In this document: positions 1-64,000 of the stretch, one piece after another
Layout of the letters: each line of letters starts with the position of its first letter
Numbering within the stretch: the stretch's first letter is position 1
From: an uncultured Christensenellaceae bacterium
Lineage (GTDB): Bacteria > Bacillota > Clostridia > Christensenellales > UBA3700
Direction: 5' to 3'
Assembly (NCBI GenBank): GCA_944383905.1
Contig: CALWRI010000010.1
Span: 1,589 to 65,588 of the forward strand
DNA: 64,000 nt
Notes under the pieces: generated by a model
Database searches by the model: none
What the model was told of the DNA's origin: nothing
Seen by the model: the letters and a program-made list of their open reading frames with translations, nothing else
Position numbers and translations under genes: made by a program

Positions 1-1133
1 GAAAAAAGCTCTATACTTCCATTTACACTATGCGCCTGACGAACTACCGACACGCTCCCGTCTTTCAAAGCATATCTTATGCCGTCTTCTGCAACGTAAT
101 ATATTTTGCCGTCGTTTGCTACATCGTTGTTGTTGCAATCCCATATAACAGGGCAATAATCTTTGTTCCAACCCTCCACCCAATCGTAAGGCTTGTCCTT
201 GATCTCGCAATATATCGCAAGCACTTTGCAATCTTTGAACGCATTATTGCCTATACTCAAAACTCCTTCAGGGATAGTTATGCTATTAAGCGAGCCGCAT
301 TTCCCGAACGCATAAGAATCTATGCTTTCCACACCGTCCGGTATGTTTATACATGTCAGTAAATTACAATTGTAAAACGCATTTTCCTTTACGTTGATAA
401 TATTAGTTATCGTAACGCTTTGTAACCGTGCAGGAACATAATTATTATTATTCACATAAGATTGCGCACCGAATATATAGCCGAAAGAAGTCTCATCTGT
501 TTCTTCTTTACTTGCTCCGATAAACGGCAACATGATGCTCTCAAGAGAAACACATCCTTCAAACGCCCCTATACCGATCGACGTAATCGTATCAGGTACA
601 TAAACGTGCTTTAGTCCGGTAGAATTCGCAAATGCCGAAGAAGCAATCTGCTCCACCGCCGTTCCGTTAATCGATTGCGGAATAATCAGAACAGTTTCTT
701 TTTTACCCTCCTCTGTAATTCCGATGATTGAATTGTCTGCTACAATAAACAGATTTTCGTATCCATCTTGTAAAACCATTACGATACACGTTTCCGTCTT
801 GCCGTTTGAAGACGATACGGTAATCGTAGCAACTCCTGAAGATTTAGCAGTAACTAATCCGTACGACACCGTTGCAACAGAAGAGTCAGAACTTTCCCAC
901 TTTAGGCTTTTATTCGTTGCATTTTTAGGAAACACGTTAGCTTCGATAGTTGCGTTTGCGCCTGTTTCCATCACTAATTCTGTTTGACTCAGTTCGACTG
1001 ACTCAACTTCTATAACTGCCGGAAGATCATCACCGAAAGCGCCTTTTTCGTCACAAGCCGTTACCGACACAATTATAGTTAAAAGTAAACATAAAACTAT
1101 AATCTTAATCAAAAATCCCTTCCTGTTGTTCAT
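1..1133 (-). CDS. Lipoprotein with Ig-like (Big_2) domain and BspA-type leucine-rich repeats (partial, runs off the left edge)
   Basis: Hand translation (absent from the ORF track): MNNRKGFLIKIIVLCLLLTIIVSVTAC lipobox; VESVELSQTEL...ATNKSLKWESSDSSVATV Big_2 motif; IPQSING..IASSAF, VPDTITSIGIGAFEGC LRR_5 repeats; AGGAG RBS upstream. Confidence 0.8.
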   Translation of the reverse strand, partial: MNNRKGFLIKIIVLCLLLTIIVSVTACDEKGAFGDDLPAVIEVESVELSQTELVMETGANATIEANVFPKNATNKSLKWESSDSSVATVSYGLVTAKSSGVATITVSSSNGKTETCIVMVLQDGYENLFIVADNSIIGITEEGKKETVLIIPQSINGTAVEQIASSAFANSTGLKHVYVPDTITSIGIGAFEGCVSLESIMLPFIGASKEETDETSFGYIFGAQSYVNNNNYVPARLQSVTITNIINVKENAFYNCNLLTCINIPDGVESIDSYAFGKCGSLNSITIPEGVLSIGNNAFKDCKVLAIYCEIKDKPYDWVEGWNKDYCPVIWDCNNNDVANDGKIYYVAEDGIRYALKDGSVSVVRQAHSVNGSIELF

Positions 1134-1234
1134 TGTCATTCTCTCCTATAAGTTATTGAAAATTGCCAATGTTGATAATATATACCTATTCATTATTAAG
1201 TATAGTTAAATCTAACTTTGATGTCAATTTATTT

Positions 1235-1252
1235 TAACTATATGTATAGTTA
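1235..1252. promoter_or_regulatory. Perfect palindrome TAACTATA-TG-TATAGTTA, probable XRE operator in the divergent promoter region
   Basis: 8-2-8 inverted repeat; extra half-site TATAGTTA at 1201-1208. Confidence 0.5.
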
Positions 1253-1288
1253 GATAATGTAGTAAACTCGATATCAGGAGATACTGCG

Positions 1289-1609
1289 ATGGACATAATT
1301 GCCAAATTAAACAGATTGCGTTTAGAAAGAAATATGAGCGTTTACAGGCTCGCCGAACTTTCGGGATTGAACCAGTCTACGCTTGCCAACACATTTTCAA
1401 GAGGAATCATCCCTTCTATTCAGAATCTGGAAGTTATCTGCCAGACTTTAGGACTGACTCTCGCGCAATTCTTTACCGAAGACGAATTGGTTCTGCGAGT
1501 AACCCCGAAAGAAGCTCTCTTCTTTTCGGAATATAAAAAATTACCTTTACCTATCAAATCGTCCGTTGAAAATATCGTGCATTCGATAGCAAACACAACA
1601 AGAGAATAA
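1289..1609 (+). CDS. XRE-family HTH transcriptional regulator
   Basis: LRLERNMSVYRLAELSGLNQSTLANTFSRGIIPSIQNLEVIC; AGGAG RBS. Confidence 0.85.
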   Translation: MDIIAKLNRLRLERNMSVYRLAELSGLNQSTLANTFSRGIIPSIQNLEVICQTLGLTLAQFFTEDELVLRVTPKEALFFSEYKKLPLPIKSSVENIVHSIANTTRE

Positions 1610-1656
1610 CTTGTTGCACGACTGTCTATGAAACTATTCGACTTTGTGTAAATACG

Positions 1657-1716
1657 CTCCACCAAGACGGCAAAACGGCACCTTAATCGGGTGCCGTTTT
1701 TGTTCGTCTTGGGGAG
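1657..1716. terminator. Long hairpin / bidirectional terminator starting at a CTCCACCA tRNA-like 3' end
   Basis: CCAAGACGGCAAAACGGCACC...GGTGCCGTTTTTGTTCGTCTTGG. Confidence 0.65.
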
Positions 1717-1848
1717 ATAAGTGGTCGTCGACCCAGTTGTGCCAAGCACAACGGATGCGGCGCGGCAGTACCGATATTGTCAGTCGGAATTGCCGATCTT
1801 CCCGTCGTTCCGTCTGATTCTCGAACAATAAAATTTTTTGGTTTCCTA

Positions 1849-1900
1849 TTGATTACTCCGTCTTTGTGTGTTAAAATGAACATAAAGCAAAAATGTTCAT
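1849..1900 (+). promoter_or_regulatory. SigA-type promoter overlapped by a probable TetR operator
   Basis: TTGATT-N17-TAAAAT (1849-1877); inverted repeat ATGAACAT-N9-ATGTTCAT (1876-1900). Confidence 0.6.
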
Positions 1901-1916
1901 AAAAAAGGAGCAGAGC

Positions 1917-2447
1917 GTGCCGAAAATACTTGACGTTTCAAAAGAAAAGATACTGCTCGTCGCGGGCGGAATTTTGAAAAAGGACGGATACCGAAAACTA
2001 TCCGTCAGAGAAGTTGCGCGCGTCTGCGGTATGGCAACCGGCACGTTTTACCGTTATTTCCCGTCAAAGGATTATCTTGTCGCGGAGATAATCGCGCGGG
2101 ACTGGGCGGCAACTTATGGAAAGATGCGCGAGGTCGCGAAAACGGCAAAGACATTCGAAGAAGGCTTTATGACGTTTTTCAGGCTGACAGACGCGTTCTC
2201 TGCCCGCTTCGAAAAGGTTTTCAAGGAATACTCCGTCACGGTCGGCTCACACGAAACGCTGTCGTCGAGGCACTGTATGTTGAGAGAACAGATAGCCGAT
2301 TGCACGAAAGCACTTGCTTTGAACGCCGGGCAACCTCATCTGGCAGCCGTCGCGGAAATGATCGCGGAATGTCTGCTCTCGGTCATAAACCAACCCGATC
2401 TGAACGAAAAATCGCTTGACGATTTTATAAAAATAATGATCTATTAA
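1917..2447 (+). CDS. TetR/AcrR-family regulator
   Basis: GYRKLSVREVARVCGMATGTFYRYFPSKDYL; GTG start after AAGGAG. Confidence 0.9.
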   Translation: MPKILDVSKEKILLVAGGILKKDGYRKLSVREVARVCGMATGTFYRYFPSKDYLVAEIIARDWAATYGKMREVAKTAKTFEEGFMTFFRLTDAFSARFEKVFKEYSVTVGSHETLSSRHCMLREQIADCTKALALNAGQPHLAAVAEMIAECLLSVINQPDLNEKSLDDFIKIMIY

Positions 2448-2460
2448 CGGAGGCAGCAAT

Positions 2461-3390
2461 ATGAGCAGTTTCAAAGATTTGCGTATAGTCGACAACTTTT
2501 ACCAGACGTCGGCGTTTTTCCCGATGCCGACTGTGATGATAGGCACGCTGACGGACGACGGCAAAACCACGCTCGGGCCATATTCTCTCGTCCAGCCGTA
2601 TTACATCGCGGGAAAGGACTATTACGCGATGTTACTTCTCTGCCGCAATTCATCGAATACGGCGCAGAACATACTCAAGCGCAAAAAGTGCACGATAAAC
2701 TTCATCCCCGACAACCGCAGGTATTTCAAAGAAGCGGTACGCATGGGATTCCCGGGAGACACGCCCGAAGAAAAGATGAAAGACTGCATATTCACTCTCG
2801 AAGACGGTCTGCGCAAACAGGAAGACCCGTCGGGCGAATATCCGCAGGTCGTGAGCGAATGTTTTCAGGCTTTCGAATGCACATGGATTGACACTCTCGA
2901 CAACGCGCAGGACGACAAACCGGGCGAACTCAACGGCTATCCCGAACCTTATCACGACTTCAACGGCATAACCTCAAAATTCGGCGCGCATTTTATCCTG
3001 AAGATAGACAAGATATTGATGAAAGAAAAATATTACAACGCGATAGTAGACGGCGTCAGGGCAAAGGACTTCCCGCCCGTACCCGTCGACTACGGCTACC
3101 GCGACTCCAAAAACTTCTGGTACACAAAGCACCGCCGCCCGACGCCCGAACTTCTCCCGATAAGAGAGACGAGTCTGGAATCGGTGCAGTATGCGGCAAA
3201 GCGCATAGACCCGACCGTGAAATTTACCGACGAAGCGTGCGCAAAACTCGTAAAGGTCCCAAGGATATTCCTGCCTATGGTTCTCAAAGGCTGCGTCGCG
3301 TGGGCAAAGGAAAACAACGTCACGCTGATCACCGCAGAGCATATGGACATCATCAACGATAAGCGCGCAAAGGAGAAAAAGAAAAAGTAA
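2461..3390 (+). CDS. Flavin reductase-like (DIM6/NTAB) protein with C-terminal PCP_red-like domain
   Basis: FFPMPTVMIGT..LGPYSL..SNTAQNILKRKKCTINF split-barrel motif; C-terminal FTDEACAKLVKVPRIF...WAKENNVTLITAEHM. Confidence 0.65.
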   Translation: MSSFKDLRIVDNFYQTSAFFPMPTVMIGTLTDDGKTTLGPYSLVQPYYIAGKDYYAMLLLCRNSSNTAQNILKRKKCTINFIPDNRRYFKEAVRMGFPGDTPEEKMKDCIFTLEDGLRKQEDPSGEYPQVVSECFQAFECTWIDTLDNAQDDKPGELNGYPEPYHDFNGITSKFGAHFILKIDKILMKEKYYNAIVDGVRAKDFPPVPVDYGYRDSKNFWYTKHRRPTPELLPIRETSLESVQYAAKRIDPTVKFTDEACAKLVKVPRIFLPMVLKGCVAWAKENNVTLITAEHMDIINDKRAKEKKKK

Positions 3391-3420
3391 CCTCTGCGAC
3401 TTATCGACAAACACTCCACA

Positions 3421-3455
3421 AAAAACAGCCTGCCGTAAAAGGCAGGCTGTTTTTT
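3421..3455. terminator. Bidirectional intrinsic terminator
   Basis: AAAAACAGCCTGCC-GTAAAA-GGCAGGCTGTTTTTT between convergent genes. Confidence 0.85.
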
Positions 3456-3480
3456 ATCGAGCGGTCGCACGGTCGCACCG

Positions 3481-4884
3481 TTACTGTATAGTATACGTTC
3501 CTTTTACCGCCGCGTTGATCTGATTGAGAAGAGACAGCTCGGGGTCAACGGAATCGCAGCCGAAATGCCATATCATCACGCCGCCCGCACCGCAATCAAT
3601 CGCGTAACGGGTCTTGTCGTAAACCATCTGTCTGCCATTGTAATAATTGGACAATGCCGGGTGCTTTACTCCGTCAAGATCGGTATATTCCTGAACGACA
3701 GCGTTTTCGAAAGGAGAAAGTTGCGCCGCAACGTCATAATAATTTCCCCAGAACGTATCTTCGTTGACAGGTCTCGAATAGAACGGTATGCCGAGATTTA
3801 CCTTGGACAAATCAATGCCTTTTTTCTCGAAATTCTTGAGAATTGAGTAGCACGAATTGTAAAAAGTCGAATGATTGCCCCTCTCGTCAAACATATCGTA
3901 AGACATGACCTCTATCGAATCGAGCGGTTCGAGATCCTTGACCGAATAGCCGAAAGTCCTGATGCACCAATCCGAAATGGCGGCGGTCAGGATGCGGTCT
4001 TTTCCGAGAGCGGCGTCCAGCTTCTTTATGTAGTCGGCAAACACGTTGAAATCCTTTATCTTTTCGGGATACTCGTAATCGAAAGAGACCCCGTCAAAAC
4101 CGAAATCGTCGAGAAGTTTCAGGATATTGGCTGTGAGTTTGTCGGCGTACTTGTCCATCGCGCTGTTGTGCCTTTCGGTCGTAGTCATTCCGTCCCCGAA
4201 ATCGCGGTTTGCAAGCAGCGTAACGACGATCGAAGCAGACGGATTGATTTCTTTCAGATTCTCCACGGCGCCTTTGAGCACTTGCTCGCCGTCGTAAGTC
4301 TCGCCGTTTATATCGTAATCGACGAAAACTATTTCGCCTTTCGCATCGAAATAGGTGCAGCCGAACACGTTGAACTGCGTCACGCAACCTGCGATCTCCT
4401 TCTGCTTCTGCGTGATCGTAAAGGCAGTGTCCGCATATATATAACTCATCACGCGAAAATCTTCGGCTTCCTTTATGATCAGATAGGCTTCAAGATCGGC
4501 AAACTGCCACTTCCCGTCCGACGTAAGGACTTTTATCGTCAGTTTTGACGTCTCCGTCGGAGCGAACGTGCAATAGCGGTAACCGTCTACATAGTCGTTG
4601 CCGTAAACCGGAGTCTCGTTTCCGTCGGCATATATCTCAAACGAAGTGACGTTGCTGCCTTTTTCTTTGAGAACGACGGTATTGATCAATACCTTTTTGC
4701 CGAAATCGAATACGGCGCTGTCTCCCGCCCCGCCTTCGTCGGAAACGAAAGACCCGCCTTCTGCCAGGTTTTTATAGTTGGAAGAAATAGCGTCGGGAGT
4801 CTTGTCCGAACAAGCGCCGAAAAACACGGCGGTAAACGCGAGCACGACCATAATAAGAAAGGTTAAAACTTTTTTCATACGCAT
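3481..4884 (-). CDS. GH18 glycoside hydrolase lipoprotein (chitinase/ENGase-like)
   Basis: Lipobox FFGAC; FDGVSFDYEYP catalytic motif; VMSYD; LGIPFY; GGVMIW; N-terminal CBM/discoidin-like segment. Confidence 0.85.
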   Translation of the reverse strand: MRMKKVLTFLIMVVLAFTAVFFGACSDKTPDAISSNYKNLAEGGSFVSDEGGAGDSAVFDFGKKVLINTVVLKEKGSNVTSFEIYADGNETPVYGNDYVDGYRYCTFAPTETSKLTIKVLTSDGKWQFADLEAYLIIKEAEDFRVMSYIYADTAFTITQKQKEIAGCVTQFNVFGCTYFDAKGEIVFVDYDINGETYDGEQVLKGAVENLKEINPSASIVVTLLANRDFGDGMTTTERHNSAMDKYADKLTANILKLLDDFGFDGVSFDYEYPEKIKDFNVFADYIKKLDAALGKDRILTAAISDWCIRTFGYSVKDLEPLDSIEVMSYDMFDERGNHSTFYNSCYSILKNFEKKGIDLSKVNLGIPFYSRPVNEDTFWGNYYDVAAQLSPFENAVVQEYTDLDGVKHPALSNYYNGRQMVYDKTRYAIDCGAGGVMIWHFGCDSVDPELSLLNQINAAVKGTYTIQ

Positions 4885-5170
4885 ACCTCACGGATATTAT
4901 ATCAACAATATCGGTTTTTGACAACTGCGCAACAAACCTTTGACCGCAATCTTAAAAAGATTAAAATTCCGTGCCCGTGTCTGCAAAACCGGTTTATCCG
5001 CAAATAATACCCCACCGTCGCGATTTTGATTTTTTCTTGCGGACACAAAAAACGGAGCGCATGACCACGCTCCCGACAACAACCGCAAACCGACGGCATA
5101 TTCAAAAGAGAGGCGAACAAGCGCCTCTCTTTGACCTATTTCCAGAAATTTACACACAAAAGACTACGGT

Positions 5171-5386
5171 TTACTTTTCTTCGTTCTTTTCGTCGTATCC
5201 GAGCATATAATCGGTGCTCTTTCCGAACAGCTGAGAAAGATCCACCAATGCCTGATAGCTGGGCTCCTTGAGACCTCTTTCCCAGTTGCTTATAGATACT
5301 TGAGATACGCGCATATAATTTGCAACGTATTGCTGGTTGTAACCGTGCTGAATTCTTTGTTCCTTCAATCTTTCTGCAAATTTCAT
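5171..5386 (-). CDS. XRE-family HTH regulator
   Basis: MKFAERLKEQRIQHGYNQQYVANYMRVSQVSISNWERGLKEPS; AGGAGG RBS. Confidence 0.85.
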   Translation of the reverse strand: MKFAERLKEQRIQHGYNQQYVANYMRVSQVSISNWERGLKEPSYQALVDLSQLFGKSTDYMLGYDEKNEEK

Positions 5387-5421
5387 ATTGCCTCCTTTGC
5401 CGCATATACGGCACAAATATT

Positions 5422-6117
5422 TTATTCGTTCAATCTTTGAGACGAGATCATCTCCCAATCGAACGCATTGTCCTCAAAGCTCAAAAGCACTGCCTCTATC
5501 TGCTCTTTGTCCACAGGCAGTCCGCGCTCCTCTTCGTACATCTCGAAAAAACCGTCCATGTCGTTGATTATGTCGAGTGCGCCGATATGGAAACAATCAA
5601 GCACTTTCTTGACGAAAGGATACGCGTTGTAATATCCTCCGACGGCATTGCACATCGCATATGCCACGATCCAGGCGATATCCTGAAAGGGCAACCCCTC
5701 CCTTACCGCCGGAAAACTGACGCAGCAACACCGGTCGTCCACGATGATAAAATCGTCAAAATCCGCTTTTCCCAAAATCAAACCTTCGTTGAGAGTATAG
5801 AACATCTGAAGGAATATGCAAAGCCTGCTGGCAAGATTTTCAAGCGCCTTCTCGTCGTCGCCCATCATCGCCATCCTGTACGAATCCGCGAGCGACTGCC
5901 CTTCGATATACTGCGAGATAATATAATTGTCGCGATTTTCGACAACTTCGGGCGCATATCCCGTTTTTGAAATAACTCCCATTATCCGCGCTTCGGTCTG
6001 CGGACGCTTGTTGTCATCATAGATCTTGATCACGCATTTACGACCCTTGTAATGGATCACGGATATGCTTTTGTTCCCGCTGTGCAAACGCTTTATGGTA
6101 CTATAACTGTGCGACAT
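5422..6117 (-). CDS. Protein kinase-like fold protein (RIO/APH-like), degenerate catalytic loop
   Basis: CVIKIY, EARIM, YAPEV, IISQYIEGQSL kinase N-lobe and hinge; canonical HxD and DF motifs absent. Confidence 0.55.
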   Translation of the reverse strand: MSHSYSTIKRLHSGNKSISVIHYKGRKCVIKIYDDNKRPQTEARIMGVISKTGYAPEVVENRDNYIISQYIEGQSLADSYRMAMMGDDEKALENLASRLCIFLQMFYTLNEGLILGKADFDDFIIVDDRCCCVSFPAVREGLPFQDIAWIVAYAMCNAVGGYYNAYPFVKKVLDCFHIGALDIINDMDGFFEMYEEERGLPVDKEQIEAVLLSFEDNAFDWEMISSQRLNE

Positions 6118-6484
6118 CTTTTACCCTATGAATATTATCCGCCATTTCTCCTTGTTTGTCAAAGAAATTCGAGCTTTTTGCTCTTTGACGAACGCTTTTT
6201 TTGTCGCTTAACGGTTTCACTGCGCGAGTCCGATCCTTTTGACGATTTCCCGTTTGTAACGTACAACAGATATTTACCGATAATCGCTTGTAAAATATAC
6301 GGTTTTTATATCTATAAATTATAATATCAAACTTTTGGAAATTTGTCAAGAATTTTTGCATGATAGCCATAAAAATACTATCAATTTTACATTAAAAGTA
6401 ATATCCGCGGCCACCGCAAAATTGTCCTTTATTTTTATACATGACAGTCCTGCGATGAACCGCGCCTGTTTTTTACCCTTGGTT

Positions 6485-8713
6485 TTACTTTCTCACACTG
6501 TTTATTATCGCTACGATGCAAACGCCTACGTCGGCGATGACCGCAAGCCACATCATCGGGTTCCAGACGAGCGAAACGACCATGATCGCGACTTTTGCAA
6601 CGAGAGATAAAACTATATTTTCGGTCACTCTCCTTTTGGTCTTTTCCGCAACGGCAAACGCTCTCGGTATGCCCGACACCGACCCCGTGGACAACACCAC
6701 GTCGCTCGCTTCGACCGAAGCGTCGTTGCCGAGTCCTCCCACGCAAACGCCGAGATTTGCAGCCTTGATCGCGGGTGCGTCGTTGAGTCCGTCGCCGACG
6801 AACATGACTTTTTCTCCCGAGGCTTTCAGTTGCTCCACCGCCTCGTATTTATCCTGCGGCAACAGCGATGCGCGGTATTCGTCTATGCCGACGCTTTTTG
6901 CGACGAGCCTTGCGTTTTCCTCGGTGTCGCCCGTCAGCATAATCACCTTTTTTCCCTGCGTCTTCAACGCGGCGACGACGTCTTTTGCGTCTTCCTTTAC
7001 CGCGTCGCTCAACGTGACGTATCCGATCTGTATGCCGTCTCTTGCGAAATACACGGCGCTGCCGTACCCTTCGGACACATCCGTGACGTTCACCCCGTTT
7101 TCCCGCATAAGTTTAAGATTGCCGGCGACGAGTTTTTTGCCTTTGTAGGTGCAACCCACGCCTTTGCCTGCATATTCGCGATAATCCGATATATCGGAAA
7201 CGTCGCCGCCTCCCGCGTATTTCAGCACGGAAATCGCTATCGGATGAGTGGACATACTCTCGCAAACCCTCGCCACTTCTTTGAGGTCTTGAGTCGTAAA
7301 GCCTTTTGAAGTCACGGCGGACGTCACTTCGAAAACGCCTTTCGTCAGAGTCCCCGTCTTATCCATGCAGATGGCGGTTATTCCTCTCATCGCTTCGAGA
7401 TAGTTGCCGCCCTTTACGAGCACGCCTTGCTTCGAGCACTTTCCTATCCCTGCGAAAAACGCAAGGGGTATGGATATGACCAATGCGCAAGGACATGATA
7501 TGACAAGGAATACGAGTGCCTTTTTCAGCCATATCTCCGTGAGAGCCACGGCGTAATTTTCGTAAAAAAGCGGAGGCAGAAAAGCCACGATGAGAGCGAG
7601 CGCAAAAACCGTCGGCGTATAGATCGCCGCAAATTTCGTGATCAGCTTTTGCGCCTTCGGCTTGTTCTCCTGCGCATCTTCGACGAGCCTGAGAATCTTG
7701 GACGCCTGCGTATCTTTGAATTTTTTGCTTATCCTGACTTTGAGGCTGTTGCCCGTGTTTACCGTTCCTCCCGAAACCTCGCTGCCGACAGCTACCGCGA
7801 CAGGCATACTCTCTCCCGTCATACTGCTGCAATCCACGGCGCTCTCCCCTTCTTCGACCACGCCGTCCGAAGGTATTTTCTCTCCTTTTCTGACGATAAC
7901 GAGATCTCCGACTTCTAGACTCTCGCTGTCGACTTCAACCGTCGAATCGCCTTCTATTTTGAGACAACTCTCCGCTTTGAGCCCCAGCAGCCTTACTATA
8001 TCTCCTTTCGACTTTGCTATCGCCGCGTCCTGCAAAGTCTCGCCCACGCAGTAGAGCAACATAACGGCAACGCCTTCGACGTACTCGCCGAGAGCCATCG
8101 CGCCGACCGAAGCTACCGTCATAAGCATATTTTCGTTGAAGACGTCGCCTTTGAACACTCCTTTGACCGCCTGTATGACGTATTCGTATCCGACGACGAT
8201 GTAAGCGAGGCAATATATCACGATCGAAGCGACGTTGAGACCGCCGCTCGCGTCCGACTCCGCCCCGAACTGACAAATCGCGCCGATCGCCGCAAGAACG
8301 GCGGAACAAGAGATCTTGATTATCGGTTTGATAAAATCGGATATTTTTAATTTCTTCGCGTTGCCGACGTCGACGTGTCCTTTCGCGGCGCAACATTCGC
8401 AACCATCTGTATGAGAATGCCCGTGATCGTGTCCGCAGTCGTGATCGTGTTTGTGACCGTGGTCTATGTGGTCGTGAGCGTGTCCATGATCATGCTCGTG
8501 GTCGTGATCGCAGTGCGTATGTTTGCAGTCATGATCGTGTCCACAGTCATAATCGTGTTTGTGATCGTGGTCTCTGTCGTCGTTGACGTGGTCGTGACCG
8601 TGATCGCAGCAGACCTCTTCTCCCGAAGCGTGAAGGCGCCCGCAATCGTCGTAATCGGGTCGGAAACTCGCATTTTCATCCGTTAACGCTTTGTTCTTAT
8701 ATAATTTTTTCAT
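6485..8713 (-). CDS. cadA: Heavy-metal P1B-type ATPase (Zn/Cd type) with His/Asp/Cys-rich N-terminus
   Basis: TGES, ISCPC, DKTGT, HP, GDGLNDAP; C-terminal K and ADVG typical of P1B-2; start MKKLY after GAGG. Confidence 0.9.
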   Translation of the reverse strand: MKKLYKNKALTDENASFRPDYDDCGRLHASGEEVCCDHGHDHVNDDRDHDHKHDYDCGHDHDCKHTHCDHDHEHDHGHAHDHIDHGHKHDHDCGHDHGHSHTDGCECCAAKGHVDVGNAKKLKISDFIKPIIKISCSAVLAAIGAICQFGAESDASGGLNVASIVIYCLAYIVVGYEYVIQAVKGVFKGDVFNENMLMTVASVGAMALGEYVEGVAVMLLYCVGETLQDAAIAKSKGDIVRLLGLKAESCLKIEGDSTVEVDSESLEVGDLVIVRKGEKIPSDGVVEEGESAVDCSSMTGESMPVAVAVGSEVSGGTVNTGNSLKVRISKKFKDTQASKILRLVEDAQENKPKAQKLITKFAAIYTPTVFALALIVAFLPPLFYENYAVALTEIWLKKALVFLVISCPCALVISIPLAFFAGIGKCSKQGVLVKGGNYLEAMRGITAICMDKTGTLTKGVFEVTSAVTSKGFTTQDLKEVARVCESMSTHPIAISVLKYAGGGDVSDISDYREYAGKGVGCTYKGKKLVAGNLKLMRENGVNVTDVSEGYGSAVYFARDGIQIGYVTLSDAVKEDAKDVVAALKTQGKKVIMLTGDTEENARLVAKSVGIDEYRASLLPQDKYEAVEQLKASGEKVMFVGDGLNDAPAIKAANLGVCVGGLGNDASVEASDVVLSTGSVSGIPRAFAVAEKTKRRVTENIVLSLVAKVAIMVVSLVWNPMMWLAVIADVGVCIVAIINSVRK

Positions 8714-8723
8714 ACAACCGTCC

Positions 8724-9008
8724 TCATTTCGACTTGATATATTTGCCGACGGCATTGACAAGATTGTCCACCGTCTTGTCATAATCTCCTCCGTCGACGC
8801 CTTCCTTTACGCAATGACCGATATGATCGAAAAGCACGTCTTTCGCAACTCCGTCGAGAGCGCATCTGACCGCGCTGATCTGCGTCAGAATGTCTTCGCA
8901 CGAACGGTTTTCAAGCACCATTTTGCTTATGCCGTTCACCTGTCCCTGGATCCTGTTGAGCTTCTTTTCTATCTGTACTGACTTTTCGGTTTGAAGTTTG
9001 CAATCCAT
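8724..9008 (-). CDS. csoR: CsoR/RcnR-family metal-sensing repressor
   Basis: LNRIQGQVNGISKM..SCEDILTQISAVR..DHIGHCV (Cys-His-Cys). Confidence 0.9.
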   Translation of the reverse strand: MDCKLQTEKSVQIEKKLNRIQGQVNGISKMVLENRSCEDILTQISAVRCALDGVAKDVLFDHIGHCVKEGVDGGDYDKTVDNLVNAVGKYIKSK

Positions 9009-9020
9009 ATTTGCCTCCTT

Positions 9021-9082
9021 ATACCCCCACGGGGTATTTGTTTTTCTGTCTATACTATATACCCTCACGGGGTATTTGTCAA
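9021..9082 (-). promoter_or_regulatory. Promoter with two CsoR operators
   Basis: ATACCCCCACGGGGTAT (9021-9037) and ATACCCTCACGGGGTAT (9059-9075); TTGACA-N17-TATAGT on the minus strand. Confidence 0.85.
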
Positions 9083-9244
9083 CGAGTTTTAGTAAGTTTT
9101 CGATTTTTTTGAAAAAACAAAACAGAATTTACGGCGCCCGTTGCGAAACACGACGCAATTTGAAATGCAAACGGTAAAGATACGGCTTTGAAACAGATTG
9201 AAATACAAAAACCCGGACCGACTTTTCGTCTGATCCGGGGTTTG

Positions 9245-9321
9245 TGGTAGCGGTGATCGGAGTCGAACCAATGACCTGCCGGGTATGAACCGGCCGCTCT
9301 AACCAACTAAGCTACACCGCC
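9245..9321 (-). tRNA. tRNA-Met(CAT), elongator type
   Basis: GGCGGTGTAGCTTAGTTGGTTAGAGCGGCCGGTTCATACCCGG...GGTTCGACTCC...ACCA. Confidence 0.9.
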
Positions 9322-9324
9322 AAA

Positions 9325-9399
<75 letters not shown>

Positions 9400-9481
9400 A
9401 CGCACATCGCGTTTCTTGATGCTGTATCATAATAAAATAAAAAATTTTTTTTGTCAAGGAGTTTGACAATATTTTTCAAAA

Positions 9482-10360
9482 TTAGCCGTTTTTGGCCGCG
9501 TTTTCCTTCAGACGGTATTTGAGATAACCTTCTGTATTACTCGTCTCGCTGTTGATTATCTCGTCAGCGCCAAGGTATTCCATTATGCAAAGAAGCCACA
9601 TTCCGCTACATACGATTATATCTTTGCGTTTGGGTTCGAGCCCCGTTATGCCGTCGCGCAGTTCCATCGGCGTCGACCTGACCTTTTCGACAATCTCCTC
9701 TATGCGCCGTCTCGAAAGGGTCCTGTGATGGAGAGTCGTTTCGTCATAACTTTCGAGCTTTGCGTCAATGCTCGCGATCGTCGAGGCGGAGCCTCCTATC
9801 CCGTACAGTTTGTCAAACGCTATGCCTTGCGCGTCATATTCCTTCGCCTTTTCGCGGCAAAATTCTCTTATTCTTGCGACGTCTTCTCCGAAACTTTCTT
9901 TGAGCCTGACGCAACCGACGTGAAGGCTTTTGCCGTAAAACAGACCGTTTTCATTGCCGATCGCGAGCTCGGTCGACGCGCCTCCTATATCCACGACCGC
10001 CGCCGTACCCGAAGTGTATGCACCTGAAAATCCGATCTGCGCTTCGATTTCTCCGCTTACCACGTCTATATAGACGCCGTTTTCTTTGAGCATAGACACA
10101 AACTCTTTACCGTTCGTCGCGCTCCTGACCGCCTCCGTAGCAAATGGATAAAACGCGTCGCAGTTTTCGCTCTCCGCCACAGCCTTGAATTTGAGTATGG
10201 CGTCGCGCGTGCGCGCCATCGCATCCTCGCACAATCTTCCGCTCTTGTTCAGCCCCTGAGCGAGCCTTGTGATCTCAAGCATTCTTTTGAGCGACTTCTC
10301 TCCGTCGGTTATCAGAAGCCTGACGCTGTTTGATCCTATATCCACTACCGCGTATCTCAT
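9482..10360 (-). CDS. ppx: Ppx/GppA exopolyphosphatase family
   Basis: VVDIGSNSVRL, FATEAVRSA, VVDIGGASTEL. Confidence 0.9.
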   Translation of the reverse strand: MRYAVVDIGSNSVRLLITDGEKSLKRMLEITRLAQGLNKSGRLCEDAMARTRDAILKFKAVAESENCDAFYPFATEAVRSATNGKEFVSMLKENGVYIDVVSGEIEAQIGFSGAYTSGTAAVVDIGGASTELAIGNENGLFYGKSLHVGCVRLKESFGEDVARIREFCREKAKEYDAQGIAFDKLYGIGGSASTIASIDAKLESYDETTLHHRTLSRRRIEEIVEKVRSTPMELRDGITGLEPKRKDIIVCSGMWLLCIMEYLGADEIINSETSNTEGYLKYRLKENAAKNG

Positions 10361-10486
10361 ATTTGATATTATATATTACCCGTTTGCCCGCAGTAAAGCG
10401 TTATCCCAAAACAATTTTGCGCATTTTCCGATTTTTTAGTTGACAATTTGCCGTGTTTATATTATATTGTAAAAGCAATTTTGTGC

Positions 10487-10561
10487 GGCTCCATGGTCAA
10501 GCGGTCAAGACATCGCCCTTTCACGGCGGTAACCCGGGTTCGATTCCCGGTGGAGTCACCA
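10487..10561 (+). tRNA. tRNA-Glu(TTC)
   Basis: GGCTCCATGGTCAAGCGGTCAAGACATCGCCCTTTCACGGCGG...GGTTCGATTCCC...GGAGTCACCA; TTGACA promoter upstream. Confidence 0.95.
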
Positions 10562-10600
10562 AGAAAAAAAAGGACACAGTTTTGTGTCCTTTTTTTTCTT
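10562..10600 (+). terminator. Intrinsic terminator of tRNA-Glu
   Basis: AAAAAAAAGGACAC-AGTTTT-GTGTCCTTTTTTTT. Confidence 0.85.
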
Positions 10601-10633
10601 GTTTACTCCCGACGGGTAGCAAACGCGTAGCTA

Positions 10634-11143
10634 CAACAACTGTCTTCCTGCACTGACCTGCAAGCGAGCGTTCGTGCTCGAAGAGCTTTGCGACACACAC
10701 GCAGACAGCCGCTTTCTTGCAACAACTTTCTGTCGCAATCCCCCGGTGGAGTCAAATAATATTGTGTCTTTTTTTGGTGACTCCACCGTTCATCTCACCC
10801 GTGTCCAAAGTCTTGTCGCTTCGCTCCAATCCTTTACCCGCTGCACGCGACCGGGTGTGACCCGGCGCATTATTCGCTTCGCGTTTCAACGTCCATTTCT
10901 ATCCCGTTGCGGTCGCACCGCCAATCGCTGTAAGGCGATTCCCGGTGGTTCGTCTGGCAAACCTATTGCGTGCTCCCGACGTGAAACGGACGCACAGCTG
11001 CAACAACTGTCTTCCTGCACTGACCTGCAAGCGAGCGTTCGTGCTCGAAGAGCTTTGCGACACACACGCAGACAGCCGCTTTCTTGCAACAACTTTCTGT
11101 CGCAATCCCCCGGTGGAGTCAAATAATATTGTGTCTTTTTTTG
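10634..11143 (+). repeat. Two identical 143-bp direct repeats (10634-10776, 11001-11143), each carrying a tRNA-Glu 3' fragment
   Basis: Base-by-base identity, 367-bp period; each copy ends CCCGGTGGAGTCA-AATAATATTGTGTCTTTTTTTG. Confidence 0.9.
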
Positions 11144-11218
11144 TCTGCAAACTTTTTACAAACGCATAAAAATACGCGCAGATTTTTCTGCGCGCAAACA
11201 ATCCCTTTTTCCGAAAAG

Positions 11219-11685
11219 TCATTCCTCTCTTGTCTTCAGATCGGAAGCGCCGTCGTCTTCGTTCTTCGTCTTGCATGATCTTATCGTCTCCAGCATCTTC
11301 TCTTCTGCTTTGTACAACATCCCGACGCCGATAAGATTGTATTTTTTCTCCGCGGTATAAATCGTCAGACTGCCCGACAAGCACAAAAATCCCCGCGCGT
11401 TATTTTCGAGACGTTGACTATCTGCTCGGGAGCCAGCTCCACGACTTCCTTTCTGCGTGGATGGAGGACGATCTTGCCGTCTCTGTATTCTGCGAGAATC
11501 TTCGGAGAAAAACCCATTACCGCAAAAAGCGAGCCCGCCGACAACAGGCAGACGAGCACCATTATCAAAAGACTCGTTCTCTCTTTCAGAATGCAAAATA
11601 CGACACACAAAACAGCAAGCGCCAACATAACGAACGCACCGATATCCACAACAAGCGTTCTCTTTGCAAGTATAACTCTTTCCAT
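11219..11685 (-). pseudogene. Small two-TM membrane protein with an apparent frameshift near 11403-11406
   Basis: ORF 11365-11685 (two TM segments) continues in the frame of ORF 11219-11608 if one A is added to TCGAAAATAAC. Confidence 0.55.
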
Positions 11686-11921
11686 AATTTTTCCTTTGTT
11701 ATTTCAAAGCAATGATATCACTTTTTCTTCTTTATTGTCAACCGCTACCCGACTCTATTGATACGATCGGACAAAGCGTTTTATTTCACGCAGCGCGCAC
11801 GCCATCCGCTTTCTTTGCATAAAATGTATTGTACAAAAGAAAAAGCTGCCTTTCAGTCATAATATTATCCTCTATCCGAGCAAAAGCGAAAATTGCGGGA
11901 AGCGGAAACGCTTCCCGTTTT

Positions 11922-12671
11922 TTAATACGGTTCCACATCCACTTTGCATATAGAGCGTGCCCGACTCACGAGGAGACCGAGCCCTTCTTCGTCTCCGCAA
12001 GCGACTTTGAGTAGAGGCGGCTGACAAAAGCTGTCTGCGGGCGCAACTTTGAAGAGCTGTCTTACCACTCCGCCCGCGCCGCTCACCACGCTGAGACCGT
12101 ATCTGCGGCGGATGTACACTTCGAGATACGAATAGTGAGTGCAGCCCAGGACAACGGCGCCTGTCTTTTCGCCGACATAGGGCGCAATGATCCGGTCGAG
12201 AAGTTTTTGCGCGGCGGAAATATCGGGGAAATCTCTTTCCACGAGAAAAGCGAGTCCCGAGCAATCGGGAGTCAGAAACCGTCTGCCGTCGTTCGCAACG
12301 AGCAATCTTTTGAAACGCGGCTGCGCGAGAGTGAGCGGAGTCGCAAGTACGAGCACGTCTCCGTCAAAACACAAAGCGGGGCGCACGGCGGGTTCCGTCC
12401 CCACGAAAGAGACTTTGGGAAATTCTGCGCGCAGTCTGTCTATGCAGGTCGCTGTAGCCGTATTGCACGCGAGGACGATCGTCTCTGCGCCCGCACTCAC
12501 GAGCTTTTCGCAGACAGACGCGATGTGATCCGAAAGCACCTTTGCCGTCAGAGCGCCGTAAGGCATATATTTGTTGTCGGAATAATATAAAAACTCTCCG
12601 CCTTTTTTCTCAAAGACCTTTTCCACTACCGAAAGTCCGCCTATGCCGCTGTCGAGAAATGCGATTTTCAT
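11922..12671 (-). CDS. murI: Glutamate racemase
   Basis: FLDSGIGGLSV, MPYG, LACNTAT, VLGCTHY. Confidence 0.95.
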   Translation of the reverse strand: MKIAFLDSGIGGLSVVEKVFEKKGGEFLYYSDNKYMPYGALTAKVLSDHIASVCEKLVSAGAETIVLACNTATATCIDRLRAEFPKVSFVGTEPAVRPALCFDGDVLVLATPLTLAQPRFKRLLVANDGRRFLTPDCSGLAFLVERDFPDISAAQKLLDRIIAPYVGEKTGAVVLGCTHYSYLEVYIRRRYGLSVVSGAGGVVRQLFKVAPADSFCQPPLLKVACGDEEGLGLLVSRARSICKVDVEPY

Positions 12672-12703
12672 ATTATTATTTATGCGCTCCGTCGCGGGAT
12701 ATG

Positions 12704-13405
12704 CTATCCGAAGCAGGCAAAAAGCGCGTCCGCTATCCTCGCGGCACAAAACTCGACTTTGGCGTCAACGTCGTAAGGCACGAAATAGCCGCCTTTTCCT
12801 CCCGCACAGATGTCGTCGGCTCCGATTATGAAGGGCACCCCGATCGCGATAAAATGCGTTTTGAGCAGTTTTGAATCCATCACGCTGCCTTTTCCCACGC
12901 CGCCGCCCGGGCGGAGCGCCGCGTCCGTGAACTGATAACACGCGCAGAGCCTCTGAACGCGCGACGTAGCGAGAGCGTCCACGGCAACGACGTAATCGGG
13001 CGAAAAGCCGTCAGTGACAGCCTGAACGAGTTTTACCGAATCCAGGTTTGTCAACGCGCCGACATCGGGCGCAAATACGCTCAACCTGCCTCCGGAGAGG
13101 TCTTTTTTCTTGAGGTTTTCGACAACGCGTTTACCCAGCGCGTCCGCAATGACGTCGCCGTTGCCCATACCGACGACGAGCCCGCTCTTCCTGCCTTTCA
13201 CAAAGCGTTTGAGCGCATAGACGAGCGCTTTTCCCACCTGGGAATCTGCGTTGGTCTGCACGGTGACGTAACTGCCAGCTTTCCTGCCGTGTTTCTTTGC
13301 GAGTTTTTCGTCAAGCTCGCAACAGTCGAAGTCTGCGCCGTATTTTTGAAAATTCGTGCCGAACGACGCCTTTATTCCGTCCGCCTCGATAAGAAGGTCC
13401 TGCAT
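12704..13405 (-). CDS. gpr: GPR germination endopeptidase
   Basis: LVVGMGN..ADALG, VAVDALA, FTDAALRPGGGVG, IAIGVP; divergent from rpsT (conserved Bacillota synteny). Confidence 0.85.
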   Translation of the reverse strand: MQDLLIEADGIKASFGTNFQKYGADFDCCELDEKLAKKHGRKAGSYVTVQTNADSQVGKALVYALKRFVKGRKSGLVVGMGNGDVIADALGKRVVENLKKKDLSGGRLSVFAPDVGALTNLDSVKLVQAVTDGFSPDYVVAVDALATSRVQRLCACYQFTDAALRPGGGVGKGSVMDSKLLKTHFIAIGVPFIIGADDICAGGKGGYFVPYDVDAKVEFCAARIADALFACFG

Positions 13406-13584
13406 AACGCCCTCTCCTTTGTCCGCACCGCCTTTTTTGCCGAAAACGGACAAAATCATTATTTCCTTGTCTTTGAGAGTTAAAAAAATATTGTAAAAAA
13501 AGTCGTAAAACTGATGAAATTTTATTGCTTTATCCGATTTCTTGTGATAGAATAATTTAGCAAATACGAAAATGGAGGGAAACT

Positions 13585-13857
13585 ATGCCTAACATTAAGT
13601 CCCAGAAAAAAAGAGTTTTGATCACGAAGAAGGAGAATGCTATCAATTCTGCAAAACGCACCCGCGTCCGCAACAGCATCAAGAAGTTTGAAGCTGCAGT
13701 CGCAGAAAAGAACGTTGAAGCGGCTACCGCTCTGCTCGCAGAGACTGTATCCCTTCTCGACCGTGCAAGACTGGACGGCGTGTATCACGCAAACACCGTG
13801 AGCAGATACGTCGGCAGACTTTCTAAGAAGCTGGACGCTCTTAAGAAAGCCGAGTAA
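13585..13857 (+). CDS. rpsT: 30S ribosomal protein S20
   Basis: MPNIKSQKKRV...GVYHANTVSR. Confidence 0.97.
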   Translation: MPNIKSQKKRVLITKKENAINSAKRTRVRNSIKKFEAAVAEKNVEAATALLAETVSLLDRARLDGVYHANTVSRYVGRLSKKLDALKKAE

Positions 13858-13875
13858 CAAAACAAGTAAAACGCG

Positions 13876-13902
13876 AGCCGCGGATTTTCCGCGGCTTTTT
13901 TT
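13876..13902 (+). terminator. rpsT terminator
   Basis: AGCCGCGG-ATTTT-CCGCGGCT followed by a T-run. Confidence 0.85.
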
Positions 13903-14088
13903 ATTTTTCAAGACTGTCGTTTACTTGCAGAACGCCGCTCGCCTTTTCCCTTTTTACTACCGACGTTCCTGCCTGCATTGACGCGCATAACCCTGACGAT
14001 ACGTATGCGACGCATGGAGCCTGAGTCCCCGACTGCACAAAAAAAGAGAAGTCAACGCTTCTCTTTTTTATCTATCCGCTAAGCGGCG

Positions 14089-14316
14089 TTATTTTTCTTG
14101 AGATCTTGTCAGACCTTCGTACGGTTTGTGCTTTTCTTCGCTGCCCTTTTTAACGCTCGGCTTGCCGCCGCAACCCGAACTGTGCGGACATCCCGCGCAA
14201 CCGCAGCAACCCGAACAGCCGCCTTTGCCTTTTGCCTTGCGCACTATTGCCGCTACCGTCACTCCGACGACGATGAGTGCCGCCGACACGGCAATGACTA
14301 TCTCCAATGCACCCAT
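14089..14316 (-). CDS. FeoB-associated Cys-rich membrane protein
   Basis: One TM helix then KGKGGCSGCCGCAGCPH; directly after feoB. Confidence 0.85.
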   Translation of the reverse strand: MGALEIVIAVSAALIVVGVTVAAIVRKAKGKGGCSGCCGCAGCPHSSGCGGKPSVKKGSEEKHKPYEGLTRSQEK

Positions 14317-14317
14317 A

Positions 14318-16612
14318 TCATTCGCTCCTCCCGTCTTTTTTCAACCATGCCATACGTCCGAAATTCAGCTTTCCCTTGTTGTGAAACACGATAAGCGTGA
14401 TCACCGCCGCAAAGACAGCCAGCCAGATGAATAACGTCCACCACCATTCTCCGATAAGATATATCATTGCGGACACAATATACGATGTCGCTATCCAGAA
14501 TAGCAACGTAAAGTTGAATTTCTTTTTATTCGGCATTTCCGCCTTTGCCGTAGCGACTGCGGCGAAACACGGTATCGTAAGCATATTGAACGCGATAAAT
14601 GCTATCAGCGCGGGAACGCCTATGCCCGTCGCGTTTATCATCTGCACGACCGAATCCACTCCTCCGAGCGCCTCATCCGCGACGAAACTGCTTGTAATGC
14701 ACGCAGCAAGCGTGCCGAAAGTCGCGATCACGTTTTCTTTGGCAATAAGTCCCGTTATCGCCGCCACGACGAATACCCAGCCCCATTCTCCGAGCTGCGA
14801 TCCGAATCCGACGGGAGTGAACAGAGGTTGCAACAACATACCGGCTCCGGCAAGAATGCTATCGTTTATCTTGTCGTCGGTAAGGAACTTCCAATCAAAA
14901 GAGAAATGACTGACGAACCAGATCACGATAGTAGAAGCGAGTATAATGGTGAACGCCTTCTTTATAAAGTGTTTGACCTTGTCCCAAAGCAACATTGCAA
15001 GGCTGTGCGCCTGCGGCATTCTGTAAGCGGGAAGCTCCATGATAAAAGGCGGAACTTCTCCCCTCATGGTAGTGGATCTCATAAGCAATACCGCGCATAT
15101 TGCAACAGCTATCCCAAGCACATACATACCGTATGTTATCACGTCCGCATTACCCGCTCCCGCGATCTGCGCTATACCGCCCGCAATGGCGGTCAGGATC
15201 GGCAATTTTGCGCCGCAACTGAAAAACGGTATGACTCTTATCGTCGCTATCCTCTCGTTTTCGTCTGCAAGAGTACGGGTATTTGTCATTGCGGGTACCG
15301 AACAGCCGAAGCCCATTATCATCGGCATAAACGCTCTGCCCGACAAGCCGAATTTGCGGAATATCCTGTCAAGAATAAACGCAACTCTCGCCATATATCC
15401 CGAATCTTCGAGCAGAGAAAAGAACATGAACAATACGAGTATCTGCGGCAAGAAGGATAATACCGAAAAAAGTCCTCCGAGAACGCCGTCCACCACGAGA
15501 CCGCTTGCCCATTGCGCCGCGCCGGCGTTTGTCATGGCAGAAGACACCGCGTCCGATACCGACGACGTAATGCTGTCAAGCAGATTGAACAATATCACTC
15601 CGGGAGACGCTATACCGTCTGAAGATCCGAACATGCCTTCTCCCCATAATCCTTCGAGAGAAACCCAATCTTTGCCGAGCGCACCCATTGCTCCGAGATA
15701 CAGAAAGTCCTCGGAAAAAGTAAGGTGGAACACTGCAAACAGTATTACAAGAAATATCGGTATTCCCCATATCCTGTGCGTGAGTATCCTGTCCGCCTTG
15801 TCGGAACGCGAAAGTTTTTCTTTGCCCGTTTTGCTGTTGCGGACGAGCGCGTTGGAATAGTTCTGCGATATGTATTTATAACGCGAATCGGCGACTATTG
15901 CCTCAAAATCCGAACCGAACGTCTCGTCGTCGAAAGTCTCTTTGAACTTCTGCACCGTCTCCGCCGCCTGCGGATGCTGCGCGACTTCCAGCTCGTCGAG
16001 CTCCACGAGCTTTACCGCATGGAAAAGCGCGTTGCCCACACCTGCACCCTCGAGCGCGATCTTGCAGTCTCTGACAAGATGCATGAGTGCACCGCCTTCG
16101 AGCACGGTGGTTCCTTTGCGCGGCTTCAAGCAACACTCGCAAGCGCGTTTCATTAATATGTCTATACCTTCTCCTTTGAGAGCAGATACCTCGACGACAG
16201 GCACGCCGATCTTTTTTTCCAGCTTTTCGGCGTCGATACTGTCTCCCGCCTTCTTCACCTCGTCTATCATATTGAGGGCGACGATCACGGGTACGTCTAT
16301 CTCGAGAAGCTGCGTCGTCAGATAAAGATTGCGCTCCAGATTGGTCGCGTCGACTATGTTTATCACGCAATCGGGCTTCTCATCGAGAATATAATTGCGC
16401 GATATCACTTCTTCGGGAGTATACGGAGAAAGCGAGTATATTCCCGGCAAATCTACGATTGCAATCTGCTCTTTGAGTTTTTTGTATACGCCTTCGCGCT
16501 TATCCACCGTTACGCCCGGCCAGTTGCCGACGTGCGCGGTAGATCCGGTAAGGCTGTTGAACAACGTAGTCTTTCCGCTGTTGGGATTGCCTGCAAGTGC
16601 AAATCTCTTCAT
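14318..16612 (-). CDS. feoB: Ferrous iron transporter B
   Basis: GNPNSGKTT, GNWPGVTV, DLPGIYSL, LEDSGYMAR, GFGCSVPA. Confidence 0.97.
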   Translation of the reverse strand: MKRFALAGNPNSGKTTLFNSLTGSTAHVGNWPGVTVDKREGVYKKLKEQIAIVDLPGIYSLSPYTPEEVISRNYILDEKPDCVINIVDATNLERNLYLTTQLLEIDVPVIVALNMIDEVKKAGDSIDAEKLEKKIGVPVVEVSALKGEGIDILMKRACECCLKPRKGTTVLEGGALMHLVRDCKIALEGAGVGNALFHAVKLVELDELEVAQHPQAAETVQKFKETFDDETFGSDFEAIVADSRYKYISQNYSNALVRNSKTGKEKLSRSDKADRILTHRIWGIPIFLVILFAVFHLTFSEDFLYLGAMGALGKDWVSLEGLWGEGMFGSSDGIASPGVILFNLLDSITSSVSDAVSSAMTNAGAAQWASGLVVDGVLGGLFSVLSFLPQILVLFMFFSLLEDSGYMARVAFILDRIFRKFGLSGRAFMPMIMGFGCSVPAMTNTRTLADENERIATIRVIPFFSCGAKLPILTAIAGGIAQIAGAGNADVITYGMYVLGIAVAICAVLLMRSTTMRGEVPPFIMELPAYRMPQAHSLAMLLWDKVKHFIKKAFTIILASTIVIWFVSHFSFDWKFLTDDKINDSILAGAGMLLQPLFTPVGFGSQLGEWGWVFVVAAITGLIAKENVIATFGTLAACITSSFVADEALGGVDSVVQMINATGIGVPALIAFIAFNMLTIPCFAAVATAKAEMPNKKKFNFTLLFWIATSYIVSAMIYLIGEWWWTLFIWLAVFAAVITLIVFHNKGKLNFGRMAWLKKDGRSE

Positions 16613-16842
16613 ACTTTCACCTCCGTAAGCACGAGGTCGGCTTCGCTTTTGCGCAGAGTCAACTCATAATCGCGCAAGGTTATTTCAATCGGATCTCCGA
16701 GCGGCGCACGCTTGCGCAGATAGACTTCGGCGCCAGGCGTGACTCCCATATCGAAAAGTCTGCGACGTATCCTTCCTTCTCCTGCCACGCTCTTTATCAC
16801 TCCCGACTGCCCGACGGCAAACTCACTCAACTTTTTTTGCAT
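16609..16842 (-). CDS. feoA: Ferrous iron transport protein A
   Basis: RRRLFDMGVTPG..APLGDPIEI..LRKSEA. Confidence 0.95.
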   Translation of the reverse strand: MQKKLSEFAVGQSGVIKSVAGEGRIRRRLFDMGVTPGAEVYLRKRAPLGDPIEITLRDYELTLRKSEADLVLTEVKV

Positions 16843-16853
16843 TGTGTTCCTCC

Positions 16854-17069
16854 TTAAATCGCAACGAGTATTTTTGTCGCAACGCTTTTGTCCAAAGCCA
16901 ATCTCGAATCTTTTACCATTACTATAACGCTTCCTCCGCCTGCGGACAGGACGGTGATCTGCGCACCTACGGTTATACCGAGATTTTCAAGATGTTTTTT
17001 CGTCTTCTCGTCCGCAAGCACGCGGATCACTTTGAGAATTTCGCCTTGCGGCGCAAATACAACGGGCAT
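16854..17069 (-). CDS. feoA: FeoA-family protein
   Basis: KHLENLGITVG..VKDSRLALDKSVATKI. Confidence 0.9.
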   Translation of the reverse strand: MPVVFAPQGEILKVIRVLADEKTKKHLENLGITVGAQITVLSAGGGSVIVMVKDSRLALDKSVATKILVAI

Positions 17070-17100
17070 ACGATTCCTCTCTTTTTTACTGATCACGCAA

Positions 17101-17186
17101 AAATGTGAAATTTATTTCATATTTGCAAATTGATTATATCAACGCAAAAGCCAGATGTCAAGCAGAATGTGAAATATTTTTCATGT
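17101..17186. promoter_or_regulatory. Two related palindromic boxes between feoA and the divergent tetR
   Basis: AAATGTGAAATTTATTTCATATTT (17101-17124) and ATGTGAAATATTTTTCATGT (17167-17186). Confidence 0.5.
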
Positions 17187-17240
17187 TTTTGTAATTGCAA
17201 TTTTTTGCCGTATATATTATAATGTCAAAGAGGAACTCCT

Positions 17241-17846
17241 ATGTCCAAAACAATACGCAACCCGAAACAGGAACGCTCCATAGACAAAAAAAACCGCATA
17301 ATAACAGCCGGATACGAACTGTTTTCCGAAAACGGCTATTACAACACCAACACCGCGCAAATTGCAAAACGCGCAGGCGTTTCAACAGGTATTGTTTACG
17401 GCTATTTCAGAAACAAAAAAGATATTCTGCTCGACGTGACCGCGCTTTATATGGACAAGGTCACAAAGCCGATTCTCAACCTGTTTGACGATCTCGACGC
17501 CCCCGTCGAAACGCGCGGATTCGTTTCAAAGATCGTTGACCTCGTTATCGACGCGCACAAGGAAAACGCCGCCATACACGAAGCTCTGCACTCCCTGACC
17601 CATACGGATCCCGAAATAAGCCGGCAGTTTATTATTCTCGAAGACGAACTCACGCTGAAAATCGCCGACATACTCACCCGCATCAACGTGCTGAAAAAAG
17701 ACGCAAAGGAAAAAGTGCATTTTGCAATGGACATACTGCAATCCTTTGCACACGAATATATTTACGATCATCACGAATATATAGATTATTTCCGTCTCAA
17801 AACGCTCGTGACCGATTCCGTCATCGCGCTTATTGACGAAAAATAA
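17241..17846 (+). CDS. TetR/AcrR-family regulator
   Basis: PKQERS..LFSENGYYNTNTAQIAKRAGVSTGIVYGYF. Confidence 0.9.
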   Translation: MSKTIRNPKQERSIDKKNRIITAGYELFSENGYYNTNTAQIAKRAGVSTGIVYGYFRNKKDILLDVTALYMDKVTKPILNLFDDLDAPVETRGFVSKIVDLVIDAHKENAAIHEALHSLTHTDPEISRQFIILEDELTLKIADILTRINVLKKDAKEKVHFAMDILQSFAHEYIYDHHEYIDYFRLKTLVTDSVIALIDEK

Positions 17847-17917
17847 TGTTGAACAAAAAAATACGGGCGGTTTCGCCCGTATTTTTTTGTTCATGTCTTT
17901 CAAACGATTGTTGAGAC

Positions 17918-18874
17918 TCATCTCCACAGCACTTTGAGAGTCTCTCTGTCGAGCACGCCCCATCTGCCGTCCTGTCGCACTATCGCTTTGCCGCCTTCGA
18001 AACCCGTCGCGACGTCAAACTCCATCGGCAGCGCTTCGTTGCCGTCCTTGTCGATATATCCGCTCTTCTCGCCCGCGCTTACCGCCGCAAGTCCTTCGCT
18101 GAAACTTGTCGCGCTGTCGTACTTGTAGTCTATGACAAGTTGGTTCTTTTTATCGATATATCCGAGAAGTCCGTCCTTTTCGACGCAAGCCCTGTCCTCG
18201 CGGAACGGGTAGGCGTTGTCGTAAACGGGCTGTATGAGCACGTTGCCCTTCCAATCTTTATAACCCCACTTTCCCTGACGGCAGAATTTTACTATGCTGT
18301 CGGGAGTGAGCTGTTCCTTTTGTGGCTTTTCGGCAACGGGTCTTTCGCGCTTGCCGTATACGAGCTCGTACAGACTCACGTTTTCATAAGGTTTGTAGTC
18401 GTACCTCGGTCTGCCGCTCTTATCCTGTTTTTCGTTCTGTTGAGGACGGTTTTTGCCCTGCCCCTGTTGTTTGCCCTGCTGTTTGCGATCTTGCTTGTTG
18501 TCGTTCTCTTTTTCAGATTGGCGGTTGCGGTTTTTGCCGTCCTGCTTCTGCCCGCTTTGCTGTTTCCTGACGTTTTCTTCTGCGGGAGGCTGCGGCTGTT
18601 GAGCTTCTTCTCTGTATGAAAGTCCCAGCTTCTTCAACGCGCCTGCAACCTCGAGACATTCGCGCTTGCCGACGTATCTTATGCGATACATCTCGCTCAT
18701 TCGTCTCTTTGCAAGGTCTTTTGCGGTGACCACGCCGCCATCGCGAAGTATGCCCAAGGTCTTTTCGCAAAGCCCGAGCTCCGCGAGAGGAGTGGCAAGC
18801 GCCGCGGAGTCTCCCTGCGGCTCGTATCCGTCGCCGGATTTCTTTTTATTGCGTCTTCTGTTGTCTTTTCCCAT
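17918..18874 (-). CDS. RNA polymerase alpha-CTD-like domain + Q/K-rich linker + WG repeats
   Basis: PLAELGLCEKTLGILRDGGVVTAKDL...VGKRECLEV..LKKLGL; KWGYKD, GYIDKK, FSEGLAAV, RWGVLD repeats. Confidence 0.75.
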   Translation of the reverse strand: MGKDNRRRNKKKSGDGYEPQGDSAALATPLAELGLCEKTLGILRDGGVVTAKDLAKRRMSEMYRIRYVGKRECLEVAGALKKLGLSYREEAQQPQPPAEENVRKQQSGQKQDGKNRNRQSEKENDNKQDRKQQGKQQGQGKNRPQQNEKQDKSGRPRYDYKPYENVSLYELVYGKRERPVAEKPQKEQLTPDSIVKFCRQGKWGYKDWKGNVLIQPVYDNAYPFREDRACVEKDGLLGYIDKKNQLVIDYKYDSATSFSEGLAAVSAGEKSGYIDKDGNEALPMEFDVATGFEGGKAIVRQDGRWGVLDRETLKVLWR

Positions 18875-18999
18875 ATAAGTCGATAATAACACAATTTTTG
18901 TCCGCAAGCAACATTTATCGTTGCAAAGCGGCGCTCTTTATTGCCTATACGCGCGAAAAACCGCGGATGACAAAAGCATCCGCGATTTTCTTCTCAATC

Positions 19000-22059
<3,060 letters not shown>

Positions 22060-22173
22060 TCAATTATACCCCAGCCGCACCGATTTTGTCAATGAGGTTT
22101 TACGTCTGCGCGCGCGTCGACTGCGCGCAAAAAGAGTTGTACTTTTTTTATTCTTTATGATATAATAGTGACT

Positions 22174-23979
22174 ATGAAAAAATCAGCCGTGATGTTATCG
22201 ACAATATTGCTCTGTTTAGCGCTCGTTTTTACGGCGCTCGGTCTGCCGTCTGCGACGACTGCCGCGGACGAAATAAAAATCTATCCCGTCGAGTCGTCGG
22301 CTTATGCTTCATACGACGGAGCGATCGTCTATACAAAGGAGAATTCGCTCGTTCTCGCAACGGAAAACGGCTCTTACACTCTGCCCGACGCATACGAAGG
22401 CGCATGCCGCTCTCTGGCGATCACAGACGGATACGTCTTTATGCTTTCCGCTTCGAATACCGAAAACGGAGAAAAGATCTTTTTCAATGCATATGCCTAC
22501 TCTGCCGAAAATCTCCGCATCGATGCCGCGGTCAACGCGCTCCGTCTTTTCGGAGTCTCCGAAGACGAGATACAAAGCAACAAATACTGGGTCAACGAAA
22601 CGATCATCGGAGGCAATAAGATGGGCGGCTACGACCTGCTCTACGTCGACGGCGACACAATCTACTGCATGGCAAGCGCTTCTCAACGTTACCCCGAAGG
22701 CACAACAGGCAACGACGCTCTGTTTTACGGCACGCTGGGAGAAAACGGCTGGACGTGGACTTCCAACTTCTATACCAATCTCGATCTCGCGCTCGCAAGC
22801 GACTTCGCAGTGATCGGCAATCAGATCGTATACGTTTCCGAAGGCGGTCTTTACGCAAGCGAAAAAGCTCAATACGCCTCCGCGTCTCTCAAGCTGGGAG
22901 ATCTCGGAGCAAGATCCGTCGCTTATGCAGACGGGGTGATCTATCTTTCGGCAAGCGACGGCATTTACGCAGTCGATCCTTCGGGTTACTCTTTCAAAAA
23001 ACTGACCCACGACTCGTTCGACGGTATGATCCGCATTCTCCGCGGCAACGACGCAACCTATCTTCTCGCTCACGACAAGAACGGCAAATGCGTAAAGCAA
23101 TACGTCTGCGACGGCACTTCTTATTCTGACGCCGCTTTGACATATTTCAACATCTTCGACGGCGTCGTATATCAGGATCCGACCGAATTCTCTCTGCTCC
23201 GCGTCGGCAAGACCACGACGGAGACGGAGGCTTACTTCTCCCCCAAAAACCTCAAGGTCGAATATATCGCCGGCGAGGGAGAATATGTCCTCGCGCTTGC
23301 CGAGCAGGACGGTTTTTACTACGTCAGAAACGATGAAGGCAAGACCGCTTATATCCGCAAAAGCAACCTCGCTTTGCTCGAAGCGAGCACGGATACGGCG
23401 ATCGGCAAATACGCGCAGGTGCTTCACGAAAACACAAATATCTATCTGTATCCGTATATATCCGACGATATAGTCGCGACGATAGGATCCGACGTCATGC
23501 TGATCGTCGTCGACAACGTCGCGCAGGACGGCGGCAGTCACGTATGGGGCTGGTACAAAGTCTGCATTGTAGGCGAAGACGGGAACCTCACTTTCGGCTA
23601 TCTGCAAAAGGAATATGCAAGCAGATATACCAACTTCGATCTCCCGTCATTTTCCGCGGACGCGACGGTTTCCGCCAACTCTCTCGGAGGGATCATCAAC
23701 GTCTATCTCCTCCCCGACGACGGATCCGAAGTGCTAGGCACTCTGACCGACGGCGACAAGATTACCCTCGCGCAGGACAAGCTGGACGAATCGCAGGAAT
23801 GGACGAGGATCGTATACAAAGAGATGGTCGGCTACGTCAGGACGGAAAACCTGATAAGCGAAGGGATTACTCCCCTTCAGATCACGCTTATCGTCGTCTT
23901 CTCCGTCGTAATAGTCGCGACAGCGATAGTCATCGTGCTTGTCGTCAAAAAACGCAACGCGCAGAAATTCGATTACTGA
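22174..23979 (+). CDS. Secreted, C-terminally anchored protein with beta-propeller-like region and SH3-like repeats
   Basis: N-terminal signal peptide; [37 protein letters not shown]3b-like; C-terminal TM followed by KKR. Confidence 0.65.
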
Positions 23980-24016
23980 CAAACAGGAAAAAACTCAAAA
24001 CGAGGAATATTTATAT

Positions 24017-25294
24017 ATGAAAGCTACAATGACCCAACAGATCCTCGCAAAAAAGCTGGGGATCAAAGCTACGGATCCGTCTCTCAAAGCGGGCAATCTC
24101 GTGCTCGTCGACGCGGATACCGCGCTCTCCAACGACGTGACCGCGCCCGTCGCGATAGACGTCTTCAACAAGAGCGGTTGTGCGCTGTGTGACGCAAAGA
24201 AAGTCACTTTCGTGCTTGACCACTTCACCCCCAACCGCGACATCCAATCCGCAAAACAATGCAAGATCGTACGCGACTTCGCAAGAGAAAAGGGAGTGGA
24301 CAACTTTTTCGACGTCGGCACCATGGGCATCGAACACGCTCTTCTCCCCGAAAAAGGCATCGCAAAACCCTGGGACGTCATCATTGGCGCGGACAGCCAC
24401 ACCTGCACCTACGGCGCGCTCGGCGCGTTCTCGACGGGCGTCGGAAGCACCGACATCGCAGGTATCATGATGAGCGGCAAAGTCTGGCTCAAAGTCCCCT
24501 CCGCGATAAGGTTCAACCTCGTCGGCAAGCCCTCTGACAAGATAAGCGGCAAAGACGTCATCCTTTATATCATCGGTATGATCGGCGTGGACGGCGCTCT
24601 CTACAAATCCATAGAGTTTACGGGCGAAGGCGTTAAGTACATGACCGCGGACGACCGCTTTACGATCTGCAATATGGCGATCGAATGCGGCGCGAAAAAC
24701 GGCGTTTTCCCGATCGACGAGATCACTGACGCTTACACCGTCGAATCGTGCGGCAAGACCTTTGACCGCTTTGAGGAATGCGACGAAGACGCTTACGAAA
24801 AGACGATCGACGTCGATCTGTCCGCAATCCGTCCGATTGTCGCAAAACCCCACCTGCCCTCCAACACGCAGTTTGTCGACGAACTGAAAGAGGATATTAA
24901 AATCGACCAGGTCGTCATCGGCAGCTGTACCAACGGCAGGCTCAGCGACCTCGCCGGGGCGGCTCGCGTGCTCGAAGGCAGAAAGGTAAACAAAAACGTA
25001 CGCACGATAATAATCCCCGCCACCAACAAGATATATCTTCAGGCGCTGGAAAAAGGCTATATTTCCACCTTCATCAAGGGCGGCGCGATAGTCTCCACCC
25101 CGACCTGCGGACCCTGCCTCGGCGGACATATGGGCATCCTGGCAAGCGGCGAAGTCGCCGTCACGACCACCAACCGCAACTTCATCGGAAGAATGGGAGC
25201 AAAGGACAGCTATATCTATCTCGCTTCTCCCGCAACCGCTATGGCAAGCGCGATAGCCGGCAAGATCGCAAGTGAGGAACAATTGGAGGACTGA
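24017..25294 (+). CDS. leuC: 3-isopropylmalate dehydratase large subunit
   Basis: [34 protein letters not shown]. Confidence 0.92.
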
Positions 25295-25297
25295 TCT

Positions 25298-25789
25298 ATG
25301 ATAAAAGGCAAAGTATTCAAATTCGGCGACGACATCGACACCGACATAATCGTACCCGCGACCTATCTTTCCACCTTTGATCCGAAAGAGCTCGCAAAAC
25401 ACTGCATGGAATATACTAATCCCGAATTTTACGGAGAAGTCAAGCCGGGCGACATCATCGTCGCAGGCAAGAATTTCGGCTGCGGTTCATCGAGAGAACA
25501 CGCTCCGATAGCCATAAAAGGCTGCGGCGTATCGATCGTCATCGCAAAGTCGTTTGCACGCATATTCTACCGCAACGCTCTCAACATCGGTCTCTACATT
25601 CTCGAATGCCCCGAAGCCGTCGACGGCATAAACGCGGGCGACACCGTTGAAGTAAACGTGGACACCGGCGTGATCACAAACGTGACTTCGGGCAAGAGCT
25701 GGCAGGCGGCTCCGTTCCCCAAATTCATACAGAACATCATCGAATGCGGCGGTCTGATCAACGCGATCAAAGCCGACAAGTTCAACTGA
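25298..25789 (+). CDS. leuD: 3-isopropylmalate dehydratase small subunit
   Basis: [26 protein letters not shown]. Confidence 0.92.
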
Positions 25790-25799
25790 CGGAGGAAAA

Positions 25800-26861
25800 A
25801 TGAAATACAACATAACCGTTATTCCCGGCGACGGAATAGGTCCGGAAGTCACCTCGGCGGCTGTCGAGGTCCTCAAAGAGATAGGCAACAAATACGATCA
25901 TACCTTCAATTTTGAATACAGCATCTGCGGCGGCGCGGCTTATGACAAGTACGGCGAGCCTCTCCCTGCGGAAAGCCTTGAAAAATGCCTCAAAAGCGAC
26001 AGCGTCCTGCTCGGCGCGGTAGGCGGTCCGCAGTACGACTCCCTGCCCTACGAAAAGCGCCCCGAGCGCGCTCTTCTCGGCGTCAGAAAAGCCATGGGGC
26101 TTTATGCGAATCTGCGTCCCGCAAAACTCTTCGACGCGCTCGCAAACGTATGCCCGCTCAAAAATCCCAAAAACATCGATATGCTCGTCGTCAGAGAGCT
26201 CATCGGCGGTATCTACTTCGGAGAAAAAGGAATAAGAGAGGGCAAATACGGCCGCGAGGGCTACGACGTGATGGCATACGGCGAACTTGAAGTCGAGCGT
26301 ATTTGCCGCCTCGCGTTCGAGCTCGCGGGCAAACGCCGCGGCAAGGTCTCGAGCGTCGACAAGGCAAACGTGCTCAAAACTTCGGGCATCTGGAGAAAGG
26401 TCGTTCACGACATTCACGAAGACTACCCCGACATCCTTCTCGAAGACGTGCTCGTCGACAATATGGCGATGCAGCTCGTCCGCGATCCGTCGCAATTCGA
26501 CGTCATAGTCACGGGCAACCTGTTCGGCGACATACTGTCCGACCTCGCTTCGCAGTGCGTAGGAAGCATAGGCATTCTCCCTTCCGCAAGTCTCAACGAG
26601 ACGACGAGAGGACTTTACGAGCCTATCCACGGCTCCGCACCGACGATCGCGGGCAAGAACATCGCCAACCCGATCGCCACTATCCTCTCCGCTTCCATGA
26701 TGCTGCGTTACGCCTTCGATCTTTCAAAAGAGGCGGACGCGCTGGACGCGGCAGTCGAAAAGACGCTGAACGACGGTGCACGCACCGCCGATCTCGCAGA
26801 AGAAGGCAAACCCGTCCTCGGCACACGGGAGATGACCGAAGCGATACTCAAAAATCTGTGA
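25800..26861 (+). CDS. leuB: 3-isopropylmalate dehydrogenase
   Basis: PGDGIGPEV, YANLRP, DKANVL, NLFGDILSD, EPIHGSAP. Confidence 0.95.
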   Translation: MKYNITVIPGDGIGPEVTSAAVEVLKEIGNKYDHTFNFEYSICGGAAYDKYGEPLPAESLEKCLKSDSVLLGAVGGPQYDSLPYEKRPERALLGVRKAMGLYANLRPAKLFDALANVCPLKNPKNIDMLVVRELIGGIYFGEKGIREGKYGREGYDVMAYGELEVERICRLAFELAGKRRGKVSSVDKANVLKTSGIWRKVVHDIHEDYPDILLEDVLVDNMAMQLVRDPSQFDVIVTGNLFGDILSDLASQCVGSIGILPSASLNETTRGLYEPIHGSAPTIAGKNIANPIATILSASMMLRYAFDLSKEADALDAAVEKTLNDGARTADLAEEGKPVLGTREMTEAILKNL

Positions 26862-26902
26862 CGTCTTTTCGGATAACGACTTCCGAAAACGTACCGCAAA
26901 GC

Positions 26903-26933
26903 AAAACGACGCCCTTCACGGACGTCGTTTTTT
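26903..26933. terminator. Bidirectional terminator between leuB and the convergent TIR operon
   Basis: AAAACGACG...CGTCGTTTTTT. Confidence 0.65.
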
Positions 26934-26949
26934 CCCGACAAGTATTGGG

Positions 26950-27741
26950 TTATCTGAGGTTATCCTGCCAGTTCTTGTGCGCGTAATACTTGTTGACCTG
27001 CGTGTTCTGCCTCTGCTCGTGTTTTCTGCCGCGCAGTATCAGTACGTCGGTGAAAGGCGCGTCGAACATCGTCTTCATCACCTCGTTGTACTTTGCGGAA
27101 TCGATATTCTTGCAGGAAAAAATATCCATCAGGACCTCCCGCGTTTCGTAATTGTAATGCATTGCGATATGACTTTCCGCGATCAGGACGATACCCGACA
27201 AAAAACGCGGGGCGTCCACCCTGTCCTTGAGCACGCACGGACGACTGATCGGATGCATATCCACCTCGTAAGGAAGTCTGTCCAGCTTGTCGCTGAATTC
27301 GTCGAGAGTGGGAACGTGATTGAGAACCGCGCTTATCATATAATGCGGTCCGAAATCCGCGACGTCGTACATGCCCATGTCGTTTTTCTTAAACTCGTTC
27401 CTGTCTATCCTTTTTATAAAAAATGCGTCGCAGGGAAATTCCTTTTTGAGCAGTTTTTCGAGCAGATCCCCCGAGACGAATCCGTCGTAAAGAAGGTCGA
27501 GAAAATAACAGCCGAGCTGCGGAAAGGTATGTATCGTCAGATGCCCTCCCCTGATGAGAACGTAAGCGCTTATGCCGACGTCCTCGAGGTTCTCGCAATA
27601 GTAATAAGGAATGAGTTGCGGCGGCATGACGGACTCAAGCCTCATGGTGTTGACTATTTTGTTGAGCACCTCGTATACGTCCATCAGATTGTCGAGACGC
27701 TGGGTGCTGCAACCGTATGAATCTACCAAAACGTGTATCAT
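26950..27741 (-). CDS. Tandem two-domain SpeD/AdoMetDC-fold pyruvoyl-dependent decarboxylase
   Basis: Domain 1 GISAYVLIRGGHLTIHTFP..LDL; domain 2 FGPH..LSGIVLIAESHIAMH..MDIFSCK. Confidence 0.85.
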   Translation of the reverse strand: MIHVLVDSYGCSTQRLDNLMDVYEVLNKIVNTMRLESVMPPQLIPYYYCENLEDVGISAYVLIRGGHLTIHTFPQLGCYFLDLLYDGFVSGDLLEKLLKKEFPCDAFFIKRIDRNEFKKNDMGMYDVADFGPHYMISAVLNHVPTLDEFSDKLDRLPYEVDMHPISRPCVLKDRVDAPRFLSGIVLIAESHIAMHYNYETREVLMDIFSCKNIDSAKYNEVMKTMFDAPFTDVLILRGRKHEQRQNTQVNKYYAHKNWQDNLR

Positions 27742-27756
27742 GATCTTCTCCCGAAG

Positions 27757-28458
27757 TTAATAATATTTTACTATCCTGTTTTTTACCGAAAAGTCGTCGA
27801 GATTTATGTATGCGGTATATCTGCTGTCGCCGAAAACGGAGCGTTCCTTCAGGATATACCAGCAACCGTCTTCGTCTTCGGAGAGCAGGTCGTATGCAAA
27901 ATAATCTTTGCCCCCGATCCGAAGGAATATCTTGTCGCCGTTTTTTACGACGGCGAAGTCCTTGAGGAATATCATATCCGTGACGAGCGAGCGCACGAAG
28001 CCGAACACATCCTCGCTCTTGCTGACGCTGATGTTGAATTTGTTTTTCCACTCGTAGATAAAGCCGTAATATCTGCTGTATTCGCGCGGCTCGGAGGACA
28101 ATATATCCTTGAAAAGCGAGTTTTCGTTGGAAATTACGTCTCTTTTGACCTCCGTGAGCACATATATCACGACGTCGAGTCCGTAAGGCTCCGCTTTGTA
28201 GAGAAGCTCGAAAAGCTCGACCGCTCTTTGCGCGTGTCTGCAATCCCCCTGTCTGGATGAAGGAGCGCCGCAGTTGAGCCATTTGCAGTACGCCGCCGCA
28301 AACGCTATCTGAAGCAGACGGTATATCTGCGCTACGCTGCGGAAATCGCGCGGAGACGCCTCCGGCATACCCGTGATGAGCCTCATCGCGTTTTCGTCTT
28401 TGACGCTTTCGTTGATATACGCGGCGAGCTGTCTGAAATCAGAGATCTGTTTTTCCAT
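27757..28458 (-). CDS. Hypothetical protein (233 aa)
   Basis: ATG 2 nt after the ParA-like stop; host-like codon usage; no recognised motif. Confidence 0.7.
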   Translation of the reverse strand: MEKQISDFRQLAAYINESVKDENAMRLITGMPEASPRDFRSVAQIYRLLQIAFAAAYCKWLNCGAPSSRQGDCRHAQRAVELFELLYKAEPYGLDVVIYVLTEVKRDVISNENSLFKDILSSEPREYSRYYGFIYEWKNKFNISVSKSEDVFGFVRSLVTDMIFLKDFAVVKNGDKIFLRIGGKDYFAYDLLSEDEDGCWYILKERSVFGDSRYTAYINLDDFSVKNRIVKYY

Positions 28459-28460
28459 AA

Positions 28461-29360
28461 TCAGTCCACGATCAGTTTTGCGAGCTTCGTGTAGCGCACG
28501 AGCGCGGTCTTTTCGTCCTCTTTGAGCTCTCTCGACTTTTTGAGGTCGTAAAGTATGCCTTCCTTCCATTTGAAGCGGCCGATCTCGTTGATGCCGAAAT
28601 TGTCCGCCGAAAGAAAATTGTCGTAAATGCGGAGATTGTCGAGAGTCTCGAGCCTTTTCGCTATGTCTTCCGCCGCGCTTTCGAGCTGTCTGACGCCGTC
28701 TATCTCGACGTCTGCGGGTACAACGGTGGGAAGAAGAATTATGTCGGTATCGTCGCCGAAACTGCCCACTCTCATGCTCATGCGTTTGAGATAGTTGAAC
28801 GTCCCGATCCGGAATTGGATCGTGGGTCTCATACAGAACACGAGCTTGTCCGCTATCTCGACCGCAAGCCTTGCCGAGAACTGGTCGCCCGCCGCAGAAT
28901 CGAATACCGCTGCCCTGACCTTGTTGTTCATGCAGAAATGTCTGAACTTGGTGAGCACGGCTTCTATCGCTCCCACGATAACGGCGCGGTCGAGAGCGTT
29001 GCTGCTGTCGTCCACCCCGAGGAACATCACGGCTTTATCGTTCTCGAGACCGAGCTTTTTTCCTACCGGCCGGAAATACTTGTAAAGAGGATGATCGGTA
29101 ATACCCTCTCCGACCGAATTCTGCGGCCAGTTTTCCTCTCCTTTTATCAACTCTTTGACGTCGAATTTATCCTTGAATTCGTCCTGCATACCGAGGAGAT
29201 AGGTCATGCCCGCGCTTTCGATGTCCATATCGAGCAAAAGTATCGGAGCGTTTGCGTTTGCTCCGCACTCGTCCGCGAGCAGAGGCAGGGTGTTCAGGCA
29301 GGTAGTGCTCCTGCCGGCGCCGCCTTTATAAGAGAAAAACGTAACGAAAGTCGCTGCCAT
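28461..29360 (-). CDS. ParA/MinD-like (deviant Walker A) P-loop ATPase
   Basis: FFSYKGGAGRST, LLDMDIESAG, VFDSAAG. Confidence 0.85.
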   Translation of the reverse strand: MAATFVTFFSYKGGAGRSTTCLNTLPLLADECGANANAPILLLDMDIESAGMTYLLGMQDEFKDKFDVKELIKGEENWPQNSVGEGITDHPLYKYFRPVGKKLGLENDKAVMFLGVDDSSNALDRAVIVGAIEAVLTKFRHFCMNNKVRAAVFDSAAGDQFSARLAVEIADKLVFCMRPTIQFRIGTFNYLKRMSMRVGSFGDDTDIILLPTVVPADVEIDGVRQLESAAEDIAKRLETLDNLRIYDNFLSADNFGINEIGRFKWKEGILYDLKKSRELKEDEKTALVRYTKLAKLIVD

Positions 29361-29361
29361 A

Positions 29362-31179
29362 TTATTTGTCCCCCTCGATAATGTTTATAAGCGTTTCGGG
29401 TTCGGTCCTGAGTTTTCTTACCCAACCGTCCGCAAACTTTTCCGCGTCCGCTTTGAGCTTCGTCCTCAACTGCCGGACGTTCTCGTCGCTCTCCGCGTTC
29501 ACCCTGACGTATTTGTCGATATAGCTGTATATCATATCGCCGAAAAGCTCGTGCAAAGCCTTTTCGTGCTCTTCGAGCTGCACGTCCTTGCCGTAATTGA
29601 AATCGATAATATGCGCGATCGAGGATACGAGCTGGTCGCGGATGGTATCTTTCATCGTTCTGCGAAGCAGGTTTTCGATCTCGTAACTCTGTCTGAGCGC
29701 GGCGATCTCGTCTTCATGCTCCTTCGCGACGTCTTTCTTTATCCTTTCGCGCAGCGCCTTTTCGACGCGCTTCTCGACCTTGATCTCCGCCTCTTTCTCA
29801 AGCTCTTTCTTGGTTTTGAGCCGCTCCGCATACTCTCTTTCGTAGGTGTCGTAATATTGATAGAAATCCGCGATAGCTTCGATATAGCGTTCGGTATTCT
29901 CTATATCGTAGTTCATATTGTCCCAGATCCAATCCTGCGCGTTCATCCTGTCGAAAAGCTCGAGGAAAAGCGTGCTCATCTGTTTTTGCGGGTATCTCGA
30001 AATATAAAACGCTATGATGTTGTTCGCCTTGACGAGAATGGGGACGATGCTCGCGTCGATTAATCTCTCCGCGTTGAGAAGTTTCATGAACTTGTCGCCC
30101 TTCGCCTCGTGCATGGACTGATAATTCATATAGTATGTGTCGACGACGTACTCCTTGTTCTCCTTGGAGAGTTGCTCGTATATCCTCTGCACGTTCTGCA
30201 AAGCGGCGTTCATCGTCGCGACGACGTCTTCCTGTTCCTGCTCGTCGTCTCTGACGTTCGCGTATCCGTATATCAGAATAAATATTATATAGACCGTATT
30301 GAAAAGCGCGTTGGACGACGACGCTTTGAGCAGGTCGTCTTTTGTGACCGTCCTGATGTTTTCGAGAAAATCGTCGCTGACGAGATCGGTCTTGAGCACG
30401 GTCTTGTACTTCTGCCATACGTTTTCCGCGATCTTCTTGCAGGTCTTTCCCCAATCGGCTTCGATATGCGAATTGCTCTTGTTTTCGTTGATGAGCGCGA
30501 TAAGCTCCGTATCCGCGGGATTGCCGTCCGCGTCTTCGAGCAGAATGTTGTCCTCAAAGTCGCTGTACGCCTCGAGCACCGAATATGTAAAGAAAAGCGA
30601 AGGCTTCTTGCAGTCAAGCGTATAATTCCAGCCGAGAGGATTGTCCGCGGTGCCTATGACGGACTCGTTGAACTTGTTGATTATCTTCCTCATCTGCCTG
30701 ACGATTATGTCGTCATACTTCTGATCCAGCTCGAGAAGTCCGGCTTTCGTCGCCTTTCTCACGCTCGACAAAAGAGATAAGCACCACGTCATCGCGCCCG
30801 TATAAGGATAGACCGACGAGAACAGCTCCGAATTCTTGCGTTCGGAGACGTATGGATAGAGGTTGTAGCCGTTGTTCTCGATATAGTCGAACACTCCGGT
30901 AACGCAACCTTCGAGATCGTGCTTGTACTCGTCCGGCAGTTGCACCCCCATTCTGTTGATCAGAGAAAATACGCCCGCGCACCCGTATACGTCGCAGAGA
31001 AATCCTGTCTTCTGTTCCTTGTCGTCGGATATAAAATGAAGTTGTCCGTCTTTTTTGACCGTCTTCGTCCAAAGACTCTGAAGGATCTTTTCACCTATGA
31101 CTTTGACGTCGACGTAATTTTTGAATGTGGACGACTGGTCCGAACGTCCGAATAAAATCTGTCTTACACTCTCTCTCAT
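29362..31179 (-). CDS. Hypothetical alpha-helical protein (605 aa) with C-terminal coiled coil
   Basis: Long ORF with RBS; GWNY..PSLFFTYSVLEA; WIWD..TERYIEAI; charged heptad region KTKKELEKEAEIKVEKRVEKALRER. Confidence 0.75.
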   Translation of the reverse strand: MRESVRQILFGRSDQSSTFKNYVDVKVIGEKILQSLWTKTVKKDGQLHFISDDKEQKTGFLCDVYGCAGVFSLINRMGVQLPDEYKHDLEGCVTGVFDYIENNGYNLYPYVSERKNSELFSSVYPYTGAMTWCLSLLSSVRKATKAGLLELDQKYDDIIVRQMRKIINKFNESVIGTADNPLGWNYTLDCKKPSLFFTYSVLEAYSDFEDNILLEDADGNPADTELIALINENKSNSHIEADWGKTCKKIAENVWQKYKTVLKTDLVSDDFLENIRTVTKDDLLKASSSNALFNTVYIIFILIYGYANVRDDEQEQEDVVATMNAALQNVQRIYEQLSKENKEYVVDTYYMNYQSMHEAKGDKFMKLLNAERLIDASIVPILVKANNIIAFYISRYPQKQMSTLFLELFDRMNAQDWIWDNMNYDIENTERYIEAIADFYQYYDTYEREYAERLKTKKELEKEAEIKVEKRVEKALRERIKKDVAKEHEDEIAALRQSYEIENLLRRTMKDTIRDQLVSSIAHIIDFNYGKDVQLEEHEKALHELFGDMIYSYIDKYVRVNAESDENVRQLRTKLKADAEKFADGWVRKLRTEPETLINIIEGDK

Positions 31180-31219
31180 ATCTTCTCCCTCGTATATCTA
31201 ATTTATCCCGAATATCCGT

Positions 31220-32266
31220 TCAGTTGAAATGCTTTGTCAGACAATGGAATCCGCCCCCGCCGAGGTACGCTTCGGTCGCGTCGAGCCTGATTATCTCCCT
31301 GTCCGGGTATACGCTCCTCAATATCTCAAACGCCTCGTCATCCTCTTTTATCCCGAACGCGGGCATGATCACCGCGCCGTTGACCTGGGCATAATTCACA
31401 TAGGTATACAATACGCAGTCTCCGCTCTTTCTCGCAAAACTGCCCTCTTTGTCCACGATGTCTCTGCTGTCCGCTTCCGTCCTTTTGTGAAACGCCGGCA
31501 CCGGCAGCTTTACTATCCTGTATTTTTCGCCGTCCGCGTTCCTGACTCCGGAAAGAATGTCGAAAAGTCTGTGCGTGACTTCAAAATGAGGATTGCTCTC
31601 GTCGTCGGTGTACGAAAGCAGCATCGTATTCTTGTCCGCAAAAGCGAGCACGTTGTCGATGTGTCCGCCCGTCTCGTCACCTTCAAGTCCGAACGGCAAC
31701 CAGATCAACTGCCTGCTCTCCGTCGCTTCAAGCAGGATCTTTTCTATCTCCTCTTTCGTCATCGACGGATTTCTGTTGTCGTTGACGACGCTGTCCTCGA
31801 CGACGAAAACCGTCCCGTTTCCGTCGGGAGTGATGTTTCCCCACTCCATAGTAACGGGATAATGCTTCACCTCGTAGCCGAACACTTTTTTCGTCAGAGT
31901 TTCGTTGAGCGCGGCGTCGTTGTCCCACGAGCCGTAAAGCTCGCCGCCGTATGCGTTGAACCCAAGCGCGTTGACGCGTTTTTTTCCGTTTTCGCCAACG
32001 CATACGCTCGCAAGCATATCTCGCGCCCAGCAGTCGTCGTATCTGACCTCGAAAATCTCCGCACCGGGAACGAACGCGTAATGCGCGAGAACGTACTCCT
32101 TCATCTCCGGAAGCACTCCGACTATGACGCGTTGTCTTTTTGCTATTTCGTTGACGAGTGCCGTCATCATCTTCTGCGCAGGGACCGCGTTGTCTCTCCA
32201 TACGTCGGTCCTGTAAGGAAACAACGTCACCGTCGCAATCTGTTTTTCGTATTCGCCTTTGAGCAT
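31220..32266 (-). CDS. aguA: Agmatine deiminase
   Basis: DDCWARD, DGNGT, NRNP, ETGGHID, YVNY, GGGFHCLT. Confidence 0.88.
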   Translation of the reverse strand: MLKGEYEKQIATVTLFPYRTDVWRDNAVPAQKMMTALVNEIAKRQRVIVGVLPEMKEYVLAHYAFVPGAEIFEVRYDDCWARDMLASVCVGENGKKRVNALGFNAYGGELYGSWDNDAALNETLTKKVFGYEVKHYPVTMEWGNITPDGNGTVFVVEDSVVNDNRNPSMTKEEIEKILLEATESRQLIWLPFGLEGDETGGHIDNVLAFADKNTMLLSYTDDESNPHFEVTHRLFDILSGVRNADGEKYRIVKLPVPAFHKRTEADSRDIVDKEGSFARKSGDCVLYTYVNYAQVNGAVIMPAFGIKEDDEAFEILRSVYPDREIIRLDATEAYLGGGGFHCLTKHFN

Positions 32267-32278
32267 ACCGGCCTCCGC

Positions 32279-34024
32279 TTATTTTGAATATCTCGCGAGC
32301 AACTCGCTGTTGCTGCGCGTCAGTACGCTCTTGATAGAAGTGTCCAGCGTGGACAGATAACAGAACGCGCGCGCAAACCTCTTGTACTCGTCGTTGACGG
32401 CGTCGTAAACGATCACCGTGTCGCTCGAGCTCGACGTCGTGGAATTTATCCCGGTGGAATACCATGACGCGCTCGCGGAATTGTTGTTTATGAAGAACAC
32501 GAAGCTGAAGCACTGGTCTATGCACAGATCGTGCGACAGCGGCAGACAGTACAGATTTCTCATCGCTCTGTCCGCTTCTTCTTCGGTTACGGCGATCTCC
32601 TCTCCGTCTTCGTCGTAAGAGAACTGCATCCAGTTTCCTATCTTCGGGAAGGGGCACGCGCCTTTCTCGTCCGTACTCTTTGAGTTGAGGGTATAATTGA
32701 TTATCTTCCTCGACTCCGACACGTCGAGTTTTATCTCGCGGAGCTGCCATCTTTCCATATCGCGCAGCTTCACGCAGTATTTGCAATATCTGTTGATCTC
32801 GTTCAGAAGTATCGGATTGACGTCCATAACGTCGTTGAGTATCGCGACGAACTTTTCGAGGAAGGACACGAATCTGTACGCGTCCGCTTTCGCGACTCTC
32901 TCCGAGGTGCCGCCGCCGTAATCCGCTTCAAGCCACTTGATGAAGTTTTCGGGAACGCTGTATATGTCTTCGTCATAATCGTCGTACGCTATCGAGAACG
33001 CGTTGTCGTCCGACATCAACAGATCGTCGAAAGCCTTGACGTCCTTGCCTATGACAATATGATATTTGTTGAGAAGATCTTTCTTTTTCAGGTTGTCGAA
33101 AGACCTGAAGAAATCCGAAACCTTATTGCGCAGACAGAATTCTCTCCTGATCATATTGGCGACTTCCTGTCTCGCCGCGTTATCCTTTTTGATGAAGCTC
33201 CTTATCTTCGCGCAGAAAGGCTCCCAACTCTCTTTGACGTAATCCTCCGGACAATAGTAATAGTATTTGACGCCCGACACGTTGCCGTCGGGGTCCCTTG
33301 CCGCAAGATTGCTCGAAATTATCATGCAGGAATATGTGTTGCAGTCGTAATTGTTGAGTTCGTTGGTAAGTATATGCGCTTCTTTGAGCATTGCGGGATT
33401 GACCTCGTCGCACGACTTGATGTCGTCGTTCACGCTCCTCGCTATGCACTCCTTTCCTATGCAGTATTTCATAAGATCGACGAATATCCTCGAATCCACC
33501 ATCTTCTTGTGCGAATAATTGATATTCTCCATCAGAGCGGAAAGATATTTCCTGCAAACTTCTTTGAGTATTTCGGTCGACGTTGACGGGTTGAAATATC
33601 TGATCAACGTGTCTTTTTCGATGATATGAAGAGACTTTATGCTGTCGGGAAGATCCCTGTAAGATATGTCTTCGATGGCTATCGGGTAAATCTGCAGCCT
33701 GCTGTTTGAAACCGCCGCCATGTCGGCATAGCTCTTCAACTCTTTGAGCACTTCGACTGAAGTGATGGAATTCTTCGACAATACGGGGATCATGAGACAG
33801 GTCTTGGCGATCTGCAAGTTTATTTCGTTTTCGTATTTGTCTCCGCCGTAATTCCTCTCCTGCCCGTTGCCGTAATACATACTCCAATAACAGACGTCGA
33901 GAGACTCCATTCCGTTGATTATACCGCGCACTTTGTCTATATCCGCGCTGCAAAGAGAAATGAATATCTTGTACCTTTCGAGATTGAGGCTTTTTGCCAT
34001 ACTGTCGATCGCGGTTTTGTTCAT
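32279..34024 (-). CDS. TIR-domain protein with long uncharacterised C-terminal region
   Basis: KIFISLCSAD; GDKYENEI; LMIPVLSKNSITSVEVLKEL (Glu95); IYPIAIED. Confidence 0.8.
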   Translation of the reverse strand: MNKTAIDSMAKSLNLERYKIFISLCSADIDKVRGIINGMESLDVCYWSMYYGNGQERNYGGDKYENEINLQIAKTCLMIPVLSKNSITSVEVLKELKSYADMAAVSNSRLQIYPIAIEDISYRDLPDSIKSLHIIEKDTLIRYFNPSTSTEILKEVCRKYLSALMENINYSHKKMVDSRIFVDLMKYCIGKECIARSVNDDIKSCDEVNPAMLKEAHILTNELNNYDCNTYSCMIISSNLAARDPDGNVSGVKYYYYCPEDYVKESWEPFCAKIRSFIKKDNAARQEVANMIRREFCLRNKVSDFFRSFDNLKKKDLLNKYHIVIGKDVKAFDDLLMSDDNAFSIAYDDYDEDIYSVPENFIKWLEADYGGGTSERVAKADAYRFVSFLEKFVAILNDVMDVNPILLNEINRYCKYCVKLRDMERWQLREIKLDVSESRKIINYTLNSKSTDEKGACPFPKIGNWMQFSYDEDGEEIAVTEEEADRAMRNLYCLPLSHDLCIDQCFSFVFFINNNSASASWYSTGINSTTSSSSDTVIVYDAVNDEYKRFARAFCYLSTLDTSIKSVLTRSNSELLARYSK

Positions 34025-34067
34025 GCTCCCCTCCTTTCGTTCGTTGAGTCGCTCTGCGACCGTATAA

Positions 34068-34096
34068 AGTATAACATATAAATAACGATTTTACAA
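34068..34096 (-). promoter_or_regulatory. SigA-type promoter of the TIR operon
   Basis: TTGTAA-N17-TATACT with TG extension; AAAGGAGG RBS before the ATG. Confidence 0.65.
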
Positions 34097-34189
34097 CATT
34101 TTTTTGTAAAGACTCTCGGGCAAAACAAAAGCCGCCCCTTTCGGAGCGGCTGAAATAGCCTTTTTTGTCGGTCTGCCGTCAGACGGTCG

Positions 34190-34567
34190 TCACAGCAGGT
34201 TTGAGGTTATGACGTAATTCGCAGTCGCGGTATTCGTCGCGATCGGAATGTCATAAACCACCGCAATGCGGAGAAGCGCTTTTACGTCCGGGTCGTGAGG
34301 TTGCGCGTTGAGCGGATCCCAGAAAAATACGACCGCGTCGATCTCGCCTTCGGCTATCTTCGCGCCGATCTGCTGGTCGCCGCCGAGAGGTCCCGAAAGA
34401 TACCTCTTGACCTCGAGCCCCGTCGCGTCCGCGACGAGTTTTGCCGTCGTGCCCGTTCCGCAAAGATTGAACCTCGAAAGAGATTCTTTGTTCTTCATTG
34501 CCCAACTTACCATTTCCGCTTTTTTCTGATCGTGCGCTATAAGCGCGAGCGTTCTTATCTTTTTCAT
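34190..34567 (-). CDS. mgsA: Methylglyoxal synthase
   Basis: [37 protein letters not shown]. Confidence 0.97.
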
Positions 34568-34708
34568 CTCATACTTCCTTGTTCTTTTGTCTTTTTCTTC
34601 TTCATCCGGCTTTATTATAACGCAAAAGCGACGGCAAGGTAAAGCGTTTGAGACAAGGTCGTCGATTTGTTTTGCGGTTATACAAATTTTTCCTGCCCGT
34701 GTAGGTTA

Positions 34709-36178
34709 TCAATCTGTATATACTTTAATACACCACGGCGTCGGGAGATCGGGCAGCCTGTCGAGAGTCAGATGCAGCCCCTTTTCGTCGTGCACGAAGC
34801 CGACCTTTGCGTCGCTGCCGAGCAGCTCGGCTTTGCTCACGGTATAACGTATCCCCTTTTCTCCCGAAAACGCAAGTTTTTTCACCGTGAATTTTCTGCG
34901 CGGCTTTTTGCCCATCGGAAAAACGTAAATCGCGCCCGTTCTGAAAGTAAATCTGAAATCCCCTGCGCCGAAACTCGTCTTTTCGATAAAAGAACCGCTG
35001 CGCTTTTTTCTTCCTTCTCCAAAGCCGTTCTCAAACGGCGACGACCCGTAGATCGCCTCTCCGTTTATTTTCATCCACTCGCCCGTAGTTTTCAGTATCT
35101 CCTTTTCCTTGTCGCATATCGTGCCGTCCGCCTTCGGACCGACGTTGAGCATGAAGCATCCGTTTTTGGAAACGACGTCGACGAGATTGCGCAGTATCTC
35201 CCCCGCCGACTTGTAAAGGTTCGTCGACGAATAACACCAGCTGTTCCTCGCGGTCGAGGTATCGCTCTGCCAGACGTCAGCCCTGATCCCGTCGACCTGT
35301 CCTCTCTCGACGTCGAACGTCGCGCAACCGTTCATCACCGCGCCGACTTTGTAAAACACGGTGACCTCTTTACCGCGCTCCGCTCCCCTGTTGTAATAAT
35401 AGGCGAGAAACTTTTTCAGATAAGGTTTGAATTCCGCTTTTTGTATCCACCAGTCGAAATACACGGCGGAAGGGGCAAGCCTGTCCGTCATTTCGCACGC
35501 GGAGGCAAGCCAGTCGCAGAGCCATTCCTCGTCCGCGAATATCTCCTTGTCCGTCTTGCGCGCGTGTCCGCTCGGCGGGCAATACGCGGGTCCGTAAAGG
35601 TCGCGGTATTCCTCTTTCGTCACCACTTCGCTTTGAGGAAAATTAAGTCTCGCGAAATTCATAAACCAGAAATGCTCGGCGCGGTGATTGGAAGCGAGAA
35701 ATTCGAGTCCGCGCTTTTCGACGGCGCTTTTGAGCTCCGCCGCGTAATCCCTGCCTTTGAGCGCGTACATATTCCAGCGGTTGAGGGCACTTTCGTACAT
35801 CTTTATGCCGTCGTGATGCTCGCATACGGGCATTACGAACTTCGCGCCCGCGTCCGAAAAAATCCGCGCCCATTCTTCCGCGTCGAAGGCGACGGGGTCG
35901 AACATATCTATGAATTGCCTGTACTCGAAATCGCTGCCGTACTTTTTGACGTGATAATAATGCACCGGATCGAGCTTGTCGTACATCCTCCTCGGATACC
36001 ACTCGTTTCCGAAAGCGGGAACGGAATACACTCCCCAATGTATGAATATCCCGAAGCGGCCGTGCCTGTACCATTCGGGCGTCTTATGCGCGGAAAGACT
36101 TTGCCAATTGTCCTTGAACGGACCTTTTTCTATGACCTCGTCTATTTTTTGCAGATATTCCGTTATCTTTGCGTCCAT
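34709..36178 (-). CDS. Alpha-L-fucosidase, GH29
   Basis: FGIFIHWGVYSVPA, EHHDG, YFDWW, VSKNGCFMLNVGPKADG, NGEAIYG. Confidence 0.9.
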   Translation of the reverse strand: MDAKITEYLQKIDEVIEKGPFKDNWQSLSAHKTPEWYRHGRFGIFIHWGVYSVPAFGNEWYPRRMYDKLDPVHYYHVKKYGSDFEYRQFIDMFDPVAFDAEEWARIFSDAGAKFVMPVCEHHDGIKMYESALNRWNMYALKGRDYAAELKSAVEKRGLEFLASNHRAEHFWFMNFARLNFPQSEVVTKEEYRDLYGPAYCPPSGHARKTDKEIFADEEWLCDWLASACEMTDRLAPSAVYFDWWIQKAEFKPYLKKFLAYYYNRGAERGKEVTVFYKVGAVMNGCATFDVERGQVDGIRADVWQSDTSTARNSWCYSSTNLYKSAGEILRNLVDVVSKNGCFMLNVGPKADGTICDKEKEILKTTGEWMKINGEAIYGSSPFENGFGEGRKKRSGSFIEKTSFGAGDFRFTFRTGAIYVFPMGKKPRRKFTVKKLAFSGEKGIRYTVSKAELLGSDAKVGFVHDEKGLHLTLDRLPDLPTPWCIKVYTD

Positions 36179-36193
36179 TTCCACCTCCCGACG

Positions 36194-36709
36194 TTACAGA
36201 ACGCCGTTCTCTTTCAGCCAGGCGCGCAACCCTCCGTCGCAGTCCGCCGCGTTGCCGCCCTTTACCGAAAGTCCTTCCCCGACGACCGCGTCTTTGCAGC
36301 ATTTGGCAATGTCGCTCACGCTGCGCGCGAGCCCGCTGCCCTCGTTGGTACAGAGAGGAAGAATCTTCTTGCCCGAAAAATCTCCCCCCTCAAGGAAGGT
36401 GAACACGGGCGCGGGCATGGTCCCGCACCAATTCGGATATCCGAGTATTATTACGTCATAAGGAGAAACGTCCGTCGTTTCGGCGAGCTTCGGACGCGCG
36501 GAGGAGACGAACTCATCTCTCGCCTCGTTCACGCAGTCGCGATAGCCGTGCGGATAGGGCTTTTCTCTCCTGATCTCAAAGAGATCGCAACCCGTCATCT
36601 CTTCTATTTTCTTTGCGACGATCGCGGTGTTGCCCACCTCGACGTCAACTATCTTGCCCGAAAAATAGTTTTCGCCGTTGTGAGAAAAATAAGCCGTAAG
36701 AACTTTCAT
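36194..36709 (-). CDS. Flavodoxin
   Basis: AYFSHNGEN..GNT, LGYPNWCG, CTNEGSG. Confidence 0.9.
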   Translation of the reverse strand: MKVLTAYFSHNGENYFSGKIVDVEVGNTAIVAKKIEEMTGCDLFEIRREKPYPHGYRDCVNEARDEFVSSARPKLAETTDVSPYDVIILGYPNWCGTMPAPVFTFLEGGDFSGKKILPLCTNEGSGLARSVSDIAKCCKDAVVGEGLSVKGGNAADCDGGLRAWLKENGVL

Positions 36710-36759
36710 ATAAACCTCCTTTAACGAAATATGCCGCGAAATGCGGCATATAGATCTTT

Positions 36760-37326
36760 TCATTTATTCTTTTTCATCGCAGCGCGAATCTTGCGCTTTA
36801 TCTTCTGAAGGGTGTTGTCGACGAACTTTTCGCTCTTTCCCGTCTGCAAAGCTATGTCGCGGTAACTCCTGCCGTCGAGATAAAGCCGCAATACCGTCGT
36901 CTCTTCCGAAGTCAGATTTTCTGCAATGTTTTTCTTGACCTGTATCGAGTTTTCACGCATTATCGCCGCGTCTTCGGCAGACGTAGCGCTCATCGTGTAG
37001 TCCACGTCGTAAATCGAAACGTAATTGTTGAGCGCCTTGTGTTTGTCCCTGTTCGCCGCCTTTACGACGTCTATTATCCTGTTTTTGACGCAGCTGTACG
37101 CAAACGCGGAAAACGGCACTCCCGACTCCTCGTCGAAGGCGTCGACCGCCCTGTAAAGCGCTATCATTCCTTCCTGTATCAGATCTTCGTCGCCCGCGCC
37201 CACGAGAAAATATTGTCTCGCGACGGAGATCACGAGGCTCTTGTACCTCGTAAGAAGCTCCTCGGTCGCCTTTATGCTCCCTTCTCTGCTTTCCTTTATC
37301 AGAGCGACGTCGTCCTGAAGTTTCAC
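36760..37326 (-). CDS. sigH: RNA polymerase sigma-H-like factor
   Basis: YFLVGAGDEDLIQEGMIAL, ANRDKHKALN, SYRDIA..VDNTLQKIKRK; downstream of rlmB; GTG start. Confidence 0.88.
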   Translation of the reverse strand: MKLQDDVALIKESREGSIKATEELLTRYKSLVISVARQYFLVGAGDEDLIQEGMIALYRAVDAFDEESGVPFSAFAYSCVKNRIIDVVKAANRDKHKALNNYVSIYDVDYTMSATSAEDAAIMRENSIQVKKNIAENLTSEETTVLRLYLDGRSYRDIALQTGKSEKFVDNTLQKIKRKIRAAMKKNK

Positions 37327-38045
37327 TTGCCGTACCTCTGTCTGACCGCTTCGTAACATATTATACCGCAGGCAACCGAAGCGTTGAGAGAATTGACCTT
37401 GCCTCTCTGCGGTATCGCGACCGACTTGTCGCACAGTCTGGAAGTCAGCTCTTTTACGCCGAACCCCTCGCTGCCGATGACTATCGCGGTATCGCCGTCG
37501 AAACGGACGTCGTAAATGCTCTCTCCGTCCATATCCGCGCAGTATACGTTGACGAATTCGTCTTTGAGTTTTCTTATCGCGTCGTTTATATTGCCCACCT
37601 TCGCCACGGCGACGTGGTTTGCCGCTCCCGCAGAAATCCTGATCACGGTCTCGTTGACGCTCGCGCTTCTCCTCGAAGGTATAACGACGCCGTGCGCGCC
37701 CGCGCATTCCGCCACTCTCAATATGCTGCCGAGATTGTGCGGATCTTCGACTCCGTCGAGAAGAACGATAAAGACCTTTTCTCCTTTTGCTCTCGCTATC
37801 CCGAGGAGGTCGCCGAGCGAGGAGTAGGCAAAATCCGCCGTCTCCGCTATAACGCCCTGATGACGCAATTCTCCCGCGAGCTTGTCGAGCAGCTTTTTGT
37901 CGCAGAACTCTATCCTCGCGCCCTTTGCGCGCGCTCCCTCGACCAGCTTGTCCAGATCGTGCGCGCCCTTGAGGACGTAAAGTCTGTTTATCTGCGTATC
38001 CGAACCGATAAGCTCTCTTACCGCGTTCTTTCCTATCGAAAGCAT
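37323..38045 (-). CDS. rlmB: 23S rRNA Gm2251 methyltransferase
   Basis: HQGVIA, DPHNLGSILR, GSEGFG, VNSLNASVA. Confidence 0.93.
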   Translation of the reverse strand: MLSIGKNAVRELIGSDTQINRLYVLKGAHDLDKLVEGARAKGARIEFCDKKLLDKLAGELRHQGVIAETADFAYSSLGDLLGIARAKGEKVFIVLLDGVEDPHNLGSILRVAECAGAHGVVIPSRRSASVNETVIRISAGAANHVAVAKVGNINDAIRKLKDEFVNVYCADMDGESIYDVRFDGDTAIVIGSEGFGVKELTSRLCDKSVAIPQRGKVNSLNASVACGIICYEAVRQRYGK

Positions 38046-38776
38046 TATTTGAGATTTCTCCTCTTTTCTCTTACCTCGAGCATCTTGCCGCAGGTCATCT
38101 TGCCCTCGGAACACGCTCCTTTCACGCAAGACGGTCCGCAATCCGCAAAAAGCGTGGGAGCGACTTCGCATACGAGCGCGAGCATCTGCCACGCCACGTC
38201 CCTGATCTCCCACTGCGCCCTGTTGCAACAACGAAGGTTGAAGAAATGCATGAGCTCCCTCGCGTTCATCGTGACCACCATTTTGGTCTCCGCCGCGTTG
38301 GGAAGCACGAAACGCGCGTCCTCGTTGGACTTCTCGCAGTCGCCTCCGAGAAGTTTCTGCCACTCGTCGTACCAGGTCTGTATCTCGTCCATCTGCGCTT
38401 TGAACTTTTGGACGTACTCGTCGCCGAGCTGCTCTATCGACTGCGGAATGACGTAGTTGAAAGCGCCCTTTTTGTTGGCGGCGACGTATCTTTGAGACTT
38501 GACGCTGAAACTCGCGATGCGGTGACGCGTGATCTGCGCGAGAAGGCTTCTCGACACGCCCTCTATGCCGAAAGTGAACGACGCGTGCTCTATCGGCGAC
38601 AAATGTCCCATCGACACGAGCCTTGCGATGAATTTGGAAACGTCGCTCTCGTCGACGCCTCCTTTGAGGTCCATAATATCCGCGTCGCTGTAACAGAGTT
38701 TCGCGGCGAGCGCGACCACCTGTTCGGGATTGGGAGTATGATTGAGAAGAACTACTTTTGGTCTGACCTGTGGCAT
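38045..38776 (-). CDS. thyX: FAD-dependent thymidylate synthase
   Basis: GHLSPIEH, RHRIASFSVKSQRY, EDARFVLP, AQWEIR. Confidence 0.95.
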   Translation of the reverse strand: MPQVRPKVVLLNHTPNPEQVVALAAKLCYSDADIMDLKGGVDESDVSKFIARLVSMGHLSPIEHASFTFGIEGVSRSLLAQITRHRIASFSVKSQRYVAANKKGAFNYVIPQSIEQLGDEYVQKFKAQMDEIQTWYDEWQKLLGGDCEKSNEDARFVLPNAAETKMVVTMNARELMHFFNLRCCNRAQWEIRDVAWQMLALVCEVAPTLFADCGPSCVKGACSEGKMTCGKMLEVREKRRNLK

Positions 38777-38815
38777 TTTTATCTCCTTGTGGCGCCGCGC
38801 GAAACGCGCGCGGCT

Positions 38816-39262
38816 TTATCTGTCTGTCTTTCTGTCGTCGGAAACCGCTTGCGCGGCGATCTCCGTGAGCTCTTTGAGCCTTTCCGTCTGTCCGCTTATG
38901 TACAGATAGCCTATGAGCGCCTCGTAGCCGCTCGCCTTTCTGTAATCGACGGAAGTCGCGTTCTTTGCGATATTGTTTGTGTGACTGTTCTTCGCCCTGC
39001 GGAACACTCCCTCTTCTTCGGGAGTCAGGAGCGGCAATATCTTCTCCGCCGCGACCGCCTGCGAATGAGCCTTTACTTCCTGCGAGACCATTTTGTGCAA
39101 CTCGCCCGCCTTGCGCCCCGATTCGAGCGCGGCGCGCGTGCGCGCGTAAAGCATCTGTACGCTGTCGCCTATATAGGCAAGCACGAGAGGGTTGAGCTCC
39201 CGCGCCTGTTTTTCGCTTACCGTACGTCCCGCAACGGGTATGTAATCCGGATTATCTGCCAT
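38816..39262 (-). CDS. mrnC: Mini-ribonuclease III
   Basis: LAYIGDSV, YRKASGYEALIGYL. Confidence 0.93.
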   Translation of the reverse strand: MADNPDYIPVAGRTVSEKQARELNPLVLAYIGDSVQMLYARTRAALESGRKAGELHKMVSQEVKAHSQAVAAEKILPLLTPEEEGVFRRAKNSHTNNIAKNATSVDYRKASGYEALIGYLYISGQTERLKELTEIAAQAVSDDRKTDR

Positions 39263-39908
39263 ACTTGCTGACGAAATAATCGAACAGCAATTCGTCGCTG
39301 TATTCGAGCTGTCCCGTTATCTTGAGCGTGCATTGTCTGATATATTCTTTACAGCTCTTTTCCATCACTCTGATTATCTCGAACGCCTCGTCCATATCCT
39401 TGCCTGCGCAGAATACGCCGTGGTTTGCCATAAAGCAGGCGTTCCTGCCCTTCATAGCCTCGACGGTGCCTTCCTTGAGCTTTTTCGTGCCGGGCAATCC
39501 GTATGCGCCCACTCTCGCGGGGCCGCCGACGAGCTTTTGCATCTCGTCGCTCATCACGGGCAGCTCTATGCGCGCGGAAGCGAGCACGGAGCACCATACC
39601 GGGTGCGAGTGTATCGTCGCGTTGATTTCTGGTCTTGCCGCCATGATCGCCGCGTGTATCTTTCTTTCGCTTGTAGGCTTTTTGCCGTCCGTCCATACCG
39701 AAGTATCGCTGATCTGAACGACGGGCATATCTTCGGGCTGCAACGCCACATAGTCGAGTCCGGTAGGAGTGACGAGCATATGGTCTTCGTCAAGTCTGAC
39801 CGCGGTGTTGCCCCAGGTGCCCTGAACGAGATTTTCTTTGAGCAGATTTACTCCGCTGTCCTTGATGACCTTGCGCAGTCTGATTTCTTCTTCTTTGGTC
39901 CAAGCCAT
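39252..39908 (-). CDS. Class II aldolase (FucA/AraD-like)
   Basis: TWGN, TPTG, PTSERKIH, IHSH, ANHG. Confidence 0.9.
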   Translation of the reverse strand: MAWTKEEEIRLRKVIKDSGVNLLKENLVQGTWGNTAVRLDEDHMLVTPTGLDYVALQPEDMPVVQISDTSVWTDGKKPTSERKIHAAIMAARPEINATIHSHPVWCSVLASARIELPVMSDEMQKLVGGPARVGAYGLPGTKKLKEGTVEAMKGRNACFMANHGVFCAGKDMDEAFEIIRVMEKSCKEYIRQCTLKITGQLEYSDELLFDYFVSKYGR

Positions 39909-39909
39909 C

Positions 39910-40539
39910 TTATTCGCCCTCCCTTTTGGAAATGTTTTCCTGATTTACCTTGCTGTATTTCTTTTGGTAAATGATGTTCATGAGCTTTGCTTCTATGCAG
40001 TTTATCAACTTGTTTCCGCCGATTACGCTGCCGCAGACGTAAGCGTGGCTCGCCTTGTCGAGCACGAGCGCACAGGTGTACGCTTCGTCCATCGTTCTGC
40101 CCACGGTCAACGCTCCCCCGTCGGGTACGAGCACCGAGTTTCTCCTCTTGAGCCCGTTGACGAGATCTTCGGTCGTCGCGCTCTTGCAGGTCTTGCAATT
40201 GAGTCCGACTATCTGCGTCATATCGTCGAGCACCGCGGGGATCGTCGCTTTTGCTCTCGCCACGGCGCATACGAACGGCGCATGGGTATAAAGCACTGCA
40301 TGGATCTCCGGACGCTTCTGGAACATTCTTGCGATGAGCGCGTACTCTCTGTCCTGCGTGTCGAGAGACAGCTCGACGAGATCGTCCCCTTTGAGCCCCT
40401 CAAGAGAAGAATTTGCTTCGTTTACGCAAAAGCCGTCCTTCGTGCGCATTGCTATGCGGTCGCCTTTGCCGTTCATGCCTTCTGCAACTATCTTCGCCGC
40501 ATAGTCGGCAATCGTTTGTTTAATCCTGTTGTCAATCAT
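39910..40539 (-). CDS. Class II aldolase-like protein with degenerate metal site
   Basis: RPEIHAVLYTH, IPAVLDDMTQIVG, VGRTMDEA; lacks HxH and NHG. Confidence 0.75.
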   Translation of the reverse strand: MIDNRIKQTIADYAAKIVAEGMNGKGDRIAMRTKDGFCVNEANSSLEGLKGDDLVELSLDTQDREYALIARMFQKRPEIHAVLYTHAPFVCAVARAKATIPAVLDDMTQIVGLNCKTCKSATTEDLVNGLKRRNSVLVPDGGALTVGRTMDEAYTCALVLDKASHAYVCGSVIGGNKLINCIEAKLMNIIYQKKYSKVNQENISKREGE

Positions 40540-42073
40540 TGTCGTTTCCTCCGAATCTCAATGCGTTTGCCTTGTAATAAGTCTTTTTGAGGCTCTTGTA
40601 AAGTCTCTTGTATGTCGCGAACATTTCGTCGTAAATGTGCGCGTTTACGGGATTGGGACGGTAGGTCTTGCTCTCCTTTACAAACATCTTCGCCGCCTCG
40701 AAATTCTCGAGCTCGCCGAGACCTATCAGAGCTATTATCGCCGCGCCCAGAGCGCCCGCGTTGCGCGGATTGTCCACGATCGCGAATTCCGCGCCCGTAA
40801 TATCGGCGATGATCTGCATCCACGCGTTGTCCAGCGCTCCGCCGCCGATTATGCGGAACTGTCTGCAATGGAAGCCGTAATCCTTTTCAAAGTTTTCGAG
40901 TATCCACCTGAGGTTGTAACCTATGCCCTCGTAGACCGCTCTCATGAGATGTTCTCTCGTATGTTCGGGTCCGATATTGAACAACGTCGCACGCGTCGTG
41001 GTCGTGCTCACGGGGCACCTTTCACCGAGCATCCACGGCGTGCAGATCAGATGGTTGCTGCCCGCGGGAATAGTCTCTATCACCTTGTCCATATATGCGT
41101 ATATCCCGTCGCCGAGCTCCTTTTGTTCGGTGCGGAAAAACTGCTCGATGAGCCATTGGATATTGCTGCCCGCCGCCTCCGTGATTCCGACGACGAGGTT
41201 CATGTTGACGTCCGCGCTCTGTATCGCCGCGGCGCCGTGCCTGAACGCAGTCTGATCTTTGCTTGCCGCGCCTACCCATGCAGAGGTGCCGAGGTAGATG
41301 TGGATGTCGCCGTCACCGTTCATTCCCGATCCGACGCACGCGCTCTGCGTGTCGTCGCAACCGCCGAACACGGGTATGCCTTCTTCAAGCCCCATCTTCT
41401 CCGCCGCTTCTTTCGTCAGTCCCGCGCCGATCTTGTCGGTGCTCTTGACGAGCGGAGGAAGCTTTGACATATCGAGTCCCGTCAATGCGAGGACGGAAAG
41501 CCACGTCTTCTTTTTGAGGTCGAGACCGTAACTCGAAGCGCCGCTGTACTCTGCGACCATTTCTCCGGTACACTTGAATTTGAGATAGCCGTTGACGTCG
41601 AGGAAATATTTGGTGCTGTTGTAAACGTCGGGACGCTCTTCCTTGAGCCATATCAGTTTTGCGATGACGTCCTTGCCCATGATCGGAGTGCCCGCAAGCA
41701 ACTTGAAGATGCGCTTGCCTCCGAATCTGTTCATTATCGAGCGCGCCTGCTTTTCGGCTCTGCCGTCTACCCAGGTGATGTTGTTGTGAAGCACGTTGCC
41801 CCATTGGTCTATCGGGATAATACCCATCGCCTGCGTGGAAAAGACTATTCCTTTGACGTCGTCGGGATCGATCTTGTGCTCTTCGACCAGCTTTTTGGTC
41901 GCGGTGCAGACCGCGTTCCAATACTCGTCGGGATTCTGCTCGACAAAACCGGGGCTGGGATAATACGTCGGATAAGGCTCCGTCTTTGTGCCGACGATAT
42001 GCCCTTCGAAATCGACGAGAACTGCTTTGTCCGAACTCGTGCCCATGTCGTGCGCGATAATGTATCTTGCCAT
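40532..42073 (-). CDS. FGGY-family sugar kinase (xylulokinase-like)
   Basis: HDMGTSSDKA, WVDGRA, YLGTSAW, LGERCP, IGGGA. Confidence 0.9.
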   Translation of the reverse strand: MARYIIAHDMGTSSDKAVLVDFEGHIVGTKTEPYPTYYPSPGFVEQNPDEYWNAVCTATKKLVEEHKIDPDDVKGIVFSTQAMGIIPIDQWGNVLHNNITWVDGRAEKQARSIMNRFGGKRIFKLLAGTPIMGKDVIAKLIWLKEERPDVYNSTKYFLDVNGYLKFKCTGEMVAEYSGASSYGLDLKKKTWLSVLALTGLDMSKLPPLVKSTDKIGAGLTKEAAEKMGLEEGIPVFGGCDDTQSACVGSGMNGDGDIHIYLGTSAWVGAASKDQTAFRHGAAAIQSADVNMNLVVGITEAAGSNIQWLIEQFFRTEQKELGDGIYAYMDKVIETIPAGSNHLICTPWMLGERCPVSTTTTRATLFNIGPEHTREHLMRAVYEGIGYNLRWILENFEKDYGFHCRQFRIIGGGALDNAWMQIIADITGAEFAIVDNPRNAGALGAAIIALIGLGELENFEAAKMFVKESKTYRPNPVNAHIYDEMFATYKRLYKSLKKTYYKANALRFGGNDND

Positions 42074-42176
42074 AAATTCCTTCTCTCCTCTTATCTGACT
42101 TCCAAAATAAAGAAACGGGTCGCGCACCTTGTCGGTGTGCAACCCGTCCGCACAGGATATTGAAATCCGTTTCTGC

Positions 42177-43760
42177 TTATTTCTTTGCAGCCGCTTTTGC
42201 AGCTTCTTTCTTCGCGCGGTACTCTGCGACCTGCTCCTCCATCGGAACGGTGCGCTCTTTGACCAGCTTGAATACGTCTTCGAAACGGTTGAGCGCTTCG
42301 TCGATGATCTCGTCCGTATCCGCCATAGAAGTGTACAGACGGCTGCCCGCGAGAGTGACTATGCCGTGAGACATATATGCCGCGCCCATGTGCTCCATAG
42401 CTTCCTTTCTGACCATGATCATGTCTTTCTTTTTGAGGACCTTGAGCAGGTTGAGAATGTTCATCGACGAGAAGTCGTAGCTCATTGCGCCCGTGCACTC
42501 GAGGTGAACGATAGAGCCCTGGTTGTACGCGACGTAAGGCAGCTTGTAAGCCTCGATGAGTCTGACGAGACCGTCGGTGAGCCTGTTGCCCGCGAGACCT
42601 GCCTTGACGCAGGCGTCGTTCTTTGCGATCTCCTTGATCGCGACGTAACCTGCCATAGCGGACAGCGGGTTTGCCGCAAGCGTGCCACCGACGTACGCCT
42701 TTTTAGCGCCGCCCGCAACGCCTGCCGCCATAAGGTTGACAAGCTCTCTCTTGCCGCCTACGCCGCCCGCCGCGGGATAACCGCCCGCAACGATCTTGCC
42801 GAAGACGGTGAGGTCGGGTTTGACGTTGAACAGTCCCTGCGCGCCGCCGAGACCTACTCTGAAGCCGGTGACGACTTCGTCGAATATGAACAGACAGCCG
42901 TACTTGTCGCACAGCGCTCTGACTTTTGCGTTGTAATCGAAATCTACGGGTCTCGTGCCGGATTCGGGTCCTACGGGCTCGACGATCACGGCAGCCGTGC
43001 CGCCTCTCATCTTGTTGAGTTTGAGGTATGCTTCAAGCATCTCGCAGTCGTTGGGTCTTACTTCGTCGACGACGGAGAAGATGTTGTTGGGGATACCGTG
43101 AGACTCGAGGAACTGTCTGGTGCCCGGAACTTTGAGACCGTAAACCATCTGGTCGGACCAGCCGTGATAAGCGCCGCCGATCTTGATGATCCTCTTTTTC
43201 TTGGTCGCGCATCTCGCGATACGGATAGCCGCCATGACGGATTCTGTACCGCTGCCCAGCATACGGAATTTTTCGACGTTGGGCATATGCTTGTTTATCT
43301 CTTTGGCGATCAGAAGTTCGGCTTCATGGAAAAGACCTGTGACGGGTCCGCATTCCTTGATAAGTTTGATCGCCTCGTCTCTTACCGCGGGGAAATTGCT
43401 GCCCAGAATGGTCGGACCGCCCGCTTGCAGGAAGTCGATGTACTTGTTGCCGTCAATGTCGGTCAGATACGCGCCTTCCGCTTTGACCATGCACATCGGG
43501 AACGGCTTGTTGAACGCGAGATTGTGCTGCACGCCGCCGGGGATGTACTCTTTCGCTTCTGCGGTGATGGCCTTGGACTTTGCGCACTTTTTGTCGTAAT
43601 ACTCGGATACGATTTTGTCGTACTCGTCCTTGGGCACGCTGTAGATGTTGGCGTCGGTAAGCTCTTTGAGGCTTGCGTTGATTTCCTGTGCGTTCGCCCA
43701 TCTGGTGACGCCGTAGCCTGCTTCCTGCTTACCTTTGAGTTCTGTATATGTAACCTTCAT
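42177..43760 (-). CDS. Class III PLP aminotransferase (HemL/GSA-aminomutase-like)
   Basis: DIDGNKYID, SGTESVMAAIR, YHGWSD, FDEVVTGFR, FGKIVAGG. Confidence 0.88.
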   Translation of the reverse strand: MKVTYTELKGKQEAGYGVTRWANAQEINASLKELTDANIYSVPKDEYDKIVSEYYDKKCAKSKAITAEAKEYIPGGVQHNLAFNKPFPMCMVKAEGAYLTDIDGNKYIDFLQAGGPTILGSNFPAVRDEAIKLIKECGPVTGLFHEAELLIAKEINKHMPNVEKFRMLGSGTESVMAAIRIARCATKKKRIIKIGGAYHGWSDQMVYGLKVPGTRQFLESHGIPNNIFSVVDEVRPNDCEMLEAYLKLNKMRGGTAAVIVEPVGPESGTRPVDFDYNAKVRALCDKYGCLFIFDEVVTGFRVGLGGAQGLFNVKPDLTVFGKIVAGGYPAAGGVGGKRELVNLMAAGVAGGAKKAYVGGTLAANPLSAMAGYVAIKEIAKNDACVKAGLAGNRLTDGLVRLIEAYKLPYVAYNQGSIVHLECTGAMSYDFSSMNILNLLKVLKKKDMIMVRKEAMEHMGAAYMSHGIVTLAGSRLYTSMADTDEIIDEALNRFEDVFKLVKERTVPMEEQVAEYRAKKEAAKAAAKK

Positions 43761-44019
43761 TGTAAGACCTCCTGTTTTATACAAAATCATTATATATAGT
43801 TTAACACTTTTTTCTTATATAGTCAATCCTTAATTTTCCGAGCAGTTAACCAAATTTTGCAGGCTTTGACCTTTAGTTGTCGCGGTTTTACTATGTGAGG
43901 ATTACAATACTTTTTTATGCTTTTTGTCTGAAAACTAAAATATATTAGTTTCGACTATTTTATTGTTATCGCATAATCTCTATGATATAATAAAGTTAAT
44001 AAATTCCCGGGGAGTAAAT

Positions 44020-45291
44020 ATGGAAGAAATCAAACGACAAAACGCAAAGTACGTCGTTGACTTTGCAAAAGAAATAATCGACAAAACGGGTCCGCGTCTG
44101 CCCGCCACCCCAGAAGAAAAACTCGGTGCGGAAATGATCGCGGAAAAAATGCAACAGGCGACAGGGAGACCCTCCGTTACGGAAACTTTCGTCTGCGCTC
44201 CGAGAGCGTCGATAGCCGCGATCCCGATACTCGGCTTCATCGGCATAATAAGTTTCGGATTGTATTATATTTCGCCGATTGCCAGCCTTATCTCCACTGT
44301 TCTCGATTTTATTCTCGCAGCCGTCCAGGTATTCACCTATTCGGGCAAACTCGACTTCCTTTTCAAGAAAGGTGAATCTCAAAACGTATACAACACGGTC
44401 GAGCCTTCAAGCGGCAACACAAAACGCACGATAATGCTCGCGGGGCATATGGACAGCAGCTGGAACTGGAATCTTTCTCTCACGAATCCGAAGACGGCTA
44501 TCCTCAAAACGGTTATCGGCGTAGTCAGTATCCTCGCGCTTCTCATAATATCCTTGGTCGCGATCTGCGTAGGCAACCTGAGCTTTATGTCGATCAAAGA
44601 CCTCGCAACGGCGGAAACCTACACGGGGCTCGAAATTTTCAGAATAATACTTTACTTCCTCCCCCTGCTCTGCCTGCCCGGCTGCTATTGGTTGAGCATT
44701 TATCTGACATGGGATAAAAAGAAGGCGTCACCCGGCGCGATGGACAATCTGACCGGCTGCGGACTCGCCGTCGCGATCGCAAAGTATTACACCGAAAATC
44801 CCGACAAGGCTCCCTCCGACTGCCGCATAATCTGCATGGGCTTCGGCAGCGAAGAAGCGGGTCTCAAAGGCGCCTCGGCTTTCTGCGATAAGCACAAGGA
44901 CGACGGCTTCTTCGACGACCACACATACGTCCTCAACCTCGACTCTTTCAGGGACGCGGACTATTACAACGTCGTCAACGGCGACGTGTGGCTCAAAAGC
45001 ACTTTCGACAAAGATCTGACCGACGTCTGCTTCAAAGTTATGGAAGATATGAATCTCAATCCCAAGATCATCAAAAATCCTGCGGGCGGTTGCGATTCCA
45101 CTCCTCTGACGAGACTCGGCGTTAAAACCGTCACGCTCAACGCGCAGAATCCGACGACGACCGACTATTATCACACCGTAAAAGACACGGTCGAAAACCT
45201 AAACGAAGACGTGCTGGCAACCTCTTTCGAACTTCTCTTAAAAACAGTCGACGCGATTGCCGAATACGACGAAAAACGCAATTTGAAATAA
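44020..45291 (+). CDS. Membrane-embedded M28/M20-family metallopeptidase
   Basis: GHMDS, GAMDNLTG, SEEAGLKG, NLD, YHTVKD; several TM helices. Confidence 0.85.
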   Translation: MEEIKRQNAKYVVDFAKEIIDKTGPRLPATPEEKLGAEMIAEKMQQATGRPSVTETFVCAPRASIAAIPILGFIGIISFGLYYISPIASLISTVLDFILAAVQVFTYSGKLDFLFKKGESQNVYNTVEPSSGNTKRTIMLAGHMDSSWNWNLSLTNPKTAILKTVIGVVSILALLIISLVAICVGNLSFMSIKDLATAETYTGLEIFRIILYFLPLLCLPGCYWLSIYLTWDKKKASPGAMDNLTGCGLAVAIAKYYTENPDKAPSDCRIICMGFGSEEAGLKGASAFCDKHKDDGFFDDHTYVLNLDSFRDADYYNVVNGDVWLKSTFDKDLTDVCFKVMEDMNLNPKIIKNPAGGCDSTPLTRLGVKTVTLNAQNPTTTDYYHTVKDTVENLNEDVLATSFELLLKTVDAIAEYDEKRNLK

Positions 45292-45349
45292 TTTCCAAGA
45301 CAACAAAAAAAGACGGGGCTTTCTCCCCGTCTTTTTTTGTTGTCGTTAA

Positions 45350-45865
45350 TCAGTATTTCGTATTCTTCAACGTGAGAATATATTGCGCGTATATTCTCTC
45401 TGAAAAACAATAAAAATCCACCCTTAAGGCATAATCCTTGTTTTTCTCCTTCCAATCGGAAACCGCGTCCACAGCGATCCTGGTCGCCTTTTCAAACGGA
45501 TAACCGTAAACCCCCGTTGAGACAGAGGGAAAAGCTATGCTGCGCAGACCGTTCGCCTTTGCGAGATCGAGTGACGAGACGTAACATTTCGCAAGCATCT
45601 TCGCGTCGTCGGGCGAGCCGCTGTATATCGGTCCGACGGTGTGGATGACGTACTTTGCTTTTAGTCTGTATCCCTTTGTGATTTTTGCTTCGCCCGTCTC
45701 GCAACCGCCGAGCGCAGCGCATTCCTTTGCAAGCTCCGGCCCCGCTGCCCGATGTATGGCGCCGTCGACCCCGCCTCCGCCCGAAAGACTCTTGTTGGCG
45801 GCGTTAACGATACAGTCGCAGTCGCTTTGGGTGATGTCTCCCAACAAAACTCTGGCGTCTTTCAT
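45350..45865 (-). CDS. Macro-domain O-acetyl-ADP-ribose deacetylase (YmdB-like)
   Basis: [38 protein letters not shown]. Confidence 0.93.
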
Positions 45866-46105
45866 AAGCCCTCCCCGCGCGCCGCAAAGCGATACCGACG
45901 CGCGCTCTGCACTTCTATGTACTTTCAGTTTATCATTGCACTGGCTTTTTTGTCAATACCGAAGTTTTTACCCGCGTCCGAGCGATGAGATCAACGCTTT
46001 TCAAAACGTACGGCGATTATCTTATAAACCTGCTTTAACCTACACGGACAAAGAAAAAAGATCCCGCTTTTTTGCGGGATCTTCAGTTTCCTTAAACCGT
46101 CGGGG

Positions 46106-49100
46106 TCAGATCTCTATCTCGCCGTCGAACACTTTGACTGCGGTACCCGTCATGTATACGGCGTCGCCCGTATATCTTACGGTCAGATCTCCGCCGGGCT
46201 GTTTGACGGTGACGTCCTCGTCCTTGGCGCACAGTCCGTTTTCCACAGCCGCGACGACCGCAGCGCACGCACCCGTACCGCACGACCTCGTTTCGCCGCT
46301 GCCTCTCTCCCACACTCTCATCTTTATCGTGTGATCGTCGAGGACTTTGACGAATTCGGTGTTCACTCTCTCGGGGAACAGCGCGTCGGTCTCAAACGCC
46401 GCGCCGACCTTGTTCACGTCGAAGCGGTCGAGGTGTTTGAGAATTACGACGCAATGCGGGTTGCCGAGGTTTACGCAGGTTATGTCGTATACCGTGCCGT
46501 CGACGACGTGCTTCATGCCGACGATCCTGCCCTGCGCGTTCGCGGGTATCTTCGCGGCGTCGAATTCGGGAGCGCCCATGTTGACCGTGATATAAGTCGC
46601 CTCGCCCTTTTCGGTCTTGATGCTTATCTCTTTGAACCCGGAGAGCGTCTCCACCGTGAATTCGCGCTTGCGGACGATATTGTTGTCATATAGATATTTC
46701 GCGACGCACCTTATGCCGTTGCCGGACATTTCGCCTTCGGTGCCGTCGAGATTGAACATTCTCATCTTTGCGTCCGCGTTCTTCGAAGGCAATATCAGTA
46801 TCACGCCCTCTCCGCCTATACCCGTATATCTGTCGGAAAGTCTGATCGCGAGCATTTCGGGGCTGTCGATCGGGTTTTCGAGGCAGTTGAAGCAGATATA
46901 ATCGTTGCCCGCGCCGTGCATCTTAGTAAACTTTCGGAGCGTCTTGCCCTTGCGTAGCTTGTTGATGTCCACAAGCTCGGTATTGAACTCCGAATACCTG
47001 CTCATCAGGCTGTTTGCGACCGCGTTGGCAGTATCTATCGAAGTCAGGCACGGAATAGCCCTTTCGACCGCTTTGCGCCTTATCTTGACGCTGTCGCGCG
47101 TGGGCAGTTTGCCTTTGGACGACGTGGATATGATGTAGTTGACCTTTCCGCTCTCGATGAGCGTGAGGTTGTTGTTGACGTGGTTCTGGTGTATCTTGTC
47201 CACGACGATGACGTCCATGCCGAGGTCTCTTATCACCTTTGCGGTACCCGCCGTCGCGTAAAGCGTATATCCGAGGTCTTCGAACTTCTGCGCGATCTCG
47301 CCGATCTCGCTCTTGTCCTGGTCTCTGACGGTGATGAATATGCCGCCCTTTTTCTTCATCTTGTAACCCGCCGCAACGAGTCCTTTGAACAACGCCTCTT
47401 CCAGAGTGCCCGCAATGCCGAGCACTTCTCCCGTGGACTTCATTTCGGGTCCGAGTTGCGTGTCCACGTTGGTGAGTTTCTCAAACGAGAACACAGGCAC
47501 TTTGACCGCGACGTAAGGCGAATTGGGATAAAGACCCGTGCCGTAACCCATATCCTTGAGCTTTTCTCCGAGTATCGCGCGGGTCGCGAGATCCACCATC
47601 GGAACGCCGGTGACCTTGCTCAGATAAGGGATCGTGCGGCTGCTTCTCGGATTGACCTCTATGACGTAAAGCTCGTTTTTGTAGATCAGATACTGAATAT
47701 TGACGAGCCCGACCGTATGCAAAGATACCGCAAGACGTTTGGAGCAGTCGACGATGCGCTCCGTCATCTCGTCGCCGAGGTTCCATGCGGGATAGACCGC
47801 TATCGAGTCGCCCGAGTGTATGCCTGTCCTCTCGACGTGCTGCATTACGCCCGGAATGAGGATATCTTCGCCGTCGCATATCGCGTCGATCTCAAGCTCC
47901 TTTCCCATCAGGTATTTGTCGATAAGCACGGGGTTTTCAATGCCTTGTGCGAGAATAACGTCCATATATTCCTTGACGTCGTCGTCGCTGTAACATACCG
48001 TCATGTTCTGTCCGCCGAGGACGTAAGAAGGACGGAGCAGCGTCGGATAGCCTATTTCGTTGGCAACGCGGAGCGCCTCTTCTTCGGTCATGACGGTAAA
48101 GCCCTTCGGACGCTTGATATCCAGCCTTTCGAGAAGCTCGTCGAACTTCTCTCTGTCCTCCGCCATATCGATGTATTCCGCCTGCGTGCCGAGGATCCTG
48201 ATATTCTTTTCACGCAGCATCTTGGTCAGTTTGATCGCCGTCTGACCGCCGAAAGCGACGACGACGCCGTACGGCTTTTCGGTGTTGAGGATGCTCAATA
48301 CGTCTTCGTTGGTGAGCGGCTCGAAATACAGCCTGTCCGCCGTATCGAAGTCGGTCGAGACAGTCTCCGGGTTGTTGTTGACGATGACGACCTCAAAGCC
48401 TCTCTCTTTGAGCGCCCATACGCAGTGGACGGACGCGTAGTCGAATTCTATACCCTGACCTATCCTTATCGGACCGCTGCCGAACACAACGATGCGCTTT
48501 TTGTCCGTCTTGTTGTTTTCGAGAAACTCAAGCGCCTCGTTTTCGTCGTCGTAGGTCGAATAGAAATAAGGGGTCTCGGCGCTGAATTCCGCCGCGCAGG
48601 TATCGACCATCTTGTAAGAAGCGTAACGCTTGTTTTTGATCTTGTCCTTGCTGAAACTCTCGATCGTCTTGTCGAGATAACCCATCTTTTTGGCTTCGAG
48701 ATAGAGCTCGTCGGTAAGCGGCTCGCTCGCGAGACGTCTTTCCATCTTCACGAGATTCTTATATTTGTTGAGGAACCACTTGTCTATCTTGGTCTTGTTG
48801 TATATCTCGTCGACGGAGAAGTCTCTCTTGAGCGCTTCGTAAACCGCAAATATCCTCTCGTCGTCGCAGTCGTTGAGTTTTTCGGAAAGCTCGCCGTCGC
48901 TCATGGCGATGAACTTTTCGCTGTTGAGCGTATCGTGAGATATCTCCGCGCCTCTGACCGCCTTGAGTATCGCCTGCTCGAACGAAGTGCCTATGCTCAT
49001 GACCTCGCCCGTAGCCTTCATCTGCGTACCCAGCTTGCGGCTTGCGTAGAAGAACTTGTCGAAAGGCCACTTGGGGAACTTGACGACGATGTAGTCGACG

Positions 49101-50146
49101 GACGGCTCAAAGCACGCGTACGTCGTGCCCGTGACCGCGTTGAGTATCTCGTCGAGAGTGTATCCTATCGCGATCTTCGTCGCGACTTTTGCAATCGGAT
49201 AACCCGTCGCCTTCGAAGCGAGCGCGGAAGAACGCGAAACGCGCGGATTAACCTCTATGACCGCGTATTCGAAGCTGTCGGGCCTCAACGCGAACTGCAC
49301 GTTGCAACCGCCCTCAACGCCGAGCGCGTCGACTATCTTAAGCGCCGCGCTTCGCAGCATCTGGAATTCCTTTTCCGCAAGGGTCACGGTGGGAGCGACG
49401 ACTATGCTGTCGCCCGTATGCACGCCGACAGGGTCGACGTTTTCCATCGAGCATATCGTGATGCAGTTGCCCTTGCTGTCGCGCATCACCTCGAATTCTA
49501 TCTCCTTCCAGCCGCTTATGCACTTTTCGACAAGGATCTGATGTATCGGAGAACTGCGCAGACCGCCTTCCGCGATCTCCACGAACTGATCTTCGTTGTC
49601 CGCAATGCCGCCGCCCGTGCCGCCCAGCGTGAACGCGGGACGTATGATGACGGGGTATCCGATCTTTTTCGCGACTTTCTTGCCCGCCTCGAGATCGTTG
49701 ACGACTTCGGACGGAATCACGGGTTGATCGATCTCCGCAAGCGTATCCTTGAATGCCTGTCTGTCCTCCGCGCGGTCGATCGTCTCGGGATTCGCGCCGA
49801 GAAGCCTGACGCCCATCTTGTCGAGGAAGCCCTCCTTTGCGAGCTGCATCGAAAGGGTGAGTCCGTTTTGTCCGCCCATCGTGGACAGAAGACTGTCGGG
49901 GCGCTCCTTTTCGATTATTCTCTTTACCGTATTCAGAGTGAGGGGCTCGATGTATATCCTGTCCGCGACGGCGTTGTCCGTCATGATAGTCGCGGGATTG
50001 GAGTTTACGAGGACGACTTCGAGTCCGTCGGCTTTAAGCGCGCGGCACGCCTGCGTACCCGCATAATCGAATTCCGCCGCCTGTCCTATGACGATAGGAC
50101 CCGAGCCTATAACCATTACCTTGTGTATGTCTTTGTTGAGTGGCAT
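46106..50146 (-). CDS. carB: Carbamoyl-phosphate synthase large subunit fused to a C-terminal DapF-like domain
   Basis: GSGPIVIGQAAEFDY, two ATP-grasp halves and MGS domain; then FTKMHGAGNDY, GNPHCV, VNTEF, WERGSGET..CGTG. Confidence 0.95.
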   Translation of the reverse strand: MPLNKDIHKVMVIGSGPIVIGQAAEFDYAGTQACRALKADGLEVVLVNSNPATIMTDNAVADRIYIEPLTLNTVKRIIEKERPDSLLSTMGGQNGLTLSMQLAKEGFLDKMGVRLLGANPETIDRAEDRQAFKDTLAEIDQPVIPSEVVNDLEAGKKVAKKIGYPVIIRPAFTLGGTGGGIADNEDQFVEIAEGGLRSSPIHQILVEKCISGWKEIEFEVMRDSKGNCITICSMENVDPVGVHTGDSIVVAPTVTLAEKEFQMLRSAALKIVDALGVEGGCNVQFALRPDSFEYAVIEVNPRVSRSSALASKATGYPIAKVATKIAIGYTLDEILNAVTGTTYACFEPSVDYIVVKFPKWPFDKFFYASRKLGTQMKATGEVMSIGTSFEQAILKAVRGAEISHDTLNSEKFIAMSDGELSEKLNDCDDERIFAVYEALKRDFSVDEIYNKTKIDKWFLNKYKNLVKMERRLASEPLTDELYLEAKKMGYLDKTIESFSKDKIKNKRYASYKMVDTCAAEFSAETPYFYSTYDDENEALEFLENNKTDKKRIVVFGSGPIRIGQGIEFDYASVHCVWALKERGFEVVIVNNNPETVSTDFDTADRLYFEPLTNEDVLSILNTEKPYGVVVAFGGQTAIKLTKMLREKNIRILGTQAEYIDMAEDREKFDELLERLDIKRPKGFTVMTEEEALRVANEIGYPTLLRPSYVLGGQNMTVCYSDDDVKEYMDVILAQGIENPVLIDKYLMGKELEIDAICDGEDILIPGVMQHVERTGIHSGDSIAVYPAWNLGDEMTERIVDCSKRLAVSLHTVGLVNIQYLIYKNELYVIEVNPRSSRTIPYLSKVTGVPMVDLATRAILGEKLKDMGYGTGLYPNSPYVAVKVPVFSFEKLTNVDTQLGPEMKSTGEVLGIAGTLEEALFKGLVAAGYKMKKKGGIFITVRDQDKSEIGEIAQKFEDLGYTLYATAGTAKVIRDLGMDVIVVDKIHQNHVNNNLTLIESGKVNYIISTSSKGKLPTRDSVKIRRKAVERAIPCLTSIDTANAVANSLMSRYSEFNTELVDINKLRKGKTLRKFTKMHGAGNDYICFNCLENPIDSPEMLAIRLSDRYTGIGGEGVILILPSKNADAKMRMFNLDGTEGEMSGNGIRCVAKYLYDNNIVRKREFTVETLSGFKEISIKTEKGEATYITVNMGAPEFDAAKIPANAQGRIVGMKHVVDGTVYDITCVNLGNPHCVVILKHLDRFDVNKVGAAFETDALFPERVNTEFVKVLDDHTIKMRVWERGSGETRSCGTGACAAVVAAVENGLCAKDEDVTVKQPGGDLTVRYTGDAVYMTGTAVKVFDGEIEI

Positions 50147-51210
50147 TATCTTTTCTCCTCCGTTTTAGCGATAAAGTTTTCGATGATAAACTGCGTGTCG
50201 AGAGGACCGCCGCATTCTTCGGGATGGAATTGCACCGAAACCGCGCTCTTATAAGAAAGACCCTCGCAGGTGCCGTCGTTGGCGTTGACGTAAAGAAGTT
50301 TCGCGTTTGCGGGGATCGCGTTGTTGTCCACGGCGTAACCGTGATTTTGCGAAGTGATGAATATCCTGTCTCCGAAAGTCTCTTTGACGGGCTGGTTGCC
50401 GCCGCGGTGACCGTATTTGAGCTTGTAAGTCGTGCCCCCCTGCGAAAGAGCGAGTATCTGATGCCCGAGACTGACGGCAAGCATGGGTATTCCCGCTTTG
50501 AGCAGCTTGTCCGCCTGCTCCGCTTCCGTCTTGCAGTCCGCGGGATCTCCGGGGCCTCCGGAAAGGACTATGCCGTCCGGCTTTGAAGCGAGCACGTCTT
50601 CCGCCTTCGCGTCGTGCGGGAAACGGGTGACTTTGCAGCCGCGTTTTACGAATTCCGCGACGAGGTTAGCGCTTTCGCCGTAATCGACGACGGCGATATT
50701 GCCGCTTCCTTCGCCGAAAGTCTCCTTCTTTTTGCAGGAAGCGTCCGCGACCGCGCCTTTGATCCTGTATTCCCTGACTTTTTTCATCGTCGCGGCGTCG
50801 GGATCGGGATTTGAAGTGATGATACCGTTCATCACGCCGTTTTCCCTGATCGTCTTCGTCAGATGACGCGTATCCACTCCGCAGATCGCAACGACGCCGT
50901 TTTTGACCAGCATATCGCCGAATTTTCCTTTACAACGGAAGTTGGACGGATCTTCGCACAACTCGCGACAGACGTAACCCGAAAGTTTTATCGACGCAGG
51001 GTCGTAATCTTCGGGAATGTCGCCGTAATTTCCTATCAGCGGGAACGTCTGCACGACGATTTGTCCCGAATAGGTCGGATCGGCGACCGTCTCGAGGTAA
51101 CCGCCCATAGAAGTCGTGAAAACGACCTCTCCGATCACATCGCCGCGAGCGCCGACGCCGTAGCCTTCAAACTTGTCTCCGTTTTCCAGAATCAGATAAA
51201 CTTTGTCCAT
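50146..51210 (-). CDS. carA: Carbamoyl-phosphate synthase small subunit (nucleophile Cys replaced by Ser)
   Basis: GEVVFTT, PLIGNYG, DTRHLT, SGGPGDP, AVSLGHQ, SQNHGY, QFHPE. Confidence 0.95.
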   Translation of the reverse strand: MDKVYLILENGDKFEGYGVGARGDVIGEVVFTTSMGGYLETVADPTYSGQIVVQTFPLIGNYGDIPEDYDPASIKLSGYVCRELCEDPSNFRCKGKFGDMLVKNGVVAICGVDTRHLTKTIRENGVMNGIITSNPDPDAATMKKVREYRIKGAVADASCKKKETFGEGSGNIAVVDYGESANLVAEFVKRGCKVTRFPHDAKAEDVLASKPDGIVLSGGPGDPADCKTEAEQADKLLKAGIPMLAVSLGHQILALSQGGTTYKLKYGHRGGNQPVKETFGDRIFITSQNHGYAVDNNAIPANAKLLYVNANDGTCEGLSYKSAVSVQFHPEECGGPLDTQFIIENFIAKTEEKR

Positions 51211-51459
51211 AAAATTTCCTCATACCCGCAAGAGCGCGGTTTTTTAGAGCGCGTACGCGCCTGTAAATTCTTTACTAATAATATTACCATACTATTGCAC
51301 CGTCCGCAAGACATTTTTTAATTTTTTCACCGCCTTGCGCCCGCTTTTTTCACACGCGAAAAAAATATAATTTTGTGCCTTTCAACCCCTGTCAAACAAA
51401 TGACATAATCCGTGCGTTGTGCTATAATTCTATTATATTTTTTCTGCGGAGGAATTCGT

Positions 51460-52863
51460 ATGTCGCGCAAACTCAACGAAGAATGCGGTATTTTCGGTAT
51501 CTACAACAAATCGGGCATCAGACAGCTTGGCAATCTCGTCTATTTCGGTCTCTTCGCCCTTCAGCACCGCGGTCAGGAAGCCGCCGGCATAGCCATCAAC
51601 AGAGACGGCAACGTCGTGATCCAGAAGAGCCTCGGTCTCGTCAGCGATGTCTTCAAGGACTCCCCGATGATCTCCATGGACGGCGACATCGCGGTCGGTC
51701 ACGTCAGATACTCGACGACCGGCAGCAATACGCAGGAAAACGCTCAACCCCTTTGCGCAAAATACTACAAAGGATCGCTCACGATCGCTCACAACGGCAA
51801 TATCTGCAACGCGGACAAGCTGCGCAAAGAGCTTTCCGAACAGGGATCCATATTCCACTCCACCAACGACAGCGAGATAATAGCGTATCTCATCGCAAAA
51901 GCGCGCATACATACCAAGTCGATCGAAGAAGCGGTCAAAGCGATCGTTCCGATGCTCGAAGGTTCCTTCTCCCTGCTCGTCATGAGCCCGCGCAAACTCA
52001 TCGCGGTAAGAGATCCTCACGGCATCCGTCCTCTCTGCATGGGCAAGATCAAGGACAGCATCGTCTTTGCCAGCGAGTCCTGCGCTCTCGACACCGTGGG
52101 CGCGACATTCGTCAGAGACGTCAAGCCGGGCGAGATATACGTCGTCAATCAGACGGGCGAATTTTCTATGGAAGATTACTGCAACCGTCCTTCCGCGCTG
52201 TGCATATTCGAGCATATTTACTTTGCCCGTCCCGACAGCGTCATCGACGGACAAAGCGTCAACGAAGCGCGCGTCGAAGCGGGTAAAATGCTCGCCAAAC
52301 AGCACCCCGTCGAAGCAGACGTCGTCATCGGCGTGCCCGACAGCGGTCTTTCAAGCGCGATAGGCTATTCCATACAGAGCGGCATCCCCTACGGCGTCGG
52401 TCTCATCAAGAACAGATACATCGGCAGGACGTTCATCCAGCCGTCGCAGGCAATGAGAGAAAGAAGCGTCGCGCTCAAACTCAACGTACTCAAAGCCAAT
52501 ATCGACGGCAAACGCGTCATCGTTATCGACGACTCGATCGTCAGAGGCACGACGCTCGCCAACATAATCAAAATGCTCAAAAAAGGCGGTGCGACCGAGG
52601 TCCACGTCCGTATAAGCAGCCCCAAATTCATATATCCCTGCTTCTTCGGCACCGATATTCCCGACAGAAGCCAGCTCGCAAGCGTCAATTACACCCACGA
52701 CGAGCTGTGCAGGAAGATAGGCGCGGATTCTCTGGGCTTCCTCGATACCGACAGCGTGGACGAGATCGCAAAGTTCAGCAAAGTCTCCTTCTGCAAGGCT
52801 TGCTTTACCGGCAACTACCCGTGTCCCGTCCCCGAGAGCGTCAACAAAACGGAGTTTGAATAA
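51460..52863 (+). CDS. purF: Amidophosphoribosyltransferase
   Basis: EECGIFG, LQHRGQE, GHVRYST, IDDSIVRGTT, Fe-S cysteines. Confidence 0.97.
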   Translation: MSRKLNEECGIFGIYNKSGIRQLGNLVYFGLFALQHRGQEAAGIAINRDGNVVIQKSLGLVSDVFKDSPMISMDGDIAVGHVRYSTTGSNTQENAQPLCAKYYKGSLTIAHNGNICNADKLRKELSEQGSIFHSTNDSEIIAYLIAKARIHTKSIEEAVKAIVPMLEGSFSLLVMSPRKLIAVRDPHGIRPLCMGKIKDSIVFASESCALDTVGATFVRDVKPGEIYVVNQTGEFSMEDYCNRPSALCIFEHIYFARPDSVIDGQSVNEARVEAGKMLAKQHPVEADVVIGVPDSGLSSAIGYSIQSGIPYGVGLIKNRYIGRTFIQPSQAMRERSVALKLNVLKANIDGKRVIVIDDSIVRGTTLANIIKMLKKGGATEVHVRISSPKFIYPCFFGTDIPDRSQLASVNYTHDELCRKIGADSLGFLDTDSVDEIAKFSKVSFCKACFTGNYPCPVPESVNKTEFE

Positions 52864-52865
52864 TT

Positions 52866-53837
52866 ATGACAGACCTCCTGCAAACGGAAATCAAAATAAA
52901 ATATCTGAAAGACAGCTTTGAGCGCCTGCTCGCGTCAAAGCTCAACCTCACGCGCGTCTCCGCTCCCCTCTTCGTGCTCGAAGAAAGCGGACTCAACGAC
53001 AACCTCAACGGCGTCGAGCGCGCGGTATCGTTCGATATTAAGCAGACGGGCAAGGTCGCGGAAGTCGTCCACAGCCTCGCAAAATGGAAGAGATACGCTC
53101 TCCACGAATACGGTTTCGAGCCGCAGAGCGGTCTCTATACCGACATGAACGCGATACGTCGCGACGAAGTGTGCGACAATCTGCACTCTGTATACGTCGA
53201 TCAGTGGGATTGGGAAAAGGTCATCACCAAAGAGGACAGGACGGAAGAATATCTCAGATCCACGGTGGAAAAGATATACGAAGCGCTCAAAGAGTGCATG
53301 AACGCGCTCGAAGGACATTTCGGCGAAAAGACCACGTCTCTGCCCGACAAGATCACTTTTGTGACAACGCAACAGCTCGAAGATATGTACCCCGATCTCG
53401 CTCCGTCGCAGAGAGAGACGGAGTTTGTCAGAAAATGCGGCGCAATGTTTCTCATGCAGATCGGCGGCAAGCTCCGAAGCGGCAAAAAGCACGACGGAAG
53501 AGCTCCCGACTACGACGACTGGTCGCTCAACGGAGACATCGTCCTCTACTATCCCGTGCTCGACAGAGCTTTCGAGATCTCCTCGATGGGCATACGCGTC
53601 GACAAGGATTCTCTGATAAAGCAGCTCGAGCTCGAAGGTCAGATGCAGAGACTTGAATTCCCCTTCCACAAAGCGCTCGTAAACGGCACTCTCCCGCTCA
53701 CGATCGGCGGCGGTATCGGTCAGTCGAGACTGTGTATGTTCCTGCTCGGCAAACGTCATATCGGCGAAGTTCAGTCTTCGATATGGCCGCAGGAAATGGT
53801 CGAGGATTGCAAAAAACAAGGCATTACGTTGCTGTAA
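52866..53837 (+). CDS. asnA: Aspartate-ammonia ligase
   Basis: HSLAKWKR, VDQWDWE, RAPDYDDW, IGGGIGQSR. Confidence 0.97.
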   Translation: MTDLLQTEIKIKYLKDSFERLLASKLNLTRVSAPLFVLEESGLNDNLNGVERAVSFDIKQTGKVAEVVHSLAKWKRYALHEYGFEPQSGLYTDMNAIRRDEVCDNLHSVYVDQWDWEKVITKEDRTEEYLRSTVEKIYEALKECMNALEGHFGEKTTSLPDKITFVTTQQLEDMYPDLAPSQRETEFVRKCGAMFLMQIGGKLRSGKKHDGRAPDYDDWSLNGDIVLYYPVLDRAFEISSMGIRVDKDSLIKQLELEGQMQRLEFPFHKALVNGTLPLTIGGGIGQSRLCMFLLGKRHIGEVQSSIWPQEMVEDCKKQGITLL

Positions 53838-53936
53838 AATCATCGGCACAAACAAAAAGAACGGCGCTTGCCGTTCTTTTTTGTCCGTTCGCAAAAATAA
53901 AAGCCGCTCCCGAAAGGAACGGCTTTTTCATTATCG

Positions 53937-55724
53937 TTATTCCGCGTCGATAGTCGCCTTGATACGGCGCACGCCCGCGCTCGAAGACTGCTCTTTGAGG
54001 ATCCTGAAGTGCACGAGCTGACCGGTATGCTCCGCGTGAGGACCGCCGCATATCTCCTTGTCCACGCCCTCTATCGTGTAGACTTTGACCATCTCGCCGT
54101 ACCTGCTGCCGAATACACCGACCGCATTCTGCTGACGAGCCTGTTCGATTGTCATCTCCTCGCATACGACGGGGATATCTCTGTTTATCGCGTCGTTTAC
54201 TGCGTCTTCGACCGCCTGTTTTTCCTCTTCGGTCAGAGGTCTGTCGAAGTTGAAGTCAAAACGCAGTCTCTCCGCGGTGATATTGCTGCCCTTTTGCTGA
54301 ATATCGTCTCTGCCGAGCACCTTTTTGAGGCTTCCGAGAAGAAGGTGCGTCGCGGTGTGCAGGTAGGTCGTACGCTTGGAAGTATCCGCGAGTCCGCCCT
54401 TGAATTTCTGTTCCGCGCCCGCCTGCGATTTTTTCTGATGTTCCTCAAACGCCTTGTCGTAACCCTCTTTGTCCACACCGAAGCCGCGCTCTCTGCAAAT
54501 TTCCTCGGTCATCTCGATCGGGAAACCGAAGGTGTCGTAAAGCCTGAAAGCGGTCTTGCCGTTGAGTTTGTCGCCCTGAACGTATTTGAGCACCTTTTCT
54601 ATCTCTTTGAGTCCGTTTTCGAGAGTCTTGGAGAAGCGCTCCTCCTCTTTCGTAAGCTCGTCCACTATCTTTGCGGAATTAGCTTCGAGCTCCGGATATA
54701 CGTCCTTGTATTTGAGAATGTATATCTTTGCGAGATCGACGAGTTTGGTGCTGTCGAAACCTATCTGACGCGCGAACCTGACGCTCCTTCTGATAAGGCG
54801 ACGCAGGACGTATCCCTGATCTACGTTGGACGGCACGACGCCGCGCTCGTCTCCGATGAGGAAGGTCGCCGTGCGGATATGATCCGCAATTATCCTGATA
54901 GCCCTCGTATCCTCGTCGTTTTCGCCGTACTTCTTGCCGCTTTCAGAGCAAATCTTTGCTATAGCGTCGGCGAAAAGGTCGGTTTCGTAAGCGCTCTTGA
55001 GTCCGTTGATCATGCAGACGGTGCGCTCAAGTCCCATACCTGTATCCACGTTCTTCTGTTTGAGCGGCTCGAATTTGCCGTCCGCGGTGCGGTAGAACTC
55101 CATAAATACGTTGTTCCAGATCTCGACCCACTTGCCGCAGTCGCATGAAGGATCGCAGTGGTCGGAACAAGCGGGTTTGCCCGTATCGATAAAGATCTCG
55201 GTATCGCTGCCGCAGGGACCGGTCGCGCCTGCATACCACCAGTTGTTCTTTTTGGGAAGGTAGAAAATCCTGTCCTTGGGTATGCCGTGCTTTTCCCATA
55301 CGCTTGCCGCAAACGTGTCTCTGGGGCAATCCTCGTCGCCCGCAAATACGGTCACGGCAATCTTTTCGACGGGGATCTCAAGCACTTTGGTCAGAAAATC
55401 GAAAGAAAATCCTATCGATTCCTCTTTGAAGTAATCGCCGAGAGACCAGTTGCCGAGCATTTCGAAAAACGTAAGATGAGTCGCGTCTCCGACCTCGTCT
55501 ATATCTCCCGTGCGCACGCACTTCTGCACGTCGGTAAGGCGCTTGCCTGCGGGGTGTTTCTGTCCGAGCAGATAGGGCACGAGCGGATGCATACCCGCCG
55601 TGGTGAACAGTACCGACGGATCGTTTTCGGGTATCAGAGAAGCGGACGGGATTATCGCGTGACCGCGTTCTTTGAAAAACTCGAGATAACTTGAACGGAG
55701 TTGCTCCGATGTCAACTTTTTCAT
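53937..55724 (-). CDS. alaS: Alanine-tRNA ligase, short form (595 aa)
   Basis: LFTTAGM, FFEMLGNWS, DTGMGLER, HTATH, CGGPH, GVRRI. Confidence 0.95.
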   Translation of the reverse strand: MKKLTSEQLRSSYLEFFKERGHAIIPSASLIPENDPSVLFTTAGMHPLVPYLLGQKHPAGKRLTDVQKCVRTGDIDEVGDATHLTFFEMLGNWSLGDYFKEESIGFSFDFLTKVLEIPVEKIAVTVFAGDEDCPRDTFAASVWEKHGIPKDRIFYLPKKNNWWYAGATGPCGSDTEIFIDTGKPACSDHCDPSCDCGKWVEIWNNVFMEFYRTADGKFEPLKQKNVDTGMGLERTVCMINGLKSAYETDLFADAIAKICSESGKKYGENDEDTRAIRIIADHIRTATFLIGDERGVVPSNVDQGYVLRRLIRRSVRFARQIGFDSTKLVDLAKIYILKYKDVYPELEANSAKIVDELTKEEERFSKTLENGLKEIEKVLKYVQGDKLNGKTAFRLYDTFGFPIEMTEEICRERGFGVDKEGYDKAFEEHQKKSQAGAEQKFKGGLADTSKRTTYLHTATHLLLGSLKKVLGRDDIQQKGSNITAERLRFDFNFDRPLTEEEKQAVEDAVNDAINRDIPVVCEEMTIEQARQQNAVGVFGSRYGEMVKVYTIEGVDKEICGGPHAEHTGQLVHFRILKEQSSSAGVRRIKATIDAE

Positions 55725-55747
55725 AATGAAATACCTCTTTTTGACTT

Positions 55748-57868
55748 TTATTCGTAGAAAAGTATATCAGCGTAAGTCGGGAAAGGCCACATTTCTTTGG
55801 GAGTGACGCTCTCCAGCTTGTCCGAATAGTCGCGCAGCCTTTCCATGACGAGTTTTACCCTGTCGCGGAAAAGTATCGCCTGTTTCTTTGTGTCCGTTGC
55901 CGCAAACGCTCCGTCCTTTGCCGTCTGCAATGCGTCGATATTCTCCTTGAGACCTTTGACGAGCGCGCTGACGTTTTTGAGCATGGACGTCTGCACCGCC
56001 GCAAGCTCCGGATCGATTTTGCTTATCTCGTTTGCCTGCTTTGCGAGGGTGTATTGCCAGCGCATAACCGCGGGCAGGATCTGGCTTCTCGCCATGAGAA
56101 GCGCCGTTTCCGCCTCGATGTTCGCGCTCTTGACGTAGTTGTCGAGATATATCGCGCGGCGGCTTTCCATCTCCTTTACGGAAAGAAGGTTGTGTTTGAG
56201 GAAAAGCTCCATATTCTTGGGCTTGACCATCGCCTCGTAAGCGTCCACGCTGTTCATCGCAGTGTCGAGCCCGCGCTTTTTCGCCTCTTTCGCCCATTCC
56301 CTGCTGTAATTGTTGCCGTTGAATATTATGCGTTTGTGCTCGACGTAAGTCGTCTTTACGAGTTCGAGAATAGCCTTGTCAAGGTCCTTTTTCGCAACTC
56401 CCTCCAGCTTGTCCGCCATTCTCGAAAGCATCTCCGCGGTCATCGCGTTCATTATAAGAGTCGGCGTGGAGAGCGTTGCGGAGCTTCCTACCATTCTGAA
56501 TTCGAATTTATTGCCCGTAAACGCAAACGGCGACGTGCGGTTACGGTCGGACGTATCTCTGCGCAACTGCGCGACGTAGTTGACGCCCATGTTTATATAT
56601 TGTTTGGTCGCGCTTGCTATCGTATGCCCCTCGCTGATATCGTCGAGAAGGGTCTGCATGTCTTCTCCGATGAATACGGATATGATAGAAGGCGGTGCCT
56701 CGTGTCCTCCGAGTCTCCAATCGTTGCCGAGGCTGGACGCGCTCATACGGAGCAGATCGTAGTATTCGTCGACGCCGGCGATCACCGCAAGGAAGAACAG
56801 AAGAAACACTTTGTTTTCCGCGGGATTGCTGCCCGGTTTGAGGAGATTGAGTCCCGTATCCGTCCCCAGAGAATAGTTGCAGTGCTTGCCGCTGCCGTTT
56901 ATGCCCGCAAACGGCTTTTCGTGCAGGAGACAAGCGAGTCCTCTGCTGTCGGCGACCTTTTTCATCGTCTCCATTATGAGCTGATTCTGATCCGTCGCTA
57001 TATTTGCCTGACAGAATATCGGAGCGAGCTCGTGCTGCGCGGGAGCGACCTCGTTGTGCTGCGTCTTTGCGGTTATACCCAGCTTCCACAGCTCCTCGTT
57101 GAGGTCTGCCATAAAGTCGCTGACCCTGTCGCGTATACTCGCGTAATATTGGTCGTTTTTCTCCTGACCTTTGGGGGGCATGGCTCCGAAAAGGGTGCGC
57201 CCGGTAAACTCAAGATCGTACCTCATATCGAAGTCCTTTTTGTCGACGAGGAAATACTCCTGTTCTCCGCCGACGTTTGCGACGACCCTGTTCGCCTCTA
57301 TACCGAGGATCTTGAGCAATCTCAACCCCTCTCTGTTGATCGCTTCCATGGATTTGAGCAGCGGGGTCTTCTTGTCGAGCGCCTCGCCCGTATACGAACA
57401 GAACGCGGTGGGTATGCAAAGCACGCCTGCGCCGTCCTTGGACTTCTTTATGAACGCGGGAGACGAACAATCCCACGCGGTGTAGCCGCGCGCCTCGAAT
57501 GTCGCCCTGATGCCTCCCGACGGGAAGCTGGACGCGTCCGCCTCGCCCTTGCGCAGGTTGCTGCCCGTAAATTCGAGGATGGGATTGCCGCTTTTGTCGA
57601 TCGAAATAAAACTGTCGTGTTTTTCCGCCGTCGTACCCGTCAGAGGCTGAAACCAGTGCGTGTAGTGAGTCGCGCCGTTTTCACAGCTCCACTCCTTCAT
57701 CGCTTCGGCGACCTTGTTTGCCAGCTCTTTCTCAAGCGGCTTGCCTTGATCGATAACCTCTTTTAGTTCTTTGTAAGTGTCCGCCGACAGATACTTTTTC
57801 ATCACGCTGTCGTTGAAGACGTGACAGCCGAAGAAATCAGTGATCTTCTTGCTTTCGGTAATTCTCAT
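55748..57868 (-). CDS. glnA: Glutamine synthetase type III
   Basis: HWFQPLTG..AEKHD, TFEARGYTAWD, HNEVAP, DRNRTSPFAFTGNKFEFR. Confidence 0.95.
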   Translation of the reverse strand: MRITESKKITDFFGCHVFNDSVMKKYLSADTYKELKEVIDQGKPLEKELANKVAEAMKEWSCENGATHYTHWFQPLTGTTAEKHDSFISIDKSGNPILEFTGSNLRKGEADASSFPSGGIRATFEARGYTAWDCSSPAFIKKSKDGAGVLCIPTAFCSYTGEALDKKTPLLKSMEAINREGLRLLKILGIEANRVVANVGGEQEYFLVDKKDFDMRYDLEFTGRTLFGAMPPKGQEKNDQYYASIRDRVSDFMADLNEELWKLGITAKTQHNEVAPAQHELAPIFCQANIATDQNQLIMETMKKVADSRGLACLLHEKPFAGINGSGKHCNYSLGTDTGLNLLKPGSNPAENKVFLLFFLAVIAGVDEYYDLLRMSASSLGNDWRLGGHEAPPSIISVFIGEDMQTLLDDISEGHTIASATKQYINMGVNYVAQLRRDTSDRNRTSPFAFTGNKFEFRMVGSSATLSTPTLIMNAMTAEMLSRMADKLEGVAKKDLDKAILELVKTTYVEHKRIIFNGNNYSREWAKEAKKRGLDTAMNSVDAYEAMVKPKNMELFLKHNLLSVKEMESRRAIYLDNYVKSANIEAETALLMARSQILPAVMRWQYTLAKQANEISKIDPELAAVQTSMLKNVSALVKGLKENIDALQTAKDGAFAATDTKKQAILFRDRVKLVMERLRDYSDKLESVTPKEMWPFPTYADILFYE

Positions 57869-58124
57869 ATGTACCTCCGGATAATCGCCGCTGTTTACGA
57901 CAACATTATTATATATAATAGCTCGTCAAATGGCAAACACTTGAATTGTCTTTTATATAAATATTTTAACTTTTCGCAGTTTTCACAAAACATGTCTTTA
58001 TAAAATCGGCGTCTTTGGCGGTCGTACCGTCAAAGACGCCTTGCACGCATTTCTATTAGTTATTATTTTGTCTTTTTTTCGCTTAAGCCGTCACGAAAAA
58101 AACTCTGCCGCCCTTCTCTTGCCG

Positions 58125-60539
58125 TCACTCGGTGCGCAAAGCCTCGACGGGATCTTTCTTTGCAGCCACGGATGACGGAACGAGACCCGCTATGAGCGTG
58201 AGCACAAAGCTGACCACGATCATGAGCAGCGCGTGCCACGGCGACAATACGCAGAGATTGTTTATCTCGACGAGATGATTTATTATTAGATTTATCGGCA
58301 GACTCAATATATAAGTCACGATCACGCCGATGACGCCAGCGAGCAATCCGACGATGAAGGTCTCCGCATTGAACACGTTTGAGATGTCTATCTTCCTCGC
58401 TCCGAGGCTGCGCAGTATGCCTATTTCCTTTGTCCTTTCCACGACGGAAACGTATGTTATTATGCCTATCATCACCGAGGAGACGACCAGCGAGATCGCC
58501 GCAAAAGCAACAAGCACTATTGATATGAGCCTTATTATCTCGTTGAGCATACTCGTCGCCATCTCCGACATATCGACGTAAACGACTTTCTCGTCGGGGT
58601 TCTCTGCGTTCCATGCGTCGAGATAAGAGAGTATCGCCTCTTTGCCTTCAAAGTCCTTGGGGTAAATGTTCATGCCCGTCGGAGTGTTGTCTCCGCCCAG
58701 CTTCTGCATTGCCTTGCGGTAGGTGCTTGTTTCGGTGAAAGCATTGCCCGTCGTAACGTCTTTTTCGGTGTTCTGCGCTTGCGCGAGCGCTACCTGCGAT
58801 TGCGAGTTGACTTCGAGCAGATATTGAGTGAGCTCGCTCGTGTAATTTATGCCCGAAGAAAGAAGCGCGAGTTGCGTACCTTCTTTGGGACGGAGCACGC
58901 CGACGACCTCTATTTCGAGATTCGTGTCGCTCTCAGGCGCCTCATAAAGCGCTTTGAGCTGTGCGTCCGAGCTCTTTGCTTCGAAATAACCGTCTTCGCC
59001 CTCTATATACAGATCGTCGTTTGCGACGACGCGGAGTTTCGTGCCGAGAACGTCGTCAAAGCTCACCTTGCTCTGCGTGGGTTTGAACCCGAGTCCGAGC
59101 AATACGCTGATGTTGGATTGGTTGTAAGAATCGACGACGAGCACGACCTGGTTCTTATTCTGCGGGAAGGAGCCCGCTATCAGATCGTACTGACTCATGA
59201 TGAAATCCTCTCCGCCGATCATTTCACTCCAACCGATGTTAGGCTGCGGATCTTCCATATCCATACTGAAGCTGAACGATCCCGAGCTGTTGACCTGCTT
59301 GTAACTCACGTTGCCGAGAAGACTGACGGTTTTTCCCACGACCGTCATATTCATTCCGTAGGAATAGGTCACGCTGCTCGCCCAGCCGTTTTCCTCGACT
59401 TTTGCGACATAATCTATATATTCCTGTCCGAAGTCGTTTTGTATGATCGCGCCCGTGATCATGTCGAGAGCGTTGTACTGGTATATCGTGTCGCCGTCGG
59501 GATACCGCTGCTTTTTGTCGCTGCCCGATGTGCCGCCCATAAACATATTGAGAAGCACGTTGGTGTCAAGAGTCTCCTGCGCTATCTGCACCGGATAACC
59601 CGAAAGCACGGTCTTTTGCAGATCTTCGACGTAACCGGAAAAACCGTTGGATATCGCAAGCACGAGGCATACGCCGATTATGCCTATACTGCCCGCGATC
59701 GAGGTCATAAGCGTCCTGCCTTTCTTGGTCATCAGATTCTTGAAAGAAAGTTTTATCGCGGTCGAATAGCTCATCGACGTCTTTTTGAGCTTCTTTTTCT
59801 TCTCCTTTGCGGTCGCGTTGAACTCCTCGCTCTTTTCGGCAATCGTCTCGTCTTCCGATCCGTCGTAGGGCATCGTGTCGCCGATTATCTCGCCGTCCTT
59901 TACGCTGACGATACGGGTGGAATACTTTTCGGCAAGCTCCTGATTGTGAGTCACCATTATCACCAGCTTCGTGCGCGAGATCTCTTTGAGCAGATCCATG
60001 ACCTGAATGCTGGTCGCGCTGTCGAGCGCGCCCGTGGGTTCGTCCGCAAGGATTATCTCGGGATTGTTGACTATCGCGCGGGCAATGGAGACCCTTTGCA
60101 TCTGCCCGCCCGAAAGCTGATTGGGCAGCTTTTTTATCTGTTCCTCGAGCCCGACGGTGCGCAACGCTTCTTCCGCGCGGCGCTTTCTTTCCGCAAGCGG
60201 AACGCCGGACAAAGTCATCGCCATCGCCACGTTGTCGAGTATCGAAAGATGTTGTATCAGATTGTAGCTCTGAAACACAAAGCCTATTCTGATATTGCGG
60301 TAGGTATCCCAGTCGACGTCCTTGTATTTCTTCGTCGAAACGCCGTCGATGAGCATATCCCCGTCCGTGTACCTGTCCAGACCGCCGATGATATTGAGCA
60401 TCGTGGTCTTGCCGCAGCCGCTGTGCCCGAGCACGGAGACGAATTCGGTACGACGGAATTCGAGATCTATCCCTTTAAGCGCGTGGACAACCCCGTCTCC
60501 CGATTTGTAATCCTTTGTGATCCCAACAAGTTTAAGCAT
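58125..60539 (-). CDS. MacB-like ABC transporter, fused ATPase and FtsX permease
   Basis: [40 protein letters not shown]. Confidence 0.92.
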
Positions 60540-60717
60540 GAGAGTAACTCCTTGATTCGTATCTTTATTGTATGCGCGCGAGCGGGCAATGTCAATCCGT
60601 TGCCTTTGAGACAACCCTCTTCTTACCTATTTTTTACACACCCGGGCACAACTTTAATTAACCTTAAAAAAACCGCGTCGCAAAGTGCGGCGCGGCGAAA
60701 AACGAAAGATTTATCTT

Positions 60718-61686
60718 TCATACGGCTGTCAGAGTCTCGCCCGTGAGCGCGGATTGATACATCATCCAATATCCTCTGCCTCCCTTTTCGACCTCGAGCC
60801 ACTGACGACAGCCCTCCCTTTCGTCGGGCGGATTTGTAGCGTCGTCGTCAGGTATGCCGTAACAAATAAACTCCGCGGGATCGCCGACGACTCCCACGAC
60901 GTACCAGCCGTCTTCCGCCTTTACTCTCGCCCAGCGCGAATCGGGTATCAGCGCTGTCAGTTCTTCGTCTTTTTCGTTTTCTTCAAATAGCTTTTCGATC
61001 TTGTCCGCTATCTTGTCGAAAAATCTCCCGTTCTCTTTCTCTTCACCCTTCGGGCTTTCGGAGACGGCTTTCTCTTCTTTTGTCTTCTCATCTTTTTCTT
61101 CCCCGACCTTTTCCGTCTTCTCCGCCGGTTCCCCGGTTTCCTCTACGGTTTCGGCTTTGACGTCTTCTTCCGCGGCGCTTTTTTCACGCGCTTCAGCTTC
61201 CGAGTCCGTCCTTTCGTCTTTTACGACTTCCTGCGTCTCGACCGACTCCGCCTGCTCCGCGGCGCTCTCTTCACGCGCATCCGCGTCCGAGTCCGTCCTT
61301 TCGTCTTTTACGACTTCCTGCGTCTCGACCGACTCCGCCTGCTCCGCAACGCTCTCCTTCTGCGCCGCGACGAGAAAATCCTCGAGCGGCGTATAGTCGT
61401 AACCACGCCTCGTCGCACCCGCGCAAAGCACCCTCGTCTCTCCGTCCGCGACTATCGCCGCGCAGTCTCCCGCGAGATCCGTCCTCGCGAGATATATCCT
61501 GTCGGAACAAGGTCTGACGAGTCTCATTTCGTCACCGACAGCCACTACCGCGTAAAGATCCTTTCGCCCGCCCGTCAGATTTATTCTGACGTCCGATCTG
61601 TCCCTGAAACACTCGAACCTTGCCACTCCGCTTATTCCTTGCGCGCCTCTCGGCGACAGCACCGCAGTCTTTTTTACCAAAATCAT
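60718..61686 (-). CDS. Hypothetical protein with acidic repetitive linker
   Basis: GGAGG RBS; two folded-looking domains separated by an E/K-rich linker. Confidence 0.75.
   Translation of the reverse strand: MILVKKTAVLSPRGAQGISGVARFECFRDRSDVRINLTGGRKDLYAVVAVGDEMRLVRPCSDRIYLARTDLAGDCAAIVADGETRVLCAGATRRGYDYTPLEDFLVAAQKESVAEQAESVETQEVVKDERTDSDADAREESAAEQAESVETQEVVKDERTDSEAEAREKSAAEEDVKAETVEETGEPAEKTEKVGEEKDEKTKEEKAVSESPKGEEKENGRFFDKIADKIEKLFEENEKDEELTALIPDSRWARVKAEDGWYVVGVVGDPAEFICYGIPDDDATNPPDEREGCRQWLEVEKGGRGYWMMYQSALTGETLTAV
61169..61356. repeat. 87-bp (29-aa) in-frame tandem repeat
   Basis: Identical 62-bp cores at 61199-61260 and 61286-61347; AEQAESVETQEVVKDERTDS twice. Confidence 0.9.
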
Positions 61687-61853
61687 ATTGCACCTCCGCT
61701 GTTTGTCGTCGAGATAATATATGCCGAAAACCCGCCGCGTATAACGCGCCGCAAAAAGTGACTTTTATTTCTCTTTTTTTGCAAAAAGCGACGAAAAAAG
61801 CCGCCTTCCCAAGGCGGCGCAAAACACATTAAATGTGCATTAATCTACACGGG

Positions 61854-62672
61854 TCAGATAAATTTGCTCAATCTGACAAAGTCTTCCACGTCGAGAGTCT
61901 CTCCCCTTGCGGTTGCTAAAAAACCCGCCTTCGTTATCGCGTTCACGGCGTCTTCCTTGCTCAACGAAAACGCCGACGACAGATTGTTGGCAAGCGTCTT
62001 TCTCCTCATCGCGAACGCGGCGCGAATGAGCTTTTTTATCTTTTCCTTGTCCTCTCCCGAAAACCTGTCGTGCATTGTCACCGTGACAACGCAGCTATCC
62101 ACGTTGGGCACGGGATAAAACATTCTTCTCGGCACAATGCGGGTTATCGCCGCGTCGCCTTCCAGCCTTACCGCAGCGGTTATCGCGCCGTATTCCGCGC
62201 TGCCCGCCGCCGCGACCAGCCTGTCCCCGACCTCCTTCTGCACCATCACGGTTATGCTTGCGGGTCTGTTGTCGCATTCAATAAAACGCATTATGACGGG
62301 GGTGGTTATATAATAAGGAAGGTTGGCGACCAGCTTGTAATTCCTGCCGACCGCACTCTCTATCTCCGCGTCCGTGACCTTGCAGACGTCCTTGAAAACG
62401 ACTTCCGCATTCGGACTGTCCGCGAGAATTTCTTTCAGAACGGGGCGCAGATTTTCGTCTATCTCGTAGGCGACGACCTTTTTTGCCGCTCTCGCGAGTC
62501 TCGACGTCAGAGTCCCCGCTCCCGGTCCTATTTCGAGCACCGTGTCGTCCGCATTGATGCCCGCGTCCGTGACGATCGCGTCGAGAAGGTTCGTATCGGT
62601 GATGAAATTCTGCCCGAAACGCTTGTTGAATCTGAACGAATTTTTTGCGAGTACGTCTTTTATCTCACTCAT
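61854..62672 (-). CDS. rsmA: 16S rRNA dimethyltransferase
   Basis: FGQNF, EIGPGAG, ANLPYYITTP, RRKTL. Confidence 0.97.
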   Translation of the reverse strand: MSEIKDVLAKNSFRFNKRFGQNFITDTNLLDAIVTDAGINADDTVLEIGPGAGTLTSRLARAAKKVVAYEIDENLRPVLKEILADSPNAEVVFKDVCKVTDAEIESAVGRNYKLVANLPYYITTPVIMRFIECDNRPASITVMVQKEVGDRLVAAAGSAEYGAITAAVRLEGDAAITRIVPRRMFYPVPNVDSCVVTVTMHDRFSGEDKEKIKKLIRAAFAMRRKTLANNLSSAFSLSKEDAVNAITKAGFLATARGETLDVEDFVRLSKFI

Positions 62673-63285
62673 CTATCATTTCCCTTACGCGCAGTTTCGC
62701 ACCGACCGACTTTGCGATCTCCTCCGCTTTTTCCACGTCGTCCTTGCCTATGCAGTCGACGACCGAAAACACGACGTTGCCGCCGTGAGATACGCACGCT
62801 CTCGCAAAATCGAGCATTATATCAAACGCCTTTTTCCCGAAAATGCTGTGGCATATCGCGTCGTATTTTTCGGGCGTGACCTGATTGAGGCTTATGCCTA
62901 TCACGTCGATCGCCCTGCACATCCTTTCACTGACATCGACGCCGAGGATTGCATTGGCTTGTCCGTTTGTATTGATGCGAGTGCGCAAGCCTTTTGAATG
63001 CGCAAACGCCGCGACTTCCTCGAGCACGTCGAAGCGGTAGGTCGGTTCTCCGTAACCGCAGAACACCAGCTCCTTGTAATTCGCAAGGTCGTATCCGCAA
63101 AGCGCGTCTATGACTTCGCCCGCGGACGGCTCCTTGTCGAGCCACAGATCGTACCCCTCGTATCCGTGCGGTTTCCTGCGGTCGACGTCGTAATTGCGCA
63201 CGCAGAACGTGCAGGCGTTGGAGCACCTGTTCGTCAGATTCGCATACAGCTTGCCGTCTATTTCGTAAACGTATTGCTTTGCCAT
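62665..63285 (-). CDS. TatD-associated radical SAM protein
   Basis: NLTNRCSNACTFC, VFCGYGEPT, RINTNG; adjacent to tatD. Confidence 0.9.
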   Translation of the reverse strand: MAKQYVYEIDGKLYANLTNRCSNACTFCVRNYDVDRRKPHGYEGYDLWLDKEPSAGEVIDALCGYDLANYKELVFCGYGEPTYRFDVLEEVAAFAHSKGLRTRINTNGQANAILGVDVSERMCRAIDVIGISLNQVTPEKYDAICHSIFGKKAFDIMLDFARACVSHGGNVVFSVVDCIGKDDVEKAEEIAKSVGAKLRVREMIDE

Positions 63286-63287
63286 AG

Positions 63288-64000
63288 TCAGTCCTTTATC
63301 TTCATTTTGTCGAAAAGCGTGAGGGTGTTTTTTACGGTCGTTTCCTCAAACTCGTCCTCGTCCATACCCAGGACTCCCGCGATATAGCGCGCCGTATAGT
63401 TGACGTATTTCGGCTCGTTGCGCTTGCCTCGGAAGGGTACGGGCGTCATATACGGGCAGTCCGTCTCCACGATCAATCTGTCCCTCGGCACGGCGCGGAT
63501 CACGTCGTCCTTTTTCGCGTTTTTGAAAGTCACGACCCCGCCGAAAGCGAAATAACTGTCGAAAGGCGCGAGCTCTTTGACGAATTCCTTACTGCCGCAA
63601 TAGCAATGCATAAGCATGCCGTGTTGCAGTAAGCGTTTGTTTTCTTTGAGTATCGTCATAAGATCGCCGTATGCGTCGCGTATATGCAGCGCAACGGGAA
63701 GTTTTGCCTCGTGCGCAAGCTCGAGCTGCGCGACGAACGCTCTTTTCTGCACCTCTCTTTCGGGCGTCTCGTAATAATAATCCAGACCGATCTCTCCTAT
63801 TCCTACGACTTTGGGGCGTTTTGCCGCTTTGAGATAATACTCCCTTTCGGCGTCGCCGTATACCGCCGCGAATTCCGGATGCGTGCCTACAAGCGCGAAC
63901 ACGTTGTCGTTTTTCTCCGCAAACGCGACTGCGTCGCGCGACGTCGCAAGGTCACAGCCGACTTCGACTATCGCGAGCAATCCGTCGTTTTTCATTTCCG
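63288..64000 (-). CDS. tatD: TatD-family nuclease (5' end lies beyond the window)
   Basis: GTHP, GEIGLDY, HIRDA, MHC, ETDCPY, RGKRNEP. Confidence 0.93.
   Translation of the reverse strand, partial: EMKNDGLLAIVEVGCDLATSRDAVAFAEKNDNVFALVGTHPEFAAVYGDAEREYYLKAAKRPKVVGIGEIGLDYYYETPEREVQKRAFVAQLELAHEAKLPVALHIRDAYGDLMTILKENKRLLQHGMLMHCYCGSKEFVKELAPFDSYFAFGGVVTFKNAKKDDVIRAVPRDRLIVETDCPYMTPVPFRGKRNEPKYVNYTARYIAGVLGMDEDEFEETTVKNTLTLFDKMKIKD

Follow-up and report, generated by a model that had tools for sequence, protein, structure and literature searches.

One gene in the window (the whole 64,000-nucleotide stretch of DNA analysed here) encodes a tandem SpeD-like protein, SPD, in which two homologous halves with the fold of S-adenosylmethionine decarboxylase (AdoMetDC) lie on a single chain, the first without the pyruvoyl-forming residues and the second with them. 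SPD is probably a pseudo-heterodimer in which two class-1b AdoMetDC-fold units are joined in one chain and would share one composite active site acting on arginine, and we hold this combined reading, drawn from sequence comparison, with moderate confidence. The gene, its halves and the codons of its predicted active site, the latter read directly off the DNA, are as follows.

26950..27741, minus strand: tandem SpeD-like gene (SPD), 263 aa plus stop (from the open reading frame and Pfam)
27370..27741, minus strand: SPD half 1, residues 1-124 (from class-1b alignment and conservation)
26953..27357, minus strand: SPD half 2, residues 129-263 (from alignments and motifs)
27529..27531, minus strand: codon H71 (CAT), equivalent of Thermotoga maritima His68 in half 1 (from the DNA and phmmer)
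27172..27177, minus strand: codons E189 (GAA) and S190 (AGT), predicted self-cleavage site and pyruvoyl precursor (from the DNA and alignment)
27112..27114, minus strand: codon C210 (TGC), equivalent of T. maritima Cys83 (from the DNA and hhalign)

SPD is the final gene of its operon and has a ribosome-binding site, GGGAG, 6 nt 5' of the ATG. The Pfam family AdoMet_dc (PF02675) matches the protein in two stretches above the gathering score, at 86 bits (cut-off 25; E 2.7e-24). BLASTP finds no significant similarity between half 1 and half 2 (E 0.87). Compared as profiles made from 113 family members, the halves align over 107 columns with an hhalign probability of 97.2% (E 2.9e-11), and they are therefore homologous. 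In the register of this alignment, S58 corresponds to S182, G65-G66 to E189-S190, H71 to H195, D82 to D206 and D86 to C210. Both halves also align with the solved class-1b AdoMetDCs 1tlu and 2iii with their catalytic positions in register, and half 2 starts with DFGPH, like the N-terminal MFGPH of single-domain relatives (P0124-P0146). A preliminary description of this DNA had read the gene as one chain with two homologous AdoMetDC-fold halves, and the two Pfam stretches together with the profile alignment confirm that reading. It had also ascribed the repeat to internal duplication. An AU test weakly rejects the two halves as one clade (p 0.023, with long branches), so that SPD may instead have arisen by fusion of two paralogues. 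A search with the single-domain homologue P0130 for longer relatives carrying a fusion found none, which is weak evidence.

Half 1 carries the motifs R64-G65-G66-H67, H71-T-F-P-Q75 and D82-L-L-Y-D86, and half 2 carries A188-E189-S190-H191, H195-Y-N-Y198 and D206-I-F-S-C210; every motif named in the preliminary description was found. The essential residues of the T. maritima AdoMetDC are given as S63, H68 and C83 (PMC10407285). A phmmer alignment with that enzyme (1tlu) places G66 at Ser63, H71 at His68, Q75 at Glu72, D86 at Cys83 and S58 at Ser55. In half 1 the Glu-Ser pair is replaced by G65-G66 and the Cys by D86, leaving this half without the pyruvoyl-forming set; it retains H3, D7, S58, H67, T69, H71 and T72-F73-P74. 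Half 2 retains S182, A188-E189-S190-H191, H195, D206-I-F-S-C210 and R237-G238, and has HYNY in place of a motif with the T-W/F-P-E part of HTWPE. A Ser preceded by Glu or Gln, together with equivalents of His68 and Cys83, is present in half 2 only (E189-S190, H195, C210).

The SPD family comprises 113 aligned clusters, with relatives in 250 GTDB species genomes. Its hosts include many uncultured gut Bacillota (Christensenellaceae-like Clostridia and RF39- and Anaeroplasma-like Bacilli). All 113 clusters combine an N-terminal half lacking the Ser/Cys set with a C-terminal half of the live type, and because this pattern of motifs is conserved across the aligned family it is not due to chance. 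Among 51 more distant aligned representatives of at least 225 aa, about 45 are tandem forms with the same polarity, and no tandem with a live N-terminal half was found. Residues S190, H191, H195, D206, F208, S209 and C210 of half 2 and S58, T69 and H71 of half 1 occur in 113/113 members, and none has a Cys at position 86 of half 1. The residue before the pyruvoyl Ser is Gln in 63 members and Glu in 50, the window protein having Glu at 189. Conservation is even between the halves, with a mean pairwise identity of 46.0% in half 1 and 44.1% in half 2, and with 26 of 114 columns against 22 of 108 conserved at 90% or more.

The structure paper on the T. maritima AdoMetDC reportedly describes active-site residues arranged in trans across the dimer. 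In the mechanism proposed here, the SPD proenzyme would cleave itself at E189/S190 into a beta chain of 21.8 kDa (residues 1-189, 189 aa) and an alpha chain of 9.0 kDa (residues 190-263, 74 aa), and the pyruvoyl group would lie on the C-terminal alpha chain, held by the beta chain. A single composite site would draw S190 (the pyruvoyl residue), C210 (the Cys that donates the proton) and E189 from half 2, and from half 1 it would draw the residues that a second protomer gives in a homodimer, H71, S58 and T72-F73-P74, with H71 acting in trans on the half-2 site. Both the self-cleavage and the trans geometry are suggested by the aligned residues. The conserved set of a prokaryotic protomer has been described as the union of the two eukaryotic halves, one of which has Ser, Cys and Glu and the other the strand-12 His and a Glu (PMC1282579). 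The preliminary description had the halves strictly complementary, each keeping just what one composite site needs. This holds for half 1, which is one-sided, and does not hold for half 2, which also keeps S182 in 112/113 members and H195 in 113/113. With these residues half 2 has Ser55 and His68 equivalents of its own, so that the site may instead be formed in cis, wholly within half 2, with half 1 serving as a scaffold.

Under the composite-site proposal, the symmetry-related second site could not form a pyruvoyl group in the window protein. It is under selection (GGH or GSH, H67, S182, H195) and for that reason probably has a structural or ligand-binding role. Half 1 reads Gly-Ser-His in 30/113 members, and judging from the motif the 'dead' site of these members might still process. 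That SPD as a whole is a catalytically inert regulatory or scaffold pseudoenzyme is very improbable. One half is clearly non-catalytic, and a dead AdoMetDC paralogue that regulates a live one is described in Trypanosoma brucei as prozyme (PMC5201418), but the Ser, His and Cys of half 2 are present in every one of the 113 members, an invariance expected of a working pyruvoyl enzyme.

Two-domain proteins with which SPD can be compared have been reported. Fusions named SpeD1SpeD2 (SpeD-SpeDC) are described from Desulfotignum phosphitoxidans, Ca. Omnitrophica OLB16 and Victivallis vadensis (PMC10407285). Like SPD, they are single polypeptides of about 270 aa with two class-1b AdoMetDC-fold domains, and in the V. 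vadensis fusion one domain has lost active-site residues and a single cleavage is reported (PMC10407285). These fusions have a true, live AdoMetDC at the N-terminus and an ODC or a degraded domain at the C-terminus, and their gene lies upstream of speE (PMC10407285); SPD has AguA or agmatinase as partners. SPD has neither a live N-terminal AdoMetDC nor an adjacent speE; it shows the reverse order, with the N-terminal domain dead and the C-terminal domain live. The hosts differ as well, being Bacillota for SPD and Omnitrophota, Lentisphaerota and Thermodesulfobacteriota for SpeD1SpeD2 (PMC10407285). The eukaryotic class 2 AdoMetDC resembles SPD as a single-chain pseudo-dimer with one processed site to which the other half gives the His (PMC1282579). 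In the eukaryotic enzyme processing takes place in the N-terminal half, so that the beta chain is small and the alpha chain large, and the C-terminal half gives His and Glu; in SPD this order is reversed, and processing of the C-terminal half is predicted to give a large beta chain and a small alpha chain. A polarity opposite to that of the eukaryotic enzyme had been proposed from the window protein, and the motif alignment extends it to all 113 members, in which the Ser/Cys set is found only in the C-terminal half. SPD also differs in that its similarity goes directly to prokaryotic class 1b sequences and in that its substrate is probably not SAM. Each half aligns over most of its length with the class 1b enzymes of T. 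maritima and Aquifex aeolicus (1tlu, 1tmi, 1vr7, 2iii), which are homodimers of protomers of about 130 aa, each with the full ESH...HTWPE...C set.

In the accepted view, eukaryotic AdoMetDC arose by fusion of two class-1b units, after which one site was lost. The bacterial analogues described so far share the eukaryote-like polarity and the SPD family has the reverse; no description of a reversed-polarity tandem SpeD or of its operon was found in the literature. If the reading of SPD is correct, pseudo-dimers of AdoMetDC units on one chain would have evolved twice, the second time with opposite polarity. A large family of this kind would indicate that either half can degenerate and would offer a second natural test of the trans residues.

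The substrate of SPD is most likely L-arginine and the product agmatine, which would then be used by the AguA-like enzyme of the operon or, in relatives, by an agmatinase. The neighbourhoods of 81 SPD loci were tallied by tblastn. An agmatinase gene lies directly upstream of SPD in 24 of the 81, and a further 27 have AguA (24) or SpeB (3) inside the operon, so that an agmatine-using enzyme is clustered with SPD in 51/81 loci. AguA and SpeB interchange at one operon position, and in one relative, P0230, a tandem SPD and AguA form a single fused protein. The one agmatinase tested, from locus L044, passes the TIGR01230 equivalog model (175.9 bits against a cut-off of 174.3), and the AguA-like protein of the window falls below the agmatine deiminase equivalog cut-off of TIGR03380 (287.9 against 381.8 bits). 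Single-domain SpeDA arginine decarboxylases share with SPD the fold and catalytic residues, and are described as recognised by clustering with speB or aguA and by the lack of speE (PMC10407285). SpeDA proteins, of which three or four clades are published, are homodimers with two equivalent sites, whereas SPD is a covalent tandem with one predicted site. Clustering of the SpeDA type, with speB or aguA and no speE nearby, is found in the same 51 of 81 loci. On the other hand, in 29 of the 56 core-operon loci the 9 kb upstream contain no AguA and no SpeB gene, and the product therefore has no operon-encoded consumer there.

A glutamate of the HTWPE motif binds the ribose hydroxyls in AdoMetDC (PMC1282579). 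At this position the window protein has Q75, the family Y, Q, K, R or F, and the agmatinase-linked clade L, I or V. The preliminary description had preferred arginine over SAM from the linked aguA and from this Gln. The preference for arginine is strengthened by the 51 loci and the P0230 fusion, but Gln75 as a specificity residue is not upheld, since the position varies by clade; the informative feature in the alignment is the loss of Glu, not the presence of Gln75. The aguA gene, called linked in that description, is also not a plain neighbour: three genes intervene, and both genes belong to a conserved six-gene operon with a TIR gene, a context that the description had missed.

The alternative that SPD is a bona fide S-adenosylmethionine decarboxylase giving dcSAM, for example in an agmatine aminopropyltransferase route where the SpeB- or AguA-like enzymes would act on N1-aminopropylagmatine, is improbable. 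It agrees with the AdoMetDC fold and catalytic triad and with the public name of the family members, 'S-adenosylmethionine decarboxylase', and AguA and agmatinase homologues acting on aminopropylagmatine have been described (PMC13625781). Against it, SPD scores 66.2 bits with the TIGR03330 AdoMetDC equivalog, under the cut-off of 75.65, and the ribose-binding Glu is not conserved. At the 24 loci of the agmatinase type, 87 distinct genes lie within 4 kb of SPD; none of them encodes a spermidine synthase, CASDH or CASDC, and no speE or other aminopropyltransferase gene was found among them, in the 64-kb window or among the recurrent neighbour clusters of the other loci. Decarboxylation of L-ornithine, as by SpeDC, or of another amino acid is slightly less probable still. 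The residues reported as diagnostic of SpeDC are Gln, Thr, Phe and Tyr (PMC10407285), and the frequent Gln before the pyruvoyl Ser and the conserved Thr69, Phe73 and Tyr79 of half 1 recall them in a comparison by residue type. Known SpeD fusions also contain an ODC domain (PMC10407285). An ODC, however, yields putrescine in one step, without help from agmatinase or AguA, yet these enzymes cluster with SPD in most loci and AguA is fused to it in P0230; residue 189 of the window protein, moreover, is Glu and not Gln. If arginine is the substrate, the family would cover the arginine decarboxylase step in many uncultured gut Bacillota, and its annotation as SAM decarboxylase would distort microbiome predictions of agmatine and putrescine.

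The window operon consists of six genes on the minus strand, in the order TIR, AguA-like, c3, ATPase, c2N and SPD. The five genes ahead of SPD are the following.

32279..34024, minus strand: TIR-domain protein, 581 aa, first gene of the operon (from a homologue, PADLOC and NCBIfam)
31220..32266, minus strand: AguA-like agmatine deiminase, 348 aa (Pfam PAD_porph, E 4.7e-81)
29362..31179, minus strand: c3, cytosolic protein, 605 aa, family without known match (from conservation)
28461..29360, minus strand: ParA/MinD-like ATPase, 299 aa, with variant Walker A KGGAGRS (from NCBIfam and a 50-homologue consensus)
27757..28458, minus strand: c2N, 233 aa, family without known match (from hhalign to c2)

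In 56/56 Clostridia-type loci, the window included, SPD closes an operon of c3, a KGGVGR ATPase and c2, usually with a TIR gene. The set of c3, ATPase and c2 is complete in 55 of these core loci, with c3 upstream of the ATPase in 55, and the remaining locus is cut by a contig end. The protein c2, of about 750 aa, takes the position of c2N in other loci, and c2N corresponds to its N-terminal approximately 260 residues (hhalign 99.8%, E 2.4e-28). The ATPase matches the NCBIfam model NF047398 AAA_KGGVGR at E 4.8e-12 and 46.6 bits, below the cut-off of 90. A homologue of the TIR protein in locus L006 matches Pfam TIR_2 (E 1.1e-10), the window copy having only weak TIR matches in PADLOC and NCBIfam; its S..S..S..V..E motif is conserved, including the putative catalytic Glu, and its C-terminal part is unrelated to c2 or c3. 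No Pfam, PADLOC or PHROGs match was obtained for c2N, and for c3 nothing significant came from Pfam, NCBIfam, PADLOC, PHROGs or the PDB sequences. When profiles of c2 and c3 were compared with the PDB sequences, no hit lay below E 0.07, and Pfam searches of single members (29 of c3, 27 of c2) gave no family in more than two members. PHROGs likewise had no match for the ATPase, the TIR protein, c2, c7, c3b or the radical SAM protein, and an Rfam search, riboswitches included, found no family in the window operon or in nine related loci.

From this setting, it is conceivable though rather unlikely that SPD is not mainly a housekeeping enzyme but works with c3, the KGGVGR ATPase and c2 as an integral component of a system for conflict (anti-phage) or signalling. 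Its product, agmatine or a derivative, would then be a small-molecule signal, or its activity would deplete a metabolite; the effectors would be the TIR and CorA-like proteins, with AguA or SpeB clearing the product. The constant module of the Clostridia-type loci fits such a system. The sub-clades of SPD match the operon types, and the association of SPD with the module is therefore old. The periphery is variable. TIR proteins, which fall into three clusters, occur in 36 loci; in type B, SPD is followed by a CorA-like protein that has two TM helices at its C-terminus; and type D has a radical SAM protein with a PPDK-like enzyme. In 25 loci a TIR gene occurs without AguA or SpeB. The conserved putative catalytic Glu of the TIR domain points the same way. 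However, PADLOC-DB 2.0 gave no match above noise to a known defence system for any component. Its hits are partial or weak: a stretch of 55 residues at the P-loop of the ATPase resembles PDC-M28B (E 1.2e-7), the TIR protein is matched at E 5.8e-5 and c7 resembles a CorA-like model (E 5.3e-6); nothing was obtained there for SPD, c2, c2N or c3. The 24 loci with SPD alone beside an agmatinase fit plain putrescine synthesis, and inheritance along with the host lineage is atypical of defence islands. No plasmid or phage copies were found by tblastn, in which c3 and c2 gave nothing and SPD only single-domain SpeD matches. A role for SPD as an invariant member of the core of an undescribed TIR/ParA-like-ATPase system of conflict or signalling in gut Clostridia is accordingly given as a tentative, minority possibility. 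In such a system agmatine or a derivative, e.g., a TIR-made ADP-ribose conjugate, would be the signal, or arginine would be depleted, with AguA or agmatinase resetting the signal and the conserved 'dead' site serving as an allosteric sensor. If true, polyamine chemistry would be tied to bacterial immunity. The strict tie with TIR, a variant ParA-like ATPase and two families without known relatives may mark a new type of system.

Two smaller points concern the limits of genes in the operon. The likely start of c2N is the Met at 28458, a longer ORF of 270 aa overlapping the ATPase gene. Ahead of the TIR gene, a consensus scan alone marks two sites, the second lying 3' of the first.

34151..34130, minus strand: terminator-like hairpin of the upstream gene
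34096..34068, minus strand: promoter-like site

The tandem SpeD-like decarboxylase of the window (SPD) is, judged from its sequence, a reversed-polarity single-chain pseudo-dimer of the AdoMetDC fold. Its gene lies as follows.

26950..27741, reverse strand, SPD open reading frame, 263 residues

Pfam AdoMet_dc (PF02675) matches two stretches of the protein (E 2.7e-24, 86 bits versus a gathering score of 25). The preliminary description had quoted motifs for a dead half 1 (residues 1–124) and a live half 2 (residues 129–263); all of them were found in place, and the codons of E189, S190, H191, H71 and C210 were verified directly in the window DNA. The register of half 1 with T. maritima AdoMetDC (1tlu) was taken from a phmmer alignment.

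Residues of T. maritima AdoMetDC and their equivalents in half 1 of SPD
Ser55: S58
Glu62-Ser63: G65-G66
His64: H67
His68: H71
Glu72: Q75
Asp79: D82
Cys83: D86

Direct BLASTP of half 1 versus half 2 was not significant (E 0.87). Comparison of half-1 and half-2 profiles, each built from 113 members, by hhalign gave a probability of 97.2% (E 2.9e-11, 107 columns) and paired S182 with S58, E189-S190 with G65-G66, H195 with H71, D206 with D82, and C210 with D86. The family profile also matches solved class-1b AdoMetDCs through both halves. By profile comparison the two halves are homologous. Because the DFGPH start of half 2 parallels the MFGPH start of single-domain relatives, SPD looks like two complete units arranged head to tail, the linker between them being variable and about 12 residues long. 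Both half profiles match one uncharacterized single-domain clade (half 1 at 55–85 bits, half 2 at 68–94 bits) with the motifs FGPH...IAESHIAxHTFP...DIFSCKDFD...RGREFPRS. When 24 half-1 rows, 24 half-2 rows and 61 short proteins were placed in one tree, half 1 formed a single clade (98% support) and half 2 clustered with six of the short proteins, probably tandem fragments (99%). An internal duplication had been proposed; the halves are homologous, but constraining them to a single clade is weakly rejected (p-AU 0.023) in a tree that has many long branches. Given this tree and the weak rejection, the tandem may have arisen either by duplication or by fusion of two paralogues.

A word-indexed search yielded 132 clusters, nearly all of 262–276 aa and from Clostridia and related MAGs, whose public name, if any, is 'S-adenosylmethionine decarboxylase'. 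Among 185,579 species genomes, 259 stretches fit the family patterns and 250 of them encode a relative; the best 80 of these 250 and the window make up the 81 loci studied. HMMER, run exhaustively over 1.84 billion representatives, returned 416 matches at E<=1e-3; 87 of these reach E<=1e-10 and 24 reach E<=1e-30. The family is widespread in uncultured gut Bacillota. In an alignment of 113 members, half 2 invariably has A188, S190, H191, H195, D206, F208, S209, C210, R237 and G238, and S182 is kept in 112; the residue before the half-2 Ser is Q in 63 and E in 50. In half 1, D54, G56, S58, T69, H71, F80 and D82 are invariant, G65 and H67 are each kept in 111, T72 in 110, F73 in 112 and P74 in 110, and Cys occurs at position 86 in none of the 113. 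Position 66 is G in 81 members and S in 30; the latter read Gly-Ser-His where the window has Gly-Gly-His, with Ser at the pyruvoyl position of the 'dead' half and still no Cys. Only one of 75 genome loci has Gly-Ser-His in half 1. Mean pairwise identity is 46.0% for half 1 and 44.1% for half 2, and 26/114 and 22/108 columns, respectively, are at least 90% conserved; by these measures half 1 is not decaying. Of 51 more representatives that were aligned, each 225 aa or longer, about 45 were tandem, the remainder being fragments or single-domain proteins with other extensions. All of these distant tandem forms share one polarity, with half 1 lacking the Ser-Cys set and half 2 carrying IAESH...D.FSC. 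Two tandem decarboxylases, P0189 (480 aa) and P0200 (571 aa), have an N-terminal extension of about 245–335 aa with no Pfam match, which to the eye gives the impression of a HAD-type phosphatase.

In the eukaryotic AdoMetDC both halves of the sandwich contribute residues to one site, one half giving the pyruvoyl Ser, the adjacent Cys and a Glu, and the other the strand-12 His and the ribose-binding Glu; the prokaryotic protomer holds the union of both sets, and its sandwich consists of two identical molecules (PMC1282579). In T. maritima, S63, H68 and C83 are essential for processing and catalysis (PMC10407285). On the basis of this fold analysis and these essential residues, one working composite site is expected in SPD, to which half 2 would contribute S190 (as pyruvoyl), C210 and E189, and half 1 H71, S58 and T72-F73-P74. 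We infer that cleavage at E189|S190 would yield chains of 21.8 kDa (beta) and 9.0 kDa (alpha). A purely cis active site within half 2 may exist instead, since half 2 retains its own equivalents of Ser55 and His68. The composite site would have a symmetry-related counterpart at G65-G66 and D86, which, from its residues, cannot form a pyruvoyl group in the window protein. The residues of this counterpart (GGH or GSH, H67, S182, H195) are nonetheless conserved. Human AdoMetDC has a putrescine site, and by analogy we infer a structural or ligand-binding role for the counterpart.

Six reverse-strand genes are closely packed here (gaps of 12, 40, 1, 2 and 15 nt), SPD being the last; upstream of the first lies a hairpin resembling a terminator, and also a promoter-like site. 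The genes preceding SPD are listed below.

34024..32279, reverse strand, TIR-domain protein, first gene
32266..31220, reverse strand, AguA-like protein
31179..29362, reverse strand, c3, 605 aa, unknown family
29360..28461, reverse strand, ParA-like ATPase with a KGGAGRS motif
28458..27757, reverse strand, c2N, 233 aa, unknown family

The c2N protein is a homologue of the N-terminal part of c2 (hhalign 99.8%), a protein of about 750 aa in the same position elsewhere; c2, c2N and c3 have no relatives in Pfam, NCBIfam, PADLOC, PHROGs or PDB sequences. A 352-aa ORF at 31229..32287 on the forward strand, antisense to the aguA-like gene and slightly longer than it, matches no family and most likely is spurious. 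The c3-ATPase-c2 module occurs at 56 of the 81 loci, complete in 55 and cut by a contig edge in one; the other 25 comprise 24 agmatinase-decarboxylase pairs and one contig edge. TIR proteins from three clusters, one with BspA-type LRRs, are found at 36 of the 56 module loci, and in each of the four loci without TIR, AguA or SpeB the sequence upstream runs to less than 4.8 kb. BspA-type LRR_5 repeats are fused to TIR domains in type D operons (L021, L029, L058) and also occur at the edge of the window, in an ORF that resembles a surface protein (3..1139, reverse strand). In the type B variant SPD is directly followed by a CorA-like protein whose C-terminal part carries two TM helices. This protein of about 510 aa (L011 8780–10366, with homologues in 13 loci) is soluble over a large N-terminal part, matches a PADLOC CorA-like model weakly (E 5.3e-6), and looks like a membrane effector. 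In type D the partners are a radical SAM protein and a PPDK-like enzyme; they lie 3' of SPD (L021 8780–9892, L035 9562–11958), the former MSMEG_0568-family-like but under cut-off and the latter of PPDK_N/PEP-utilizer type. P0261 is a tandem decarboxylase fused to a radical SAM domain 53% identical to that of the operon. In the SPD tree a Bacilli/Mollicutes-labelled clade with the agmatinase pairs stands apart from the Clostridia clade, and because Clostridia sub-clades match operon variants, the association of SPD with the operon is old and co-inherited. Clostridial SPD is part of a conserved operon that includes TIR proteins. By analogy, its invariant core with a variable TIR or membrane periphery resembles modular conflict systems. 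The initial interpretation, a single-chain pseudo-dimer that may act on arginine, was largely right but incomplete, having missed this operon.

SPD is probably an arginine decarboxylase, as judged from motifs and gene neighbors. It scores 66.2 bits with the NCBIfam AdoMetDC equivalog, under the cut-off of 75.65. The Gln noted earlier at the position of ribose-binding Glu72 does mark loss of the Glu but is itself not conserved. Within the sub-clade of the window protein this position holds Q or K; other sub-clades have Y or R, and the agmatinase-linked clade has L, I or V. A tblastn neighbor tally over all 81 loci (80 and the window) found an agmatinase gene directly upstream of SPD in 24, typically with a one-base overlap, an AguA-like gene in the SPD operon in a further 24 and a SpeB-like gene in 3; either AguA or SpeB takes the same operon position. 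The L044 agmatinase lies above the TIGR01230 equivalog cut-off (175.9 versus 174.3 bits). P0230 (602 aa) is a fusion in which an AguA domain is joined to the tandem decarboxylase (AguA part: PAD_porph E 2.2e-79; TIGR03380 341 bits, under the cut-off of 381.8). Spermidine synthase, CASDH and CASDC were found neither among 87 distinct neighbors within 4 kb at the 24 agmatinase-type loci nor within the 64-kb window. The characterized AdoMetDC-derived arginine decarboxylases (SpeDA) were found by the very same speB/aguA clustering without speE (PMC10407285). Taken together, the equivalog score, the lost Glu72, the agmatinase/AguA linkage, the P0230 fusion and the lack of a neighboring speE favor arginine over SAM as the substrate. 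Against arginine, 29 of the 56 operon-type loci lack AguA or SpeB, the window AguA falls under its equivalog cut-off, and most family members have a Gln before the Ser, which may correspond to the Gln given as one of four residues diagnostic of the ornithine-specific clade (PMC10407285).

Li et al. (2023, PMC10407285) have described SpeD1SpeD2 fusions with a true AdoMetDC N-terminal and an ornithine decarboxylase C-terminal, the C-terminal domain being degraded in V. vadensis. Their genes adjoin speE in Omnitrophota, Thermodesulfobacteriota and Lentisphaerota, and the authors take the fusions to model how the eukaryotic enzyme arose. The SPD family differs from them in opposite polarity, partners and phylum, and from eukaryotic AdoMetDC in the reversed size relation of the predicted beta and alpha chains. 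No description of the family was found in the accessible text of PMC10407285, by term searches of PMC13625781 and PMC9992855, or by full-text searches, in which subscription journals are thinly covered. A 270-aa AdoMet_dc cluster near the SPD query (P0001) in the ESM Atlas has Uroviricota as the commonest phylum among its few labelled members, which hints that phage contigs carry some tandem forms; a tblastn search of 50,697 phage records gave single-domain forms only and no tandem. Elsewhere in the window, a 1346-aa ORF (46106..50146, reverse strand) would be, unless a frame or stop is misread, an unusual CarB-DapF fusion, in which a carbamoyl-phosphate synthase large chain, complete with its MGS-like domain, is joined to two DAP_epimerase domains.

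Follow-up and report, generated by a model that had tools for sequence, protein, structure and literature searches.

A six-gene TIR, deiminase, toroid, ParA and tandem SpeD operon from a chicken-gut Clostridia genome matches a described APE subtype in composition

Background

The closest described counterparts of the operon analysed here are the APE systems (alpha-alpha toroid, ParA, effector), which were defined by Li, Burroughs and Aravind on 22 Oct 2026 (bioRxiv 10.64898/2026.10.19.760177) in a computational-only preprint and presented as candidate anti-invader systems. According to the available part of that preprint, the ConB2 immune assemblage is marked by an Arg that substitutes for the Walker A Lys of ParA and is also defined by a PG motif downstream of sensor-1, and the APE toroid has a conserved Ser/Thr where TED domains carry their thioester Cys. 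In one subtype, the effector is of the bDLD6 type, in which helical, SH3, and OB domains surround a Death-like core; a TIR fusion encoded upstream, a deiminase, and an AdoMet decarboxylase are described there as its companions.

For the last of these genes, a second point of reference is given by the SpeD-derived arginine and ornithine decarboxylases and the SpeD-SpeD fusions (Li et al. 2023, PMC10407285). As far as the available sections of that paper go, a Pro in the Ser-Cys region is fully conserved in true AdoMet decarboxylases (AdoMetDC) but not in arginine decarboxylases, and the published fusions adjoin speE and combine a true AdoMetDC in the N-half with an ornithine decarboxylase or a dead domain in the C-half.

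Layout of the locus

The island stems from a chicken-gut Clostridia genome and lies in a window of 64,000 nucleotides (the whole stretch of DNA that was analysed). Six minus-strand ORFs form one co-oriented block with leuB on one side and mgsA on the other, and the intergenic gaps calculated from the ORF coordinates (12, 40, 1, 2, and 15 bp) agree with those given in a preliminary description of this DNA. The plus-strand flank consists of leuC/leuD/leuB, the minus-strand flank of mgsA followed by an alpha-L-fucosidase. The features are, in order of transcription:

34068..34096, minus strand: promoter-like site ahead of the TIR gene (TTGTAA, 17 nt, TG, TATACT; from a scan, consensus match only)
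32279..34024, minus strand: TIR581, 581 aa
31220..32266, minus strand: AguA-like deiminase (PAD_porph family), 348 aa
29362..31179, minus strand: H605, 605 aa
28461..29360, minus strand: ParA/MinD-fold ATPase, 299 aa
27757..28458, minus strand: U233, 233 aa, in the slot after ParA
26950..27741, minus strand: SpeD2, tandem AdoMet_dc-fold protein, 263 aa
26904..26933, no strand assigned: bulged G+C hairpin with flanking A and T runs, read from the sequence, between the convergent leuB and SpeD2 genes

The promoter claimed earlier for 34068-34096 corresponds to a consensus site that lies downstream of a clean mgsA terminator (34151-34130), but the number of such sites across the region (9) was not above that in shuffled sequences (6.4, sd 2.3). 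Likewise, a bulged hairpin followed by a T-run is present where a shared terminator had been proposed (about 26904-26933), but the terminator scan made no call for it; possibly it serves leuB and SpeD2 as a two-way terminator.

Agreement with the APE subtype

In composition, the operon matches the APE subtype already described in the available part of the preprint (bioRxiv 10.64898/2026.10.19.760177). Both have an Arg-variant ParA next to a toroid protein whose tail is charged, a gene in the effector slot following ParA, a TIR fusion protein encoded upstream, and genes for a deiminase and an AdoMet_dc-fold protein. The preliminary description had held that no described system has this composition and had set such a match beforehand as the outcome that counts against this claim, which is accordingly withdrawn. 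On balance, we consider it probable that the operon belongs to the APE class, in the TIR-fusion/deiminase/AdoMet_dc subtype, working through a sensor, an effector, and an amine route as set out below.

The Walker A motif of the ATPase reads YKGGAGRS, with Arg17 replacing the P-loop Lys, and YKGG[AS]GR[ST] is kept in 25/25 ParA-like sequences, each of which thus has the Arg variant by which ConB2 is defined in the available text. The family also has an invariant S-A-G after the DMD sensor motif and P-V-G at positions 98-100. The only domain model matched was that of the 'KGGVGR-motif variant AAA ATPase' (46.6 bits versus a cut-off of 90), and Atlas models of the ParA-like proteins align with MinD/ParA proteins at TM 0.7-0.87.

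H605 had no sequence match in Pfam, NCBIfam, or the PDB, and 10 distant and 18 close relatives had none in NCBIfam or Pfam. The Atlas model of its homologue P0027 (43% identical) matches prenyltransferase/squalene-cyclase toroids over residues 12-467 (TM 0.42-0.43 by query, 0.68-0.70 by hit). On the strength of this predicted model, H605 would consist of an alpha/alpha-toroid domain (about residues 1-445) and a charged helical tail of ~160 aa, which are the toroid and tail found in the APE definition as far as it is available. The tail is 44% charged with 3% Gly/Pro, and the charged fraction amounts to 33-44% in 18/18 family members. S194, T198, and S289 are invariant in the H605 family.

Features that go beyond the available APE text are the tandem, half-dead SpeD with its likely arginine substrate and the two-transmembrane-helix (2-TM) gene of loci lacking TIR (see below). 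That text moreover speaks of 'a deiminase or AdoMet decarboxylase', whereas every complete locus has both (here PAD_porph at 272.9 bits and AdoMet_dc at 86 bits), and U233 is far shorter than the APE bDLD6 protein with its SH3, helical, Death-like, helical, and OB domains. Of the upstream TIR fusion, the TIR part was matched; the C-terminal 440 aa were without a Pfam or PDB match.

A constant unit with an exchangeable gene

The genes for the AguA-like protein, H605, and the ParA-like ATPase are colinear in 24/24 loci from other genomes. The U233 domain occurs in 23/24 loci, as does the tandem SpeD (the exception, L011, ends at a contig edge), and an AguA-type gene accompanies SpeD2 in all 23 loci that have it. 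Five further metagenome loci are long enough to display the gene order, and they have the same one. The trees of ParA, SpeD2, and AguA agree, with one change of class label each and common sub-clades. Because the enzymes co-occur in fixed order and co-diverge with the ParA, H605, and U233 genes, the block is a co-inherited system, i.e., one inherited unit instead of a chance neighbourhood. Its constant part comprises the AguA-like deiminase, the toroid protein, the Arg-variant ParA, the U-domain protein, and the tandem SpeD.

The sixth gene differs between two classes of loci. A TIR gene is present in only 11/24 loci (class 1), so that the co-occurrence expected by the preliminary description held for both enzymes with ParA, H605, and U233 but not for the TIR protein; 12/24 loci (class 2) have in its place a 2-TM protein together with a longer U protein. 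Two C-terminal transmembrane helices were predicted in 4/4 homologues of the class-2 gene examined.

In TIR581, the TIR domain is N-terminal (about residues 17-140) and followed by a conserved C-terminal region of ~440 aa. The TIR_2 score of 24.7 bits is under the Pfam cut-off of 28; a 12-sequence TIR profile matches solved TIR-APAZ chains at E 5e-6, and its matches across solved SPARTA TIR-APAZ and Cat1 chains range from E 5e-6 to 4e-4. E95 is invariant in 12/12 TIR581-family sequences and aligned to Glu77 of the solved TIR-APAZ chains, which we take to be the catalytic residue; by this alignment, TIR581 appears to keep the catalytic Glu of NADases. The profile match and the aligned Glu are held in common with SPARTA (TIR-APAZ), Thoeris, and CRISPR Cat1, whereas a pAgo, ThsA, or CRISPR partner is lacking here and the C-terminal region is unmatched in Pfam and among PDB sequences. 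Homologues of this region have the same TIR architecture in 12/12 matches, with TIR annotations only.

PADLOC, for which no full match had been anticipated, returned weak single-domain matches for two of the six proteins (Aga TIR at 5.8e-5; PDC-M28B at 1.2e-7 over 55 residues) and none for the other four. For none of Thoeris, CBASS, Pycsar, short pAgo, and PDC-M28 was a full PADLOC set matched.

The preliminary description had proposed that a polyamine-type metabolite is made and removed to control the TIR effector; in the form considered here, agmatine or N-carbamoylputrescine would be a second messenger that directly switches the effector on or off through its C-terminal domain. The cluster does encode one enzyme that makes and one that removes the same small amine, and the large conserved C-terminal region of TIR581, with its many invariant residues, could bind a ligand. 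A metabolite that mainly controls the TIR protein is argued against because the 12/24 loci without a TIR gene in the cluster keep both enzymes. The C-terminal region of TIR581 and the 2-TM protein also have no profile similarity (hhalign probability 0.1), which argues against a shared receptor domain. Agmatine, finally, is a common metabolite, and the system may not be its only source, because the host has one other protein of the Orn/Lys/Arg-decarboxylase family. The messenger model is thus considered unlikely, and the earlier interpretation as a whole is partly supported.

The deiminase and the tandem SpeD

The AguA-like protein scored 272.9 bits against PAD_porph and 287.9 bits against the agmatine deiminase equivalog TIGR03380, the latter under the cut-off of 381.8. 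Among solved proteins, agmatine deiminases are its best relatives (E 6e-54 to 6e-50), and the catalytic motifs with H202/D204 and C342 are kept in 25/25 sequences. It is similar over its full length to AguA (TIGR03380; solved 2ewo, 1vkp, and 2jer) with catalytic Cys, His, and Asp in common but, in addition to the score under the equivalog cut-off, is found here without an AguB, putrescine carbamoyltransferase, or antiporter partner.

SpeD2 is matched by Pfam AdoMet_dc in two stretches. In the N-half the pyruvoyl serine is missing (GGH), whereas E189-S190-H191, H195, and C210 are present in the C-half; this pattern recurs in 24/24 sequences, with Gln-Ser in class-2 SpeD proteins at the place of the class-1 Glu-Ser. 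In the active half, Pro is absent from the stretch between Ser and Cys in 24/24 sequences, the position of the AdoMetDC-type Pro (Li et al. 2023) having been located here from two solved AdoMetDC sequences. The class 1b AdoMet_dc fold, the tandem arrangement, the Ser/His/Cys triad, and the loss of this Pro are shared with SpeD-derived decarboxylases in the available part of that work (PMC10407285). SpeD2 differs from the fusions published there in that its N-half is dead, its C-half live, and its setting a conflict-type operon. Since only the C-half has the pyruvoyl serine, and this half is without the AdoMetDC-type Pro, the two enzymes point to a putative route from arginine to agmatine (SpeD2) and on to N-carbamoylputrescine (AguA-like enzyme); judged from sequence alone, the SpeD2 substrate is not certain. 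The single live SpeD half, the Pro loss, and the candidate arginine route are what the present analysis adds to the APE description as available. The earlier family assignments stood, albeit with scores for TIR_2, the AguA equivalog, and the ParA model under their cut-offs.

The preprint (bioRxiv 10.64898/2026.10.19.760177), in its available part, puts forward another reading, in which the enzyme is a true AdoMetDC that drains AdoMet in infection and blocks, e.g., viral DNA methylation, the deiminase being unrelated. It accords with the Pfam match of 86 bits, with the best solved relatives being AdoMetDC proenzymes, and with the nearest NCBIfam model, that of the Bacillus-type AdoMetDC (TIGR03330). 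The score against that model, however, is 66.2 bits and under the equivalog cut-off of 75.65, and the Pro conserved in true AdoMetDC is missing from the sole half that has a pyruvoyl serine; on these two grounds, SpeD2 falls outside the definition of a bona fide AdoMet decarboxylase SpeD. A pure AdoMet sink also leaves the agmatine-deiminase-type gene in all 23 SpeD2 loci unexplained, and pyruvoyl enzymes of the AdoMet_dc fold have low turnover in the tables available (PMC10407285). AdoMet depletion is accordingly regarded as improbable.

The gene pair could also consist of ordinary genes for polyamine biosynthesis that happen to be located in a defence island, as a SpeD-type arginine decarboxylase and AguA are known to act together on the way to putrescine (Li et al. 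2023, PMC10407285, available part). This is deemed highly improbable. The two genes are interleaved with the conflict-type genes, as noted earlier, in a fixed order that was seen in every locus long enough; their trees agree with that of ParA; and they are absent from 13/15 genus genomes. As the preliminary description had stated for speE and aguB, these genes are absent from the window, as is speB, and a search of the 94%-complete host assembly yielded none of the three. The only CN-hydrolase in this assembly is NadE, the only Orn_Arg_deC_N protein is LysA, and a pathway onward from N-carbamoylputrescine was not found there.

Distribution

The island is accessory and patchy, being present in 2/15 genus genomes and in 1/401 sampled Bacillota. 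The leuB-mgsA site is empty in three relatives; in five others, a TIR+GNAT pair occupies it. Genes flanking the loci belong mostly to ordinary metabolism, with defence genes in some loci only, and phages, plasmids, and viral contigs that were searched gave no match to the system. The mostly housekeeping neighbours, the missing phage or plasmid copies, and the classical role of ParA/MinD proteins in positioning cellular structures would suit a non-immune machine, in which a ParA-positioned toroid and an arginine-derived amine serve a task in the envelope, the nucleoid, or development, with the TIR protein processing nucleotides. It is hard to reconcile with the patchy distribution, the other TIR cassette at the same variable site elsewhere, the exchange of TIR and 2-TM genes, and the placement of Arg-variant ParA in a clade predicted to be immune (bioRxiv 10.64898/2026.10.19.760177, available part), and we rate it as quite improbable. 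A role in conflict or defence is plausible because of the TIR catalytic Glu, the swappable effector genes, and the accessory island at a variable site, and the operon is probably anti-viral.

Between genomes G000 and G014, identities within the island are 56-86%, compared with 75% for the neighbouring fucosidase and 66% for flavodoxin; as the island's divergence resembles theirs, there is no case for its fast evolution.

Working model

As an APE-type system, the operon would use the toroid protein and the ParA-like ATPase as sensor and switch for an invading element, and the TIR protein, with its catalytic Glu kept, would destroy NAD+ and thereby abort the infection; the class-2 2-TM protein may have an equivalent role at the membrane. 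The tandem SpeD with its single pyruvoyl site would most likely convert arginine to agmatine, and the AguA-like enzyme would turn this agmatine into N-carbamoylputrescine. As the two enzymes accompany the constant core irrespective of the effector, the most likely target of their amine product is that core (toroid, ParA, or U protein) and not TIR.

Further relationships

The SCO2521-SCO2525 cassette of Streptomyces contains in SCO2523 a 'variant P-loop protein' like the ParA-like ATPase here, and a language-model feature search placed an H605 homologue nearest to SCO2524-family clusters (score 0.85). SCO2523_fam aligned with one ParA homologue at E 0.14, which gives no sequence-level support for the likeness, and kinship of H605 and ParA to this cassette is treated as a lead only.

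U233 had no family match and no PDB sequence match; a homologous stretch forms the N-terminal 240 aa of a 730-774-aa class-2 protein (hhalign probability 99.9). In the ORF list, U233 appears as a 270-aa frame from an upstream ATG, and its homologues align from the 233-aa start.

Operon layout and borders

The island, a compact example of approximately 7.1 kb, consists of six minus-strand open reading frames (ORFs) within 26950-34024 of the window, with the start of U233 chosen from an alignment of homologues.

Features of the island, in operon order
32279-34024, minus strand: ORF, TIR581
31220-32266, minus strand: ORF, AguA-like protein
29362-31179, minus strand: ORF, H605 (605-aa predicted alpha/alpha-toroid protein)
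28461-29360, minus strand: ORF, ParA-like protein
27757-28458, minus strand: ORF, U233
26950-27741, minus strand: ORF, tandem SpeD (SpeD2)

These coordinates agree with the earlier reading of six co-oriented genes separated by gaps of 12, 40, 1, 2, and 15 bp. One flank is formed by leuC, leuD, and leuB (plus strand) and the other by mgsA and a fucosidase gene. A strong terminator (34151-34130) closes the mgsA gene. Beyond it come a promoter-like sequence whose -10 element is extended by TG (34096-34068) and, ahead of the TIR581 start, a Shine-Dalgarno sequence. The single promoter proposed at 34068-34096 thus corresponds to a consensus-like site that is present; since shuffled sequence gives as many such sites as this region, it was regarded as weak evidence. 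The proposed shared terminator is visible between leuB and the SpeD gene as a bulged hairpin with a T-run when the sequence is read directly, and was uncalled by the terminator scan. When compared with relatives having an empty site, neither direct repeats nor alignable intergenic DNA were found at the island ends.

Conservation of the gene set and relation to APE systems

In total, 18 H605 homologues were aligned, and one genome was scanned per species, yielding 24 loci from Clostridia metagenome-assembled genomes, one Cloacimonadota, and one Erysipelotrichaceae (L004 being that of the same-genus genome G014). The AguA, H605, and ParA genes were recovered by tblastn in identical order and strand in all 24 loci and SpeD2 in 23 of them, with locus L011 stopping at a contig edge. 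The U domain was detected in 22/24 loci by tblastn and 23/24 by phmmer, and the U slot of L027 holds an unrelated 198-aa ORF. A metagenome scan added eight loci, and the gene order was unchanged in all five that were of sufficient length (L051 is the same contig as the Cloacimonadota locus L023). Maximum-likelihood trees of ParA, SpeD2, and AguA separated the locus classes described below by a single change and had sub-clades in common; this concordance indicates that the enzymes were not repeatedly recruited. Colinearity and agreeing trees therefore bear out the proposal that the six genes form one system.

The preliminary description knew of no described system of such composition. This no longer applies, as the kind is described in a preprint dated 22 October 2026 by Li, Burroughs, and Aravind (bioRxiv 10.64898/2026.10.19.760177) under the name APE (alpha-alpha toroid, ParA, effector), and the operon in the window is a member of it. 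According to the available text of that preprint, the three-gene core includes a ConB2 ParA with Arg replacing the Walker A Lys as well as a variable effector, the toroid-ParA pair is proposed to be a sensor or barrier with the effectors as a second line, and the work is computational only. Literature searches yielded no other relevant paper combining ParA, toroid, TIR, deiminase, and phage, and none linking agmatine deiminase or SpeD with TIR or defence. New here is that neither enzyme is optional and that the two go with the constant core. ParA-centred immune systems of the APE class are so far computational predictions, and the subtype in the window is the only one in which two small-molecule enzymes of arginine and polyamine metabolism accompany the sensor core without exception, irrespective of the killing module; its island also has clear catalytic residues to mutate.

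TIR581, AguA-like, H605, and ParA-like proteins

TIR581 scored just below the cut-off of Pfam TIR_2, and its family profile matched SPARTA TIR-APAZ chains (E 5e-6) as well as Cat1, with the family-invariant E95 aligned to Glu77 of TIR-APAZ. The C-terminal 440 aa contain many invariant residues, gave no family match, and had homologues only within the same TIR architecture. The closest solved relatives of the AguA-like protein are agmatine deiminases; the Cys, His, and Asp motifs were present in 25/25 sequences, and the score was below the agmatine deiminase equivalog cut-off. The ParA-like protein has a MinD/ParA fold and a Walker A motif of the form YKGG[AS]GR[ST] in all 25 sequences. Literature searches for 'KGGVGR' and, separately, for 'PDC-M28' returned nothing relevant.

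For H605, no sequence match was found in Pfam, NCBIfam, or the PDB. In the Atlas, the model of P0027, a homologue with 43% identity, resembles prenyltransferase/squalene-cyclase toroids, the last 160 aa of H605 are 44% charged, and the family comprises 380 representatives at 50% clustering. An assignment of H605 and ParA to the SCO2524 and SCO2523 families was considered and dropped, being unconfirmed by NCBIfam on homologues or by Pfam at E-values up to 10; functional literature on SCO2521-2524 was searched for and none was found. The Atlas matches of P0027 additionally included a Verrucomicrobiota cluster with ThsB_TIR/TIR_2 domains that aligned weakly to the toroid part (TM 0.36), suggesting from the models that TIR-toroid fusions may exist elsewhere.

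SpeD2 and amine metabolism of the host

The N-terminal half of SpeD2 has Gly-Gly at the expected Glu-Ser cleavage site. Its C-terminal half carries [EQ]-Ser-His, His+5, and Cys+20 in 24/24 sequences, with Ser, His, and Cys corresponding to S63, H68, and C83 of the Thermotoga enzyme, and lacks Pro between Ser and Cys. Two solved AdoMet decarboxylases have exactly one Pro each in this region. As far as the accessible part of Li et al. 2023 (PMC10407285) goes, a Pro in this region is fully conserved in true AdoMet decarboxylases and lost in arginine decarboxylases. SpeD2 is thus a tandem protein in which one site is live, and by its residues it looks to be an arginine rather than an AdoMet decarboxylase, which is also new here; the APE preprint, in its available text, proposes that the decarboxylase may deplete AdoMet.

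In the host assembly (G000, 94% complete), the sole AdoMet_dc, PAD_porph, and TIR_2 genes are those of the island. No spermidine synthase or arginase-family genes were found in it; NadE is its sole CN-hydrolase, and LysA its sole Orn_Arg_deC_N protein. N-carbamoylputrescine would consequently have no evident onward route in this genome. The genome has just one further candidate for an amino-acid decarboxylase of this kind, a 582-aa protein of the Orn/Lys/Arg-decarboxylase family (C1:105140-106888; L059:541-2289, minus strand) whose best solved relative is 2x3l (E 8e-27).

From these data we infer a defence function of the operon, the substrates of its enzymes, and a role of the amine, be it as signal, quencher, covalent partner, or metabolic sink. 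One very improbable version is that the amine derived from arginine serves as the chemical partner of a complement-like toroid instead of as a free signal. Agmatine from the tandem SpeD would then combine with, or be attached to, a reactive ester-type site of a TED-like domain, in analogy to the reaction of small primary amines with the thioester in C3 and alpha-2-macroglobulin. The PAD-family deiminase would modify the guanidino group, whether bound or free, and thereby arm or disarm the sensor. If true, the operon would be a bacterial immune system that controls the covalent tagging of an invader through polyamine chemistry. Whichever role the amine has, its demonstration would link polyamine chemistry and bacterial immunity, and would put to the test the relationship that has been proposed between the toroid and complement thioester domains.

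Two locus classes

A TIR581-type gene comes first in the 11 loci of class 1 (L004-L012, L024, and, weakly, L027), and class 2 comprises 12 loci whose cluster has no TIR gene. With 12/24 loci thus devoid of it, the TIR gene is not a constant part of the system. In class 2, the U protein is 730-774 aa long with the U233 domain at its N-terminus (hhalign probability 99.9), and a gene for a ~510-aa protein follows SpeD in 10/12 loci, the remaining two contigs ending there. This ~510-aa protein (L017:15858-17375; homologues in L013-L015, L018-L021, L025, L026, L049, and L052) had no family match and showed two predicted C-terminal transmembrane (TM) helices in 4/4 homologues tested. It may be a membrane effector and goes unmentioned in the available text of the APE preprint. 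Profile comparison of TIR581 with the class-2 proteins revealed no similarity. That the TIR gene is exchangeable with the 2-TM gene is likewise new here.

The Cloacimonadota locus L023 clusters with class 2 in the trees; its U protein is short, and a different TIR protein of 375 aa overlaps the AguA start. The class-2 U protein (L017:12808-15033 and 10 homologues) gave a second, weak phmmer match to the U233 domain at residues ~300-400, which was unconfirmed by hhalign (E 0.73) and may be a degenerate internal repeat. In the closely related class-2 loci L016 and L025, a co-oriented gene for an inosine-uridine-preferring nucleoside hydrolase (L016:7683-8630, L025:7621-8565) immediately precedes AguA.

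Genomic setting, distribution, and expression

H605 was detected in 2/41 related genomes, i.e., 2/15 in the genus, and in 1/401 sampled Bacillota genomes (the host genome alone). The G014 island occupies the same leuB-mgsA site. These two genes are only 112-296 bp apart in three genus genomes, and in five others (L044-L048, from G001, G013, G005, G009, and G006; example insert L044:173-1883) they enclose two genes, one for a TIR_2 protein of 369 aa (E 6e-22) and one for a GNAT acetyltransferase of 206 aa. The site of the island is therefore variable and accommodates a TIR+GNAT cassette in other genomes, a further new point. Over its full length, the 369-aa TIR protein shares 35% identity with its 375-aa counterpart in L023 (E 2e-84). 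Between the host genome and G014, identity was 56-86% for the island and 95-98% for leuB, leuD, and mgsA; faster evolution of the island is undemonstrated, because the nearby fucosidase and flavodoxin diverge similarly (75% and 66%).

No H605 matches were found in plasmids, phages, or viral contigs; near-identical island DNA was present in chicken-gut metagenomes from nine studies. Contigs of 151-261 bases from one metatranscriptome (library X19) were at least 99% identical and lay on all six genes (window 26900-34150), which hints at expression of the island in the chicken gut. They do not demonstrate co-transcription of the six genes, as implied by the preliminary description, because none of the X19 contigs spanned two island genes with a 31-letter overlap, and carry-over of DNA is possible. 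Library X24 had no island contigs, and X20 is probably DNA.

Flanking genes vary among the loci and are mostly metabolic, with defence-type neighbours at some of them (pPIWI_RE REase, YhcG nuclease, ThsB-like, and PDC candidates). The class-2 locus L017 is flanked by a YhcG-type PDDEXK nuclease and a pPIWI_RE-associated restriction endonuclease (L017:7228-8232, L017:18159-19283), giving it a defence-island setting.
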